Of a stretch of 55,037 nucleotides of DNA, positions 1-55,037 are shown piece after piece. The notes under the pieces were generated by a model. It made no database searches and was not told the origin of the DNA. It was given only the letters and a program-made list of their open reading frames with translations. A program made the position numbers and the translations under genes. Origin of the DNA: a virus (Duplodnaviria; Caudoviricetes); IMG/VR virus record IMGVR_UViG_3300005253_003498, positions 1-55,037 of that record, one strand, 5' to 3'. Each line of letters starts with the position of its first letter. The first letter of the stretch is position 1.

Positions 1-84
1 GCCCATTCCTGAATTAGCAGCCTCCTTCGCATATTGTGCCAACTCTTCCACCTGAAAGACGTGTAATTGTTTCTCGCTATTCAT
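1..84 (-). CDS. Partial hypothetical protein (runs off the window edge)
   Basis: ATG at 84 preceded by GAAAGGGAG; open frame MNSEKQLHVFQVEELAQYAKE to the window start. Confidence 0.35.
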   Translation of the reverse strand, partial: MNSEKQLHVFQVEELAQYAKEAANSGMG

Positions 85-145
85 TACTGGATCTCCCTTT
101 CTCTTTCTCTTTCTCTTTCTCTTTTCCTGCGGGCTGGTAAAACGG

Positions 146-340
146 TTAGGGTTTTTTAACTGGCAACTCTACTACTTCTGTTTTCCCCATTCTCCGCATC
201 CAGTTCACTAAATTAGCAATCTTCTGTCCTTTGAATTTCCTAATAATAGGTGAGGTGTCCATAATAGTTTCATTGTTGATTTGTGCAAACACCGTCATTC
301 GCTTATTAGATAACCAGAGCCTTTGCCCTTGCTTTTTCAT
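146..340 (-). CDS. Hypothetical protein, paralog of 35863..36072
   Basis: Shares LSNxRMTV...PI(I/V)R(K/R)F(K/R)GQ...W(M)xRMGKT with ORF 35863..36072. Confidence 0.7.
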   Translation of the reverse strand: MKKQGQRLWLSNKRMTVFAQINNETIMDTSPIIRKFKGQKIANLVNWMRRMGKTEVVELPVKKP

Positions 341-735
341 AAGTTCTTTGTGTTTACTGTGCCCCGGGCATTCAGACTCTTGGTTTTTACTGGCTGTGTC
401 GTTGTAATATCCCTAGTCCTTGCTGTTCCCAATGTAGTTAACCTTCTGGTATTCGGCTGCTCGGCAGCATGTAGGCCTACTGTGTTAACTCTACCATCGG
501 CCTCTAGCCTTTTAGTCTGTACGTTGGTTCCGATTGGTAGGGATCGAGTAGGGAGATCGGTAAAGATTGGGGTTACTTTATTAGCCGGAGGAAAGTAGCT
601 ACCAGGGAAGTAGGATATTGGAAAGTAGTGGGGCGGGAATGGACCGCCTACTATTATTACTATTACTGCTAGATAATTACCTGGGAAGTAGCGGGGCGCA
701 AAGTAATGGGAAGGAAAGTATCGAACTGGGAACAT
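337..735 (-). CDS. Hypothetical protein with repeated YFP motifs
   Basis: N-terminal repeats RYFPSHYFAPRYFPGNY and HYFPISYFPGSYFPP; tightly packed in the operon. Confidence 0.6.
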   Translation of the reverse strand: MFPVRYFPSHYFAPRYFPGNYLAVIVIIVGGPFPPHYFPISYFPGSYFPPANKVTPIFTDLPTRSLPIGTNVQTKRLEADGRVNTVGLHAAEQPNTRRLTTLGTARTRDITTTQPVKTKSLNARGTVNTKNL

Positions 736-738
736 GGG

Positions 739-975
739 TTAGTTGAGCTTGCTGAGTACCTTAATATCAGTGAGTAATACCCATAGGGTTTTTTGTCCAC
801 ACCAATCCCCCTTGAGTTTTACAGCTCGACCATCCAGGCTCCACTCCACGATTATTGCATCTAGATATCGCCACCACCCAATGAATTTCTTACATCGTAT
901 CAATACTTTGGTCCCTGCTGGATAGAACGCAGGTGCATCCTGTATTCGAGGTGGCCTGCCTTTTTCATATATCAT
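739..975 (-). CDS. Small hypothetical protein
   Basis: Overlapping start/stop; WSxDGxAV motif shared with 972..1226. Confidence 0.55.
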   Translation of the reverse strand: MIYEKGRPPRIQDAPAFYPAGTKVLIRCKKFIGWWRYLDAIIVEWSLDGRAVKLKGDWCGQKTLWVLLTDIKVLSKLN

Positions 976-1226
976 CTATCTTCTATCTTCCTCGGGCTGT
1001 TGTTGGGTGTAGTTAATATCGAAAAATTAGTGAATATCTTGGCAAATTCCCATGTATCTTTCGTTTGCCCTACATATCCTAACAACACAGCCTTGCCATC
1101 AGCAGACCATGCTTTGACTACACTGAGCCGCCGTTCGTTTCTGCTAATACAATTCCACTGGTTTACCGTTAGGATATGGGTCAAAAGGCTTGAGCCAACA
1201 GGAGCAATTTTCCAATGAAGCTTCAT
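972..1226 (-). CDS. Small hypothetical protein
   Basis: RBS GGGGAAG; WSADGKAV motif shared with the neighbouring gene. Confidence 0.55.
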   Translation of the reverse strand: MKLHWKIAPVGSSLLTHILTVNQWNCISRNERRLSVVKAWSADGKAVLLGYVGQTKDTWEFAKIFTNFSILTTPNNSPRKIEDR

Positions 1227-1245
1227 ATTCTTCCCCTTCCCTCTA

Positions 1246-2163
1246 TTAGGTTGATGGATTCACAACCACACTGGTACGATTACCTGCGCTGTCCACTGTA
1301 GCTGTAATCCTGTTGGTGCCGGCATTATCCATAGCTGCGATGGTAACTGTATTAGTAGCTGCCCCTGCTAGCTTGCCGGCCATAGCAGAGCCCATTAACT
1401 GTACAGATTGTCTAGCGTCTAACCCAGTTTCAATTATCTGGGTCCACACTGCCTTTGCTACAGAAGCCGCGATCACATCTACTGTATCACCTACTGCCAT
1501 GGTGAATACTCCAGGGTCTTTAATTAACACTACCGTTTTGGATGACCCAGTATAGGCAGAGCATAAACCTACAGCTTTTTGAGTAGCAGTAATAGAGTCT
1601 TCAATGATAATTAGACAACCGATATAGGCATTATCATCTGCTGAACCGGCCGTTAGTGTGAAACTGGTTTGCGATGCCAATGTAGCAATGGTAGTATTTT
1701 GTAAGGTGGTGGGTACTGATGTTGTACCTAGGAGGGTATCGAGATCCAACCCGCCCACATCGCTTATTGGTAACCCTCCAGCAGCATCGGCCGCGGCATT
1801 AGGTAGAGCCGTCATTCCACCACGAACAGCATCATCCAGATCCATTGCGTGCTGTGCCGCGGCATTACCATACGTCTCAATTACAAGCACTTTGTCCAGC
1901 CACACCTTCGTCGCGGTTTGGTCTACAACGTAAACGACGATCTCTGCGGCCTGCATCTCGCCCGCAGTTAGGGTGATAGAGTAGCCCTTGCCCTCATCAG
2001 CAAACCCGTTGGTAGTGTTTTGCTCGGCCCCCCCGTCTTTCACTCTCGTGGAGTCCCCCGCTGCATGAACGGCATCCACGCGGAAGTCCACGCCGTCCAC
2101 CTCATACAACTCGAAGGGGATCGTAGCCGCAACGCCGTACTTGCGTAGATGCACACCTTGCAT
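1246..2163 (-). CDS. Putative virion structural / fibre-like protein
   Basis: A/T/G/V/D-rich, beta-strand-like sequence; late-operon position. Confidence 0.5.
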   Translation of the reverse strand: MQGVHLRKYGVAATIPFELYEVDGVDFRVDAVHAAGDSTRVKDGGAEQNTTNGFADEGKGYSITLTAGEMQAAEIVVYVVDQTATKVWLDKVLVIETYGNAAAQHAMDLDDAVRGGMTALPNAAADAAGGLPISDVGGLDLDTLLGTTSVPTTLQNTTIATLASQTSFTLTAGSADDNAYIGCLIIIEDSITATQKAVGLCSAYTGSSKTVVLIKDPGVFTMAVGDTVDVIAASVAKAVWTQIIETGLDARQSVQLMGSAMAGKLAGAATNTVTIAAMDNAGTNRITATVDSAGNRTSVVVNPST

Positions 2164-3158
2164 TATGCCACCTCCATTCGTCGCCGGAGAACTGCGATGC
2201 TGGCCGCCGGCGGCGCTGACAACTCATCGGCTCCAATATCCGGCGTCGTCCCGTCCCGCGCTTCCCCGTCGATGTCCGTGCCGCTACCGAGCGACGCGAT
2301 CCCGCCGGCTAGAGCGACGTTGTTGTACGTGCCGTGCTCCAGGTCGACGAGGTGATAGTCTTCGCTGCCTGCTGTTTTGTTGACGAAGGCGACGTAATCC
2401 TTGGTCGGCGTATCGCCCGTTTCTAGAAATTCAGCATCGTTAACACCCCCGCCAACATCATCCCACTCGGTAACCGCCGTCAGGTCTTCAGCAATGTTCG
2501 CTCCGTGGTTGCCGGTGCCAGCGGACGCATCGAAGTAATCCTCGCTCGAAGTGTTCACCGAGATATTGTTGGCGGCCGTCCCGTTATCTTCGGGGAGGAT
2601 GCCAAAGGAGCCGCCGATCACGGTATTGTGGACAATCGTGTTGTTGGAGAGCCTGGCATCTATGCCGAATGTCGTGTGACCGTAGATGAAACAATCTTGC
2701 ACGACCATGGTGATACCGGCCGTGGCAATCTCGATGTTTCGACTAGTTGCCGTGCCCCGCTTCTCAAAGATGCTCCGTGTCAGGGTATACACAGATCCCG
2801 TATCCTGTCCCAACGTATTCTGATCGCTGCCGGCGGTTTGCTCGAGCACCATATCTTCGATGGTGAAATTCGCCCCGTTGGCGTTGTACCAAAAGATCAC
2901 TCTATCGGTGTGCTTCAGGGCGGCACCTGATCCGGCGACGTTCCGCGACGTGCCGTTGTGCCCGGCACTCGCCTGCGGCTTGATGATGAAGGCCGTCGCC
3001 ACCATCGTTCCATCGTTAGCGAGCAACTGTCCGTCAATGTATTCATCCGCTACCAGAGCGGTATGAATACCCGTCACGGACTTCTTGGCGTCGAGCCACG
3101 CCTGCATGGTGGTGTAATCGCCACCGGATGCCTGGATGTCAGAGGTAGAGTCAGCCAC
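2163..3158 (-). CDS. Putative right-handed beta-helix (pectin-lyase-like) virion / receptor-binding protein
   Basis: Asn-ladder motifs (IVHNTVIG, AANNISVN), DYHL and C-terminal DIDGEAR..PDIGADE typical of beta-helix proteins. Confidence 0.55.
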   Translation of the reverse strand: MADSTSDIQASGGDYTTMQAWLDAKKSVTGIHTALVADEYIDGQLLANDGTMVATAFIIKPQASAGHNGTSRNVAGSGAALKHTDRVIFWYNANGANFTIEDMVLEQTAGSDQNTLGQDTGSVYTLTRSIFEKRGTATSRNIEIATAGITMVVQDCFIYGHTTFGIDARLSNNTIVHNTVIGGSFGILPEDNGTAANNISVNTSSEDYFDASAGTGNHGANIAEDLTAVTEWDDVGGGVNDAEFLETGDTPTKDYVAFVNKTAGSEDYHLVDLEHGTYNNVALAGGIASLGSGTDIDGEARDGTTPDIGADELSAPPAASIAVLRRRMEVA

Positions 3159-3561
3159 TCTTTCTCTCCACTATGTGCGCTCGGACCTCGCCGACGTTCC
3201 GTTGAACCTTTCCATCGTCTGCCAACTCGGCTATCCTTGTGCCCGTGTTCACCATGGCATCGAAGTCAATCAGCCCCTTGCTGTTGTGGTGAATGGTGAT
3301 TATTTGCTTGGGCAATCCATCAGCGAGGTCGATCGGTCCATCGCGATAGGTCACGATCGGGTCGGCAAGCGCCGTAGCCTCTTCAATGCTCAACCCCTCC
3401 AAGTCAACAATCACGAACGTGTCCGGCCAATCGTCGACGTTGCCGTGTTTGAGGCGATACTGTGCCTTGTCCTCCATTGTCCCGAACACCCAGCCATCCG
3501 GCTTGGCGACGGAAATCTGACCCAGGTCCGGGCCGTTGGCGAATACTAATAAACGTGCCAT
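3151..3561 (-). CDS. Hypothetical protein
   Basis: Packed against the downstream gene in the operon. Confidence 0.6.
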   Translation of the reverse strand: MARLLVFANGPDLGQISVAKPDGWVFGTMEDKAQYRLKHGNVDDWPDTFVIVDLEGLSIEEATALADPIVTYRDGPIDLADGLPKQIITIHHNSKGLIDFDAMVNTGTRIAELADDGKVQRNVGEVRAHIVERKSG

Positions 3562-3612
3562 CTGTCTGAGAATTGTCCTATTTGCGTGTGCTTTTCAGCT
3601 TCCCAACTTGCG

Positions 3613-3840
3613 TCACTCGCTTGTCAGTTGTGCGACCTTGACAGTCAATTTAGCAATCTCCACGCTATGCTCATCCAGCCTTTCCCAGATTCGCAAACGC
3701 TCATTGTAATTGCGATCCACACGATCTGACAGGCTTTCGACCTGTGTACACAACGAGCGAAGTTTACCGTAGACGGCTCCAAATCCGACAACCAAGAACA
3801 AGCCGGCGGCAACCCATTCGCCCCAAGGCTCCAGTCCCAT
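3613..3840 (-). CDS. Holin-like small membrane protein
   Basis: One N-terminal hydrophobic helix (WVAAGLFLVVGFGAVYG) followed by a coiled coil; RBS AGAGAGGG. Confidence 0.45.
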   Translation of the reverse strand: MGLEPWGEWVAAGLFLVVGFGAVYGKLRSLCTQVESLSDRVDRNYNERLRIWERLDEHSVEIAKLTVKVAQLTSE

Positions 3841-3857
3841 GACACAACCCTCTCTTG

Positions 3858-5093
3858 TTACTTGCCGTCAAGCGACTTCTTTAGCTGGTCGACCGCGGCG
3901 GCTTCCGTCTTGATCTCCGCACTGAGGTCTTCGGCGCTCCGCTTGGCCCCCATTTCGGACGCGGCCGCCTGGGCCCGCGACTCTCTGACTCGCTCGACTG
4001 CACGTCCAAGAAATACGGACGGCCGAAAGCGGTGCAAGGCGCTCTCCTCGCCATTGCCGGCTTGCTTGCGTCGACGGGCCATACCACGCAACAGCAGCAC
4101 GCCACCGGCCACTGCCAACACGATCCAACCGGAGGCTGCGGTACCCGTGGCCACCAAGCCGCCGGTAGTAGAATGCTCCCCGCGCATGGCCGACATCACA
4201 CCGATCGACAGAAAGCCGACCAGTCGTTTATCGCGAGTGACCACGATCGCAGGGGTGTCGGAACGGCGAACGAACGGATACTGCTCAATCGAATCTTCCC
4301 ACTTCACCGTGCGGATCTTCAGTTGTAGATCGTATTTCTCACGCAGCCGCTCGATCATTTTCTCGGCGGCCTTGGCCTTGAGCTTCTCACCGAGACCTTC
4401 CGGGTCGATGATCAAAATCACTTCGGGATACTCAGCGTATTCACCGGCGTCCGGTGCGTCATCGGGAGCCAAGTCAGGTACGTCGGGGATCAGCGGCGAG
4501 AGGTCCGGGATGTACGGCGAAAGGTCTGGTCGATAAGGCGGCGGTGTTGGCCGATAACGATCATCCGGCGGCCCCCGGAAAAACCGTTTCACGAACGCCC
4601 GAATCTTCGCGAGCAGTCGCTTCACCAGACCCTTGGCATCCCCGTCGTAGCCGGTCATCCTATCGACGGTTTGAAACGGGAAGACGTTTGATCCTTGCGG
4701 CGGATACAAAACCAACGTCGGGTAGCCACTGATCTTGAATCTCTGAAACCGAAACCGCTGGCTTCGGCTACTGGTCGAGTAGACATTGAAATGACACCAG
4801 TCCGAAATGGCTTTCAGTGACGGGTCCTCCTGAAGGTCTCGTTTCAGCCGCTCGCAGGCGGAACAACCCGACTGCGTAAAAAGCGCCAGGTGCCACTTTC
4901 CGGAGTCGTCCAGAGGAACACTCTGAAGAACCGCTCCAACGTCCGGATAGTTCTCAATCCCGGCCACCCCCAGGACCTCGACACCATTGCCGTAGCTTTT
5001 CACGTCATCGAAATCAACGCCTTGACTGTAGCAGTCGTGCGAGTGGCAACCGATGAGTAACATCACTGCTACCACAAAAACGATTCTCTTCAT
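3858..5093 (-). CDS. Thioredoxin-fold lipoprotein with a C-terminal TM helix
   Basis: Start reassigned to MKRIVFVVAVMLLIGC (lipobox-like, RBS AAGGAGG); FTQSGCSACERLK CxxC and ISGYPTL cis-Pro loop; Pro/Asp linker; second Trx-like domain; TM WIVLAVAGGVLLL. Confidence 0.7.
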   Translation of the reverse strand: MKRIVFVVAVMLLIGCHSHDCYSQGVDFDDVKSYGNGVEVLGVAGIENYPDVGAVLQSVPLDDSGKWHLALFTQSGCSACERLKRDLQEDPSLKAISDWCHFNVYSTSSRSQRFRFQRFKISGYPTLVLYPPQGSNVFPFQTVDRMTGYDGDAKGLVKRLLAKIRAFVKRFFRGPPDDRYRPTPPPYRPDLSPYIPDLSPLIPDVPDLAPDDAPDAGEYAEYPEVILIIDPEGLGEKLKAKAAEKMIERLREKYDLQLKIRTVKWEDSIEQYPFVRRSDTPAIVVTRDKRLVGFLSIGVMSAMRGEHSTTGGLVATGTAASGWIVLAVAGGVLLLRGMARRRKQAGNGEESALHRFRPSVFLGRAVERVRESRAQAAASEMGAKRSAEDLSAEIKTEAAAVDQLKKSLDGK

Positions 5094-5106
5094 CGCTTCA
5101 TCCTCC

Positions 5107-5316
5107 TTAAGGTCTTGGTGCATTTGTTGACTTGTCGCAATCTATTTCCAACTGCGCTGTTCTTGACTCTAATCTCATCAATCTATCTTCTATTTCTTCT
5201 TTTTGCGCTCCAAGATCACTACCAATTCTAGGACCACAACAGAAGAACAGTACTACCACCAGCAGCAGCAGACGCTCCACCATTAGAAACACTAAGTACG
5301 TCTTTCTCACAATCAC
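5107..5316 (-). CDS. Small membrane protein with a coiled coil
   Basis: GTG overlaps the upstream stop; TM LLLLVVVLFF followed by a heptad-rich tail. Confidence 0.5.
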   Translation of the reverse strand: MIVRKTYLVFLMVERLLLLVVVLFFCCGPRIGSDLGAQKEEIEDRLMRLESRTAQLEIDCDKSTNAPRP

Positions 5317-5996
5317 TTCTCCCACCACGGATAGTACACCGGCGGTTGATTGGCCGGGATCGGTCCTCGCAGGATCACCACCCATGGATAATGCTTTTGA
5401 GTAAACTCGGCCCGCGAATACCAATCCACTCGTTGTGGAGTGTTGTTGTCGCAAACCGCGAATCTCTGACCGTCCGTAGACATCCCCACGGCGGTGACCA
5501 TGTGACCCTTCCCCCATTGAACCGCACAACCACGACCGGTCTTCAAGGCCCACTCAATCCACGGCATTGTGTTACCAGTGACGTTGTACGCTGGGATCCC
5601 GCGCGCGTTGCAGTACGCCCGCACACGCGAGGGCCCAGCCCCGCCACGGACGCGCGAGCCGTATTGAGAATTCCACAACAGCATTTCGGCTGCTCCGATA
5701 TTCATGTTCACGCCAACCATTCCGATTGCACACTGAACACAAGAGCCGTCGGAGTTCCAGAATCGCTGACGTTGTTCTACCGGGATGTCAAGTGCTAGAA
5801 AGTCAGCGCCAAAGCACTGCCCAGCCAGAACCGCCACAAGCAGCAGTACGACGGTGGCGGTAGCCAGACTATGCCGCCACTTTAGGCCGCAAGCCCGCGA
5901 CAAAATCACCGCCGCAGCAACGAGAAGTACCGCGTCGAACAACATAGATAAAACCAGCCATCTGTGGTTATCCATCATTGCATCCTCTTGATACAC
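5313..5996 (-). CDS. Membrane-anchored C39-like cysteine peptidase
   Basis: Two TM segments, then DGSCVQCA (Cys), GHMVTAVG (His) and VCDNN (Asp). Confidence 0.6.
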   Translation of the reverse strand: MYQEDAMMDNHRWLVLSMLFDAVLLVAAAVILSRACGLKWRHSLATATVVLLLVAVLAGQCFGADFLALDIPVEQRQRFWNSDGSCVQCAIGMVGVNMNIGAAEMLLWNSQYGSRVRGGAGPSRVRAYCNARGIPAYNVTGNTMPWIEWALKTGRGCAVQWGKGHMVTAVGMSTDGQRFAVCDNNTPQRVDWYSRAEFTQKHYPWVVILRGPIPANQPPVYYPWWEK

Positions 5997-6595
5997 TTAA
6001 CAACTTGTTCGGTGGTGAAATAGAGCGTATACAGATACCTGAAAAACAACGATCTTGCCAAGTCACCGGGTGTCGTTGCATACGCCGGCGTATTACAGAC
6101 TGGATCAACTCCGCCGGCCGTATCAGCTATAACTCTTGCCATTGAGCAGTGAGGGGCGCAATAGCCGTTGGCTTCGTCGTCAAGTGATGGGGTCACCAGC
6201 AACCGTACAAGCGGAACGTAGGATAGACCCACGTGGAGGATGTTACCGTAACCATACGGCCTGGAGATCAGCTTTCGCATCTCAGCAACAGCCAGATCCG
6301 GCTTGTAAGAGAATCTCCCGCCAGCGTTTGGAAAAAAGACATCCATACGGCCTGGATAATCTTGGACATACCTCCAAAGCGGGTAACGAAGACCGCCCTT
6401 CCATTGAAGCATTTCGAGCGACCAGACAGACCCTGCATCATCAACCTCAACAGTTCCTGCATGACAGTAGATTGTGCGGTCTCCTCCAGAGATGATGCGA
6501 TTTATCGGTTCCCAGCGGCCGCGCCGCCATAGCAACAGAGACGCATTAGGAATCGCATCACGAATCGCACTGAATACTACGGGATTGACTATCAT
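5975..6595 (-). CDS. Permuted papain-like NlpC/P60 (YiiX/YebB-type) enzyme
   Basis: His (YCHAG) precedes Cys (HCSM), with PYGY and TPGDL motifs. Confidence 0.65.
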   Translation of the reverse strand: MIVNPVVFSAIRDAIPNASLLLWRRGRWEPINRIISGGDRTIYCHAGTVEVDDAGSVWSLEMLQWKGGLRYPLWRYVQDYPGRMDVFFPNAGGRFSYKPDLAVAEMRKLISRPYGYGNILHVGLSYVPLVRLLVTPSLDDEANGYCAPHCSMARVIADTAGGVDPVCNTPAYATTPGDLARSLFFRYLYTLYFTTEQVVKCIKRMQ

Positions 6596-6597
6596 AG

Positions 6598-6963
6598 CTA
6601 AGCCAGTGCCGGGAGTTCATTGCTGTATCGAATCAGTCCTACCTTCCGCCGAAAAACTCTACCCTTCACGTCAGGTATTTTGCTGAAGGAAACCACTTGC
6701 TTGAGATCTACCGGCGGAGAAGCCAAGTCATCCTTCTTCCCGAGCCACATAATGCTTCCTACCGTCACGTCTTGATTAACAACAACAACAGCATCCAGCG
6801 CTATTGTGTTACCATTCGGATCTACAGCCTCCTGCAGTCCTTCTTGCCACCGCACAGTTATCTCCGTAGCGGCGTCTACCTTCGGCTCGCCGAAGTCGTC
6901 GAATCCATTTGCAGCCCACAAGACCGCTTTCTGATGCCGAGATATAGTCTCTATTGGAGGCAC
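6598..6963 (-). CDS. Head closure / head-tail joining protein
   Basis: DDFGEP motif and beta-rich composition; position after the adaptor. Confidence 0.6.
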   Translation of the reverse strand: MPPIETISRHQKAVLWAANGFDDFGEPKVDAATEITVRWQEGLQEAVDPNGNTIALDAVVVVNQDVTVGSIMWLGKKDDLASPPVDLKQVVSFSKIPDVKGRVFRRKVGLIRYSNELPALA

Positions 6964-7127
6964 TACTTTGCTCCCTCGATCTCTTGTTTCAGAGTGTATA
7001 GCGCAGCAGCTTGATTGTTAATCACCTGCCCTAAGTGCTCAACCTGTCTCCTCAGACTCTCCATCTGGTTGGTCAGGTTGTAGATCCCTGATTTCAAACT
7101 CTGTTCCTCTTCCTCAGTCAAGGGCAT
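6963..7127 (-). CDS. 54-aa coiled-coil protein (not in the ORF track)
   Basis: Translated by hand: MPLTEEEEQSLKSGIYNLTNQMESLRRQVEHLGQVINNQAAALYTLKQEIEGAK; fills the gap exactly with 1-nt overlaps. Confidence 0.6.
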   Translation of the reverse strand: MPLTEEEEQSLKSGIYNLTNQMESLRRQVEHLGQVINNQAAALYTLKQEIEGAK

Positions 7128-7531
7128 CAGTCTCTATCCCTATAGGCTGTCTGCTCGCTTGGAGGCAAGCCTGCCCAGACCAAACTAGGCACCGTCTTAC
7201 CAAGCGCCGCAAGCGTTCCTGAAACATCTAACTGCTTTGCCGTCTGCCCCCAGTAAGTTGAGTCCAGGGCCATTGCCGTCTGGCCTTGGAACTTCGCACT
7301 TGCATCTTCAGTTTTCTTCTCGATGTACTGAGGGTCTTTGATTGCGTAGAAATGTGCGGCCAGCCACTTCTCAATCTCAACCAACAGCGCGGCATTCAGC
7401 ACGCCGCCAGAATCCTGAGCAGAAACATGATCCGTCAGGGCTGTAGCTATGTTAAGAAACGGGGCAATACTGATAGCCTCATCAGTATCAACTATGCCTC
7501 TAACATCTTCCTCCGTCACGCGCCAAGCCAT
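7127..7531 (-). CDS. Head-tail adaptor (DUF4054-like)
   Basis: WLAAHF and LDSTYWGQ..LD motifs typical of adaptors; position after the capsid gene. Confidence 0.65.
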   Translation of the reverse strand: MAWRVTEEDVRGIVDTDEAISIAPFLNIATALTDHVSAQDSGGVLNAALLVEIEKWLAAHFYAIKDPQYIEKKTEDASAKFQGQTAMALDSTYWGQTAKQLDVSGTLAALGKTVPSLVWAGLPPSEQTAYRDRD

Positions 7532-7563
7532 CAGAAGTGCTCCTATGGAACGTGTGAAGGGGG

Positions 7564-8118
7564 TCAGGCATACGTCGTCCGAATTGCCTCTATGATTTCA
7601 TCCTTCAAGTGGGCGTCACCTAAGTCGATTTCCTCTTGCTCCGCAAGCGCCCTAAGATCAGCAACAGTCATACGATTCAGGTTGCTAACAGGATCGTCAA
7701 TAGACTGAATCGTAGACAGCATCTCAAACTTCTGCCCTGAAGGGGTATTGTGCTTACTCAGGTCCTTATCCGTCTCGATGATATCACCGGTATAGTAGAC
7801 TCCATCACCCTCGACACGTTCTATACCAGGAACCTCAACAAGCGCGATGGGTTTCACAGTCTTGTCCTGCAAAACTCCCCTGAGAATCTTCCACGTAGTC
7901 TTAGCAGACTTGTCGATGGGTTGAAACGTAGATACCCTTTCAAACCTTTGCCCTCCAGGGGTATTGTGTTGACTCAGATCCTTATCCGTCTCAACAACAT
8001 CCCCTGCGTAATACTCCCCATCGCCCTCTACCCGCTTCACACCAGGAACATCAACCAACGAAACAGGCTTTACAGTCTTATCCTGCATGACCCCTCTAAG
8101 AACTTTCCACTCAGCCAT
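7564..8118 (-). CDS. Protein with an internal tandem domain duplication and a C-terminal Rho-N/HeH-like motif
   Basis: Two copies of WK(V/I)LRGV..QDKTVKP...ETDKDLS.HNTP.GQ.FE; C-terminal LNRMTVADLRALAEQEEIDL...KDEIIEAI. Confidence 0.65.
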   Translation of the reverse strand: MAEWKVLRGVMQDKTVKPVSLVDVPGVKRVEGDGEYYAGDVVETDKDLSQHNTPGGQRFERVSTFQPIDKSAKTTWKILRGVLQDKTVKPIALVEVPGIERVEGDGVYYTGDIIETDKDLSKHNTPSGQKFEMLSTIQSIDDPVSNLNRMTVADLRALAEQEEIDLGDAHLKDEIIEAIRTTYA

Positions 8119-8152
8119 GGTATTGCTCCAATTACTAAAAGACAAGTCAACA

Positions 8153-8192
8153 GAAAATTCCCTTGTAGCTGCTACCCCGAGCCAGCTACAAG
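8153..8192 (-). terminator. Likely intrinsic terminator after the capsid gene
   Basis: 10-bp stem CTTGTAGCTG/CAGCTACAAG followed by AATTTTCT on the minus strand. Confidence 0.5.
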
Positions 8193-8202
8193 AGGGGTGA
8201 TA

Positions 8203-9435
8203 TTACGCAATCGTTCCGTGAACGATAGCGCACTTACGGCTTGACGTGCTCTGCCCAACATACTGAGATCGTAGATCAGGGACCTTGATCCCCATGACCC
8301 TCAACATCGTTTGAGCACCACCGTCCTTTGTCCATTGCACGGTCATGAAATCCATTCCATTCACGGCTCGTACAGTTTCACTGGTCATCTGCACTAGCAG
8401 CAGCTCATTAGCGCTCGTGAACATGTCAAGGGACACAACTCGTTTGATCTTCTTGATCTGCTCAACTCGCTGTAACACCGTCATCGTCGGAGCCGCAGCA
8501 TAACCCGTGTCAGCAAAAACGAAGTAATCCCTTGCCAGAAACTGATCCCAAGTAGTCGAGTAGTAGAGCACGAAGGGACCAAAATACTTCTGAGCTCTTG
8601 CAAGCTCGATCATCGCGATGATTTCATTCACGAACGTTTGAGCTACAAAGGACCCGCTAGTTGTAATGTCCGTCTTCGTGATTCTATCCGGCTGCGTCCT
8701 GAAGCCATAGATACCACGGTTAGAGAAGTCCGTTGACGACCCAATCTTCAGAGTGGAGTAGTCGACCATACCGATAGTCATCTTCTCCAAAGTCTCGGAA
8801 CACCTACGACCGGATGCCTCAATAAGAGAAGTGTCCAGAGGCATACTACCGTTACGAGACTGGGCCAGTCGACGCTGGGAGATACTAGCTCCAGCGTGGA
8901 TGATGGGCAGCGGCAGAATATCCGGGGTGAAGAGAGGGGCATCAGACATGTCATCCGATAGCGTGTCCATGTCCACCTTAGCATCTCCGGGATCAGTCAT
9001 CGTATCCTTAATCAAGGCCGTGACTGCCATACCATCGAAGCCACCGTATGTATTCGCAGCAGCAAGGTCATTCCAGGCATTAAGCCTATCCCTTGAAGCC
9101 TTGATGACGGCCCTATCGATCCGTTGCCAAGTGTGGTGGGGCAACGCCGAAGCGTTGAACGTAAACGGAACCATCCCGTTGTTGACGAGCGTTCGCAAAG
9201 GGATGTGCTTGCTCTCGGGCTCTTGTTCTCCGGCTTTGTTCGTGATAAACCGCCCGGTCTTTATCACACAATACTTATTCCCATCATTCTGAATGACGGG
9301 TCGTAGGATACCCGGATCGAATCCTACTCTCGATTCCAAGGTGAGTTGACCAGAAGCAATGCCTTTCGCGAGACTACCATGGCCCTCACCGTTGACAATA
9401 AAGTCAATCTCTACCTGATCAATGAATCCTGACAT
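8203..9435 (-). CDS. Major capsid protein (HK97 fold, encapsulin/Linocin-like family)
   Basis: Motifs WQRIDRAV, LPLPIIH, PLDT, GIYG, YFGPFVLY; position after the scaffold and decoration genes; strong RBS. Confidence 0.8.
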   Translation of the reverse strand: MSGFIDQVEIDFIVNGEGHGSLAKGIASGQLTLESRVGFDPGILRPVIQNDGNKYCVIKTGRFITNKAGEQEPESKHIPLRTLVNNGMVPFTFNASALPHHTWQRIDRAVIKASRDRLNAWNDLAAANTYGGFDGMAVTALIKDTMTDPGDAKVDMDTLSDDMSDAPLFTPDILPLPIIHAGASISQRRLAQSRNGSMPLDTSLIEASGRRCSETLEKMTIGMVDYSTLKIGSSTDFSNRGIYGFRTQPDRITKTDITTSGSFVAQTFVNEIIAMIELARAQKYFGPFVLYYSTTWDQFLARDYFVFADTGYAAAPTMTVLQRVEQIKKIKRVVSLDMFTSANELLLVQMTSETVRAVNGMDFMTVQWTKDGGAQTMLRVMGIKVPDLRSQYVGQSTSSRKCAIVHGTIA

Positions 9436-9494
9436 CGTTTCTTTCTCCTTCTGGAGGTTAGTTCTCCGTGAAGCTGATTGCTAGCTATATGAGG

Positions 9495-10004
9495 TTACGC
9501 GCCACCCTCACCGTTGAACCGACACCAAATCCAGTGATCTGCCGTGGGATCGGTCACAACTTCCAAAGCGGTGAACGGGTGCGCTTCCGCATTGGAATCA
9601 GCGGTTAGAAGTTTACCAGTGCCGTCGTCAACCATCATCTCTTCCCCGATGGCAAAATCGTCGCCAGTGCCAGCAACATCCTCAACGAGGATATTAAATT
9701 GCTCACCCATGACGGGCCAGTAGATCCTGCCCAGCTCGTCGTCTACGTAGGACCGCGAGTAGATGCCACCCTGCTGATCGTACTCAAGCAGAATCGCGAT
9801 GGCCTTGCGGTCACCGTCGTTTGAGACGTACTGACCACTACTTGCGGCCTGCGTACCGTAGACGGCATAGTGGAAGAGGCCACCGACTTCAGCCGTAGTC
9901 GGCTCAATCTCCATTATCGTTCCAGGCTTTGGGGTGCCGACGACATACACGTCCTCAAATACACCGCGCGGCTTTGACGTAACAAGAATTCGTGTCCCCT
10001 TCAT
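9495..10004 (-). CDS. Capsid decoration / cement protein
   Basis: PKPG..DDGTGKL motifs; located between the DUF2213 and capsid genes. Confidence 0.6.
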   Translation of the reverse strand: MKGTRILVTSKPRGVFEDVYVVGTPKPGTIMEIEPTTAEVGGLFHYAVYGTQAASSGQYVSNDGDRKAIAILLEYDQQGGIYSRSYVDDELGRIYWPVMGEQFNILVEDVAGTGDDFAIGEEMMVDDGTGKLLTADSNAEAHPFTALEVVTDPTADHWIWCRFNGEGGA

Positions 10005-10066
10005 GGGATTCTCCTATTTGAAAGTCATGTTTGTTTCGATAAGTGAGTCCTGGCCGCCAGAGGCTC

Positions 10067-11575
10067 TCAGTTCTTGTCCGACTCATCTTTGATGTAGTCG
10101 TTAGGCAAACCGAACGGCGCAAAGTTTTCCTCTGCGTTAGATGAAGATGACCCGGGAGCCGGTGACCCAGACCAGTTGGCTACGGGCACTTGCTTGTCCT
10201 CAGGTAGAATGGCAACCATGTCTTGAAGATCACCGAGGCTCTTCTTCAGGAACCTATCAGACAATCGTGCTTGGTGCTGTTCGTCCTTGACGTTTGCCAC
10301 GAGTTGCTTGACAAGCGCACTCTTCTGCTTGCTCTTCTCAGCACGCGCAAACTCCAGATCCTCTCGCACGCTCTCAGGCGCCGTCGCCAACCACTCAGCC
10401 TCAGTCGGTGGAGCGTTCTGGTTTGCTACGGGTTCCTTCTCCTTTTCCTTCGGCTTCATCACCCAATCGTTCTTCTCCTCGCTCCAGACATGGTTGTTGC
10501 CACCCGGATCGGTAACCCCCTTCTTCATGGCGTTCGTGAGAACCTCGTGCCGCTTCTTTTCAGCGACCTCCTTTTCGCCGTGCTCCTTCATCGCAGTCAG
10601 CTTGTTATCACTGAGAGCACTGAGCATCTCCCGATCCTCTTCTTCCCAACAGCATGTATTGGCAATGAGGTCATCCACGATCTTTTTCTTTTGGTTGTCG
10701 CTAAGAGACATCTTCTGTCCTCCAGTGTTTGTAGTTACCTTCCACTGAGTAATTCTTGTAACTTCAACAGGAAGCAGATCACTCAGGGACACTTTGTCTT
10801 TTGCTCTTGAAAACCCTAACCGAAAATGCTTTCCGTTGAAAGCATAGATCACTTTATTCTGGAATGTATCGACCACCCAGGGATCTTCCACGTCAGTTGA
10901 TCCACTACCAAATCGCTCCTTGAGCTTCACACTAAGACTTGTGCGTAGGTCATCGTGCGACAGCTCATTATCGGTAATCCCCAACAACTGATTGATCTTC
11001 CCAATCGCGCTTGCGTTGATGGAGTTTGCTAACACCCCACAACCATCTTCTAGCGAGCAGGCTCCAACCTGATCAAGTAGAATCGCTAGATGGTCTGGAC
11101 GGTAGTTGCGAGCAATGAAGGAATAAGGAGTTCCATTGAAAGCTGCTCCTTTGTCTACCGGCTCACTCGTGGCAATCAGCCCCGTGCTCAATTCAATCGG
11201 CTTTCCTGCCTCAAGAGATTGCATGATACGATCATCTACCTGCGACGTCTTCTCAACATCAAACCAACCTTCGGCAGTCAACTTGCCGTTGGCGTTAGCT
11301 TGAAACAGATGCCCAACACCTTGCGCATCAAGTATACTAGGACTACGAGCGGAGACGAATTGACCACTATCGTCTACCGGATGGTCAACCACCAACGGAA
11401 TGCCATTCCAGGCATCTACGTTCTTGGCAATCTCATCAGACGAATATAGCAGTGGACCACAAGAACCGTTGAGAACTCCCGGAACGATAAGCGTTACAGG
11501 AGCTACGAGAAATTGCCTACCGTCGAACGTCTCTCGACGGGTTTTCCCAGCTAGGTTAGATACGAGCGTTTCCAT
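10067..11575 (-). CDS. DUF2213-type prohead protease / scaffold
   Basis: PLVVDHP, ELSTG and PDHLAILLDQVGACS motifs; charged coiled-coil C-terminus. Confidence 0.8.
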   Translation of the reverse strand: METLVSNLAGKTRRETFDGRQFLVAPVTLIVPGVLNGSCGPLLYSSDEIAKNVDAWNGIPLVVDHPVDDSGQFVSARSPSILDAQGVGHLFQANANGKLTAEGWFDVEKTSQVDDRIMQSLEAGKPIELSTGLIATSEPVDKGAAFNGTPYSFIARNYRPDHLAILLDQVGACSLEDGCGVLANSINASAIGKINQLLGITDNELSHDDLRTSLSVKLKERFGSGSTDVEDPWVVDTFQNKVIYAFNGKHFRLGFSRAKDKVSLSDLLPVEVTRITQWKVTTNTGGQKMSLSDNQKKKIVDDLIANTCCWEEEDREMLSALSDNKLTAMKEHGEKEVAEKKRHEVLTNAMKKGVTDPGGNNHVWSEEKNDWVMKPKEKEKEPVANQNAPPTEAEWLATAPESVREDLEFARAEKSKQKSALVKQLVANVKDEQHQARLSDRFLKKSLGDLQDMVAILPEDKQVPVANWSGSPAPGSSSSNAEENFAPFGLPNDYIKDESDKN

Positions 11576-11581
11576 GCCCGA

Positions 11582-11611
11582 AGTTTATAGCTTATCCTCA
11601 ACCCGTGTAAA
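11582..11611 (-). promoter_or_regulatory. Candidate sigma70-like promoter, probably leaderless, for the scaffold-capsid operon
   Basis: TTTACA-18-TAAACT with the ATG 6 nt downstream and no SD. Confidence 0.35.
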
Positions 11612-11672
11612 GGCCAACCTGTAAGGTTTAACGCTTATACGTTAAGGACCTAAGCCCATACACAGCGGCAAC

Positions 11673-11957
11673 TTAGGTGCGGCGGGAGATTATTTTGACG
11701 TGGCGGTAGTGAATAGCTCTTTTGTGCAATTCGCAGATGATGTCTTCTCCCCTTAGCCGCAGCGTCTTACGGATGTTGCAGATATGGACTCTCACCGCAG
11801 ACAGCTCAGTCATCTCATCTGGCAAGCATCCATGTAACTCCTTGCGCGTGTGCGGCTGCCCGTCTGCGAGCACACAGAGGATAGCGTTCTGAGTCTTCGT
11901 AAAACTGTTGTCAGTCACGCTAGTAGATCCTATCTGGAAGGTGTTCGGGGGGATCAT
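11673..11957 (-). CDS. Winged-helix (OmpR/Trans_reg_C-like) DNA-binding protein
   Basis: FTKTQNAILCVL...TRKEL...AVRVHICNIRKTL. Confidence 0.65.
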   Translation of the reverse strand: MIPPNTFQIGSTSVTDNSFTKTQNAILCVLADGQPHTRKELHGCLPDEMTELSAVRVHICNIRKTLRLRGEDIICELHKRAIHYRHVKIISRRT

Positions 11958-12153
11958 CTTGAAAGATTACCGTTCCACCTAGCAGATCGATAGCCCTCTC
12001 CGCGATCGTCAGGTCCGGATTTGGATACTCAGGGCCGATGTCCTCCGTGGGTATCTCAGTGTTCAGTCTCTTAGCCAGTTGCTTGTCATCTGAGTCCCAA
12101 CGTCTATCCTCGACTATTGCAAGGCTCCCCCCAAAATCAACTACAACTCTCAT
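11920..12153 (-). CDS. Small acidic protein, candidate immunity protein for the MuF C-terminal domain
   Basis: Translationally coupled immediately downstream of the long MuF gene. Confidence 0.45.
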   Translation of the reverse strand: MRVVVDFGGSLAIVEDRRWDSDDKQLAKRLNTEIPTEDIGPEYPNPDLTIAERAIDLLGGTVIFQDDPPEHLPDRIY

Positions 12154-15100
12154 AGGAAATCTCCTCTTACAATACTAGCTATAAAATCAAATAGCCCTTT
12201 GTCGTCCTTAGCCAACTTCAATGGGTTCGTCGCGTATTCCGCCAGCCCCATCGACACTACTTCAGTGCTTCCATAACTGTACACCTTCCCTATATAGTTA
12301 CTCGTCCACTTCCCTCCATCAGTTCTAGGCTTATAGAATTCAGTAAGACCATAATTTTCTCCTAGGTGTATTTGCTCCGCCCCCTTAGTTCTCCTGTGGA
12401 GGAAATCTTGAGCAGCTTTCGTATTCTTGCGTTTACGTCCTTCTAACCAGTGACCCATCTCATGTATCATCGTCTTTTTGTTAGCAGCCGTGTCAACACT
12501 AGCACCAAAAGCATTATAATGGCTACGGCCTTTGATGTCATTCACAACGAGCGTCGTGTTGTCCAACACCTCTTTTGTCACCACATCTTCAAACGCCTTT
12601 ACACCATCCTTGACAGTTTTCTGAGCGCCCTTGTAACTGATCTTAACTTTTGACCGAGCGTCCGGGTTCAGTCGTACCAGCTTCTTCATCGCTAGCTCAT
12701 CTACCTTGTTTAGTTTCCTGATGCCTGCCTCAAAGTTCCCAAGAGCTTTACCATGTTTTTGCAACTCTTGCTTAGCTGCTTTCGTAGCTATAGGGTCCTT
12801 GACTGCTGCCAAAGTTTTCATTTTGTTCCTAGCCGCAACGACCTCAGGATGATCCCAAGCAGATCCTCTCAAGACAACATGAAGATCCACCTTAGCAGCC
12901 ACGTACGCCTTCTTATCCACCATATCTCTTACCAGATCATTGTACCTAGCCTTCGCCTTTCCGTGAGCAGTATTCAGTCCTCTTCTTGTAGCTCTCTCCT
13001 TGATCCCTCTAGCAACACCCTTGTCAACTATCAATGTCGCCTCATCCGCCACGGCCTGCCCTGTTAGATATCCTTTAGGGCTAGGTAACTTCGTATCCGG
13101 CACAAACGGCTTAGGCTTAGGCTTGACTGCAATCCCTGCAGGCTCAGGCTTAGTCCTAGGTTTTGGTCCAGGCTTAGGGGGCTTTGGCTTAGGCTTAGGC
13201 TTAGGCTTGACTCCACCACCCTTTGCTCGCTTTTTAGCTATAGCCTTGAGTTCAGCCAGCCGTTTACGAACTTGCTCAACTTCCAAGACTTCCACATTAG
13301 TTGCCGCCCCTAGTTTGATCTTCTTGTTCAACGAAGTACGAATCTTCGCGAGCCGACCAAACTCCAATCTCTCGGCCTTAGTGAACTGTTCAGTAATCTC
13401 CCGTGGAAGACTCTTTACAACACCAGGGCCAATCTTCCTTGTCAATCTTAACGGTGGCTTCTCAATAGGAACCCAAGCCTTGATTTTTTCTTGCCCCCGG
13501 GATCTTGCTAATGCTGCCCTATGCCTACCATCGTAGATAGTCCCGTCTCTACCAACGATAATTTCTCCCTTTCGTAGATTAGCTCTACCGGCTATCACGT
13601 CAATATCGTCCAAACCCTTCAGGTCCGCTATACTGACTTCAGCAGACACAAAGAACTCCGACTCCTTCGCTAAGTCCCGCTTGATAGCTTGTATATCAAG
13701 CGCAGCATCCGTATTCTGGTCCATAATTTCGGCCACTCGACCAGACGGAAGTTTCTTCCCAGGTGTATTTGTAGGTAAAATCAAATCAGGCTTTACTCTC
13801 GTAGGAGCTTCTTCTTTAACCTTCACCTTTGGAGCGTCTAACACACTCTTCGGCCGTACCTTTACAATTCTCTTATCCGCTCCAGGCCATGGCGACCTAT
13901 CCTTCTGTTCCGCTAGAGTGCGCCTACTGCGCTTTGGCATCTCAGCCCGGATTGAGTCGTTGCGCGCTTTCTGCACCTTCGCCTTACCACGAATCTGACC
14001 CTTCTTAGACTCACCGACGTTCGCCGGGATGAAACTACACCTACAATTCGGATGTCTCGGGAGGATACCTCTAGCCTCCTTGATCTTCAGCACGGTGCTC
14101 TCAAGTGGTTGACAGAGCTGGCACACACGGTCATCACCAGCCGTGCTCCACTCCACCATCACACCAACCTCAGTCACACCCAACGACTCTAAGGCATCTA
14201 ATTGGCCCTCTGCGTGCGCGCGTATGGTCTCAGTCCTGGCTATCGTCAATGCCCTAGATTGTATGCCGCGCCTCTTTGTAAATCCGATACCCTCCTTGAT
14301 CATCGTCCTAGCTATACCACGAGGGTTCTGACCCATAGCAAGTCCCTGAGCCAGAGCCTGCGTCATTTTCGTGCTTATCGTGCTAGAAATACCCTCCAGG
14401 CTGGTAAACACTCTTCCTGCAAGGAGCTTAACCTTTTGAATTGCAACAGGTCTACCAAACGATTGCCGTAGAAACTCCTCACGAGTGCCTCGAAAGAACT
14501 CCCCCTCTTTACCGCTCCAAAGAGCAGGCTTACGCACGTCGTCAAACGCTCTACCCGCCCCCTTCTTGTAAGCCTCTTCAACGAAGCTGGTCCAGTAGGC
14601 ATCCTCTAGACTAGTCTGAGCCACCAAAATGTCGGCTTCGACTTGCGTACCTATCCACTTACGAAACGACTCAACCTTTTGTGGATCAGTCTGAAAAGCC
14701 CATCGCGTATTGCCGACTATCTCTCTAGGGGTATATACTTCTCCAGCAGCGCTACCAGCTCCGACATCTTCTCGGTTGTTCTTTTCTTCATCTCGCCTAT
14801 CTCCGTTAATTGGTTTCCTACTGTTTCCAATGCTCCTAACCTCTTCTTTTCCAATGTCGCAACACTCATCTCCGTTAGTTGGTCTACCTTCTTCTCCAAC
14901 TCCTCCAGCTTCACCCACAGATCCAGCGTTGAATAGGTCATCGCCTTGCTCCTTGTTACTTACTGTAAATTCACCTGTTCTGGTCTTCAGACCGAACGCA
15001 TCTTCTACTTCCACTAGCTGCCGTACTTTCCTGGCAATTATAATCAAGCGCCTACGGATCTCCGTCTCGAACATTCTACGGAGCGTAGTCGTCCTTGTAG

Positions 15101-15281
15101 GATCGGCTTTCAGCGGATTGCCCGGAACGATTGTAGTACGGTTTTCAACGAAGCCGGATGCGCGTATCGCACTACCTTGTTTTGCAGCACGTGCTCGCGC
15201 GCCTACGCCAGTGTAACACTTGCCGGACTTCCCCCACTTCCAGCCTGGCTTACCGCCGATCTGGCATGATTGGACAGGCAT
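12150..15281 (-). CDS. Long MuF / SPP1 gp7-like head morphogenesis protein with ParB-like and HEXXH metallopeptidase-like extensions
   Basis: DPTRT, IARTETIRAH, DDRVCQLC and HPNCRC (MuF); IYDGRHR (ParB/Srx); PK-rich linker; IHEMGHWLE...TEVVSMG. Confidence 0.85.
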   Translation of the reverse strand: MPVQSCQIGGKPGWKWGKSGKCYTGVGARARAAKQGSAIRASGFVENRTTIVPGNPLKADPTRTTTLRRMFETEIRRRLIIIARKVRQLVEVEDAFGLKTRTGEFTVSNKEQGDDLFNAGSVGEAGGVGEEGRPTNGDECCDIGKEEVRSIGNSRKPINGDRRDEEKNNREDVGAGSAAGEVYTPREIVGNTRWAFQTDPQKVESFRKWIGTQVEADILVAQTSLEDAYWTSFVEEAYKKGAGRAFDDVRKPALWSGKEGEFFRGTREEFLRQSFGRPVAIQKVKLLAGRVFTSLEGISSTISTKMTQALAQGLAMGQNPRGIARTMIKEGIGFTKRRGIQSRALTIARTETIRAHAEGQLDALESLGVTEVGVMVEWSTAGDDRVCQLCQPLESTVLKIKEARGILPRHPNCRCSFIPANVGESKKGQIRGKAKVQKARNDSIRAEMPKRSRRTLAEQKDRSPWPGADKRIVKVRPKSVLDAPKVKVKEEAPTRVKPDLILPTNTPGKKLPSGRVAEIMDQNTDAALDIQAIKRDLAKESEFFVSAEVSIADLKGLDDIDVIAGRANLRKGEIIVGRDGTIYDGRHRAALARSRGQEKIKAWVPIEKPPLRLTRKIGPGVVKSLPREITEQFTKAERLEFGRLAKIRTSLNKKIKLGAATNVEVLEVEQVRKRLAELKAIAKKRAKGGGVKPKPKPKPKPPKPGPKPRTKPEPAGIAVKPKPKPFVPDTKLPSPKGYLTGQAVADEATLIVDKGVARGIKERATRRGLNTAHGKAKARYNDLVRDMVDKKAYVAAKVDLHVVLRGSAWDHPEVVAARNKMKTLAAVKDPIATKAAKQELQKHGKALGNFEAGIRKLNKVDELAMKKLVRLNPDARSKVKISYKGAQKTVKDGVKAFEDVVTKEVLDNTTLVVNDIKGRSHYNAFGASVDTAANKKTMIHEMGHWLEGRKRKNTKAAQDFLHRRTKGAEQIHLGENYGLTEFYKPRTDGGKWTSNYIGKVYSYGSTEVVSMGLAEYATNPLKLAKDDKGLFDFIASIVRGDFL
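14717..14941 (-). CDS. Nested out-of-frame coiled-coil protein inside the MuF gene
   Basis: Own SD AAGGAG 7 nt before the ATG; amphipathic helical sequence. Confidence 0.5.
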   Translation of the reverse strand: MTYSTLDLWVKLEELEKKVDQLTEMSVATLEKKRLGALETVGNQLTEIGEMKKRTTEKMSELVALLEKYIPLER

Positions 15282-15617
15282 CAGTCTACTCTTTCAAGTA
15301 ATTCTTCTGATTCAAGAATTTCTTTTACCAAAGAAGGGATACGATTAATATAATGAATGATCCCCCATCTTATACGAAATCTAATAAGTAAATCCGTTTG
15401 GTAATCCAACACAGCACCTTCTCTCGTGAATTCAGCTTTTCTACGTCCCTTGAATACTTTAGAAGGTAAGGTGTCTAATGACCTCCAATGTATAGAACTC
15501 CCAGTTGGAGACATTCCTACCACTTCCATACGACTCAAATAGACACCATCCAATCCTTTGAATACTCGCCAACCGATATCTCCAATCCTTATTTCAGGCA
15601 TCAGTCTACTCTCTCAA
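15275..15617. repeat. 23-bp direct repeats (15275-15297, 15595-15617) flanking ORF 15281..15601
   Basis: caggcatcagtctactct(t/c)tcaa, one mismatch. Confidence 0.85.
15281..15601 (-). CDS. Hypothetical protein
   Basis: 1-nt overlaps at both ends. Confidence 0.6.
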   Translation of the reverse strand: MPEIRIGDIGWRVFKGLDGVYLSRMEVVGMSPTGSSIHWRSLDTLPSKVFKGRRKAEFTREGAVLDYQTDLLIRFRIRWGIIHYINRIPSLVKEILESEELLERVD

Positions 15618-15891
15618 AAAAGAAACCTTTGAGCTTCTGCAAACTCAACTTATACACTCGAGGCGCATAGCCCTTTTTGGCTCTTGGATTTCGTTTAGAA
15701 GGCTTCCGCTGAAGACGATCCTTCCACCTATCTCTGATCTTCGCAGTCTCTTCTGCTATCTGATCAGGCGTCGGTAGGTACGTCCCGCGCTTTTCTCCAC
15801 TGTCACTATCACCTTTTAGATCCACCACGACTACCTCCCTGCTTTCCCTTTTCAAGCTCCTTACCCTCGTCGTCTTCGTCATCATCATCAT
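15601..15891 (-). CDS. Hypothetical basic protein
   Basis: YLPTPDQIAEETAKIRDRW helix motif; start position uncertain. Confidence 0.5.
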   Translation of the reverse strand: MMMMTKTTRVRSLKRESREVVVVDLKGDSDSGEKRGTYLPTPDQIAEETAKIRDRWKDRLQRKPSKRNPRAKKGYAPRVYKLSLQKLKGFFFERVD

Positions 15892-17326
15892 CTAAGATAG
15901 GATCAGCATCAGCAGCAGCTTCTAGTATAGCTGTTGCCTCTTCCGTAGTCAGTCCTAATATGTTAGTGTAGAACTCCATTGGGCGTAGCATCGCCTCAAC
16001 ACCACCCTGCACATACTTCGACAGTGCTTCAGTCTGCTTCACCGCAACAGTCGCCTTTTCATCAGCGCCCAGTGCGTCTAAGTCAGGCCAGACTACGTTG
16101 TAGCCTTTCGACGGCTTCGGGAGCACTCCTGTTACAATCAAGCGGTTAATGAACGGAACTATGATTCGCGGCGTAATGTACATCGCCTGCCGGAACCTCA
16201 GGCGGCCGTTCCAAGCCTTCATGTCTTGAGTAGACGCTAGTTGACCGCGCTCAGAACCCTCAAACACACGCTTCGGAATACCAATACGAATACAGATTGC
16301 TTTGATCTGCGCGTCAATCTGCGGCGTAGGATCAACTACTTGCGGAGCTAACGTGTTAGCCGTCACGCCAGACAGAGCCAGGTACCGCTGAAGGCCGTTC
16401 ATGTAGTTCTCTAGTTGAGACCGCGTATCCGCCGGATTAAGCCTTACATCACCACCTAACGACGGATGGGTTTCAATGCTCAGCCCCATGAAAGCACCGC
16501 GCCAGTACATTTCAGCAGAACCACCGTAGAGTTTGCGGAGATCAAGTAACCGATTCCACACAGGACGTTGTCTAGGTACTCCTATCGTCTCACTGCTACC
16601 GAGGTTGTCCGCTAAGTGAATGATCCTGGTCCAATGTACTCTTACTGTACCTAACAAAAGTCCACCACCACCCCTTGGATTGTTGAGCGTGATGCTGTAC
16701 ATCATAGGCTGCCCGAACCTAGAACTCGCAGGATCAGGGTCGTAGTCACTTGGAGAAATCTCAACCAGCGACTCATCGAATGCCCGCAAAAACAACAACT
16801 CCATGTTCTTACGTAGTTCAACAGGCTCGTTCAGCTCTTTCCCGTCATTGAATCCCAGCAATAGTACCCCGAAGGTACCAATACCGCTGAGCTCGTCAGC
16901 ACGGAGCAGATACTGCCAAACCGCGTTGTCTTCTTTGTCCTTATACCAGTTGTCACCACGCAATTTGTCCCCTACATCTGCCCATGCCTGCTCAAATGTC
17001 GTATCCTCAGTCTCAACCACAACCGGTGGAGACTGCCAGCACTCCTGTGAAAGCACTTGCACGACTCGTGTAGCAACAGGCTCACGGTCATACATCCTCT
17101 TGTACATCCCGCTCGTAATATCGTGAGTTTCAGGATAACCACAGTCATCGTTGATACTGCGCCGCGGGTCCATCATCTGCTTCATCATCTGCGTGCGTGA
17201 CAACAACAAGTTCGTTATCAGCTCCCGGTCAAAGTTACCGTTAGCAGAACTAGCCTGCTTCGTGCCACGGAATACTGACCCCGTTCTACTAGCAGACAGT
17301 GCAATAGATCGTGCTTTTCGCATCAT
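15809..17326 (-). CDS. Portal protein (DUF1073-like)
   Basis: RFGQPMMY, VHWTRIIH, IGIPKRVFEG and WPDL motifs; directly downstream of TerL. Confidence 0.85.
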   Translation of the reverse strand: MMRKARSIALSASRTGSVFRGTKQASSANGNFDRELITNLLLSRTQMMKQMMDPRRSINDDCGYPETHDITSGMYKRMYDREPVATRVVQVLSQECWQSPPVVVETEDTTFEQAWADVGDKLRGDNWYKDKEDNAVWQYLLRADELSGIGTFGVLLLGFNDGKELNEPVELRKNMELLFLRAFDESLVEISPSDYDPDPASSRFGQPMMYSITLNNPRGGGGLLLGTVRVHWTRIIHLADNLGSSETIGVPRQRPVWNRLLDLRKLYGGSAEMYWRGAFMGLSIETHPSLGGDVRLNPADTRSQLENYMNGLQRYLALSGVTANTLAPQVVDPTPQIDAQIKAICIRIGIPKRVFEGSERGQLASTQDMKAWNGRLRFRQAMYITPRIIVPFINRLIVTGVLPKPSKGYNVVWPDLDALGADEKATVAVKQTEALSKYVQGGVEAMLRPMEFYTNILGLTTEEATAILEAAADADPILDDDDDEDDEGKELEKGKQGGSRGGSKR

Positions 17327-17362
17327 AGTCCTTTTTCCTTCTAGCTCCTACGCTAACTCTAG

Positions 17363-18925
17363 TTAAACCATAGACTGAACTTTGAACGCTTGCTGCTTAT
17401 GCACCAATCCGAACACTCCCAACACAAGCGCATCCATCTCATCTGGGCTACATCCTAGCAGACTTATCATCGTAGGCTTGTCGCTCTTGGGATCTTTGTT
17501 TCGCTTTGGCAACAACCATAATCGACCTTCCTCGTCATACGTTCTAGGAACCGGAGCCATCTGTCTCCGCAACTCCGTGTATATCATAGGTATTGCAAAT
17601 CCACCACTACCTACGGAAGGATCCAGTTTGAGGCTAGTCAATCCATACATCTGTGCTCTGCGGTTTTTGTAGATAGCTTTCGTTTCGTCGTTCAGCTTGC
17701 GCTGCTCCAATATCGTCATCCCGCGCTTCTTCTCCGGAACCGCAGACTCACCGAAATGAACCGTCCTCACATTGTAGCCCTTCGCCCGTAACGCATCTGC
17801 AATCTGCTTACCACCGCCTCCCCTGTCAAACAATACATTCTCGGCTTCAACGCCGTGCTTTTTCATAAATGCAATAACCTCTCCTACGATTATCCACGTG
17901 TTAGGGGTCTTTTTAGATACCATCTCAATCACGCCAAGGTCATCCATGGCAATCATCACCGTATCGTCGCCGCCTTCAGCAGGATCAACGCCGATCGTCT
18001 TTGCCATTCTGCGCTTATTTCCTAGATTCCTTGCCAACCGCTCGGCTTCGTTGAGCCACTCAGGTGGAAACAGTAGTACCTCAGCGCCTTTATAGAACTC
18101 CGCTTCTAGGCTCACGCATCGTTGAACGTTGTCCCATCTACTCTTATTCTTGAGGTACTCGTCGTACGGCTTTACACCAGGAATAATGATTTCGCCGGTA
18201 GGCTTTTTCCCATTCCTAATTTGAGCCAGCGCTAAGCGCACGTTCGGACTATCGACAGCCTTGATCTTTATAATACGCCGCTCATAGTGACAGTTTCCTT
18301 TAGCGCGGATGTTCCCTCCTTTATCTTCCGTTCCAGGCTTACCCTCAACTGCATGACGAAAAAAGTTATCGCAAGGCCAAGGATTACCTATGATCAGTAT
18401 CCGGCTTGCCCAGGTGCTCGCCATCTTGTAGTACTCGTCTGGAACGCTACTAGCTTCATCCACAACGAACAGCGTCCTCGGTACGCCATCACCAGTCCTT
18501 GCTACGTGATGCCCTTGGAAGGCTGCCGATCTCTCAGGGCTTGCTACCATCCCTATCGCGTAACTGAATCCATCAGGCTCACCTTTCACAACCTTGCGCA
18601 GCTCTCTCTGATTCACTACCAGCGGACCACCGCGATTATGGTCAAGCGGGTACTCGCTGCTCGTAATGAACCGGTGGATTTCTCCCCACAGTACCCGCAA
18701 GTGATCATCCTTCGCGCTGGTAGTCACAATGCGGCACGGATGCCTACTCAGAAAGAACCATATTACAATAAACGCCGCCACGTAGTCCTTTCCCAGCATG
18801 TTGCCGGCTGGCACGACCGTCTCTTGATCATCTCGAACGCTGTAGATAGTCTCCCGTTGCTTATCATAGAAATTCGTACCAGGCCACAGCTTCTTTTGGA
18901 ATTGGATAGGATCAATTACAAGCAT
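17363..18925 (-). CDS. terL: Terminase large subunit
   Basis: AGNMLGKD (Walker A), FVVDEA (Walker B), IIGNP, IGVDPAEGGDD and SPDEMDA nuclease motifs. Confidence 0.9.
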   Translation of the reverse strand: MLVIDPIQFQKKLWPGTNFYDKQRETIYSVRDDQETVVPAGNMLGKDYVAAFIVIWFFLSRHPCRIVTTSAKDDHLRVLWGEIHRFITSSEYPLDHNRGGPLVVNQRELRKVVKGEPDGFSYAIGMVASPERSAAFQGHHVARTGDGVPRTLFVVDEASSVPDEYYKMASTWASRILIIGNPWPCDNFFRHAVEGKPGTEDKGGNIRAKGNCHYERRIIKIKAVDSPNVRLALAQIRNGKKPTGEIIIPGVKPYDEYLKNKSRWDNVQRCVSLEAEFYKGAEVLLFPPEWLNEAERLARNLGNKRRMAKTIGVDPAEGGDDTVMIAMDDLGVIEMVSKKTPNTWIIVGEVIAFMKKHGVEAENVLFDRGGGGKQIADALRAKGYNVRTVHFGESAVPEKKRGMTILEQRKLNDETKAIYKNRRAQMYGLTSLKLDPSVGSGGFAIPMIYTELRRQMAPVPRTYDEEGRLWLLPKRNKDPKSDKPTMISLLGCSPDEMDALVLGVFGLVHKQQAFKVQSMV

Positions 18926-18936
18926 GACAACATTCT

Positions 18937-19287
18937 CTACGGTCCTTCAACCATAACCCTTTCCTCTTCTATCGCCGTCAGCGCCTCGCCTACCACCCGA
19001 GTTAGAAGCTCGATGTTTCCATCCCCCATATACTTCACTTCTTTCTTCATCTCTTCGAAGTTCACATCTGCTAGGTCTTTAATGTAGAGGAATCCCAGAT
19101 CCTCTAACTTATTGACCAGCCTCAGAGGCAACGGAAGCTCAGCTATAGCCTCCCTAGGCGCCACCTTCTTCCGTGCAATCAATTCCTGCTCAATAGTATC
19201 CAAGATGATATGACAGATTGCGAAGTTGTTCTTTCGCAAGTGAATTGCTAAGCGCCTCCCAGTAGATTCCGCGTCAAATCCAGTCAT
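18937..19287 (-). CDS. RNA polymerase alpha-CTD-like domain protein
   Basis: IAELPLPLRLVNKLEDLGFLYIKDL...EVKYMGDGNIELL resembles the RpoA C-terminal HhH domain. Confidence 0.6.
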   Translation of the reverse strand: MTGFDAESTGRRLAIHLRKNNFAICHIILDTIEQELIARKKVAPREAIAELPLPLRLVNKLEDLGFLYIKDLADVNFEEMKKEVKYMGDGNIELLTRVVGEALTAIEEERVMVEGP

Positions 19288-19308
19288 CCTTCAAGACCCT
19301 CAAGTTCA

Positions 19309-19494
19309 TTACACGAATCTAAAAGAGAACAAGCGATTCCCACTAGAATCAGTAATCTCAAAGAACCTATTCTCTTTAGCACCCTTCACTATACAACCTA
19401 GAATCCTTTCCTCCTCAAATGTTTGCGCGCGCAGCGAAAGGATTTCCGTTCTCTTAGTCAGCTTATTCAACTCAGCTAGGACTTTCACTACCAT
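19309..19494 (-). CDS. Small hypothetical protein
   Basis: SD GAGGAG; fills the gap. Confidence 0.45.
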   Translation of the reverse strand: MVVKVLAELNKLTKRTEILSLRAQTFEEERILGCIVKGAKENRFFEITDSSGNRLFSFRFV

Positions 19495-20092
19495 TCTCCT
19501 CTAGCTGCAGCCTTTCCTCTATCGGATCTGCTGAGTTCTTCTGATCCAAAACCATCGCGTCAAAGTCAAGCGGCAGCACTCTCACATCAAGCTTCTGCGG
19601 ACCAATCAACCCGAAATGCCGTGCAGCTAGTTCTAGCGCAGACATCTTAGACACCAACTTCATCTCCATAGTCTCTGTTACGTCCCCCGTCTCTGCATCT
19701 ACATACCGTTTCAACTTAATGCCATCGATGCAACGCCTTATCCGCTCGGGAAGCTTGCGCATATCGTCCATTATGATCTTGCCGTTCTCGTCACACAGAT
19801 CAAGCGGATCACGCAAGGCACAGTAAGCGACCTCTTCCAGGATTCTATCAGCACTCAACTTTGTACGATCAATCCTCTCCTCCATCTCCTTCTTAAGTAT
19901 CAACGCTACCCGCTTGATCTTCATCAGCTTGTTAGCTGCCTGTGCAGGATTATGATAGCCTGCGTTCCTTGCAGCCTCCGCAGCGTTCATCATTTTAGAA
20001 GCTAACATTTCCAAGCAGAACATATACTGTCCAGAAGTGAGGTACTTCCAATTTCCTCCCCTCTTCCTCGGCTTAATCAACTTCGTACCCAT
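19472..20092 (-). CDS. terS: Terminase small subunit
   Basis: NAAEAARNAGY...AANKLM HTH and KMSALELAARHFG. Confidence 0.8.
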   Translation of the reverse strand: MGTKLIKPRKRGGNWKYLTSGQYMFCLEMLASKMMNAAEAARNAGYHNPAQAANKLMKIKRVALILKKEMEERIDRTKLSADRILEEVAYCALRDPLDLCDENGKIIMDDMRKLPERIRRCIDGIKLKRYVDAETGDVTETMEMKLVSKMSALELAARHFGLIGPQKLDVRVLPLDFDAMVLDQKNSADPIEERLQLEENGSESPS

Positions 20093-20138
20093 CCTTAACC
20101 TCCTAGTACAGTATACCCCTAATACTCAGTTTTCACTA

Positions 20139-20696
20139 CTACTCAGTCAACTCAGTCCACTTAGGCTCCTCTCTCTGAAGCTCTCTAAGCCTGTCTTCAC
20201 TAATCTCGAGCTTAGCCTCACAACCTCTGAGCTCATCCCTCAACTCTTTGGTCTCTTCTATCAACGCTCTGAGCTTAGTCTCATGTTCTATAAGATCAGT
20301 CTCATGTTCCCCTACAGCCACAATTTTATACGCTTTGAACGCAGCCTGATACGCTTTGATCTTCCTTCCATACTTCTGTTCACAATCTCGGCAAACTCCA
20401 GCCACTCGGTCCAGGTATGCCAATCGGTTACACATCGGCACAGCATCTACTAGGGACAGTTGATAACGAAACAAGAAAGAGCTAACAAATCCCGGTCCTT
20501 GAACATCACCCTTCGGCGCGTCTTCCGACTCAAACACCTTCAGTCGTTTCTCCAATGATGCTATAGACACCTTTACCCCCGCAACTACTTCTATGGTACC
20601 CATCATTACCTCATTCAACGACGCTAGCATCTCCTCTAGATCTTTCACTGCTCCTGCCGTTGCTTCTACATCGTCTGTAGGTTTACAACCCATCAT
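20139..20696 (-). CDS. Coiled-coil hypothetical protein
   Basis: SD AAGGAG; heptad-rich. Confidence 0.6.
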   Translation of the reverse strand: MMGCKPTDDVEATAGAVKDLEEMLASLNEVMMGTIEVVAGVKVSIASLEKRLKVFESEDAPKGDVQGPGFVSSFLFRYQLSLVDAVPMCNRLAYLDRVAGVCRDCEQKYGRKIKAYQAAFKAYKIVAVGEHETDLIEHETKLRALIEETKELRDELRGCEAKLEISEDRLRELQREEPKWTELTE

Positions 20697-20734
20697 GCGC
20701 TCCTTTTCATCTAGCCCACTTCAGTTAAGCCCCT

Positions 20735-20971
20735 CTAATCCTCAATCCCAAGCGCCTTTCGATCTCTACAAACTATGCACTCAGGAACACGAATCCTTCT
20801 ACCACACCCCTCACACTTGTAGTCTTTAGGCTTCTCCCCTCTTGCATCTCTCAATACTCTATATACCGCGTTTCTAGCAACTCCTACAACCTCAGATATC
20901 ATGCGCTGAGAAACACCTTCCTCAGCGAGCCTCAAAACATGCGCCTCTTGCATCTCACTTAGCTTAGCCAT
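20735..20971 (-). CDS. HTH plus zinc-ribbon protein
   Basis: GVSQRMISEVVGVARNAVYRVL followed by CEGC..CIVC. Confidence 0.7.
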   Translation of the reverse strand: MAKLSEMQEAHVLRLAEEGVSQRMISEVVGVARNAVYRVLRDARGEKPKDYKCEGCGRRIRVPECIVCRDRKALGIED

Positions 20972-21099
20972 CTGTCATTCTCCTCTACTACACGCGCTTA
21001 CCCCCAAACACTTGCCCCTTCTATATTACACGTCTAGACCTGAATAGGAAAGCCCTAAATTTTACAGGAAACTCTACCAAAATTTTCCTTAGGTAGCCC

Positions 21100-21177
21100 T
21101 TGCAATAGCCCGTCTAATACATTATACTAAGTATACGGTAGGGTCTACTACTACTATACTACTACTGTAGTATAGTA
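21100..21177 (+). promoter_or_regulatory. Sigma70-like promoter plus palindromic CTA-rich element, copy 1
   Basis: TTGCAA-17-TATACT, then an 11-bp inverted repeat tactatactac/gtagtatagta (21152-21177); near-identical to 46234-46293. Confidence 0.6.
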
Positions 21178-21201
21178 TGTAAGTGCTTACCAGTAAAAGG
21201 T

Positions 21202-22581
21202 TTACGAGATAAGCTCTCCCTCTTCAACTATAGCTACATCAACACCTGTTTGGTAAGTGAGTGCCGGCCTGGCCAGCAGCTCACTAATTATTCTTGGTAC
21301 AGCATTTTCCCTAAGGTACTCTTCGCTGAGGTCGATACCAATAGACCGTCTACCGCTTCCTAGCGCTACACAGCAGGTTGTACCGCTACCAATAAAGGGA
21401 TCGAGTACCGTGCAAGGGATTACCTTCCTAATAGTACAACAACAGCCAGGCTCCCATCCAACAGTCTTCACGTCTACCCCAGCAACGCTGTTTGCGATAG
21501 TGTTCATTTTGCCCACCCTAACCGCTAGCTGAGGAAGTTGCCCAGGTATACCAGACCTTCTGCCAACAACCATCTTTGGCTTACGCTTCACGTAATCCCT
21601 CAGCCGTTTCCTCTTCAACTTCTTCACCTTCGTTACTCTCTTCCAAGGCGCACCACACCTAACGCAACATCCCTTCTCAGAAGTCCCTGCCAACACACAA
21701 GGCAGTATCAGATTCTTAGGAAAGGTTGCGAAGTGCGCGCCGCTGAAAGACTCTGTGGCTACTCTCCAAACGTCCTTCTTGTTTTTGCACTGTCTCGCGA
21801 ACTCTCGTAAGGCTTCAGGGAAATTCTCGTTTAGCCAATCAACAAAGAATTGCTTGTCTTCTACCGTCCAGACAGAGCGTCTGTTGCAAGTACTGTGTTC
21901 TATATCTGGATGGTGTGTATTGTCTGCAAACTGAGTACGCTGCATATCTCTTTGTTTTGCCGTCATTGTGTTTGATTTAGGTCTCGGTTTAGAAAATGAT
22001 GATGTTGCGCTATTCCAGTTGCCTGACTTCAATTTTATCGCTTCCATATCACAGAAGTACCCGCTCCCCTTCTTAGTCAGCAGGAAAATGTAATCGTGAG
22101 ACTTAGTACAGCGGTTCCTTATGCTCTCAGGCATAGGATTTGGCTTCGCCCAGATAATATCCTGCCGCAGTACCCACCCGTCCTCTTGCAACGCCAGCGC
22201 TACCCGCCAAGGCATACCCACAAGGTTCCCGCCAGGCAACCCAGACTCCAGACCCGACTTGCCTCCACGGCTGTCCCCAAGATTCAGCCAAACCGTCCCG
22301 TCGTCCCTTAGCACGCGTCGCACCTCTTGGAATACCGCTACCATCTTTGCCACAAACTCGTCAGGAGTCTTCTCTGAACCGATCTCAACTCCTTTATCTC
22401 CATGATTTTCTTCCAGGTACGACCGCAATCCCCAGTACGGCGGACTAGTCACAACACAATGGACAGAACGAGACGGAAAACGCCGGAGCACCCGTATCAC
22501 GTCACCGTAATACAGCCGCACCAACCGTTTGTCTCTTGTAACCCAATACGGCTTCAGTTTCTTCTTAGGAATCTTTGGCAT
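21202..22581 (-). CDS. Beta-class amino DNA methyltransferase (N4-C/N6-A)
   Basis: VTSPPYWG (motif IV) before DPFIGSGTT (motif I); HFATFP. Confidence 0.9.
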   Translation of the reverse strand: MPKIPKKKLKPYWVTRDKRLVRLYYGDVIRVLRRFPSRSVHCVVTSPPYWGLRSYLEENHGDKGVEIGSEKTPDEFVAKMVAVFQEVRRVLRDDGTVWLNLGDSRGGKSGLESGLPGGNLVGMPWRVALALQEDGWVLRQDIIWAKPNPMPESIRNRCTKSHDYIFLLTKKGSGYFCDMEAIKLKSGNWNSATSSFSKPRPKSNTMTAKQRDMQRTQFADNTHHPDIEHSTCNRRSVWTVEDKQFFVDWLNENFPEALREFARQCKNKKDVWRVATESFSGAHFATFPKNLILPCVLAGTSEKGCCVRCGAPWKRVTKVKKLKRKRLRDYVKRKPKMVVGRRSGIPGQLPQLAVRVGKMNTIANSVAGVDVKTVGWEPGCCCTIRKVIPCTVLDPFIGSGTTCCVALGSGRRSIGIDLSEEYLRENAVPRIISELLARPALTYQTGVDVAIVEEGELIS

Positions 22582-22801
22582 TACCGATTACCTTAATCAT
22601 CTCTAAAAGTATTTCAACAAGGTTGTTATGCACGCTCTTCTTTTCGTCGTACACTATACCTAGATAAAACAACTGTTGACCAACTCGGCAATTGACTTGA
22701 AGTGTAGCTCGTATCACGCGTAGCTCCATGCTATTGCCCTCAAGCCTACCGAATTCTTTCCTGATCTCAGCAAACGTCATGTCCTCTAGCTCAGTCTTCA
22801 T
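22565..22801 (-). CDS. Hypothetical protein
   Basis: SD GAGG; overlaps both neighbours. Confidence 0.5.
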   Translation of the reverse strand: MKTELEDMTFAEIRKEFGRLEGNSMELRVIRATLQVNCRVGQQLFYLGIVYDEKKSVHNNLVEILLEMIKVIGNAKDS

Positions 22802-24176
22802 GTGATACCTCTTTATAAAGTTCTCTCATGCGCCTAGTCAACCTCCACCTTGTAACGCCGCTTGCCACCCTGCTGGTCTTTTTTGTTTTGAATCGCTCAA
22901 CTACACCGATCTCCCGTAAGAATGCAAGTAAGGAGCTAACCTTCTGCGTACTCAGGTTGACCCTTACAGAAATAGCCCGCGACTCAGAGCCCTCTACCCT
23001 CCCGTACAGGTGGGTAACAATTTTCAACGTCTGACCACGACTGGTATCCAAGGCCACGCGCCTGACTCTACTCATTACAGATTCATCTACGCTTTCCCTA
23101 TTAAGCACCAGCGCCAAACACTTTGCCAGTCTAACTAATTGACTGACCAGTCTGGCTGCAAACTCCCTTTCAGCAGTTCCTTCTTGCCTATTGCTAGGAC
23201 GCGCTCGCATGTGAGCAATGAACTTCCCCAGCCTGGTACACGCTCTTTTAGCTTCATCAGAGTTTTCTACCAGTGGCAACAAATCCATCGCGTTAGAACG
23301 CAGGTAACCCACATAGCCGCCAGTCAACTGCATTGCTTTTGCTAACTCAGGCGCATACTGCTTTTCAGCCTCTCCTTCTGACTCGATGACCGCGTCACGA
23401 TCCGCGCGGTTAGCCACCCTCCACAATACCTCGTCTTCTAACTCGTCGTCTATCTTGTGCATAAGCACACAATCTAAGAACCGCTCGCCTAGTTCGCTCT
23501 CATCTATCTTTTGCAACGACTTGGTTCCACACAATATCCAAGTCATCCGCAATCCCTCGTAGTCTTTCGACTTCGCATTACGGTAGTGTGTCCGACTGGT
23601 TCCATCATAGATGTCTCTGGCCTCTGCAAGTATCTGTGCTAAGTTCGGTGATTGCAACAGTGTGTCACCATCCTTCGTAACCAGCGTCTTGCCGTAGAGC
23701 CTTGCGATGAGACTGTGGTCCTCTTTTTCGCTACCATCCAACACAAAGCCAGAATGAAATCCTCTGATAGTGCTCTTAGGAAAGACGTACTTCTTGTTGA
23801 CGCTGACTGCCTCGCAAAGCGTAGACTTCCCGCAAGAGGCTGGTCCAATGACCTTAACCCACAACTGATCGCCTACAGACTTCGTCGACGCGATGCTAGC
23901 CAGCATTACAGTCAGCGCATAATCCAGTCCGTTAGTCCATTCCATCGCTTGCTGCCAAGTCAGTACAAGTTCCTTGTAGCTCTCACAGGGTAGGCATTCT
24001 AGGTTAGCCGACCCCCCACCTGTAGACTTGGTTTTTTTCGACGGCTTATGATTGCCATACGCAGCCAGTGTAGCGGCGGGTACCAACATGCCAAGCAGCC
24101 CCTCCAAGGCCACTATACGGGCAGCTAGGGGGCTAATTTCGGGTGTTTGGGCAGTAGGCCAATGTAGCTTGGGCAT
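22791..24176 (-). CDS. AAA+ (MCM-like) helicase/ATPase with a C-terminal winged helix
   Basis: IGPASCGKST Walker A, LVTKD, IYDG, GERFL; adjacent to the primase. Confidence 0.7.
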   Translation of the reverse strand: MPKLHWPTAQTPEISPLAARIVALEGLLGMLVPAATLAAYGNHKPSKKTKSTGGGSANLECLPCESYKELVLTWQQAMEWTNGLDYALTVMLASIASTKSVGDQLWVKVIGPASCGKSTLCEAVSVNKKYVFPKSTIRGFHSGFVLDGSEKEDHSLIARLYGKTLVTKDGDTLLQSPNLAQILAEARDIYDGTSRTHYRNAKSKDYEGLRMTWILCGTKSLQKIDESELGERFLDCVLMHKIDDELEDEVLWRVANRADRDAVIESEGEAEKQYAPELAKAMQLTGGYVGYLRSNAMDLLPLVENSDEAKRACTRLGKFIAHMRARPSNRQEGTAEREFAARLVSQLVRLAKCLALVLNRESVDESVMSRVRRVALDTSRGQTLKIVTHLYGRVEGSESRAISVRVNLSTQKVSSLLAFLREIGVVERFKTKKTSRVASGVTRWRLTRRMRELYKEVSHED

Positions 24177-24244
24177 GGCAGTTTAATAGCCTTTCGATTG
24201 TTTATATTTTGTAGGTTTATATACCTTTTAGGGGGTATTACTTA

Positions 24245-25150
24245 CTACTTAGCACCGCTCAGGCGATCCCTCACATCATACCCGCTTGGCAGTTCCAAGT
24301 CGTAACCGTCAGTTGCGCCCCAACATAAGCAGTTGACTTCTTTCGGTGGATGTTTTGCGCCAAGCAACATGTCACTCAGTCTCTGCATCGATTTCAACCC
24401 GGTTGCAGGAATACGCTTCTTCGTTGTAGGATGCCGTTTCGGGTGGTCGTTGTCATACATCAGGTTTACGACCTTGTCGGTGAACAACGGTAGCCATGCT
24501 TCGTTGAATACGGTGCATCCCGGGACAGCCAGTACGTTTGCATCCCTCAACATACTAGCTTCCGGGTTTGCAGTCTCCTGCAACCCTCTCTCAGTTTCCT
24601 TAGTGTGGCTCAGTATTTCCCATAGCACCATCGCATCCCACGGACCTTCACAGAGATAGACTATAGACTTGCCCTCGCTATAGAGGTTTACGCCGTGAAG
24701 GTGATGACCTAGCGTAGGGGTAGGTAGCAGAATGCTACGATCCGACCCTACTACAAGCCTGTATAGCTGCCGCAACTTGCCGTCTACATTATAGCCCGGC
24801 ACCATCCAGCAACGAGTAAGCGCAGAGAAGACTACTCCCCAGTGCATCAATGTATTTGGGTAGAGCAGATTGCGGTCCTGTTGTAGCTCAGAATACTTCG
24901 TGGTCAACTCATTACTGTACTCCCAGAGTTTAAGCAGAAACGCAGAAGTGTTTCCCTTTGCCTCACACCGGAAGCAGTACCACTTCGTAGTAGCTACGTT
25001 TATAGAAAAGTGATCGTGACCGCACCACGGACACTCGTCGGCTGCTGCCTCTTCACTGTCTTCTTGCCAGTCTAAGTTAAGTCCGTGAAAAATGAATGGT
25101 CTTAGGTTTTTGGGTGGTAAGTCTTTGACCTTCGGCATAGTTCCTATCAC
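24245..25150 (-). CDS. DNA primase (Zn finger plus TOPRIM)
   Basis: CPWC..CFRC, LCEGPWD, MYDND, DVRD. Confidence 0.8.
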   Translation of the reverse strand: MIGTMPKVKDLPPKNLRPFIFHGLNLDWQEDSEEAAADECPWCGHDHFSINVATTKWYCFRCEAKGNTSAFLLKLWEYSNELTTKYSELQQDRNLLYPNTLMHWGVVFSALTRCWMVPGYNVDGKLRQLYRLVVGSDRSILLPTPTLGHHLHGVNLYSEGKSIVYLCEGPWDAMVLWEILSHTKETERGLQETANPEASMLRDANVLAVPGCTVFNEAWLPLFTDKVVNLMYDNDHPKRHPTTKKRIPATGLKSMQRLSDMLLGAKHPPKEVNCLCWGATDGYDLELPSGYDVRDRLSGAK

Positions 25151-25204
25151 ATCCCTGTCGTTGTTACTCTAAAGTATCCAGCTCCTTAACGCCGCTACGA
25201 ATGG

Positions 25205-25612
25205 TTAGTGCATCTCCTCTCGAAACTCTTCTAATTGTTTTCGTTCTGCCTGGCGATCGCGGTTTTCTTCAGCAGCTTGCCGATCTGTGTATTTCTCAGG
25301 GTACCATTTACACAGCTTGCTGATGTTAGCCTCCATAACGCTTCCAAGGTCTACGCCAATAACATTACAAGTCAGTGCAATATACCACAAACAGTCACCG
25401 AGCTCCTCGATCAGGTTTATTCGATCCAGTCCTTGACCATAATAAATCCACTTCTCTATTGCACTACACAACTCGCCAACTTCTCCGGTCAACCCTAATG
25501 CTGCATGGTTAAGCCGTATAGAAGTAAGTGAGAAAGTATCCATACGAACTCTTGCATCTCTTTGGTTACACTCGGTACGCCCTGCTAGCTTCTGGTATTC
25601 TGTAGGGTTCAT
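25205..25612 (-). CDS. MazG-like nucleotide pyrophosphohydrolase
   Basis: LGLTGEVGEL...EELGDCLWY...NISKL. Confidence 0.9.
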   Translation of the reverse strand: MNPTEYQKLAGRTECNQRDARVRMDTFSLTSIRLNHAALGLTGEVGELCSAIEKWIYYGQGLDRINLIEELGDCLWYIALTCNVIGVDLGSVMEANISKLCKWYPEKYTDRQAAEENRDRQAERKQLEEFREEMH

Positions 25613-25920
25613 GTCTCTTTCTTCTTGTTTGTCTCTGTGTTTGGAATACGAACCTGAATTGGCACTGTCTCGTATGAGCGATGTGGCACACGCTGCTCCC
25701 GGAGTATTTTCTCGTGTACTTCGGCGTCATGTGCGTTCGCGAAGCGGGCTACCACCTCTACTGACCGGATATTGTCCCAGCCATCTAGGTCTGGGTCTCC
25801 TTCCCATACTTTTCGCTGGACTTCAAATCCAACGATTACATAGCCAGGGGCAAACGGTGCCCATGGATTATCACCACAGAGAATCTGGTTGACTTGAGCT
25901 TGGAGGTCTATCGTTGGCAT
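25609..25920 (-). CDS. Hypothetical protein
   Basis: SD GAGGG; packed in the operon. Confidence 0.5.
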   Translation of the reverse strand: MPTIDLQAQVNQILCGDNPWAPFAPGYVIVGFEVQRKVWEGDPDLDGWDNIRSVEVVARFANAHDAEVHEKILREQRVPHRSYETVPIQVRIPNTETNKKKET

Positions 25921-25933
25921 ATAACTTGTCCCT

Positions 25934-26521
25934 CTAATAGAGGCGAACCTCCCAGAAAACTGTATTGAATCCCGGGACGGTTCCCCACTGGACAGAGTAC
26001 GTCGAAAACTCGACTACATGATCTTGATAGGTATCAAGTAAGTGCTCCAACCACTCATAGCTATTTAGACAAAGGAATCGGGATAGCAACGTCTTTGCTA
26101 CCAGCCCATAGGCAGAAAGACACTGATCGGCTAGTGCATCGCGCATCGGCTTAACTACAAACGTGTAAGTCAAATCCAACCCCCAGATACCTCGCTGCAC
26201 TTCTCCCTGGAAAATTGTCTTCTCAGTAGGTGCCATAGCACTGATGTAAAGCAACGACCTGTCAAACTTACTTGTAGCCTCAATCCATTTTGCACCTGAT
26301 TCTTGCTGAGTTACATTATACCAGGTCTCTGCCCCAACCACTCGGTTGCGGATATGAATCAGTCCCGCATAGCCTGCGCAGCGGTAGGCTGCATAGTTAT
26401 CCCAAGTAGGCGAAGCGTTGCCGAATTCTCCAGCGGCATAGCGTGCAACGAAGTCACGCTTCGTTAGCACCGGTCTTGGATTGTCTGTGTTTTTCGCAGG
26501 CGGTATAGGGGTTACTGTCAT
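25934..26521 (-). CDS. Hypothetical protein in the modification cluster (possible ATP-grasp-like fold)
   Basis: Start reassigned to MTVTPIPP; C-terminal VVEFS...VFWEVRLY; fold call is weak. Confidence 0.55.
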   Translation of the reverse strand: MTVTPIPPAKNTDNPRPVLTKRDFVARYAAGEFGNASPTWDNYAAYRCAGYAGLIHIRNRVVGAETWYNVTQQESGAKWIEATSKFDRSLLYISAMAPTEKTIFQGEVQRGIWGLDLTYTFVVKPMRDALADQCLSAYGLVAKTLLSRFLCLNSYEWLEHLLDTYQDHVVEFSTYSVQWGTVPGFNTVFWEVRLY

Positions 26522-27566
26522 TCTTCTTCTTCTCCCAATTTTGCTGACGTTTCCTGAGCCAGAGCGTGCCTGCAATTCTCCAATCGTCTGCCCATACACG
26601 GTCGATGTGATTAAAAGCGCTAGCACTACTACCAATATACCTTCGCTCCTTATGAGCCCGGAATGCCATCATCATCGGCTGAGCCACACTTTTTAGGAAT
26701 GGTTCCTCGAAGGATCTGTCGATAGAATCAATGAATGCCTTACATTCCGCGTCAAAACGCTTTGGATGAGCAACCAGCTGCGGACCTAGGTTTACTCGCT
26801 GACTTTGGTCGTAGCTCATAGTAGGCTCGTCTGTACTGGCTCGCGTGTAATCATCTATCCACTCGCTTGGATGCCATCTACTCACATAAGCGTGAAGGTT
26901 ATTCGTGAGTTGGTGATAAACACCTACATCAACACCAATACAAGCTGCCAGATATTCCTGTAAGAAAGAGAAGTGGACAACATTTGCACCGAGCATCCCC
27001 CAGATCAGGTCGTTGCTGCGATTGCAAACAGTCATGTCTAGCCGCTTGTTTTGAACTGAGAAATAAGCATGAGTGTTACAAGGCTTGTCCTTGGTAAGCG
27101 CCCCTGCTCCAAGATCAGCTAACGAAGACCACATTTGCAAAACACAACGCCGGCTGTCTGGATCCTTTCTCAGCTCATCTGTAATCTCTTGCAACTGGTC
27201 AAACGAAGTTGGAGAACTTCCATGAGCAAAGAACTGTCGCCAGCGGTAGCCATAGGCGCCGTTCAGCGTTTTACCATCGTCGCTGTAGTCTTTTATCTGA
27301 CTATTGTAGTATGCCAACGGCGCTACATCATTCCGGCCAGCAAGCATCCACAGTGACTCGAACAGATGAAAGAACGGGTTACAGTCGCGCGCCTGATTGA
27401 ACAGCACCCGCTCGCGAGGATGAGTGTAAGTCACAATTACTGGCTCGACAACCTTGATAACATCTCCGTTCCTGCTAGAGGATGTTGCTGTAGGGATTCT
27501 GTGGGTCTGAATACCTGAAACAATTCCTCGGAAAGCTTGGTTGACGTTACGATAGAACAGGTGCAT
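26454..27566 (-). CDS. Thymidylate synthase-family enzyme, probably dUMP hydroxymethylase
   Basis: GAYGYRWR, SRRCV, KPCN (catalytic Cys), NRSNDLIWG..AN (Asn as in dUMP-specific enzymes), NLHAY. Confidence 0.85.
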   Translation of the reverse strand: MHLFYRNVNQAFRGIVSGIQTHRIPTATSSSRNGDVIKVVEPVIVTYTHPRERVLFNQARDCNPFFHLFESLWMLAGRNDVAPLAYYNSQIKDYSDDGKTLNGAYGYRWRQFFAHGSSPTSFDQLQEITDELRKDPDSRRCVLQMWSSLADLGAGALTKDKPCNTHAYFSVQNKRLDMTVCNRSNDLIWGMLGANVVHFSFLQEYLAACIGVDVGVYHQLTNNLHAYVSRWHPSEWIDDYTRASTDEPTMSYDQSQRVNLGPQLVAHPKRFDAECKAFIDSIDRSFEEPFLKSVAQPMMMAFRAHKERRYIGSSASAFNHIDRVWADDWRIAGTLWLRKRQQNWEKKKNDSNPYTACEKHRQSKTGANEA

Positions 27567-28125
27567 TGGATTGGTCCTTGAAAATGAAGTTTCTGACCAG
27601 ATAGCCTACCGGATCATAGGCCTCACGATACAGATTGTTGTTCGGGGATGGAAACAGGACTCCTGTACCATCACTACGGTCAAACAGCCTTACGTTTTCT
27701 TTCTTGTCGTCTATAAGCATAACTCCTTTCTTGGCAAGTATGCGCTTGTGTTGGACAGGCACGTACCTATTGTAAGCAAACGACTTACCAAAAACTTTCT
27801 CTACCCAGCGTAACTTGCCAGTCCAGCACTCCTCGAATGGTTGCGGCGTGCTCGCAATGATCCAGTTATCTGTAACCGAGGCTACTAATCCCAACAGGTC
27901 TTGGAGCCAGGGGAACGGCTTTATAGATTCCCACCAGTCAGGTCCAGCCCGCTTAATTGGTTGCCAGAAATTGGTTGTGGACATCCCCATCGGCGTTATT
28001 ATATCCCAGGTGCCAATAGGTCTCACCGCATCCAGCTGCTCCCTGGTCCAGCCGTGGATTTCTAGGACAGCTCCTACAAAGTCACCCAAAACGTCGTCCA
28101 AATCAATTACTGCAAGCGAAATCAT
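27547..28125 (-). CDS. HAD 5'(3')-deoxyribonucleotidase
   Basis: IDLDDVL, ST, GKLRW and LIDD motifs. Confidence 0.85.
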   Translation of the reverse strand: MISLAVIDLDDVLGDFVGAVLEIHGWTREQLDAVRPIGTWDIITPMGMSTTNFWQPIKRAGPDWWESIKPFPWLQDLLGLVASVTDNWIIASTPQPFEECWTGKLRWVEKVFGKSFAYNRYVPVQHKRILAKKGVMLIDDKKENVRLFDRSDGTGVLFPSPNNNLYREAYDPVGYLVRNFIFKDQSNAPVLS

Positions 28126-28223
28126 AAAAAGTTTCTCCTGATGTAAGTGCCTGATATAGAGGGAGTTACGTCAATTATTACAAGACTGGTAGGGATTATT
28201 TTGGCTAAATTTCCATTTTCCGC

Positions 28224-28251
28224 TTGCAATCTGCCAGGAACGTGCCATAAT
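28224..28251 (+). promoter_or_regulatory. Candidate promoter of the inverted gene island
   Basis: TTGCAA-16-CATAAT with an extended -10 TG. Confidence 0.45.
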
Positions 28252-28447
28252 GATCGTATTGAGGTTGAATGGCTGATTGGAGACGACAGTGTTCCCTGCG
28301 GACCACAAGCACACACCCGTATCCGTCGAATACGACTGTCAAGGTGGTAGACGCAGCAGAACATTCGACTATCCTCACAAGGCCAAGCGATTTTACGTTT
28401 CCAAGTCCAGGTTGGGGAAGAACCCCACAATCAAAAGGAGCGACACG

Positions 28448-28816
28448 ATGGCTACTACGAAGAAAACGGCCAAGAAGAAGGCAACCCCCAAGAAGAAGTC
28501 CGTGAAGAAGACCCCCGGGAAGAAAGAGGGTCTCAGCAAGATGCAGGTCAGAATTCTCACCGCCCTCAAAGGGACCAGTATTGGAGGCAAGGAAGTCACC
28601 CGCGAGCAGTTGAGATCAAAGATGCGCATTGACGCTGAAACCAAGATCGGATGGTCCAAGCTGCTCGGCGCTGCTACTCGGGAAGGCGACGGTGTCCAAG
28701 GCGGTGGGCTGTTGGGTATGGGGTTCATTAAGAGCACCAAGAACGAGGGCAGCCGAGTGCTGGTCTACGCCATCACCGCCAGCGGACAGAAAGCTGCAGA
28801 AGCATCTTCAAAGTAA
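28448..28816 (+). CDS. Lys-rich tail plus winged-helix DNA-binding protein (linker-histone-like architecture)
   Basis: SD AAGGAG before ATG 28448; MATTKKTAKKKATPKKKSVKK, then LSKMQVRILTAL...YAITASG; the frame is also open upstream to 28277. Confidence 0.65.
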   Translation: MATTKKTAKKKATPKKKSVKKTPGKKEGLSKMQVRILTALKGTSIGGKEVTREQLRSKMRIDAETKIGWSKLLGAATREGDGVQGGGLLGMGFIKSTKNEGSRVLVYAITASGQKAAEASSK

Positions 28817-28854
28817 GTAAGTAGCAACACACGGCACACCCCCCCTCATTTGCT

Positions 28855-28884
28855 AACTCCCAGCTTGTCGCCGGGAGTTTTTTG
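28855..28884 (+). terminator. Intrinsic terminator
   Basis: aactccc...gggagtt stem followed by a T run. Confidence 0.65.
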
Positions 28885-28970
28885 TGCGCCATACGGACAC
28901 CGTAGCAGACCTGTAGGCTCCAGGGGTAGCCTTGGCTGCCCTAGGCTGCAAACGGCCGCTACAGGACGCT

Positions 28971-29765
28971 CTAGGGGCCTACAATCGCCTGTTGCGGGCA
29001 AGGCCCAGGCTGCTGCTGGCACCTACAACCAAATCCGGTACAAAACGGCCTGTGCTTTGGTATCACTTTCCTTCTGCCACAATCGCACCTAACCAACCAG
29101 TCACCGCTTGCAGTCATACTTTCAATCTTGAGGTTGCCAATCTGCTGATTCACATACAGGGACGGGTTATTCTTCATGTGTACCAGACACGGTCTGTAGT
29201 GGCAAGATACACACTCCTTGAACATCGACCTGTCCCCGTAAACTATCGGGAATTGTTTAGCAAGTCGCCGCATTCGTCTAGCGCCAGCCTTTTCAATTGG
29301 GATCCCAGCGTATCTCAGGACATAGGTATACTCCTGTAGCGCCCAATCTACTCCCCAGTTAAGCACAATACCGAATTGAGCAATAGTGGCTGTCATGTCA
29401 ATCGCCCAGCTATCCAGGTGCTCCTTTGGACCCAAAACTCTGTAATCTGAGTGTAGAACCAAGAACTTGTCTACTACCTTCTGGAGTATCTTCCGCGCCG
29501 TAGCTTGCCAGTAAAGAATATTCCGCGCTTGGTAGATAGACCAGTCAGGATGAACTTTCAATTTATCTCGAACGTGGGTGCCAATTGGGTACTTGATCCA
29601 TATCAAATAGAAATCGTCCAGACAGATGCTTAGCGATTGCATAGTCGGTGGACATGACGGCCTGGTACAGAAGTTGTGACACCCCTTGGGATGACCATGG
29701 TATTGAGTACCACAAAGACCGATGAGTTTTTTGTTTGAGACAGGAACACATTTACCCCACGGCAT
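28971..29765 (-). CDS. DUF2284-like Cys-rich metal-binding protein with a C-terminal Cys-rich domain
   Basis: LC...GCHNF...SCPP and AIDMTAT; C-terminal CVSC, WLVRCDCG and CGCxC-like motifs. Confidence 0.5.
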   Translation of the reverse strand: MPWGKCVPVSNKKLIGLCGTQYHGHPKGCHNFCTRPSCPPTMQSLSICLDDFYLIWIKYPIGTHVRDKLKVHPDWSIYQARNILYWQATARKILQKVVDKFLVLHSDYRVLGPKEHLDSWAIDMTATIAQFGIVLNWGVDWALQEYTYVLRYAGIPIEKAGARRMRRLAKQFPIVYGDRSMFKECVSCHYRPCLVHMKNNPSLYVNQQIGNLKIESMTASGDWLVRCDCGRRKVIPKHRPFCTGFGCRCQQQPGPCPQQAIVGP

Positions 29766-30309
29766 TTTTTAGCACTCCTACAATTCTAGGTAACGGGTTG
29801 CGCCGATCCAAAACAACAACATCATGACCTGCGGCGGTACACTTCTTCCTGACATTGCGCCAGATCTGCCGCCAATCGTGAGTGAGGTGAGTCGGGTTGA
29901 AAGGCTTCACGTTCCCCTTTCTGAACCTACGGGACTGGACTCTCGCAATACATTTTTTCAAAGAGGTATTCAAAAAGAAAAAGACATACCCGTATTCTGA
30001 CAACTCATTTGCAAGATCGCTATACCGTTTGAACGTGTGTGAGACTAAGATGCCTTCCAACAGTACGTGCCGGTATTGCTTAGCGAACAATCGTACTCTG
30101 TGAACTACCTCATCCGCCGTCTTTATACTATCGCAACCCCCGCAATCAGTCTTGTACTTCCCAAGCAAAGCCGCATCAAACTCAATTAAGTGGTATCCAA
30201 TATGACCAGTATCGTCTACAATATCAACATGGTCATATTCTTTCAAGAGCCAGTGCATTATCCAGCTCTTACCGCTTCCGTGCGTACCTCGAATATCTAA
30301 TACGGTCAT
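29752..30309 (-). CDS. P-loop kinase, candidate 5-hmdU DNA kinase
   Basis: IRGTHGSGKS, GGCD, VLLEG, CIARVQSRR; clustered with aGPT-PPlase1 and the TS-like gene. Confidence 0.7.
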   Translation of the reverse strand: MTVLDIRGTHGSGKSWIMHWLLKEYDHVDIVDDTGHIGYHLIEFDAALLGKYKTDCGGCDSIKTADEVVHRVRLFAKQYRHVLLEGILVSHTFKRYSDLANELSEYGYVFFFLNTSLKKCIARVQSRRFRKGNVKPFNPTHLTHDWRQIWRNVRKKCTAAGHDVVVLDRRNPLPRIVGVLKNAVG

Positions 30310-30333
30310 TTCCGTCGCCTTTCTATCTTAAAA

Positions 30334-30540
30334 CTACACCTCTTCTAATGTCCCGGTAAACAGATGGGATCCGTTCTTCTCTTCAGTAAGAACACCGAGA
30401 GACCCGCCACAAGTGCAAACATATAAGAGCAGCTTTGTCACGGACTCTGACGAAACAAATTCGGCAGACTGTGCGCCAATAATCTCGTCAAGACACCAGT
30501 CCCACTCCCACTCCTTAGCACACCATGGACACTTAATCAT
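30334..30540 (-). CDS. Small Zn-ribbon protein
   Basis: CPWC...CTCG. Confidence 0.5.
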   Translation of the reverse strand: MIKCPWCAKEWEWDWCLDEIIGAQSAEFVSSESVTKLLLYVCTCGGSLGVLTEEKNGSHLFTGTLEEV

Positions 30541-31465
30541 GTTCTACACTCCCAGGGTACTTGCGTTTCATTCTACCACTATCCTGCCATAGCGCGCGCT
30601 CGTACTTGTCCCATTCACAAAGTGAGTGTTCTACCTCACGCATCTCAAATACAGGCATCCCTTTGCCCTCAAAGCGAAACCGCTGTACTACCGCGAGCAG
30701 GTCTTGCATTACCTCAAGATAATTGCTGCTGACCTTGACACGGGTGGTTCTTCCTTTTTTGTTAAGACCTGGAGTCTCTCCCTGTAGTCTCAACAGCCCT
30801 CTACTAGCCCCTGGCCCGGGATTGCACCATGTATTCACATCTGATGCATCCTCTAGTAAGTAAGTATAACGCAAATCACAAACGATCTCGTAGGACATGA
30901 ATCCGCCAAGAAAGGAGAACTGTTTCAACTCTTGCCAGAGCGCTTTCAGTCGACAGTCGTCAAGACAGACCTGAACCAACCGCCCCCTCTGATTCCATAG
31001 GTTGTCAATAGCGTCGCAGACGTTCGGTATTTTACACCCTTTGGGACCATTGCCGGCTTTGATCATGTAAGCACCAGTAAATACTGGTGGCGGTAACCTT
31101 CTAAGCATTCGAATAGCAAATTTCTTGCGCCAGTTCTTCAGCAAGTTGTGTTCAACCAAAGCCTGACCTGTTGAGATACGATTGAACCACCGGAAGATCA
31201 CTGTCGCCATAAGTACTGTATGATGATCTCGTAACGGGTCTCGGATGTTCTCTCGGAACCAGACCGTTGTTTTGTCGTGCTCACGGTATGGATTTGTAAA
31301 GAAGTACGACTGAAGCACCTCATCATCCGTCCAAGGCTTAGGCTTCCCTGCCTTACGCTTCAGGTAGATGCTATGGCGCTCTTTGATCCAGTACAGAAAC
31401 CGTGCTTGCGGTGTCAGACTTGCTACTTTCCAGGTTTTCATTAGATTTTTCGAGCGCGGCTCCAA
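30533..31465 (-). CDS. aGPT-PPlase1-family DNA hypermodification protein (HhH glycosylase-like fold)
   Basis: ERHSIY, PWTDDEVL..YFFTNPYREHD, FRWFN, FTGAY, GGFMSYEIVCDL, GPGA.RGL, EHSLCEWDKY. Confidence 0.85.
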   Translation of the reverse strand: MEPRSKNLMKTWKVASLTPQARFLYWIKERHSIYLKRKAGKPKPWTDDEVLQSYFFTNPYREHDKTTVWFRENIRDPLRDHHTVLMATVIFRWFNRISTGQALVEHNLLKNWRKKFAIRMLRRLPPPVFTGAYMIKAGNGPKGCKIPNVCDAIDNLWNQRGRLVQVCLDDCRLKALWQELKQFSFLGGFMSYEIVCDLRYTYLLEDASDVNTWCNPGPGASRGLLRLQGETPGLNKKGRTTRVKVSSNYLEVMQDLLAVVQRFRFEGKGMPVFEMREVEHSLCEWDKYERALWQDSGRMKRKYPGSVEHD

Positions 31466-32067
31466 TCCTTCTGTATTTTCAAAATAAACTCCTCTGGATC
31501 CATCTCAAACTTTTCCCTGTTGCATCTAGGGCACGCGATACGTATATTATCTCGGCTGCCTCTACCACCGCGTTTCACAGGAATGTAGTGATCAGCCACA
31601 TAACCAGTGATCTTCAAGTCACACCCACGGTATTCGCATCTACCACCAGCAATTTCCAACCTCTCGTCAATCATGTCTTGCGTAAAGTCTTCACGGACAG
31701 GTCCCCCTATTACCTTCAAGTATGCACTCAAGACATAGTTGCGAAAGGGACCATATTCATTATTTCGTTTTAACTTATCACCTCGTTGCAACAGGGCATT
31801 TAACGAAAATTCACGGCCGTCTTGAGTTTCTCTTATATGATTGCGGACGTCTTCTAGTGTATATAAACGTCCTAGCACAATCTTCGAGATGGGTGCCAAC
31901 AGCTCCTCTACAGCAGAAGGAATTCCAGACTTCTTGATACCGTTCCCATCCCAGTGTTCGCTTACAACAGCACACAACTCGCGAGTTGTGCTCGTCACTG
32001 CGTCCTTCTTCCAGCCTACATACCTACACTTCTTTCTTTTTTTCTTCAGCTTAGGTATTTTAGGCAT
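31441..32067 (-). CDS. HNH endonuclease
   Basis: CEYRGC...DHYIPVKRGG...NIRIACPRCNREK; start at MPKIPK (SD GGAG). Confidence 0.8.
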   Translation of the reverse strand: MPKIPKLKKKRKKCRYVGWKKDAVTSTTRELCAVVSEHWDGNGIKKSGIPSAVEELLAPISKIVLGRLYTLEDVRNHIRETQDGREFSLNALLQRGDKLKRNNEYGPFRNYVLSAYLKVIGGPVREDFTQDMIDERLEIAGGRCEYRGCDLKITGYVADHYIPVKRGGRGSRDNIRIACPRCNREKFEMDPEEFILKIQKDWSRARKI

Positions 32068-32281
32068 TAGTCTCTCCAAGGAGTGAGCTGTGATTCCCGC
32101 AGCCCATATCATCCAGCTTGACCGGCGGGTAGCCTGAGACTTTCTGGGCTTTCACTTGTCCAAGCGGACCTTGCATCGGCACTAGGAAGACCTTCGGGGG
32201 ATTTACATGACACTCCCCAGAGGTCACGTCACCAGCAGACTGATCGCAGTGGATGCAGGTCCTACATATCTCGTTGTTCAT
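32060..32281 (-). CDS. Small Cys-rich protein
   Basis: CRTCIHC..GECHVNPP...GCGNH; ATGA overlap. Confidence 0.55.
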   Translation of the reverse strand: MNNEICRTCIHCDQSAGDVTSGECHVNPPKVFLVPMQGPLGQVKAQKVSGYPPVKLDDMGCGNHSSLLGETNA

Positions 32282-33012
32282 GTTCTCGTTTCTGTTGGAA
32301 TCTGGTTGCGTCGCCAAGTGCAGACAAGAAGGCTGCTGGCGCCTATAATCAGTAGAACGAGGCTAGATGGTTCGGGAGCGACGTCGGCGTAGAAGTTGTC
32401 AAGCGCAACCTCCCATCTCGGGTTGGTATTTGAGTTGCTCGTAAACAGATACGGGTAAAGTAGCGTTTCACCAAAGTCGTGCTGTCCTTCAAACAGCATC
32501 TTCCAGGCCCCACCGTCAAGGTAACTAGCTTGGAAATTATCGCCGTCGCGTTCAATCATCAAAGACCCGGACGTGGGCACAGAATAGATAATCTGGTATC
32601 CCGCACTGGTGCCACCACCGTCAACAGCGTGTAGTCCGGTGCTTCTGTATCGAACGCCTTTGATATAGATACCATGTTGGTTGTTCGGATCGAAACCGGT
32701 CAAGGATGCGTCGGCAAGGATCAAGCCCACACGAGCCTTGTGACCGCTATAGGCAGTCCAGTTATAGTCGATGCAAACCGACCCCACGTCGTCAAAGGGT
32801 TGGTTATACCGCATAACCAGCTCGCCTACCTGACCGGATGATCCACCAACATTGAGGGTACCGCCAGACTCGTCCCACGATGTACCTCCGCTCTGTGTAA
32901 CCACTTGCCAGGCAGGACTTAGAATGCCGTCGTCAAAGTCATCCCTCAACGTCTCCGCCGACAACAAACTACCACTAACAAGCACCATCAAAACTACTGC
33001 ACACCTAAACAT
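32278..33012 (-). CDS. Secreted PEP-CTERM protein
   Basis: Signal peptide, beta-rich body and C-terminal APEPSSLVLLIIGASSLLVCTWRR; SD GGAGGT. Confidence 0.85.
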   Translation of the reverse strand: MFRCAVVLMVLVSGSLLSAETLRDDFDDGILSPAWQVVTQSGGTSWDESGGTLNVGGSSGQVGELVMRYNQPFDDVGSVCIDYNWTAYSGHKARVGLILADASLTGFDPNNQHGIYIKGVRYRSTGLHAVDGGGTSAGYQIIYSVPTSGSLMIERDGDNFQASYLDGGAWKMLFEGQHDFGETLLYPYLFTSNSNTNPRWEVALDNFYADVAPEPSSLVLLIIGASSLLVCTWRRNQIPTETRT

Positions 33013-33037
33013 AACGCACCTCCTTCGTAAAAGAAAC

Positions 33038-35264
33038 TTAGACACTTACCCCTTCACTCCAGTTCTTAGGATGGTATTCAATCGAGACGGGGGTTGGTAT
33101 CCCGATGTCGTCTCCACCCTGCTCCATCAGTTTTTGTATCTTCCTGATCTTTGGTAAACTGCCTGGCACTCTAGGTTTTGCATACCTAGACATAACACAC
33201 CTCCCTTGTTCCGCTGGGAAGTCAAACACAAGTTCGTCGTGGATCTGCATCACCATATGGTAACCTCGCGACTTTGGCTTCGCATTCAATTCGTTGAGGT
33301 ATACCTGGCAACGAATCATCGCCTTCATCATCCACCAGCAGGCCGTCCCCTGCGACCAATAATTAAGCGGAACCGTAGGTAGAATTCTACCATAATTCGT
33401 GCGCGTACAAAGAAGTGGGTAACCGCGCTTAGGGTCTACCGTCTTGTCAGGCATTGTCTCAACATAGCCGTGCTTCTCAGCATACTCAATCAGCTTTTCA
33501 TTCAGTAGCTTGGACTTGCGGAATCTACCTGCTATTCTGCGCTGCGCGCCGGGTACGTGATAGGCTTTGTCTGCTGTTCTCAACATAGCCGTGCTTCTCA
33601 GCATACTCAATCAGCTTTTCATTCAGTAGCTTGGACTTGCGGAATCTACCTGCTATTCTGCGCTGCGCGCCGGGTACGTGATAGGCTTTGTCTGCTGTGC
33701 CACTCTGCTCTACTGCGCCATACTGCACGGCGAAGTTACCGTTCTTTGCCCACTGATACCATGTATCAGCGTACTCCTTCTTAGCCTTCAACAATCCCTT
33801 AGGATCGTTATGGTCCCATTTGTCAGGGTGCAGGATGGAAAACACCAGCAAGTGATTGCTGCCGAAGAATGGGGGCTCATCAGGCTTCTCGAATAGCTCG
33901 ATCTGCTCCGTCTCTCCTGACTTGTAAGCCGGCAATCGCAGCTCTATGTTCTGTGCATCAAGGCTCCACCATTCCCGTCCAGGTGCAGGACCAAAGCAGT
34001 ACCGCAGATTGGATCCTTTCTGCTTCGAGATGTTCTGTTCGTTCGGATTCTGACTGCTCCACCGTAGCGTATCAGTACCAGTCGGGTTCAAGGACGGATG
34101 AAGACGGAACCAATCAGCTTCCTTAGTATAATTTGTTCCCCCGGAAGCAGATGGGGAGGTTACGATTAAAGGCAACCAAAATCTTCTATATCCTTCCATA
34201 TAAGCAAGTGCGGTGTCTCGCTTGCGCTTTGTCAGCAACGAGTCGATAAAGAGCTTGGCTTTGCTGCGTCTTGGCAAACTGACTTGATAATCCTCCATGA
34301 CTTTCTTGTCTAAAGAAGGCTTACCTGTCTTCTGGCTCTTTCTTAACACACTCAGCTTCAACACGTCAAAGATGAATGTCGTAAGTGACTTGTTATTACT
34401 AGACTTCGGGAGCTGTAAGTCGTAATCGTAACTCTTGGCAAGATTAGTGCAAACCCTTCCAGCCTCTCCAGACTCTCTTGTGTACTTATGCTGTAGTTCA
34501 GTTAGTCGACTACCGCTGATGGTTACTCCATGGCTTTCCATCTGGCTCACGATAGGGAGGATTTTCAATCTCTCCTGGTAAATTTTCCATAGATTACGCC
34601 TTCGTAGGACTTTTTGTTGCTCCTTGAAAAGCAAGATCGTCACTTCACTATCACTGTTGCCATACTCCGCACACACTTCCCACCACGGATGTTGCTGATT
34701 TCCCGTCCATATATAACTTTCTTCTTTTGCAATTGCTCGTGGAAGCCACATATCGTTCTTCCAAACGGTCCCTCTTGCGCTCGGCATCTGAGGCAGTCCA
34801 ACTCTTGCGATTTGCCAGTTAGGGTATTTACTCTTAGCAATGCGGCGCGCTTCGTTTGTTGCCTCTTTAATTGCATCCTCGAACGGCTTGACGTTGATTC
34901 CAAGGTACATCAAGGCCATTGTAGTAAGATCATGAGGGCGGTTGCTGGCTAGAAGATGACCTGCCAGTAGAGTATCATAGACTTTACCCCAATCCCAATT
35001 TAGCTCCATACTATGAAACGCAAACACGGTTCGCAGGGCGGCTACGTCGAACTTGGGATTTTGTAGAACGATCTTGTCAGCCCAATCAATCTTAGCCTGG
35101 ATTTCTTTCAAGTCGTTCCTAGGCACTCGCGGTTGTCTTGTTACCGGGTTTACGTTCCATGTCCAGTAGGTCTGGAGGCCATCATCATCAGTTAATTGGA
35201 CCATAAACGGTTTGGCGCCATGACAGAAGTCAAGTCCAGTAGTTTCAACGTCTAAGCCAATCAT
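33038..35264 (-). CDS. polA: Family A DNA polymerase (3'-5' exonuclease plus polymerase), frameshifted by a 121-bp duplication
   Basis: LDVETTG, NPKFD, PNEQN, LDAQNIELR, AKNGNFAVQYG, QGTA, QIHDEL; removing one copy of the duplication gives a single 2106-nt frame. Confidence 0.9.
33457..33698. repeat. Exact 121-bp tandem duplication
   Basis: 33457-33577 is identical to 33578-33698. Confidence 0.95.
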
Positions 35265-35281
35265 ACCCTCAACTCCTAGTG

Positions 35282-35527
35282 CTAAAGCTTATTACAGTTC
35301 TCTTCAGCTACCAAGACCCTTTCGTCGTCAACGTCTAATGCAACATGATATACCCATCCATCGCACTTCGGACTATATCTACCCAGATTGTTGCCATCCT
35401 CGTAACCGATTATCGTGCCAACATATATACCGGAAGTCCTTCCTCGGTTACTCTTAATCTTTATCTGGACCCTCTCACTCAGATTGAACTTTCTAGGTGC
35501 CATGCGGTTAGTAGTATCATGGCTCAT
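35282..35527 (-). CDS. Small SH3-like hypothetical protein
   Basis: KFNLSERV...GTIIG...WVYHVAL. Confidence 0.55.
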   Translation of the reverse strand: MSHDTTNRMAPRKFNLSERVQIKIKSNRGRTSGIYVGTIIGYEDGNNLGRYSPKCDGWVYHVALDVDDERVLVAEENCNKL

Positions 35528-35858
35528 TGGTCACCTCCATTTTGTAAGTGATGGCCTGCTCGCCGATAAAATAGGGCAATGCCTCCAAACAGAATGTCTC
35601 AATATCTCCCTTCGGAAAATTGGAAAGTGGGTCCATCCACCTAGCTCCAAAACATTCAGCAAGTCCCGTCACCGTGGTAGGCTGCTCTGATTTGATCCTT
35701 GATGCTATTTGCAACACTTCTTTAAAGAAGCCTTGGCTGACAATGTGCCCGCGCCTCCACAGCAAGTACAGCGTTTGGGCAACCTCGCCTCGAAAGGTCG
35801 CTACTACATCCGGGTCGGCGCTTTTGCTAGGATCGAAATGTAGTTTCATGGTTATCAC
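35517..35858 (-). CDS. Hypothetical protein
   Basis: SD GGAGGTGA; part of the cassette array. Confidence 0.55.
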   Translation of the reverse strand: MITMKLHFDPSKSADPDVVATFRGEVAQTLYLLWRRGHIVSQGFFKEVLQIASRIKSEQPTTVTGLAECFGARWMDPLSNFPKGDIETFCLEALPYFIGEQAITYKMEVTNEP

Positions 35859-35862
35859 TTAC

Positions 35863-36072
35863 TCACCTCCCGCCGCGCGTGCGGTTTTCTGTTGGTTTAC
35901 CGATCAGTGTCAAATCAGTCTTTCCCATACGCTCCATCCAACGACTCAAATTGATCAATGGCTGCCCCCGAAAACGACGAACGATAGGTGCGGCGTCGAT
36001 TATGCGATGATCCTTACCAATCGTTACCTTGACGGTCATTCGGTTATTAGAGAGTCTCCAGACCGTACTCAT
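35863..36072 (-). CDS. Hypothetical protein, paralog of 146..340
   Basis: Shared motifs; SD GGAGGTGA. Confidence 0.7.
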   Translation of the reverse strand: MSTVWRLSNNRMTVKVTIGKDHRIIDAAPIVRRFRGQPLINLSRWMERMGKTDLTLIGKPTENRTRGGR

Positions 36073-36408
36073 TCACTCACCTCCCTTCGCCGCTTGCGCG
36101 GCTTTGCGAGTCACTTTCTGTCCTGCTTCGATTAAACCTGGTGGTGCGGTGACTATCTTCACATCACCCGCCGCTTCAGCGGCTTTGGGATATTGGCCCT
36201 CGACGTCATCGCACTCGTGTCCCGCCTGGAGATTGATCCGGGCCGTGCATTCGATTTGCCATTTCGCTTGCCATTCATTACGCTCTTTCCGCAGCCGCTC
36301 GACCTCGGCACGCATCTGGCCAGCGTCCCTCAAGCACTCATTGATGGTAGCCGCGGCATTCACTGAATTCTTCAACACATCCTTTGCAGTCCAGTCCTGA
36401 CTCATCAC
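36073..36408 (-). CDS. Coiled-coil hypothetical protein
   Basis: RAEVERLR module; ends AAQAAKGGE. Confidence 0.6.
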   Translation of the reverse strand: MMSQDWTAKDVLKNSVNAAATINECLRDAGQMRAEVERLRKERNEWQAKWQIECTARINLQAGHECDDVEGQYPKAAEAAGDVKIVTAPPGLIEAGQKVTRKAAQAAKGGE

Positions 36409-36732
36409 TCACCTCGCTCCAGGGAATTTTTTAAGTAACTTGCTCAATAATTCAACCATTTGAGGGATATAGAGCTGCTTACAGCAAACTAGACCCACGC
36501 GTTTGATCTCTTCCGTTAGCCGTGCGACTTTATTATGTCGCTGTACGATACCTTTCAACACCTTCCGCGATCGCACGACGTATTGATCTCTGTCTGCCAC
36601 AGAAGGTAAACACAAGCCCTCAGGCACGTGGACACAATGATGTACCAACGCGACTACTCTCGAGCCCTCTATCACGAAGCCTCGATACGTGTTACCCACC
36701 AAGACCTCTTCATATTGCCACTCTGTCATCAC
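36409..36732 (-). CDS. Hypothetical protein
   Basis: Array junction motif at both ends. Confidence 0.55.
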   Translation of the reverse strand: MMTEWQYEEVLVGNTYRGFVIEGSRVVALVHHCVHVPEGLCLPSVADRDQYVVRSRKVLKGIVQRHNKVARLTEEIKRVGLVCCKQLYIPQMVELLSKLLKKFPGAR

Positions 36733-36920
36733 TCACCTTCCATTCGTCTGATAACCCACGCCAGAATGTGGCATTGCCCCTCCGGGAAAGCTCCGGTGTT
36801 ACCCACCTCTATCTCATGGGTATGCCTTTTACAGCATTCCTTCCACTCGCGTTTGAACGCCTCCAACAGCTCCCGCCGCTGCTTCCGTAGGCGATTGGCG
36901 GCTTTCTTGTGCTTTCCCAT
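36729..36920 (-). CDS. Hypothetical protein
   Basis: Array junction motif. Confidence 0.55.
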   Translation of the reverse strand: MGKHKKAANRLRKQRRELLEAFKREWKECCKRHTHEIEVGNTGAFPEGQCHILAWVIRRMEGE

Positions 36921-37175
36921 CTACTCACCTCCCTCCGCTTGCGCGGCTTTCATTATAGTTGTTGACTGCTTAACAGTTCCTTCAACTCCAAATGGCGTTG
37001 CAATAGTTATGATGTTCGGCCGCTGCGGTACTTCTGCTACCATTACTAATTTCAACGATTCACCGTCCGTGAAATGAAATATAATTATCGCTCCGCCCGC
37101 CGGGGCTTCCAAGCAGTCTATTGTTTTTCCACGAACAAACTCTTGGATGTGCCCACAACTAGGAAATCCCATCAC
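36921..37175 (-). CDS. Hypothetical protein
   Basis: Ends KAAQAEGGE; array junction motif. Confidence 0.55.
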   Translation of the reverse strand: MMGFPSCGHIQEFVRGKTIDCLEAPAGGAIIIFHFTDGESLKLVMVAEVPQRPNIITIATPFGVEGTVKQSTTIMKAAQAEGGE

Positions 37176-37468
37176 TCACCTTCCTTTGCTTTCGCGGCTT
37201 CACGTTCTTTTGCCAGCAGGTATCGCATGACTTCAGGCCATTCCTTCTCAAACAACTCCCATGACACGCAACCAGAAATCATCCGTGGCTCGCCAAGCTT
37301 GCGGCTCTCCCGGTCGTCGCAGATATAGACGGTGCTATCCTTCTCTAAGCGAATCTGAATTGAATCACGATCGTTGTAACCGAATCCAATACAAAACGTA
37401 TTGAGCAACACATCGACGCTAACACGTTGCTGCTCAGATCGTGTTGTCTTTTCTGGAGTTGGCATCAT
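37172..37468 (-). CDS. Hypothetical protein
   Basis: Ends AAKAKEGE; array junction motif. Confidence 0.55.
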   Translation of the reverse strand: MMPTPEKTTRSEQQRVSVDVLLNTFCIGFGYNDRDSIQIRLEKDSTVYICDDRESRKLGEPRMISGCVSWELFEKEWPEVMRYLLAKEREAAKAKEGE

Positions 37469-38179
37469 TCACTTCCTGCCACTTGTCGCGGCTGCTACAA
37501 GAGCTTCAAACGCTGTTCGACCCGACCCACCAGGCAGGTCACGTGCATACTCGCCAAGTTCGGCAATAGTCCGTTCCAGCCGCTCGACCTGGATCCGCTT
37601 GCCTGCGTCATCGTCATCGCGTCGCTGCAAGTATCTATTCAGCCAGACACCTTGTTCATCGCTACTCAGACCCTCCGGCATGGATCGCTGTATTAGTTGC
37701 TTGTATACCCCGTGTGAGACCGGCGGTGTTTGTTCTCCGGTTCCTAGCAGGTTGAGCACCTCCTGGCGGACATTCTCCAACTCCAGGCCCAGATTTATCA
37801 ACAGCAGGCCAGCGATGCCTCCAGACTCTCGCAACAGCCCTAACAGCAGGTGCTCGGTTCCCACGTATTTGTGGCCGAGGTCCCGAGATTCCTCCATGGC
37901 ATACGTGAGAACCCGCTTTGTTCGCGGCGTTTGTGGCAGCTTGCCCCAGTTGCTCCAGGCGGGCGCGATCAGCACCAGCTTCTCAACCTCGCGGCGAATG
38001 TCGTCCAGAGCAACGCCTGAATTTATAATGGCGATGATGCCATGGCCAATATCTCCTTTCCTACTAATCAGCCCGAGCAGGAGGTGTACGGTTCCGATAT
38101 ATTCGTGATTGAGCCGCCGAGCCTCCTGCTGGGCCAGTTGGAGGACTTTCCTTGCCCTATCCGTAAAACGCTCGTACAT
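37469..38179 (-). CDS. ClpC N-terminal domain (double Clp_N) protein lacking AAA+ modules
   Basis: MYERFTDRARKVLQLAQQEARRLNHEYIGT..LLLGL and TPRTKRVL..HKYVGTEHLLLGLL. Confidence 0.9.
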   Translation of the reverse strand: MYERFTDRARKVLQLAQQEARRLNHEYIGTVHLLLGLISRKGDIGHGIIAIINSGVALDDIRREVEKLVLIAPAWSNWGKLPQTPRTKRVLTYAMEESRDLGHKYVGTEHLLLGLLRESGGIAGLLLINLGLELENVRQEVLNLLGTGEQTPPVSHGVYKQLIQRSMPEGLSSDEQGVWLNRYLQRRDDDDAGKRIQVERLERTIAELGEYARDLPGGSGRTAFEALVAAATSGRK

Positions 38180-38182
38180 AGT

Positions 38183-38551
38183 TCACTCCCCCCCCGCCGC
38201 TTCAGCGGCCAGTAATTTCCCCACAGATTGACGTGCATAACCGATTGCGGTGTCTCGGTTGTGCCTAACACGTTTTGATCCAAGATCATTATCGAGGATA
38301 TTCTGCAATCCATCGCGCAGCCGCTCGACCTCGGCTTCCGCTTTGCGAGCGATGACCACCACGTCTAGGTCGGCTATGTTCTTACCTGCCAACGCCCGCC
38401 TCCCCATCTCAATCGCTTGAGTTGGAACGCATTCTGCCGATGGGTGGGTCATCCAACGGGCAAGGGCCATCCGCAGCCGCTCGATCTCGGCTTGCTGTGA
38501 CTTGGCACCCGCCTCGAAATCTATGTCAGCACGATCAAGAAAAGTCATCAC
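38183..38551 (-). CDS. Coiled-coil hypothetical protein
   Basis: Two AE(I/V)ERLR modules; ends AAEAAGGE. Confidence 0.6.
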   Translation of the reverse strand: MMTFLDRADIDFEAGAKSQQAEIERLRMALARWMTHPSAECVPTQAIEMGRRALAGKNIADLDVVVIARKAEAEVERLRDGLQNILDNDLGSKRVRHNRDTAIGYARQSVGKLLAAEAAGGE

Positions 38552-39148
38552 TCACCTCCTCTTCAAAAACGCTTTTTCCCATTGCTGAGGTGTTGCAAAC
38601 TTCGGTTTATACATTTTCCCCTTCAAGACCATCCTCCACTTCTTCCAACCTGCTACCTCTCCTTGCAAGCCCGCCTCAATCAATTCATCTCGTCTTTCAG
38701 CAAAACTCAAACGGCTCAGCCCAGCGGCAGATAACACACGATCTCCGTGTTGGATTATAGCCACAAATCTGCAATCAGTAATCTCGTGGTGCTCCAGCAT
38801 TGCTCTGAGTCTACCATCGTGGATGTAATTATGACAGCAGAAACAGAGCGGTACCGTCTCGATATAAGTCAGTCTGCCTAGCTTGTAGTCAACTTTGTAC
38901 AGCTCATGCCCTTCCAACCATTGCCTGAAAGCAGCGCTGAACTTGTAGATTCCACAAGCTAAACAACGATAGGCAGTTGACTTATAAGCAGCTTTACGAG
39001 TCTCGTTCCACCACTTAGGTCCTAGTATACTTCGAGGTGTTACACCGTGCATCGGTGACGGTATATTCGGACACAGCAAAATCTCGGGCCGAGTTTTTAG
39101 CTGTGGTTTTGGTCTAACCGTCTTCCGCAGTTTCTTGCTTAGACTCAC
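38552..39148 (-). CDS. HNH-like nuclease
   Basis: W..TRK.AY...CLACG...LEGHE...LCFCCHNYIH. Confidence 0.7.
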   Translation of the reverse strand: MSLSKKLRKTVRPKPQLKTRPEILLCPNIPSPMHGVTPRSILGPKWWNETRKAAYKSTAYRCLACGIYKFSAAFRQWLEGHELYKVDYKLGRLTYIETVPLCFCCHNYIHDGRLRAMLEHHEITDCRFVAIIQHGDRVLSAAGLSRLSFAERRDELIEAGLQGEVAGWKKWRMVLKGKMYKPKFATPQQWEKAFLKRR

Positions 39149-39446
39149 TTGCTGTTCTCCCCCTTCCTTGGAAGAAACGCTCTGGCGCGCCTAAGTCAAT
39201 AAAGGACATTTCCTCTTCTCTGAATGTCACTGGTTGATCACCTCGAACAGGATTCAGAGTGTACATCACGCCATCATAGCGTACCGGCTTTCCTCCACTA
39301 CTCCGTAGCTGTCTTATAAATTCAGCATGAGCCTTATCTAGAATCTCCTTGTCTATTTTTAACATGGTCTCTGCTGATTTGACTCCCTTACGGCAAGTCA
39401 ACAGGGTCTTCAGCGCATTTCTCAGTTTATCATTTCGATTCATCAT
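39114..39446 (-). CDS. Hypothetical protein
   Basis: Overlaps both neighbours in the operon. Confidence 0.55.
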   Translation of the reverse strand: MMNRNDKLRNALKTLLTCRKGVKSAETMLKIDKEILDKAHAEFIRQLRSSGGKPVRYDGVMYTLNPVRGDQPVTFREEEMSFIDLGAPERFFQGRGRTASESKQETAEDG

Positions 39447-39574
39447 CTTCTCTTAGGTCTAAAGGTTGACGGTTGTTTCTTCCCAGTACCTCTACAAGGT
39501 ACACACTTCCCTTTTCGGCTACTAACACCAGATCCCCCGCAGGCTACACACTTCAACTTAGATATCTTCGGCAT
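39443..39574 (-). CDS. 43-aa DnaJ-type zinc-finger mini-protein (not in the ORF track)
   Basis: Translated by hand: MPKISKLKCVACGGSGVSSRKGKCVPCRGTGKKQPSTFRPKRR (two CxxCxGxG); SD GGAG; ATGA overlap. Confidence 0.7.
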   Translation of the reverse strand: MPKISKLKCVACGGSGVSSRKGKCVPCRGTGKKQPSTFRPKRR

Positions 39575-39719
39575 CGTCTACTTCTCTCCGATTACTACAA
39601 TGAAAATTGCCACTCGCCGCCGATGAACTATCCGGAGTGGCACGAATAAGTCTAGCGAGAAGTGCATCGAGCAATGAGTGAACTCGATTGGTTCATTTAG
39701 CGCTGTAGCGCTAGGAGCT

Positions 39720-40028
39720 CTAGCGGCTTACCCCCTTCTCATCTGTAATCCCTTTCTGCTTTCCCCGCAATTCACGGTAGCGTCCAGGCCATAGCATCCT
39801 TGATTCCTCCCCAGGAACGAATCCACATTCAATTGCCCGAAACCGCATCATCTTGTGATTACGTAGAATTGGTCTCACTGTTAGAATATCACAGATAATA
39901 CGTTTCCGTGATACTCCAAACAATGAATCGAAGGGAGCCGTCCATTTGTTATTGACTCCAAACCGTCTTGTCCGGAACAACAGATGAACTCCTAGCTTCC
40001 AATTCTGCACAAAGTAGGTTATCACCAA
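39720..40028 (-). CDS. Hypothetical basic protein
   Basis: SD AGAGGAG 7 nt before GTG. Confidence 0.5.
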   Translation of the reverse strand: MVITYFVQNWKLGVHLLFRTRRFGVNNKWTAPFDSLFGVSRKRIICDILTVRPILRNHKMMRFRAIECGFVPGEESRMLWPGRYRELRGKQKGITDEKGVSR

Positions 40029-40048
40029 CTACTCCTCTCGTGTTTGAA

Positions 40049-40254
40049 AACCATCGCGGCGACCCGACTTGCCATTTCGGCGGGCGACGTCCCCGCGTGT
40101 CTCGCATGGCTGCGTTGCGGTAAATCCACCGCATAAACCTCGGGAGTGCTGCTTCCCGGTCGGGCTCCAAGGGATGATTCACGACCCGGGGCTGCGTACA
40201 GCCGGTTTCGGGTCGCAGCAGTTTGTGGAGCGGTACGCCGCCGCCGCGATGGTT
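40049..40254 (-). ncRNA. ~206-nt multibranch structured RNA of unknown class
   Basis: Perfect 13-bp closing helix AACCAUCGCGGCG/CGCCGCGAUGGUU with nested hairpins (GGCUG-UACG-CAGCC, UGCGGU/ACCGCA, CGGGA/UCCCG, GCC-GAAAU-GGC). Confidence 0.7.
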
Positions 40255-40264
40255 GTGTTGTAAG

Positions 40265-40384
40265 TGGCTCCGACCGGACTTGAACCGGCACGATCGTTCG
40301 CATGTTTTCTGTCATAATTTCAGACAATGGCTTTTCCAACGATCTCAAGCCAATATCAGCGTCTACCAATTCCGCCACGGAACC
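40265..40384 (-). ncRNA. Oversized tRNA-like RNA A (120 nt, no canonical anticodon arm)
   Basis: Acceptor GGTTCCG/CGGAGCC-A, D arm GCGGAATTGGTAGACGC, T arm GCCGG-TTCAAGT-CCGGT; ~69-nt interior. Confidence 0.8.
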
Positions 40385-40457
40385 GTTGCCGGCCTCTTAC
40401 CGGCCCGAAGGTTTCTGTTGATTTGTGAGAATGCTGAACCTTTAAGTAGTTTCTCAG

Positions 40458-40571
40458 TGGCTCCGACGGGAGTCGAACCCGCAACCAGCGTTTCTCTTGC
40501 AACGCGGCTTCTGTTCCTGCTGATCGCCAATTTGCCACAAGCGATGCGTCTACCAATTTCGCCACGGAGCC
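40458..40571 (-). ncRNA. Oversized tRNA-like RNA B (114 nt, no canonical anticodon arm)
   Basis: Acceptor GGCTCCG/CGGAGCC-A, D arm GCGAAATTGGTAGACGC, T arm GCGGG-TTCGACT-CCCGT; ~63-nt interior. Confidence 0.8.
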
Positions 40572-40575
40572 AAAC

Positions 40576-40613
40576 TGCTCGGCTTTCTGATTCCTGGTAC
40601 CGAGCAAACCAGG
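40576..40613 (-). ncRNA. H-type RNA pseudoknot
   Basis: CCTGGT-T-TGCTCGG-T-ACCAGG-AATCAGAAAG-CCGAGCA: 6-bp and 7-bp stems, 1-nt L1 and L2, A-rich L3. Confidence 0.6.
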
Positions 40614-40651
40614 GTCTCTTTCTTAATGAGATGAGAAGCAGTGGAGCGGTC

Positions 40652-41608
40652 CTAAACGTCCTTCAGGTCATCCCAACTAACGGACCTGTAGAGCTTGTTG
40701 GTATCGAGATTCTTCGCATTGCAGGTGCGCTTGCCCGTAAAGATAGCTGTGATCTCTACATTTACCGCCTTACGCGCTTTAGGCGGCTTAAAAGAGAAGA
40801 CGTCACCCTTTTGAGGCGGCTCAACTTCCTCTCCTTCCTCTTCCGGAGCATTCCTAATAGCCTCGACCAATCCAGGCCAAGTATCAATCGCCTCAGCAGC
40901 TTCTTCATCAATGCCAACTGCTTCAGCTAGTTCACCTAGTCGAGCCTGCGCAGCCTTGGCAGACTTTTCGTCCTCCTCGTTCTCAGCAGCAGCCGCCAAG
41001 TCGTCTAAGGACTCCCCCTCTTCTGCCTCTTCCTCCTCTTCTGTAGTCTCGTCAACTACATCATCCTCTCCTTCCTCTTCTTCAAACTCACAGGCACCTC
41101 GCCAGTCGCTGTTGACTCTTGGGTTCGGGAACTGTTTACTAGGCTTACCCTGCCAAGTACGGAATCTGAAGTGAGGTCGCTCTTCCTTAACAGCCTCTAC
41201 GGCCGCCTCAATATCTTCAAACTCTAACTCGCTGGTATCCACGCCCAACTTGCGTAGTTCATTGAGTACCCAACCATAGTGGTCCTCAACAGTCTCACGA
41301 GCCCGACCTGGAGTATCACACATAGGTTCTGTAATACTCGTTCTGAGTCCTTCGACGTGCATCCCCCCGAACTCCTTCGGAGACTTTGCTACTCCTGCTG
41401 CATAGAAGTAGTACTCGCCTTTATTATCCCCTTTCTTGAAAACGTCGAACTTTAAATCAACGAGCTGTGCAACACCCCCAACGATACCCGCTGGTAAGTC
41501 GCCTCCTGCGCTGTAAGTAGTGGTATCATCCTTATGCGCATCATGCGAGCTTTTCGCTCGTTTCCCTATCTTCGCAGCCAATCCACTCTTTCTCGTTCTT
41601 CTGACCAT
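40652..41608 (-). CDS. Putative single-stranded DNA-binding protein with an acidic linker
   Basis: DLPAG..AQLVD OB-fold-like N-terminus, long Glu/Asp tract; next to Sak4 and the exonuclease. Confidence 0.55.
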   Translation of the reverse strand: MVRRTRKSGLAAKIGKRAKSSHDAHKDDTTTYSAGGDLPAGIVGGVAQLVDLKFDVFKKGDNKGEYYFYAAGVAKSPKEFGGMHVEGLRTSITEPMCDTPGRARETVEDHYGWVLNELRKLGVDTSELEFEDIEAAVEAVKEERPHFRFRTWQGKPSKQFPNPRVNSDWRGACEFEEEEGEDDVVDETTEEEEEAEEGESLDDLAAAAENEEDEKSAKAAQARLGELAEAVGIDEEAAEAIDTWPGLVEAIRNAPEEEGEEVEPPQKGDVFSFKPPKARKAVNVEITAIFTGKRTCNAKNLDTNKLYRSVSWDDLKDV

Positions 41609-41675
41609 TACAGTCGTCCTTTTCAGTTTGGAAACAAGTTTTGTTAATCTACAACCTCTACAGTCGCAACCTCAA

Positions 41676-41861
41676 TCATTCCTCCTTTCGTTTTCCGTCT
41701 CTCTGAATTGCGTCATATACCTCACGGCGATGAACCGAAACTTCCTTTGGCGCTTCGATACCTAAACGGACCTTGTCCCCCCGAATCTCCACGACCACGA
41801 TCGTAATGTCATCGTTGATGACAATACTTTCGTTCTTCTTCCGCGATAGAACTAGCATCAC
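41676..41861 (-). CDS. csrA: Carbon storage regulator
   Basis: [48 protein letters not shown]. Confidence 0.95.
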
Positions 41862-42260
41862 TTAACCTCCTTGCCTTTGAATTTTTTGTTTCTTTTCAAC
41901 GCAGAGCTTATTGGCGTGTTCCTGAGATACGTAGGATTTTGAGCAAATATACCCTTCTGGGTGAGCTTCACAGACATAATCAGCATGGCCAACCTCTGCG
42001 ACCCGGGTCTTTGGGTCAGCTATTTCACAACCATTGTTGCGACAGTTTATAATCCCTGTAGCAATATCAAGTTCAGCTCCCCAATAAGGACAAATTCTGT
42101 CCTGGGACCGCTTATCTAGTTCCCAACTTTCTATACTCCGCATTATGTCCCTGCATCTCTCGACGAATTCTTCTGCCAACAGTTCTGATGAGAATACCCC
42201 ATCTATTTGATACCCCGAGTATTCTCCAGATGTAACTAAGTAGATTGTTGTCATTTTCAA
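41862..42260 (-). CDS. Hypothetical protein
   Basis: IYLVTSGEYS.Y.I.GVFSS motif common in small phage proteins. Confidence 0.6.
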   Translation of the reverse strand: MKMTTIYLVTSGEYSGYQIDGVFSSELLAEEFVERCRDIMRSIESWELDKRSQDRICPYWGAELDIATGIINCRNNGCEIADPKTRVAEVGHADYVCEAHPEGYICSKSYVSQEHANKLCVEKKQKIQRQGG

Positions 42261-43102
42261 CCCCCTTGATCAATTAGAGCCTTGATCTTGTCGAACGTCG
42301 GATCGACTATTACGTCTGGTAAGTGTGTTCCCTTAACTGCTCTGAACCCTGTAGTATACACCTCGTCCGGTCCTGTTCTCAGGCAGTATTCTACTCCAGG
42401 CAGCCGCTTGACCTTGGTTATTGTTTTCTTACCAACCTTGACCTTAGTCCTGCCAACCTTGCTGCGGATGAAGGTCTGACATATATAATCGACGGATGAA
42501 TTCAGCCAGCCAACTACCGCAGGTGATAACGCACTCGCCACGAACGGCATCAACAACTCCTGGTTCCCTTCTCCATCAGTATTGAATTCGCGCTCTTGAG
42601 CGATGATTACTACGTTACACCTTAGACTCAGCATTGCTCGAATCGACTCTCTCATCCGCAACGAACAAATACCATACTGCTCCCGTGAGGCCATTCCCCA
42701 AGACTTCTGAGCTGGTAGCTCATCTAAATCTAAGACGTCTCGTAACGTGTGGTCTTGTAGTCCAGTTGCATGATCCAATACAATTGTCTGGAAGTTCTCT
42801 GCGAGCTCTAGCAACTCTGGTAGCTGATCGGCTTCACGAAGAATCTTCGGGTCAATTGTTTTGCGATACTCAGGCTTATCAATACTCCTAAGCTCACCCG
42901 GCCGCTTGCTCCCGCTGCATATTATCGCCATTATCGGCTTTGGGAACGTTGCCCATAGCGTCGTCTTCCCCGTCTTCGATCTACCATAGAGGTTGATTTT
43001 GATACCATCAGAAGCATCAGGCCAAGCAGAATCAAATTTCGGTTTTGCTGAACGCCGTCTCTTGGCTTTCTTACGAGGTATTTGTTTTTTGATGGTAGGC
43101 AC
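42257..43102 (-). CDS. AAA_24 / Sak4-like ATPase (ssDNA annealing)
   Basis: LYGRSKTGKTT, TIVLD, VIIAQE, PTFDKI. Confidence 0.8.
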   Translation of the reverse strand: MPTIKKQIPRKKAKRRRSAKPKFDSAWPDASDGIKINLYGRSKTGKTTLWATFPKPIMAIICSGSKRPGELRSIDKPEYRKTIDPKILREADQLPELLELAENFQTIVLDHATGLQDHTLRDVLDLDELPAQKSWGMASREQYGICSLRMRESIRAMLSLRCNVVIIAQEREFNTDGEGNQELLMPFVASALSPAVVGWLNSSVDYICQTFIRSKVGRTKVKVGKKTITKVKRLPGVEYCLRTGPDEVYTTGFRAVKGTHLPDVIVDPTFDKIKALIDQGG

Positions 43103-44286
43103 TATCCCAGCTCCCTAAACAAACTGTCAGCGTGTTCCAATCCAAGCGTACTACCAGTCGCGAGGTGCTCATCTAGGTCTGTAGCGCCGCCCTCTGCAAG
43201 CACATTATACATGCCAAAAGGAGTGCGCCAGTGGACAACTCTGCCATCATCCATGTTTCTACCGTATAAGTCGTTGTCGTTCGACACCCATGCCCACCAA
43301 TCACAGAGTTGCTCCAGGATTGGCGTAAGAAATTCTCGCTTGAACCGAAGCACATCCTGCTGCGTAACCTCTACCTTCCAGCGCATAAAATACGTTGCAG
43401 GCTCTTCGGCTATTATACCAGCTAACCGACTGTAGAAATGCTCTACGGTTTCTTCTGGTTTAGTCTTTGTTGCCTTGTGTCTGCGGATACTACCCTTACC
43501 ACCGCTGAGAGGCCGGCGGACCACATTGTACATGACACCTTTGATTGGGTAAGCGTCAGGCAAAAAACTGTCCGGTCGAGATGTAACGGCTTCTTGGTCA
43601 AGAGCAACCAGGTAAAACATCATCTGGAGGTCGAACTGAAACTGCTGCTTGATCTGCTCCTCATTGATGTCTCCCTTCGTCTTGTGCTCCACGAGGTAGA
43701 CGCCGGCATTCCTACCTTTGCCGATCAGGTCCACCCCGTCCCACTTCCCCCTGAGCTTCACGACGCGACCGCATGGTAACTGGTAAGGTACGCTAAACGT
43801 CTGCTCTTGGAGAAGAGAAACTCGATGTTCTGCAACTTTGTGCTTCGCCCAGTAGTCCAAATAGATTGGGAACTGTATCTTGCATACGTTGTACCAGTGC
43901 TGGATCTGCTCCTGCTGAAGGGGATATTTCCGGCAGAGTTTCTTTGCGTACTGTCTGAGTATTTCAGCCCAGTAGGACTTAAACACTTTGGCTTCAACAG
44001 GATTTTTAGTAAATGCTTCTTCGCAGATATGCCACATACTCCCGTACTCGATACGATGATTGAACGTATCGACGGGCCGTAGACCGTCCACTACTAAGAC
44101 ACGGAACCGCTCGCGGCACATCAGAAACCTACTAAGCATAGACTGAGTGATGCCGTCGACTTCCGGGCCTTTCCAAAGCAGTCCCCTGCGCTTCGCTTTG
44201 CGGCTTGCCTTGTGACTAGCGCTGAGCTTCGACAGTTTCATTACAACACTTCTCTTAGCTTTCTTTTTTGTCACCAGACTCTCCAT
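43102..44286 (-). CDS. PD-(D/E)XK (Cas4/RecB-like) exonuclease
   Basis: SMLSRFLMC, GSMWH, LRGKWDG, VEHKT, QMMFY. Confidence 0.8.
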   Translation of the reverse strand: MESLVTKKKAKRSVVMKLSKLSASHKASRKAKRRGLLWKGPEVDGITQSMLSRFLMCRERFRVLVVDGLRPVDTFNHRIEYGSMWHICEEAFTKNPVEAKVFKSYWAEILRQYAKKLCRKYPLQQEQIQHWYNVCKIQFPIYLDYWAKHKVAEHRVSLLQEQTFSVPYQLPCGRVVKLRGKWDGVDLIGKGRNAGVYLVEHKTKGDINEEQIKQQFQFDLQMMFYLVALDQEAVTSRPDSFLPDAYPIKGVMYNVVRRPLSGGKGSIRRHKATKTKPEETVEHFYSRLAGIIAEEPATYFMRWKVEVTQQDVLRFKREFLTPILEQLCDWWAWVSNDNDLYGRNMDDGRVVHWRTPFGMYNVLAEGGATDLDEHLATGSTLGLEHADSLFRELG

Positions 44287-44629
44287 TCTCCGAGTAATTA
44301 GAGATTGCTAACAACGTCGGCGAAACAGTCATCCCCAGCTCTCCCTTCAACTGCGCCAACTCCTTTGCCAATAAGCATATCACTGCTTGCACTTGACGCA
44401 ACGACTTCGTCGATTTCGCTTGACCGCGGGTTGCCGTGAATTGCACACCATCTACTGCCTTGACAGCCCCTGAGATGTTGCCAATTGTAACTGGCCGCTT
44501 GAGACGGCCTTCTACATAGGAGGCAAAGGATTTTACAGACCACTTACCAACCTTGATTTCTTCAGCGTGGTCTACAAGCAGGTCCTCAACAATCCTGCAC
44601 TCTTTCCGAGACAAACAGTTCTTTAACAT
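44255..44629 (-). CDS. Hypothetical protein
   Basis: SD AGAGGAG. Confidence 0.55.
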   Translation of the reverse strand: MLKNCLSRKECRIVEDLLVDHAEEIKVGKWSVKSFASYVEGRLKRPVTIGNISGAVKAVDGVQFTATRGQAKSTKSLRQVQAVICLLAKELAQLKGELGMTVSPTLLAISNYSENGESGDKKES

Positions 44630-44690
44630 CAGTCAGCTCCTCTATCTTTCGGTTATACCCCTTGAAACTTGTATACTAGACCCTAAATTC

Positions 44691-45284
44691 TTAAAGGTTG
44701 TCTAAATCCTCAACAGCATCCTCTAATATCACAACAGACCTGCGGATTGCGAGTCCTCGTTGGGATATGTCCATCCTGAGTATAGCAGCAGGGTGGATAA
44801 TGCTGGCAAACCTCATGTAGTTATCCCCTGATAACCACTCTACCCCTTCAGGTTTACCATCCAGGCGAAACTGTGCCTCTCCAGAGATATGCTTTTCTGC
44901 TAGTCTGCCTACCAATACAATGAGTTTAGGTTTGCAGAGTCTTACAAACTCTACTAACCTGGGAGCACAGGCCTCTATAGCTTCCTTTGAAGGTTCTTGC
45001 GCCTTGTTACCATCACCACCAATAGGAATACAAGCAACTAGGTTGGTCAGTGCGTAATCACACTGTTCACCGATAGCTGCCTCAATAATCCTGTCTAACA
45101 GCTTACCCGCAGGTCCAAAAAAAGGTTTTCCAAACACGTCTTCTGAAACACCTGGAGCCTCTCCGATCAGCAGAACATCACAAGGGACTTTACCACGTGC
45201 CAATACTACACAGGTTCGGTTACGGTGCAGACAGCATCTAACACATCCAGACCATTTTGACTTGTGTTTTTTGTACGGCGTCAT
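44691..45284 (-). CDS. Family 4 uracil-DNA glycosylase (Fe-S; SPO1 polymerase-related domain)
   Basis: CVRCCL, IGEAPG, PFFGPAGKLLD, TNLVAC, HPAA. Confidence 0.9.
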   Translation of the reverse strand: MTPYKKHKSKWSGCVRCCLHRNRTCVVLARGKVPCDVLLIGEAPGVSEDVFGKPFFGPAGKLLDRIIEAAIGEQCDYALTNLVACIPIGGDGNKAQEPSKEAIEACAPRLVEFVRLCKPKLIVLVGRLAEKHISGEAQFRLDGKPEGVEWLSGDNYMRFASIIHPAAILRMDISQRGLAIRRSVVILEDAVEDLDNL

Positions 45285-45296
45285 TTACACTCCTCC

Positions 45297-45794
45297 TTAG
45301 CTGTTTTGCCGGCGGCAGAATTCCGCAATAAGCAGCGCATCTGCTACTGCTAGCTGCTTGCCTTTTGGACCATCCCAATAGTCTAACCTAGGAAACAACT
45401 GCTGAGCCTTTGCACGCAGTCGGTTCTTCCACTCACTCCGTCGCTCCGTTTTCTTCCTGGGAGAAATAGAAAGCGCACGCATCCAGACTTGTGGCGTAAT
45501 ATGTTCTGTCCTGATACCTCTTGCGGTTAGTGCCATCTCGATAGCACCGTACCCTCGACCGAAAGTGAACCCGGATTGCGCGGACTGCTTTGGCATTGAG
45601 TGGACTCTCTCGATGGTGGCCGTAGTCGTATCCCATTCCGGGTTAGACCAATTGAAGAACCAGTTCCAAATATCCATGTTTGTCAAGGGCATAGGAATTA
45701 CATCAATTACTCTACTGCGTGAAAGACACACCAGTCCACCATGCTTGCCAGGGTCTATCCCAATAAATTGATAACAACGGGTGGTGCGAGGCAC
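45297..45794 (-). CDS. RuvC-like Holliday junction resolvase
   Basis: IGIDPG, IERV, FTFG..YG, ADALLIA. Confidence 0.85.
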   Translation of the reverse strand: MPRTTRCYQFIGIDPGKHGGLVCLSRSRVIDVIPMPLTNMDIWNWFFNWSNPEWDTTTATIERVHSMPKQSAQSGFTFGRGYGAIEMALTARGIRTEHITPQVWMRALSISPRKKTERRSEWKNRLRAKAQQLFPRLDYWDGPKGKQLAVADALLIAEFCRRQNS

Positions 45795-45811
45795 TAGTCC
45801 ACTCCTCTTTG

Positions 45812-46150
45812 TTAGATTTCAAATTCATCGTCGGTTATGTCCTCACCACCGGTTAGGACTTCTACCTCAGGGGCTTCGCTTAGACAGTCTATTATGTCAG
45901 CCATTGCTGCACGCGCTTTGCGCCACAGCTTGGCTAGATGTGCATCAGCTACAGATTTTGTGGGTATAAATTCAAAGATGCAGAATCCCAGCCCTTCGTA
46001 GCTGACATACTCTTGTAACTCCTGCTTGGAAAGCTTCCTAGACGGTAGTGGTCCAGGAGGTACTATTTCTGGCATCCCGTGAGCAGTATCCAATACCCAT
46101 CTACCGGGCTCAGGATAAGTCAAGCGTTTCTTGGATAGTTGTTTTGGCAC
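45812..46150 (-). CDS. Hypothetical protein
   Basis: First gene of the leftward operon; probably leaderless. Confidence 0.55.
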   Translation of the reverse strand: MPKQLSKKRLTYPEPGRWVLDTAHGMPEIVPPGPLPSRKLSKQELQEYVSYEGLGFCIFEFIPTKSVADAHLAKLWRKARAAMADIIDCLSEAPEVEVLTGGEDITDDEFEI

Positions 46151-46158
46151 GCCAGTCT

Positions 46159-46186
46159 ATTATAAGCAGCCAACCGCGTCGCACAA
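46159..46186 (-). promoter_or_regulatory. Leftward sigma70-like promoter
   Basis: TTGTGC-16-TATAAT, 8 nt from the GTG start. Confidence 0.5.
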
Positions 46187-46214
46187 AACAGCAAACTTTT
46201 TTTTGTTTTTGCCA

Positions 46215-46293
46215 TTGCATTCGTCAGTTTTTGCATTATACTAAGTATACAGCAGGGTCTACTACTACTACTATACTACTATAGTAGTATAGT
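46215..46293 (+). promoter_or_regulatory. Sigma70-like promoter plus palindromic CTA-rich element, copy 2
   Basis: TTGCAT-16-TATACT; perfect 24-bp palindrome actatactactatagtagtatagt (46270-46293). Confidence 0.6.
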
Positions 46294-46349
46294 GTATAGA
46301 GGGAGTATTACTTTGTAATACCAGACACAGAAAATTTGTGTGCAGCCTG

Positions 46350-46378
46350 TTTACATTGTGAGGCTCCGCGCTTATACT
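46350..46378 (+). promoter_or_regulatory. Rightward promoter
   Basis: TTTACA-17-TATACT upstream of SD AAGGAGG. Confidence 0.55.
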
Positions 46379-46435
46379 AGCATCCGCCGCATGGCTAACC
46401 AGTAATCGTGAACCCGTTATTAAGGAGGAGTTGTA

Positions 46436-47935
46436 ATGCCGAAGACATTAAAGGAAAAGAAGTCTACCAAGAAATCAACCAATCACAAGAGACCAGTTAA
46501 GTATGACAGACCGTCTGTTAAGATGTTCGTCGGTGACAAATCTCTGACATCTAAGATAACCAAACAGCTCTTAGGGTGGCAAGAGGTCACTGACGGTCCA
46601 TATCTGCTGAAGGATCTGTATGGCAAGAAAATAGTGTGCCACAACAATATCACGAACCGTCCCTTCTCAATGAGTATTGTAGCTGTGCTCAAGCAGGAAA
46701 TACTAAGACGACGCTGGTACCTGAACCTTGAAAGCAGGATCATCGGTTGCAGCGGACTAGTGCTCAATGGCCAGCACACTTTCATTGCGCTTATACTAGC
46801 CGTTCAGGAATGGGAGTTGCATCCTGAGATCTGGAAGGAATTCTGGAAAACTGAGCCGGTTATAGAAACATCTATCGGCTTCGGAGTAGACGAGTCCGAC
46901 AAGGTAGTCAACACTATGGACACTCCGAAGCCGCGCACTCTTGCCCACGTAATCTACCGTAGTCCGTACTTCTCTGATTACCTTAGCAAGGACAGAGCCA
47001 AAATCGCTCGCTTCGCTCAGTTTGGCGTCCAGATGTTATGGAACCGTACAGGGGTTTCAAGTGACTGCGGGCTGCGCAAAACTCACAGCGAAATGATTGA
47101 CTTCATCGAGAGGCACAAACGCATTCTAGATTGCATCAGACATATCTATGAGGAGAATGGTACCGAAGGACGCGTAACAAAGTTCATCACAGCAGGATAT
47201 GCCTCTGCGTTGTTATACCTAATGGCTTCGAGTAACACTAAGTCTAAGGTATACTACGACTCAAGTAGTCCATCTGAAGACACAGTAGACTGGAGTAATT
47301 GGGACAAAGCTTGTGACTTCTGGGTCTGTCTTGCAGGAGGCGATCCCAAGCTGGATGCAATTGGAACGGCAATATCTAATCTGGTCGACGAAGAAGGCAG
47401 TTCGCCGGCAGAACGATGTGCTATAATCGTCAAAGGCTGGTTAATCTATTGCACGAAAGTGCCTATAACCGAGAAAGCCTTGTCTCTTGAATATCACGAA
47501 GAGGATGACGTACGTGAGCTGGTAGAGTTTCCAACAACCGGTGGAATTGACTTAGGCAAACCAGATAGCCTTGACACTCCTGCAAATGACGACCCTAGAG
47601 GTAGTGACCCATCCCAAGAAGAAATCGAGGAAAGGTCATCTAAGGTAAGAAGTTCAAAGGCTTCTAAGAAAGATGGTGAGGATGCTCCTGTAAAGTTATC
47701 CAAGTCTGCCGGCAAGCAAGATGGGAAAACAGACGCGCGGCACGGTACTACAGAATGGCTTTCTAGGATGGCGTGGGTAAGCGAAAAGGATGGGGAAACC
47801 TGGCGAGGTAAAGTAGTCGAGGTACTAGGCAAAAACGCTAGACTGAAAGTCGCTCAAGGATTTCAAGGCGCAAGTAGCATCCGCACCGTGCTGGTACACG
47901 ACCTACGCAGGGCTAACCCTACCGGAAAGGGGTAA
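46436..47935 (+). CDS. ParB/DGQHR-like N-terminal domain protein
   Basis: NRP, VLNGQH and MDT.KPRT motifs; acidic linker and C-terminal SH3-like segment. Confidence 0.55.
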   Translation: MPKTLKEKKSTKKSTNHKRPVKYDRPSVKMFVGDKSLTSKITKQLLGWQEVTDGPYLLKDLYGKKIVCHNNITNRPFSMSIVAVLKQEILRRRWYLNLESRIIGCSGLVLNGQHTFIALILAVQEWELHPEIWKEFWKTEPVIETSIGFGVDESDKVVNTMDTPKPRTLAHVIYRSPYFSDYLSKDRAKIARFAQFGVQMLWNRTGVSSDCGLRKTHSEMIDFIERHKRILDCIRHIYEENGTEGRVTKFITAGYASALLYLMASSNTKSKVYYDSSSPSEDTVDWSNWDKACDFWVCLAGGDPKLDAIGTAISNLVDEEGSSPAERCAIIVKGWLIYCTKVPITEKALSLEYHEEDDVRELVEFPTTGGIDLGKPDSLDTPANDDPRGSDPSQEEIEERSSKVRSSKASKKDGEDAPVKLSKSAGKQDGKTDARHGTTEWLSRMAWVSEKDGETWRGKVVEVLGKNARLKVAQGFQGASSIRTVLVHDLRRANPTGKG

Positions 47936-48187
47936 GTCTTCTCCGTACCCCCTATTATGTGGCCTATGCGGCCCGTGTAGCCCCTATTACAGCCCTAGGG
48001 GCCTCGTGTAGCTAACACCTACTGCCAGGTGGCAATTGTAGGTGGTTCCCTGGTTGCAGCCCTTAAATGGCCCGAAAAACGGCCAAATTCTAGGGAATTC
48101 CAAAGTTTTTTGTCAACGTAACTCCTTGCCTGGTAAGGGGTTGTATAGTCGCCCCCGCTTATTGCCCACAATAATTGCCCCCGCCTA

Positions 48188-48215
48188 TTGCAATTCGCCT
48201 AGTACCCTGTATAAT
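48188..48215 (+). promoter_or_regulatory. Early-type promoter
   Basis: TTGCAA-16-TATAAT. Confidence 0.6.
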
Positions 48216-48272
48216 ACAGTTGTAATGCAAAACACAACCACACCCCCTGAAACCCCTTACCGGAGTGCTACG

Positions 48273-48533
48273 ATGAAAAAGACTTGGACCGTCAAAGGCG
48301 ACTGGAAACCAGATGCCAGAAACCGGCTTGGCGTATTGCTGCTACAGCAAGAACAAGAAGCACGGAAGGCGCAAAGAAAAACACGCCATGCCAAGCCAAG
48401 CAGTTTTGCTGGTGTCCTACATACGTATAGGACTAAGAAAGAAGCCGAAGAAGGGCTACAGAAGTACCGCGCAGGACAGATGGGGCATACGGCCACGATG
48501 ATGGAAAACTTCCGCATCGTGCAAGTTGACTAA
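48273..48533 (+). CDS. Hypothetical early protein
   Basis: Start reassigned to MKKTW after the conserved leader (GGAG). Confidence 0.6.
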   Translation: MKKTWTVKGDWKPDARNRLGVLLLQQEQEARKAQRKTRHAKPSSFAGVLHTYRTKKEAEEGLQKYRAGQMGHTATMMENFRIVQVD

Positions 48534-48565
48534 TCCACCCTTTACCCAAACCTAGGAGCGAAACG

Positions 48566-48727
48566 ATGAAGGTCACACGAACTAGGATCGACGGTCGGAT
48601 GATTGAAGCTTGGAAAAAGGGCAACACTTTCTATTGTCAAGATGTGATGTGCGCAGGTATTGTAGGCCGTGGTCGAAGTGAAAAAGCGGCCCTAACTTCA
48701 CTACTTCGCAAGCTAGAAGAATTTTAG
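48566..48727 (+). CDS. 53-aa protein (not in the ORF track), weakly HicB-like
   Basis: SD AGGAG; MKVTRTRIDGRMIEAWKKGNTFYCQDVMCAGIVGRGRSEKAALTSLLRKLEEF. Confidence 0.55.
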   Translation: MKVTRTRIDGRMIEAWKKGNTFYCQDVMCAGIVGRGRSEKAALTSLLRKLEEF

Positions 48728-48810
48728 TAACCCCCACTCACCGCGCCGTCACCCTAGCCGGCGCGCTAGCGGTTACACTACCCCCTAAACCCTACTACAG
48801 GAGTGTTACG

Positions 48811-48996
48811 ATGACAGGTTATGCAATCTACGATTACGATACAAAACTCTACTTCGTAACAGACATGGTCTGGAATAGTGACCCGCAACCCCAATCCATC
48901 TGGGATACAGAAGCAGAAGCGCAAGACGCATTATCAATCGGTACCCGGGTGGGTGTCATGTCGGGTGATCTAGGAATCTGTGTGGTTGTAGTTTAG
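48811..48996 (+). CDS. Hypothetical early protein
   Basis: Conserved leader with SD. Confidence 0.6.
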   Translation: MTGYAIYDYDTKLYFVTDMVWNSDPQPQSIWDTEAEAQDALSIGTRVGVMSGDLGICVVVV

Positions 48997-49089
48997 TAAC
49001 CTGGTCCCAAGATCGGCCCCGATAGCGCAACCAGGTGTCGCAACCCGGCGGGGCACTGTTTACACGATACCCGCAACCCCATAGGTGAC

Positions 49090-49413
49090 GTGATGAAAAC
49101 CTACCAAGTCGAAAAAGAAATTACCCTGCATGTTAGTGCTGAAGGCTCAGGCAAGGACTGGTACTGGTCCTTCCTAAATTGGGAAGGGCTTGGGGCTGAC
49201 GAAATGGATGCTATCGCCAACTCCAATGGGGACGAATTTATAATCTGGGACGCCGTCGTTACTCGAGACGGTGACGACTTTCTGATCCAAGGTTGTACAG
49301 AATGTAGTGGCGACGGTGAAGCCTGCGAAGTGCGGATTGACAAAAGCCTTGTGACCTTCGATTACAACTACGGTTGTCGAGATAGTACGTTCTTGCAAGA
49401 ACTGGGCGACTAG
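49090..49413 (+). CDS. Acidic hypothetical protein, paralog of 49490..49831
   Basis: Shared VSAEG.GKDWYWSFLNWEG and DAVVTRDGDDFLIQG. Confidence 0.75.
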   Translation: MMKTYQVEKEITLHVSAEGSGKDWYWSFLNWEGLGADEMDAIANSNGDEFIIWDAVVTRDGDDFLIQGCTECSGDGEACEVRIDKSLVTFDYNYGCRDSTFLQELGD

Positions 49414-49489
49414 TGTCCCCGTTACCGCGCCCTACAGGGGCGTGGACCCGGTTACACTACCCCCTAAACCCTACTACAGGAGTGTTACG

Positions 49490-49831
49490 ATGAAGACTTA
49501 CCGAATTGAAAAAGCGGTTGCCCTGTTTGTTAGTGCTGAAGGCGCAGGCAAGGATTGGTACTGGTCCTTTCTGAACTGGGAAGGGCCTGGAGGTGCTGCT
49601 ATGGATACACTAGCCGCAGCCGATGACGAACCCGTAGTCGTTGACGCCGTCGTTACCCGAGACGGTGACGACTTTCTGATCCAAGGCAGTACAGATTACC
49701 ATGGCTGCGGCGAAGCCGTCGAGGTACGAGTCGACAAACGATTCGTAACTGCTGTTGGCTACAACTACGAAGACGAAGACGACGGGTCCCTAGGCGACAG
49801 CCACACGTTCCTGCCAGAACTGACATCCTAA
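49490..49831 (+). CDS. Acidic hypothetical protein, paralog of 49090..49413
   Basis: Start reassigned to MKTYR after the conserved leader. Confidence 0.75.
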   Translation: MKTYRIEKAVALFVSAEGAGKDWYWSFLNWEGPGGAAMDTLAAADDEPVVVDAVVTRDGDDFLIQGSTDYHGCGEAVEVRVDKRFVTAVGYNYEDEDDGSLGDSHTFLPELTS

Positions 49832-49877
49832 GGTACGCCGTTCACTACCCCCTTAACCCTACAAGAGGAGTGCTATC

Positions 49878-50039
49878 ATGAAAGAAAAAGTCAAGTTTCA
49901 GTCTGGTACCCACACGGTCACCGTCAAGATCGACAAGCAACTAGGCAAGATCGCCTACCTACCCGGTTCAGGCTGGCACTGTGTAGACAAGCACAATGTG
50001 GCCTACGCCGCTTGCGGCATACGTCTGTCCAGCAAGTGA
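49878..50039 (+). CDS. 53-aa protein (not in the ORF track)
   Basis: SD AGAGGAG; MKEKVKFQSGTHTVTVKIDKQLGKIAYLPGSGWHCVDKHNVAYAACGIRLSSK. Confidence 0.55.
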   Translation: MKEKVKFQSGTHTVTVKIDKQLGKIAYLPGSGWHCVDKHNVAYAACGIRLSSK

Positions 50040-50103
50040 TCCCCTCATGCCTCGATAGCGCTAGCGGTTACACTACTCTCCAACCCACAGAGGAGTCAAG
50101 ACG

Positions 50104-51270
50104 ATGGCTTACCGTATTAAGGACTACGTTGACACCCTTATGGATATACTATCCCGAAAGGACCGTTCATGGGACAAGGACAGGCTGATCAAGGAAGCTC
50201 GTCGAGAGCGGAACTTTCCGAACGACCGCAAACTCATTATGATATTAGACGTCTTGGTAGCTACCGGCAATGTGACTCAGTATGGGACTGGGACCTACGC
50301 ATCCTTCGTACTCAATAAAGAGACCGTAAGACTAGACGATCACACTGAGCAGCGGATCAAACGTCTACAGGACCAGGTCGCGATTGGAGCCGCAGAAGTC
50401 GAACGGTTTGGGAAGGTTGCCCGCGAACAGGTTGCCGCCGCCGAAGAATGGGTGAATAAAGCATCGTCTAGTATTGCAGTCGTCCAACTGAAGATGGGCA
50501 GCAAAGTCGTCAAGCAGACGAAAGGACTGTTCCACAATCAGTTCGACAAAATACTGAAGCTGGCAATGGCCCGGATGAACATTTTCATCTACGGCCCAAC
50601 CGGGTGCGGCAAGAGCCACATCTGCGCCCAGCTTGCTGAAGCGCTGAATCTATCGTTCTCATTCGTTTCCTGCACGAGTGGTATGAGCGAGGGTATCTTA
50701 GGTGGTCGACTACTACCAGTCGGCAAGCAGGGAACCTTCGAGTACGTCATTAGTGAGTTCATCCGTGCCTACGAAAACGGTGGAGTGTTCTTGCTGGACG
50801 AGATTGATGCGGCTGACCCGAACGTCCTGCTACTGGTCAACGCAGCGTTGACCAACGGCAAAGTCGCCGTGAGCAACCGCCCCGAAGAACCGTACGCTAC
50901 ACGGCACGCAGACTTCGTGTGCATCGCAGCGGCTAACACGGTAGGCACGGGGGCCGACCGCCTCTATTCTGGCCGGAACAAGCTAGACGCCGCAACCCTT
51001 GACCGGTTCCAGATCGGTAAGATGGTGATGGACTATGACGAGAGGGTCGAGGTTATTCTCTGTCCGAACAAACAGCTCCGCACGAGGCTTCTAGGATACC
51101 GTAAAGCCATTATGGCTCACCGCCTGGAACGAGTTATGAGTACGCGGTTCATGCGGGACGCCCACAAGATGGTAGGTGATCACGGCTGGTCAGATGCAGA
51201 TGTGGACAGGGCATTCTTTTCTGGGTGGCGTGAAGACGAGGTAAACAAAGTCAAGAGCTACCGTAGCTAG
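50104..51270 (+). CDS. MoxR/CobS-like AAA+ ATPase
   Basis: YGPTGCGKS, FLLDEIDA, IAAANT, LDAATLDRF. Confidence 0.85.
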   Translation: MAYRIKDYVDTLMDILSRKDRSWDKDRLIKEARRERNFPNDRKLIMILDVLVATGNVTQYGTGTYASFVLNKETVRLDDHTEQRIKRLQDQVAIGAAEVERFGKVAREQVAAAEEWVNKASSSIAVVQLKMGSKVVKQTKGLFHNQFDKILKLAMARMNIFIYGPTGCGKSHICAQLAEALNLSFSFVSCTSGMSEGILGGRLLPVGKQGTFEYVISEFIRAYENGGVFLLDEIDAADPNVLLLVNAALTNGKVAVSNRPEEPYATRHADFVCIAAANTVGTGADRLYSGRNKLDAATLDRFQIGKMVMDYDERVEVILCPNKQLRTRLLGYRKAIMAHRLERVMSTRFMRDAHKMVGDHGWSDADVDRAFFSGWREDEVNKVKSYRS

Positions 51271-51301
51271 CGAACAACCAACTTTCCAAGGAGTTATTAT
51301 C

Positions 51302-52132
51302 ATGCGTCTGATCGAGCTAAAGAACGGTGGAGAGATCTGGCAGTTTGACTCGGTTGCCGAGGTAACTGGGTTCAGCACAGCCGCGAAGTTCATGTCCCTC
51401 AGCGAAGGATTCGTTGGTGAGGACTTACAGTCCTGGGATGCAGTACAGAAGCGCACTGAACGGGACTGGGCAGAAGGGATGTACACCCTGAACCAGTTTG
51501 TTGAACGTCTGCGCAAGATGGAGATTCCAGAGATCAAGAGCCACAAGCGCAAGGTCCAGTTCAACGATCACGAAGGTGACGAAGTAGACTATGATCGCTT
51601 GTATTCAGGACAAGCATTCTACCGCAAATCTGAGCGGGAGTCCGTCGAGGGCTCTACGATCGTAACGGTCGTTATAGACACTACCACCCCAGCGCATAAA
51701 GATAGCACGAACATCCTGTGGCGCGGGGCAGCGGCAATCGCGCTTACAGAGATACTTGAAGAGAAGGGCTACAGTGTAAACCTATGGGTTGTCAACGGCA
51801 CTGAGCTATATGAGGGTAGCAGTCGACCTATTATGACTGCGTGCTGCCTCAAGCGATGCAGCGATCCACTAGACAGCAGCACGCTGATCAACACGGTCGC
51901 CGGCTGGTTCTACCGCACGGTTACATTCACGTTACTCTTTACCATCTGCGGCAAGCAAGGCAAGAAGCCGGCCATGGGTCTAGGCAAATGCCACACACCT
52001 AGTCAAGACGAGCTAGATTACATCACACCTGATGAGCTCCGTATGTATCTGGCAGGGGTATTCTCCTTCGACGGTACCATCAGCGCTATCCGACACGAGC
52101 TGAACCGTATCAACGAGCACAACCATAGCTAG
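51302..52132 (+). CDS. VWA-like (CobT-type) partner of the AAA ATPase
   Basis: GDEVDYDRLYSG, VVIDTT, LTEILEEKGYSV; adjacent to the MoxR-type gene. Confidence 0.55.
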   Translation: MRLIELKNGGEIWQFDSVAEVTGFSTAAKFMSLSEGFVGEDLQSWDAVQKRTERDWAEGMYTLNQFVERLRKMEIPEIKSHKRKVQFNDHEGDEVDYDRLYSGQAFYRKSERESVEGSTIVTVVIDTTTPAHKDSTNILWRGAAAIALTEILEEKGYSVNLWVVNGTELYEGSSRPIMTACCLKRCSDPLDSSTLINTVAGWFYRTVTFTLLFTICGKQGKKPAMGLGKCHTPSQDELDYITPDELRMYLAGVFSFDGTISAIRHELNRINEHNHS

Positions 52133-52150
52133 ACAGAAAAGGAGAAGCAA

Positions 52151-52363
52151 GTGACCGCAACAGAAGCGGCAGCGCTGATTGGGTGTAGCCCAGCGCAAGT
52201 CAGAGTCTTGATTCGCACGGGTAAGATCAAGGCGATAAAGCGCAAGATGCCCGGAGGCTACTACTACGTTGTCTCAGTCGCAGAAGCCAAGCGCTACCGT
52301 GACACTCCACAGAAGCACGGCGGCTGGCCACGTGGTCAGTCTTGGGAGTACGAAAAACCCTAA
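52151..52363 (+). CDS. HTH_17 / excisionase-like DNA-binding protein
   Basis: TATEAAALIGCSPAQVRVLIRTGKIKA. Confidence 0.75.
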   Translation: MTATEAAALIGCSPAQVRVLIRTGKIKAIKRKMPGGYYYVVSVAEAKRYRDTPQKHGGWPRGQSWEYEKP

Positions 52364-52380
52364 CCTCGAGAGGTGAGAAG

Positions 52381-52557
52381 ATGCCTATCATAGACGGCAA
52401 GCGAGTAGAGCACCTGGGCGATAGTGCCTACATTTCAGAGGACGGAAACGGCGGCTATATTCTGACCGCCAACCACCACGATCCCTGCGAAGCAACCGAT
52501 CGGGTGTACATTGACCCCTATGCGGCTGTTGCCCTACTAAGATTCTTAAGACCCTAA
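52381..52557 (+). CDS. Small hypothetical protein
   Basis: SD GAGG before MPIIDG; HLGDSAY motif. Confidence 0.55.
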   Translation: MPIIDGKRVEHLGDSAYISEDGNGGYILTANHHDPCEATDRVYIDPYAAVALLRFLRP

Positions 52558-52581
52558 TCACCCAATCCAAGGAGCGTAATC

Positions 52582-52797
52582 ATGAAAACTTCAACAGCAG
52601 AAGCCCACAGTATTTCGGAAGCTAATGCATTCAGCACGAGCTACACCGTGTTCAGCGAATTGGCTGCCCATTTTCAGGAGCGACAGCGTACCCAACATTT
52701 CATGGTACAAGACTGCGACGTATTTAACGCGATGGTTGGGCTGAATACGTTGCTAACCCAAGCTCTAACCAGTTTGAGAGAAGGAGCGAAACTATGA
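52582..52797 (+). CDS. Hypothetical protein
   Basis: SD AAGGAG. Confidence 0.5.
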   Translation: MKTSTAEAHSISEANAFSTSYTVFSELAAHFQERQRTQHFMVQDCDVFNAMVGLNTLLTQALTSLREGAKL

Positions 52798-54497
52798 CGC
52801 GAAAACCTACCGATCTTGCTAGTCGGCTGCGTAGGACTAAGCAAGCAGCCTACCGTAAAGCGGTACCTCACCTGGTTATCATTGCGCGGGCAGGCACAGG
52901 CAAGACTACCACAAACATTGAAGGGATTAAGTATCTCAAAGATCTACCAGTATCCGTCACACCCTCTCCTCAACAGCAAGCTATCTGGGACTCAATCGCC
53001 AAGAGCCGGGGAATCGCGCATACAATCTGCTGTGTAGCGTTCAACGAGCCTATTGCTATAGAGCTACAAAGACGAGTTCCTCCCGGTTGCAATGCAATGA
53101 CGATGCACTCAATGGGGTTCAAAGCAGTAGCTCGGCACTTCGATCTCAGTGGCGACAACGTCGTCAACCAGTATCGTGTGCAAGACATAATCGCGGAACT
53201 GCTCGGCCGTAGCATCCACGAGATACGTCGCCGCGACTCCGATCTACTCAAGGCGACGGAAAAGTTGGTGTCGCTTTGCAAGATGAATCTAATATTGAGC
53301 AGTACAAATAGTTTGTCTACATTTAATGAACAACTCAGTCGTCTAGCCGCTCACTACGATGTGGACCTGAACGGACAAACGGATCGCATTTTCGATTTGG
53401 TTCCCCGTGTCTTGGAGCGTTGCAAGGACGTAACTAAAGACGGGTGTGTTGACTTTGCTGATAGGATCTGGCTTCCGATAGCGCTAGACCTCAACATCTT
53501 CTGCTACGACCTGTTGCTAGTCGATGAAGCGCAGGATCTGAACCGTTGTCAGCAAGCACTTGCACTGAAAGCCGGGCGGAGACTTATCCTCTGTGGCGAT
53601 GACAGGCAGGCCATCTACGGATGGACAGGGGCCGACAGTGACAGCATTCCACGTATGATGAAGCAACTAAGCCTGACTGATCAAGGATGTGAGTACCTTC
53701 ACCTGACCGTCACCCGGCGCTGCGGTAAGGCAATCGTCCGCGAGGCCCAGAAGATCGTACCCGACTTCGAGGCTCACGAGAGTTGCTGCGAGGGTCTAGT
53801 ATTACTTCGTCAATTCGAGGGATCTGAGGAAAAAACCAGTTACCATAGGGATGTAAAGGACGGCGACATGATCCTCTGCCGTTGCAATGCCCCGCTCGTC
53901 AGTGAGTGCTTCAAGTTCCTCCGTCAGGGCCGTAAGGCGAACATCCAGGGTAGAGACGTAGGGCAGGGGCTCATCAGCACGATCCGCAAGTTAATGAAAG
54001 GGCCAGGACCCGCTATAGGTAGCGGCCCTCAATCTCCACCAGTAAGTCACGCCTATAGTTCTTTTGAAATAGTAGACTTACTCGGTAGGCTTAGCAACTG
54101 GCTGCACCTTGAAACTCGGAAAGAACACGCCAAGCGCAACCCTAGTGAGTCCCATCTGATCGCCCTCCAGGACAAGCACGATTGCATAGAGTGCTTCTGT
54201 GAGACCAAAAATCACGACTGGCAGGGGAAAGATATACCCAATCAGAGTAACACAGTGGGGGATGTTATCAATAGGATCGAGAGCATCTTCACGGACGACA
54301 AGAACGGCGACGGCATTAAGCTCAGCTCCGTTCACAAGGCTAAGGGCCTTGAAGCAAAGCGCGTTTTTATCCTGCAACCAAAGGGAGCTGAGATGCCACA
54401 CAAAATGGCAAAATCAAAATGGCAAATCGAACAAGAATGGAATTGTCTCTATATTGCAATCACGCGAGCTATTGAAGAGCTCATCTACGTTTCCTAA
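52794..54497 (+). CDS. UvrD/Rep-like SF1 helicase
   Basis: ARAGTGKTT, LVDEAQDL, GDDRQAIYGW, TRRC, SSVHKAKGLEA, YIAITRA. Confidence 0.9.
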   Translation: MTRKPTDLASRLRRTKQAAYRKAVPHLVIIARAGTGKTTTNIEGIKYLKDLPVSVTPSPQQQAIWDSIAKSRGIAHTICCVAFNEPIAIELQRRVPPGCNAMTMHSMGFKAVARHFDLSGDNVVNQYRVQDIIAELLGRSIHEIRRRDSDLLKATEKLVSLCKMNLILSSTNSLSTFNEQLSRLAAHYDVDLNGQTDRIFDLVPRVLERCKDVTKDGCVDFADRIWLPIALDLNIFCYDLLLVDEAQDLNRCQQALALKAGRRLILCGDDRQAIYGWTGADSDSIPRMMKQLSLTDQGCEYLHLTVTRRCGKAIVREAQKIVPDFEAHESCCEGLVLLRQFEGSEEKTSYHRDVKDGDMILCRCNAPLVSECFKFLRQGRKANIQGRDVGQGLISTIRKLMKGPGPAIGSGPQSPPVSHAYSSFEIVDLLGRLSNWLHLETRKEHAKRNPSESHLIALQDKHDCIECFCETKNHDWQGKDIPNQSNTVGDVINRIESIFTDDKNGDGIKLSSVHKAKGLEAKRVFILQPKGAEMPHKMAKSKWQIEQEWNCLYIAITRAIEELIYVS

Positions 54498-54518
54498 AAC
54501 CCCTAGAGGAGAAAAACG

Positions 54519-54731
54519 ATGATTCAACTTATTGGGTTAATCATTGCAGTCTATGCAATGGTACGCCTTACTCAAGTGCCTTACGAGCACACGGCCTACG
54601 AGCGCTCGTGGGGTGGAATGCCATTCTGGGTACGATCCCTTCACGTCTCTTTTCTGTCTACAGTCGGTGTAATAATTCTGGCGCTGTTTGTCTATGCTTT
54701 GATAAACATAGACTTCAATCCGAGGTTCTAA
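54519..54731 (+). CDS. Small two-TM membrane protein
   Basis: Two hydrophobic helices; SD GAGGAG. Confidence 0.6.
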   Translation: MIQLIGLIIAVYAMVRLTQVPYEHTAYERSWGGMPFWVRSLHVSFLSTVGVIILALFVYALINIDFNPRF

Positions 54732-54758
54732 GTAAGAAAAACTCAAGGAGAGAAAGGT

Positions 54759-55037
54759 GTGATGTCTACAATTAGAATGGACAAATCAATGGCCACTGCA
54801 CTGTTAAGGAGAAAAGCGATGTTCAAGATTGAGCTGAACAAAGAGGCTGCTGCCGTCCTGTTGCGCTGCTTGGCTTACGGCGGAGCATCCATCAGTAAAG
54901 AGGAGTATGATAGCGGTCTAGCAACCATTATCGAATCGAACGTCCAGATGATCCGCAAGAACATCTGCAACGGTCTAAGCGCAACACTTCTGGAGGAGTG
55001 CCTATCGTGCAAAACAACCTTGAAGAAAATGAATTGA
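54759..55037 (+). CDS. Hypothetical protein
   Basis: SD motifs present; start ambiguous. Confidence 0.5.
   Translation: MMSTIRMDKSMATALLRRKAMFKIELNKEAAAVLLRCLAYGGASISKEEYDSGLATIIESNVQMIRKNICNGLSATLLEECLSCKTTLKKMN

What the first reader, a model, noticed from the sequence alone, without database searches (positions are those of the whole stretch)
40049..40254. Unclassified ~206-nt multibranch RNA directly downstream of the tRNA-like pair
Seen: a perfect 13-bp terminal helix. Inside are GCGG-CGUA-CCGC, a GCGACCCG/CGGGUCGU arm capped by GGCUG-UACG-CAGCC, and a GCCCGAC/GUCGGGU helix closing a junction of five short hairpins. GCGACCCGA can alternatively pair with the 3' UCGGGUCGC, so two conformations are possible. 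The element is GC-rich, has no credible ORF, and starts ~10 nt after the 3' end of tRNA-like A. Inference: a new phage ncRNA released by processing of the tRNA-like units, loosely analogous in context to tRNA-associated phage RNAs such as GOLLD and ROOL but much smaller.
Basis: partly seen in the sequence, partly recalled or inferred. Interest (0 to 1): 0.75.

Follow-up and report, generated by a model that had tools for sequence, protein, structure and literature searches.

The report
Stem-enclosed structured RNA in sediment phage
A 206-base GC-rich stretch just after two odd tRNA-like genes of an uncultured marine-sediment phage looks like a real, unclassified folded RNA built from two separately conserved parts, but what it does is still unknown.

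Summary
Window 40254..40049 (minus strand) has a perfect 13-bp closing helix, folds at -100 kcal/mol (z -4.26 and -4.47; 33 control windows mean -0.36, minimum -2.49) and matches no Rfam 15 family.

The new result is that the element is a mosaic of two parts.
- **Core.** The inner 188 nt (40246..40059) recurs at 97.3% identity in an otherwise unrelated phage-like contig (L058). There it also lies among tRNA-like sequences and is closed by a helix of different sequence (3 double-sided pair changes).
- **Closing stem.** The 20-nt 5' block and the 3' block, with its U-run and ribosome-binding leader, recur around three unrelated interiors of 137-171 nt in L058 and G001. U/C varies opposite an invariant G, which points to RNA on the gene strand.

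All three phages encode CsrA, but GGA motifs are not enriched.

Best reading (0.4): a co-transcribed, stem-enclosed stable RNA cargo, cut out or insulated at the conserved stem. Release by tRNA processing is untested and is not general.

Only two independent core copies exist, there are no RNA data, and the GC-corrected fold energy is unremarkable. The element is a new kind of tRNA-cluster phage RNA, of moderate interest.

The parts
40049..40254 (-). The whole 206-nt element, a multibranch fold closed by its two ends.
40059..40246 (-). 188-nt core module. It is 97.3% identical (5 transitions) to L058:4709-4896 in an otherwise unrelated phage-like contig. In four sediment runs its depth is 5-100 times that of the flanks, because the more abundant L058-like phage shares it.
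40235..40254 (-). 5' conserved block AACCATCGCGGCGGCGGCGT. Its first 13-15 nt are the 5' strand of the closing helix. It is identical in L058 E2, L058 E3, G001 and G002.
40049..40070 (-). 3' conserved block (AAGTCGGGTCGCCGCGATGGTT). It forms the 3' strand of the closing helix and of the helix stacked on it, giving 20 contiguous paired nt in the MFE.
40029..40048 (-). Conserved leader after the stem: a U-run, GA.AC, then the Shine-Dalgarno GAGGAG of the next gene. The same layout follows L058 E2 and E3, and G001 in part.
40180..40217 (-). P3 arm (element positions 38-75), GCGACCCG/CGGGUCGU capped by GGCUG-UACG-CAGCC. All 5 differences from L058, and the single difference from L060, fall in this arm.
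40265..40384 (-). tRNA-like A (Rfam tRNA 30.4 bits, with an insertion of about 54 nt). It ends 10 nt upstream of the element.
40458..40571 (-). tRNA-like B (Rfam tRNA 40.3 bits, with an insertion of about 51 nt).
39720..40028 (-). Real 102-aa gene that starts 20 nt after the element. It has 5 homologues at 45-64% identity, often in phage tRNA arrays.
41676..41861 (-). Phage csrA homologue (Pfam CsrA, 1.3e-27). CsrA is the only protein family shared by all three phages that carry the closing-stem module.

Best explanation
The element is a real RNA-level structure on the gene strand. It is transcribed together with the two tRNA-like genes upstream and the 102-aa gene downstream. It has two modules.
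- A 188-nt multibranch core, which is the functional cargo: a stable structured RNA of phage tRNA-like clusters.
- A conserved closing stem of 12-15 bp that stacks on a 3'-proximal helix to give 17-21 contiguous paired nt, followed by a U-run and the next gene's ribosome-binding site.

I propose that the stem is a sequence-specific double-strand processing and insulating signal, similar to the RNase III stems that flank rRNA or the T7 intercistronic sites. Cleavage there would release or protect the cargo RNA and set the 5' end of the downstream message.

Shown: the structure excess, the conservation of each module in other phages, the helix kept with different sequence, the G.U pattern and the absence of coding signal.
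Inferred: transcription, cleavage at the stem, stability and any trans function of the cargo.
For: - Fold excess: z -4.26 and -4.47 against controls with mean -0.36 and minimum -2.49.
- Core conservation: kept at 97.3% over 188 nt in L058, which shares no other DNA with the window and only CsrA at the protein level.
- Helix kept with new sequence: in L058 the flanks differ yet again close the core. In the window's register there are 3 pairs changed on both sides and 1 G-C to G.U (16 of 500 shuffles reach this). The L058 MFE also has a longer outer helix, CAGCACAG/CUGUGCUG plus GGGCAGAG../..CUCUUUGCCC.
- Substitutions: of the 5 core substitutions, 3 keep or strengthen pairs (U.G to C-G, G.U to G-C, G-C to G.U), 1 is unpaired and 1 breaks A-U.
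- Shared stem: the closing-stem blocks are identical (20 of 20 nt at the 5' end) around three unrelated interiors, each a multibranch fold with z -3.0, -4.7 and -3.9.
- Strand: two columns of the 3' block vary U/C opposite an invariant G, which fits RNA on this strand and would be A.C on the other.
- Context: both core copies lie in tRNA-like clusters. Only the window copy abuts a ribosome-binding site, so the core is not simply a leader.
- No coding signal.
Against: - There are only two independent core sequences, 97% alike, so no interior helix is tested by covariation. 56 of the 69 pairs never vary.
- The compensatory signal in the closing helix comes from one comparison. In the window's register 3 outer pairs are lost.
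- One core substitution breaks a pair.
- GC-corrected fold energy is unremarkable, and the inverted repeat alone occurs in 23 of 200 shuffles.
- Near-identity of the core across two phages could be recent transfer rather than selection.
- A 12-15-bp helix is short for RNase III, and nothing here shows cleavage.
Confidence: 0.4

Rival explanations
1. A purely cis-acting intercistronic element. The conserved stem, U-run and leader would act as an attenuator, terminator or 5'-end stabiliser and translation cassette for the next gene. The interior would be a tolerated, free-drifting insert with no function of its own.
For: - All 4 elements with the full stem (window, L058 E2, L058 E3, G001) lie 9-22 nt after a stop codon or tRNA-like gene. 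All are followed by UUUU(U), and then within 11-46 nt by a Shine-Dalgarno sequence and a start codon.
- The interiors of E2, E3 and G001 are unrelated to each other and to everything else held.
Against: - The window's interior is not free-drifting. It is kept at 97.3% in L058 inside a different helix and far from any ribosome-binding site.
- The terminator scan reports nothing at the element's 3' end, although that scan only allows loops of 3-8 nt.
- Ordinary terminator stems are not conserved 20 of 20 nt between phages whose shared proteins are 53-62% identical.
Confidence: 0.25
2. Selfish or recombining DNA. It could be a MITE-like element with 13-bp terminal inverted repeats, or a cassette shuffled between co-infecting phages by short homologies such as CGGCGGCGGCGT, with no RNA function.
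For: - It has terminal inverted repeats, a size of 137-206 bp, an intergenic position and sharp mosaic borders at 40059 and 40246.
- The same ends surround different interiors.
- MITEs shared between phages and hosts are described in PMC11602168 (seen only as a search listing and the start of the abstract).
Against: - None of the 4 elements has a flanking direct repeat (read).
- The element is single-copy in the window.
- There are no copies in 185,579 species genomes for two core words, and none of the 31 hits to the 5' block there is a real copy.
- The core itself has no inverted ends.
- The U/C-opposite-G pattern and the helix kept with new sequence point to selection on RNA pairing.
- MITE copies of one family normally share their interior.
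Confidence: 0.15
3. A CsrA-linked regulatory RNA: either a sponge for the phage or host CsrA, or the autoregulated csrA leader.
For: - All 3 phages with the full stem module encode CsrA; G002, which has only the 5' block, does not.
- L058 E3 and the G001 element lie directly upstream of csrA.
- The last hairpin loop of E3 is GUGGA.
Against: - GGA motifs are not enriched: 12 observed against 11.9 expected over the 4 distinct elements, P 0.55. Most lie in stems.
- The conserved blocks carry no GGA.
- In the window the element is 1.4 kb from csrA and precedes another gene.
- Three phages is a small sample, and the association may reflect one shared module.
Confidence: 0.07
4. A fragment of host DNA, for example the 3' part of a host RNA gene carried as an attachment site. 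This would explain near-identity between two unrelated temperate phages.
For: - In L058 the core lies 350 nt downstream of an integrase and a tRNA-Met.
- IMG/VR classes the window as a provirus.
Against: - Two separate 21-nt core words have no exact match in one genome from each of 185,579 species.
- No Rfam family, whole or partial, matches at E<=10.
- In the window the element sits in the replication and recombination module, with no integrase among the 10 neighbouring proteins scanned.
Confidence: 0.05
5. A chance GC-rich spacer with no function.
For: - The GC-corrected energy residual is only about -2.
- The inverted repeat alone is found in 23 of 200 shuffles.
Against: - Shuffle z is -4.3 to -4.5, far outside 33 control windows.
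- Both modules recur in other phages.
Confidence: 0.03

Closest known systems
GOLLD and ROOL RNAs (large structured RNAs often near tRNAs and in prophages)
   Same: - They are structured noncoding RNAs of unknown function that lie near tRNA genes in phage or prophage DNA. [quoted passage not shown]
- Here 2 of 2 core copies lie in tRNA-like clusters.
   Different: - The element is 206 nt, against an average of 581 nt for ROOL and more for GOLLD.
- It does not match their Rfam models.
- It has a modular closing stem that is reused around other interiors.
Small stable RNAs of the bacteriophage T4 tRNA gene cluster (species 1 and 2; recalled from memory, no call; my literature search found nothing)
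   Same: They are RNAs of roughly 100-200 nt of unknown function, encoded among phage tRNA genes, co-transcribed with them and trimmed to a form whose two ends pair.
   Different: - No sequence or structure comparison was made here.
- The T4 RNAs have no known shared stem module or ribosome-binding leader.
RNase III processing stems (the flanks of 16S and 23S rRNA; T7 intercistronic sites; recalled)
   Same: A helix formed by sequences on both sides of a structured RNA, or lying between cistrons of a long transcript, which marks where the transcript is cut.
   Different: - The helix here is only 12-15 bp, or 17-21 contiguous paired nt with the stacked helix.
- Cleavage is untested.
Correia/CREE-type MITEs and REP/BIME elements (recalled), and MITEs shared by phages and hosts (PMC11602168, listing only)
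   Same: Short intergenic elements with inverted ends that are co-transcribed and fold into stems in mRNA.
   Different: - There are no target-site duplications (0 of 4).
- The element is single-copy in each context.
- The interiors are unrelated, and the core lacks inverted ends.
Start-associated sequences with extended inverted repeats of cluster K mycobacteriophages, and PeSL cassettes of T4-like phages (recalled)
   Same: Conserved portable motifs placed immediately upstream of the translation starts of several unrelated phage genes.
   Different: - Those motifs are short DNA or promoter motifs.
- Here a 116-185-nt folded interior is enclosed, and the pairing pattern points to RNA.

Membership tests
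Any Rfam 15 family (4227 models, including tRNA, tmRNA, RNase P, 6S, Y RNA, GOLLD, ROOL, raiA, HEARO, ribozymes and riboswitches) | Covariance-model score at or near the family's gathering threshold. | tested here: not met
   - There is no match over 40049-40254 at gathering thresholds or at E<=10 in a 2-kb search.
- The same holds for L058 E1, E2 and E3.
- The G001 element was not scanned.
tRNA / tmRNA | A cloverleaf or tRNA-like domain with a T-arm. | tested here: not met
   - ARAGORN finds nothing over the element, with or without introns allowed.
- Rfam tRNA hits stop at 40265.
MITE | Terminal inverted repeats. | tested here: met
   A 13-bp perfect inverted repeat.
MITE | Target-site duplication flanking the repeats. 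| tested here: not met
   None of the 4 elements has a direct repeat abutting both ends (sequences).
MITE | Many copies sharing the whole length, and a cognate transposase. | tested here: not met
   - There is one copy in the window.
- The interiors of the stem-sharing elements are unrelated.
- No further members were found in 1.45 Mb of held loci.
- A transposase was not searched for systematically.
Intrinsic terminator | A GC-rich hairpin with a short loop, directly followed by a U-tract. | tested here: inconclusive
   - A U-run of 4-5 follows the closing helix in 4 of 4 elements.
- However, the 'loop' is a folded interior of about 110-180 nt between the strands of the closing helix, and the consensus scan reports no site there.
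Csr/Rsm sponge sRNA | Many GGA motifs, mostly in hairpin loops. | tested here: not met
   12 GGA observed against 11.9 expected (P 0.55), mostly in stems.
Retron msr-msd RNA | Inverted ends (a1/a2) next to a reverse transcriptase gene. | tested here: not met
   Paired ends are present, but none of the 10 neighbouring proteins has a reverse transcriptase domain.
RNase III processing stem | Cleavage of the helix by RNase III. | not testable with these tools
   Only the geometry could be measured: 17-21 contiguous paired nt at the 3' end in 4 of 4 elements.
Protein-coding gene | An ORF conserved as protein. | tested here: not met
   - The 118-aa ORF has no Pfam or PHROG match and no relatives at 64-207 aa.
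- It overlaps tRNA-like A.
- The 5 substitutions give 2-4 amino-acid changes depending on frame. In the one sense frame open in both copies 3 of 5 are synonymous, which is not significant.

The most novel reading that the evidence does not exclude
Sediment phages that encode CsrA use a portable 'stem plus ribosome-binding-site' cassette to carry and process interchangeable structured RNA cargos.
- The cargos are exchanged between co-occurring phages. The window's cargo is 97% identical to an RNA in the tRNA-like cluster of a far more abundant, unrelated phage in the same samples.
- The cargo could be a horizontally traded accessory RNA. It could also be a captured copy of a competitor's RNA that acts as a decoy in phage-phage or phage-defence conflict.
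Probability: 0.15. Interest if true: 0.8.

Novelty: new variant of a known kind. Interest (0 to 1): 0.55.

Why it matters
Phage tRNA clusters have long been known to hold extra structured RNAs whose functions are unknown: GOLLD, ROOL and, as I recall, the T4 stable RNAs.

This element adds a small, tractable example with an unusual feature. The same cargo sits in two different closing helices, and the same closing helix sits around four different cargos. If that holds, it separates what the RNA does (the core) from how it is delivered or processed (the stem).

Both parts can be tested with simple constructs. The result also gives a search handle, the conserved stem blocks, for finding further phage RNA cargos in metagenomes.

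Tried and rejected
**Homologue searches that found nothing**
- Cultured phages (INPHARED), distant BLAST: no match for the window region, L058:4400-6750 or the G001 element.
- Phages related through the Cas4-like exonuclease (29 loci) and the ClpN protein (17 loci): BLAST and nhmmer found no copy of the element. Their syntenic gap holds ordinary or suppressor tRNAs instead.
- The 318-aa and 198-aa neighbouring proteins have no close relatives in IMG/VR.
- The downstream 102-aa protein family (10 viral and 5 genomic loci) has no such element upstream.
- A covariance model built from the 3 core sequences, run over 979 kb of held loci, found only its own training copies. L058 E2 scored 14.3 bits, E 0.63.
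- A fuzzy search for both stem arms over 1.45 Mb found no further members.

**Exact-word scans that gave mostly chance hits**
- Nine of 12 viral loci with the 19-nt 5' block, all 31 genome loci with the 20-nt block, and 4 of 5 viral loci with the 3' block lack the partner arm. They look like GC-rich coding DNA, judged by eye.
- L059 and L061 share only the 21-mer.

**Expression and reads**
- No RNA holder is listed for the stretch, so expression could not be examined.
- The low-depth 'joints' (side under 30 letters) were not interpreted.

**Readings considered and dropped**
- CsrA sponge: GGA is not enriched.
- Integron attC: the ends do not fit the recalled RYYYAAC/GTTRRRY cores, and there is no cassette array.
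- Archaeal bulge-helix-bulge intron: the helix is perfect, with no bulges.
- CRISPR repeat, HDV-like or theta ribozyme: no Rfam signal. Theta ribozymes may not be in Rfam.
- A reading of the L058 5' flank as a tRNA-Leu-like half was left as speculation.

**Tools and literature**
- Literature searches found no description of such an element. They search by words only and cannot find a sequence family.

Full report
**What the window is**

The window is an IMG/VR virus record of 55,037 bp, classed 'provirus' and 78% complete. It carries terminase, portal, head-morphogenesis, DNA polymerase, helicase and methyltransferase genes. Around the finding there is a Cas4-like exonuclease, a Sak4-like annealing protein, a uracil-DNA glycosylase, a ClpN-domain protein and an HNH-like protein. 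Four marine-sediment runs from two studies hold the stretch; none is RNA.

Genes around the finding run on the minus strand, in this order:
- exonuclease, Sak4, DUF7336
- csrA (41861..41676)
- a 318-aa protein
- tRNA-like B (40571..40458) and tRNA-like A (40384..40265)
- the element (40254..40049)
- a 102-aa gene (40028..39720)

Rfam's tRNA model calls the two tRNA-likes at 40.3 and 30.4 bits, each with an insertion of about 50 nt. ARAGORN finds them only when introns are allowed.

- The 13-bp closing helix is perfect and extends to 15 bp in the MFE.
- The fold energy is -100 kcal/mol, z -4.26, with 0 of 200 shuffles as good. The opposite strand gives z -3.02.
- As a calibration I folded 33 random 206-nt windows of the same strand. 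They gave z mean -0.36, sd 0.83 and minimum -2.49. The element gave -4.47.

Two controls are less favourable.
- The inverted repeat on its own is not rare: 23 of 200 block shuffles have one.
- After a regression of energy on GC across the window, the element's residual is only about -2. That regression is an extrapolation at 65.5% GC.

No Rfam 15 family matches, even at E<=10.

The 118-aa ORF that covers the element overlaps tRNA-like A. It has no Pfam or PHROG match and no relatives in the large protein collection at 64-207 aa.

**The core module**

Laying Logan contigs of the four runs on the region showed depth over 40059-40246 at 5 to 100 times that of the flanks. In X4, for example, it is 750-1566 against 8-13. 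Unitigs break at exactly those borders, and other flanks are joined to the core.

An exact-word scan with one 21-mer of the core gave these results:
- Nothing in IMG/VR or in one genome from each of 185,579 species. A second core word also found nothing in the genomes.
- Four metagenome contigs. L060 is the same phage (98.7% over 12.5 kb). L059 and L061 are chance 21-mers. L058 is the informative one.

L058 is a 12.4-kb phage-like contig with an integrase, a tRNA-Met, RecE/RecT and CsrA. It shares nothing with the window at the DNA level except 188 nt at 97.3%. This is the abundant variant seen in the reads: its four listed differences are those.

In L058 the core lies in an 800-nt noncoding stretch with tRNA-Met and several T-arm-like motifs. 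Its flanks are unrelated to the window's, yet they close it again.
- In the window's register, 3 pairs change on both sides (C-G to A-U, U-A to G-C, G-C to A-U) and one goes from G-C to G.U, while 3 outer pairs are lost. 16 of 500 shuffles reach this.
- The L058 MFE uses an even longer outer helix.

All five substitutions are transitions inside the P3 arm: three keep or strengthen pairs, one is unpaired and one breaks an A-U. With two sequences 97% alike, 56 of the 69 pairs never vary. The interior fold therefore stays a prediction.

**The closing-stem module**

L058 holds two more elements, E2 (5538-5674, 137 nt) and E3 (6483-6632, 150 nt). The IMG/VR record G001 holds one of 171 nt (35826..35656). 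All three share features with the window:
- They begin with the window's 20-nt block, AACCATCGCGGCGGCGGCGT.
- They end with (A)ATCCGGCYCGTCGCGATGGTT. The window has AAGTCGGGTCGCCGCGATGGTT.
- They are followed by a U-run, GA.AC, and a Shine-Dalgarno sequence.

Their interiors are unrelated to each other, to the core and to everything else held. Each folds as a multibranch closed by the same helix, with z -3.0, -4.7 and -3.9.

In all four elements, 17-21 nt at the 3' end are continuously paired, because a 3'-proximal helix stacks on the closing helix.

Two columns of the 3' block vary U/C opposite an invariant G. This is harmless for RNA on the gene strand and would be a mismatch on the other strand or in a DNA cruciform.

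G002 and G003 share only the 5' block and an 8-bp remnant of the helix.

Further scans for either block found only chance hits.

None of the 4 elements has a flanking direct repeat.

**What links the three phages**

At the protein level, L058 shares only CsrA with the window. G001 shares CsrA, the ClpN protein and two small ORFs. CsrA is confirmed by Pfam in the window and L058 and by a genome search in G000 and G001, but not in G002 or G003.

E3 and the G001 element lie directly upstream of csrA. A sponge role is not supported: 12 GGA motifs against 11.9 expected, mostly in stems.

**Reading**

The evidence fits an RNA-level element of two modules: a cargo and a conserved enclosing stem that also carries the next gene's translation start.

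I favour (0.4) a co-transcribed, stem-enclosed stable RNA whose stem is a processing and insulating signal. This is analogous to rRNA-flanking or T7 RNase III stems; that comparison is recalled from memory and was not tested.

The main rivals are:
- a purely cis-acting intercistronic element (0.25)
- recombining or selfish DNA without RNA function (0.15)
- a CsrA-linked regulatory RNA (0.07)
- a host-derived fragment (0.05)
- chance (0.03)

It cannot be general, because three of the four stem-bearing elements lie between protein genes.

**Comparison with what is known**

The closest in context are GOLLD and ROOL, which are near tRNAs and in prophages (passages read in PMC5737381), and, from memory, the T4 stable RNAs. 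The element is not a member of either GOLLD or ROOL: it fails their Rfam models and is about a third of ROOL's average length.

It meets one MITE criterion (inverted ends) and fails the others.

It is a new, rare and so far tiny family: two independent cores and four stem-bearing elements in three phages. Supplementary files of the papers were not consulted.

Noticed in passing
window 40265-40384 and 40458-40571 (-); L058:4552-5350: The tRNA-like genes are 115-125 nt long. They have a normal acceptor stem, D-arm and T-arm but about 50 extra nt in the anticodon and variable region. L058 has a similar noncoding run with four T-arm-like motifs that the tRNA finders miss. Two unrelated phages therefore share a habit of expanded tRNA-like RNAs.
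   Followed up: partly
L004-L006:14095-14166; L035; L039; L034; L051:2683-2758: Relatives carry suppressor-type tRNAs at or near the syntenic gap: anticodon CUA in L004-L006, L034, L035 and L039, and UUA in L051. This hints at stop-codon recoding in this phage group. The window's own long ORFs read well in the standard code.
   Followed up: no
window 41676-41861 (-); L058:6704-6925; G001:35361-35513: These phages encode CsrA homologues, 53-62% identical to each other. CsrA is the only protein family common to the three phages that carry the stem module.
   Followed up: partly
window 33457-33698: There is an exact 121-nt tandem duplication inside the DNA polymerase region. Relatives' single polymerase of about 680-750 aa matches two window ORFs (35264..33579 and 33577..33041). 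This is either an assembly artefact or a real disruption.
   Followed up: partly
window 39720-40028 (-): The 102-aa protein (invariant WKL..HL.FRT..FG.N motif) belongs to no Pfam or PHROG family. It recurs in diverse phages, often inside tRNA arrays (L056, L051), and in genomes of Desulfobacterota, Nitrospirota and Spirochaetota.
   Followed up: partly
window 39473-39568 (-): A short conserved coding stretch (32 aa, 53% identical to a 70-aa ORF of L017) lies in what otherwise looks like a noncoding gap upstream of the 110-aa ORF.
   Followed up: no
window 48232-49881 (+): A 45-nt motif occurs four times (two copies identical) and ends in AGGAGTG..ATGA just before plus-strand genes. It is probably a repeated promoter or leader cassette.
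   Followed up: no
window 21120-21177 and 46234-46293: A 53-nt repeat (89% identical) rich in TACTA units, also partly palindromic, lies at two places 25 kb apart near the strand-switch regions.
   Followed up: no
window 40258 (loose end in run X4): A contig joins tRNA-like A to a different start of the element (...CCGCCCGGG instead of ...CGCGATGG on the plus strand). This suggests a further stem variant in the population. Only 15 letters were shown.
   Followed up: no
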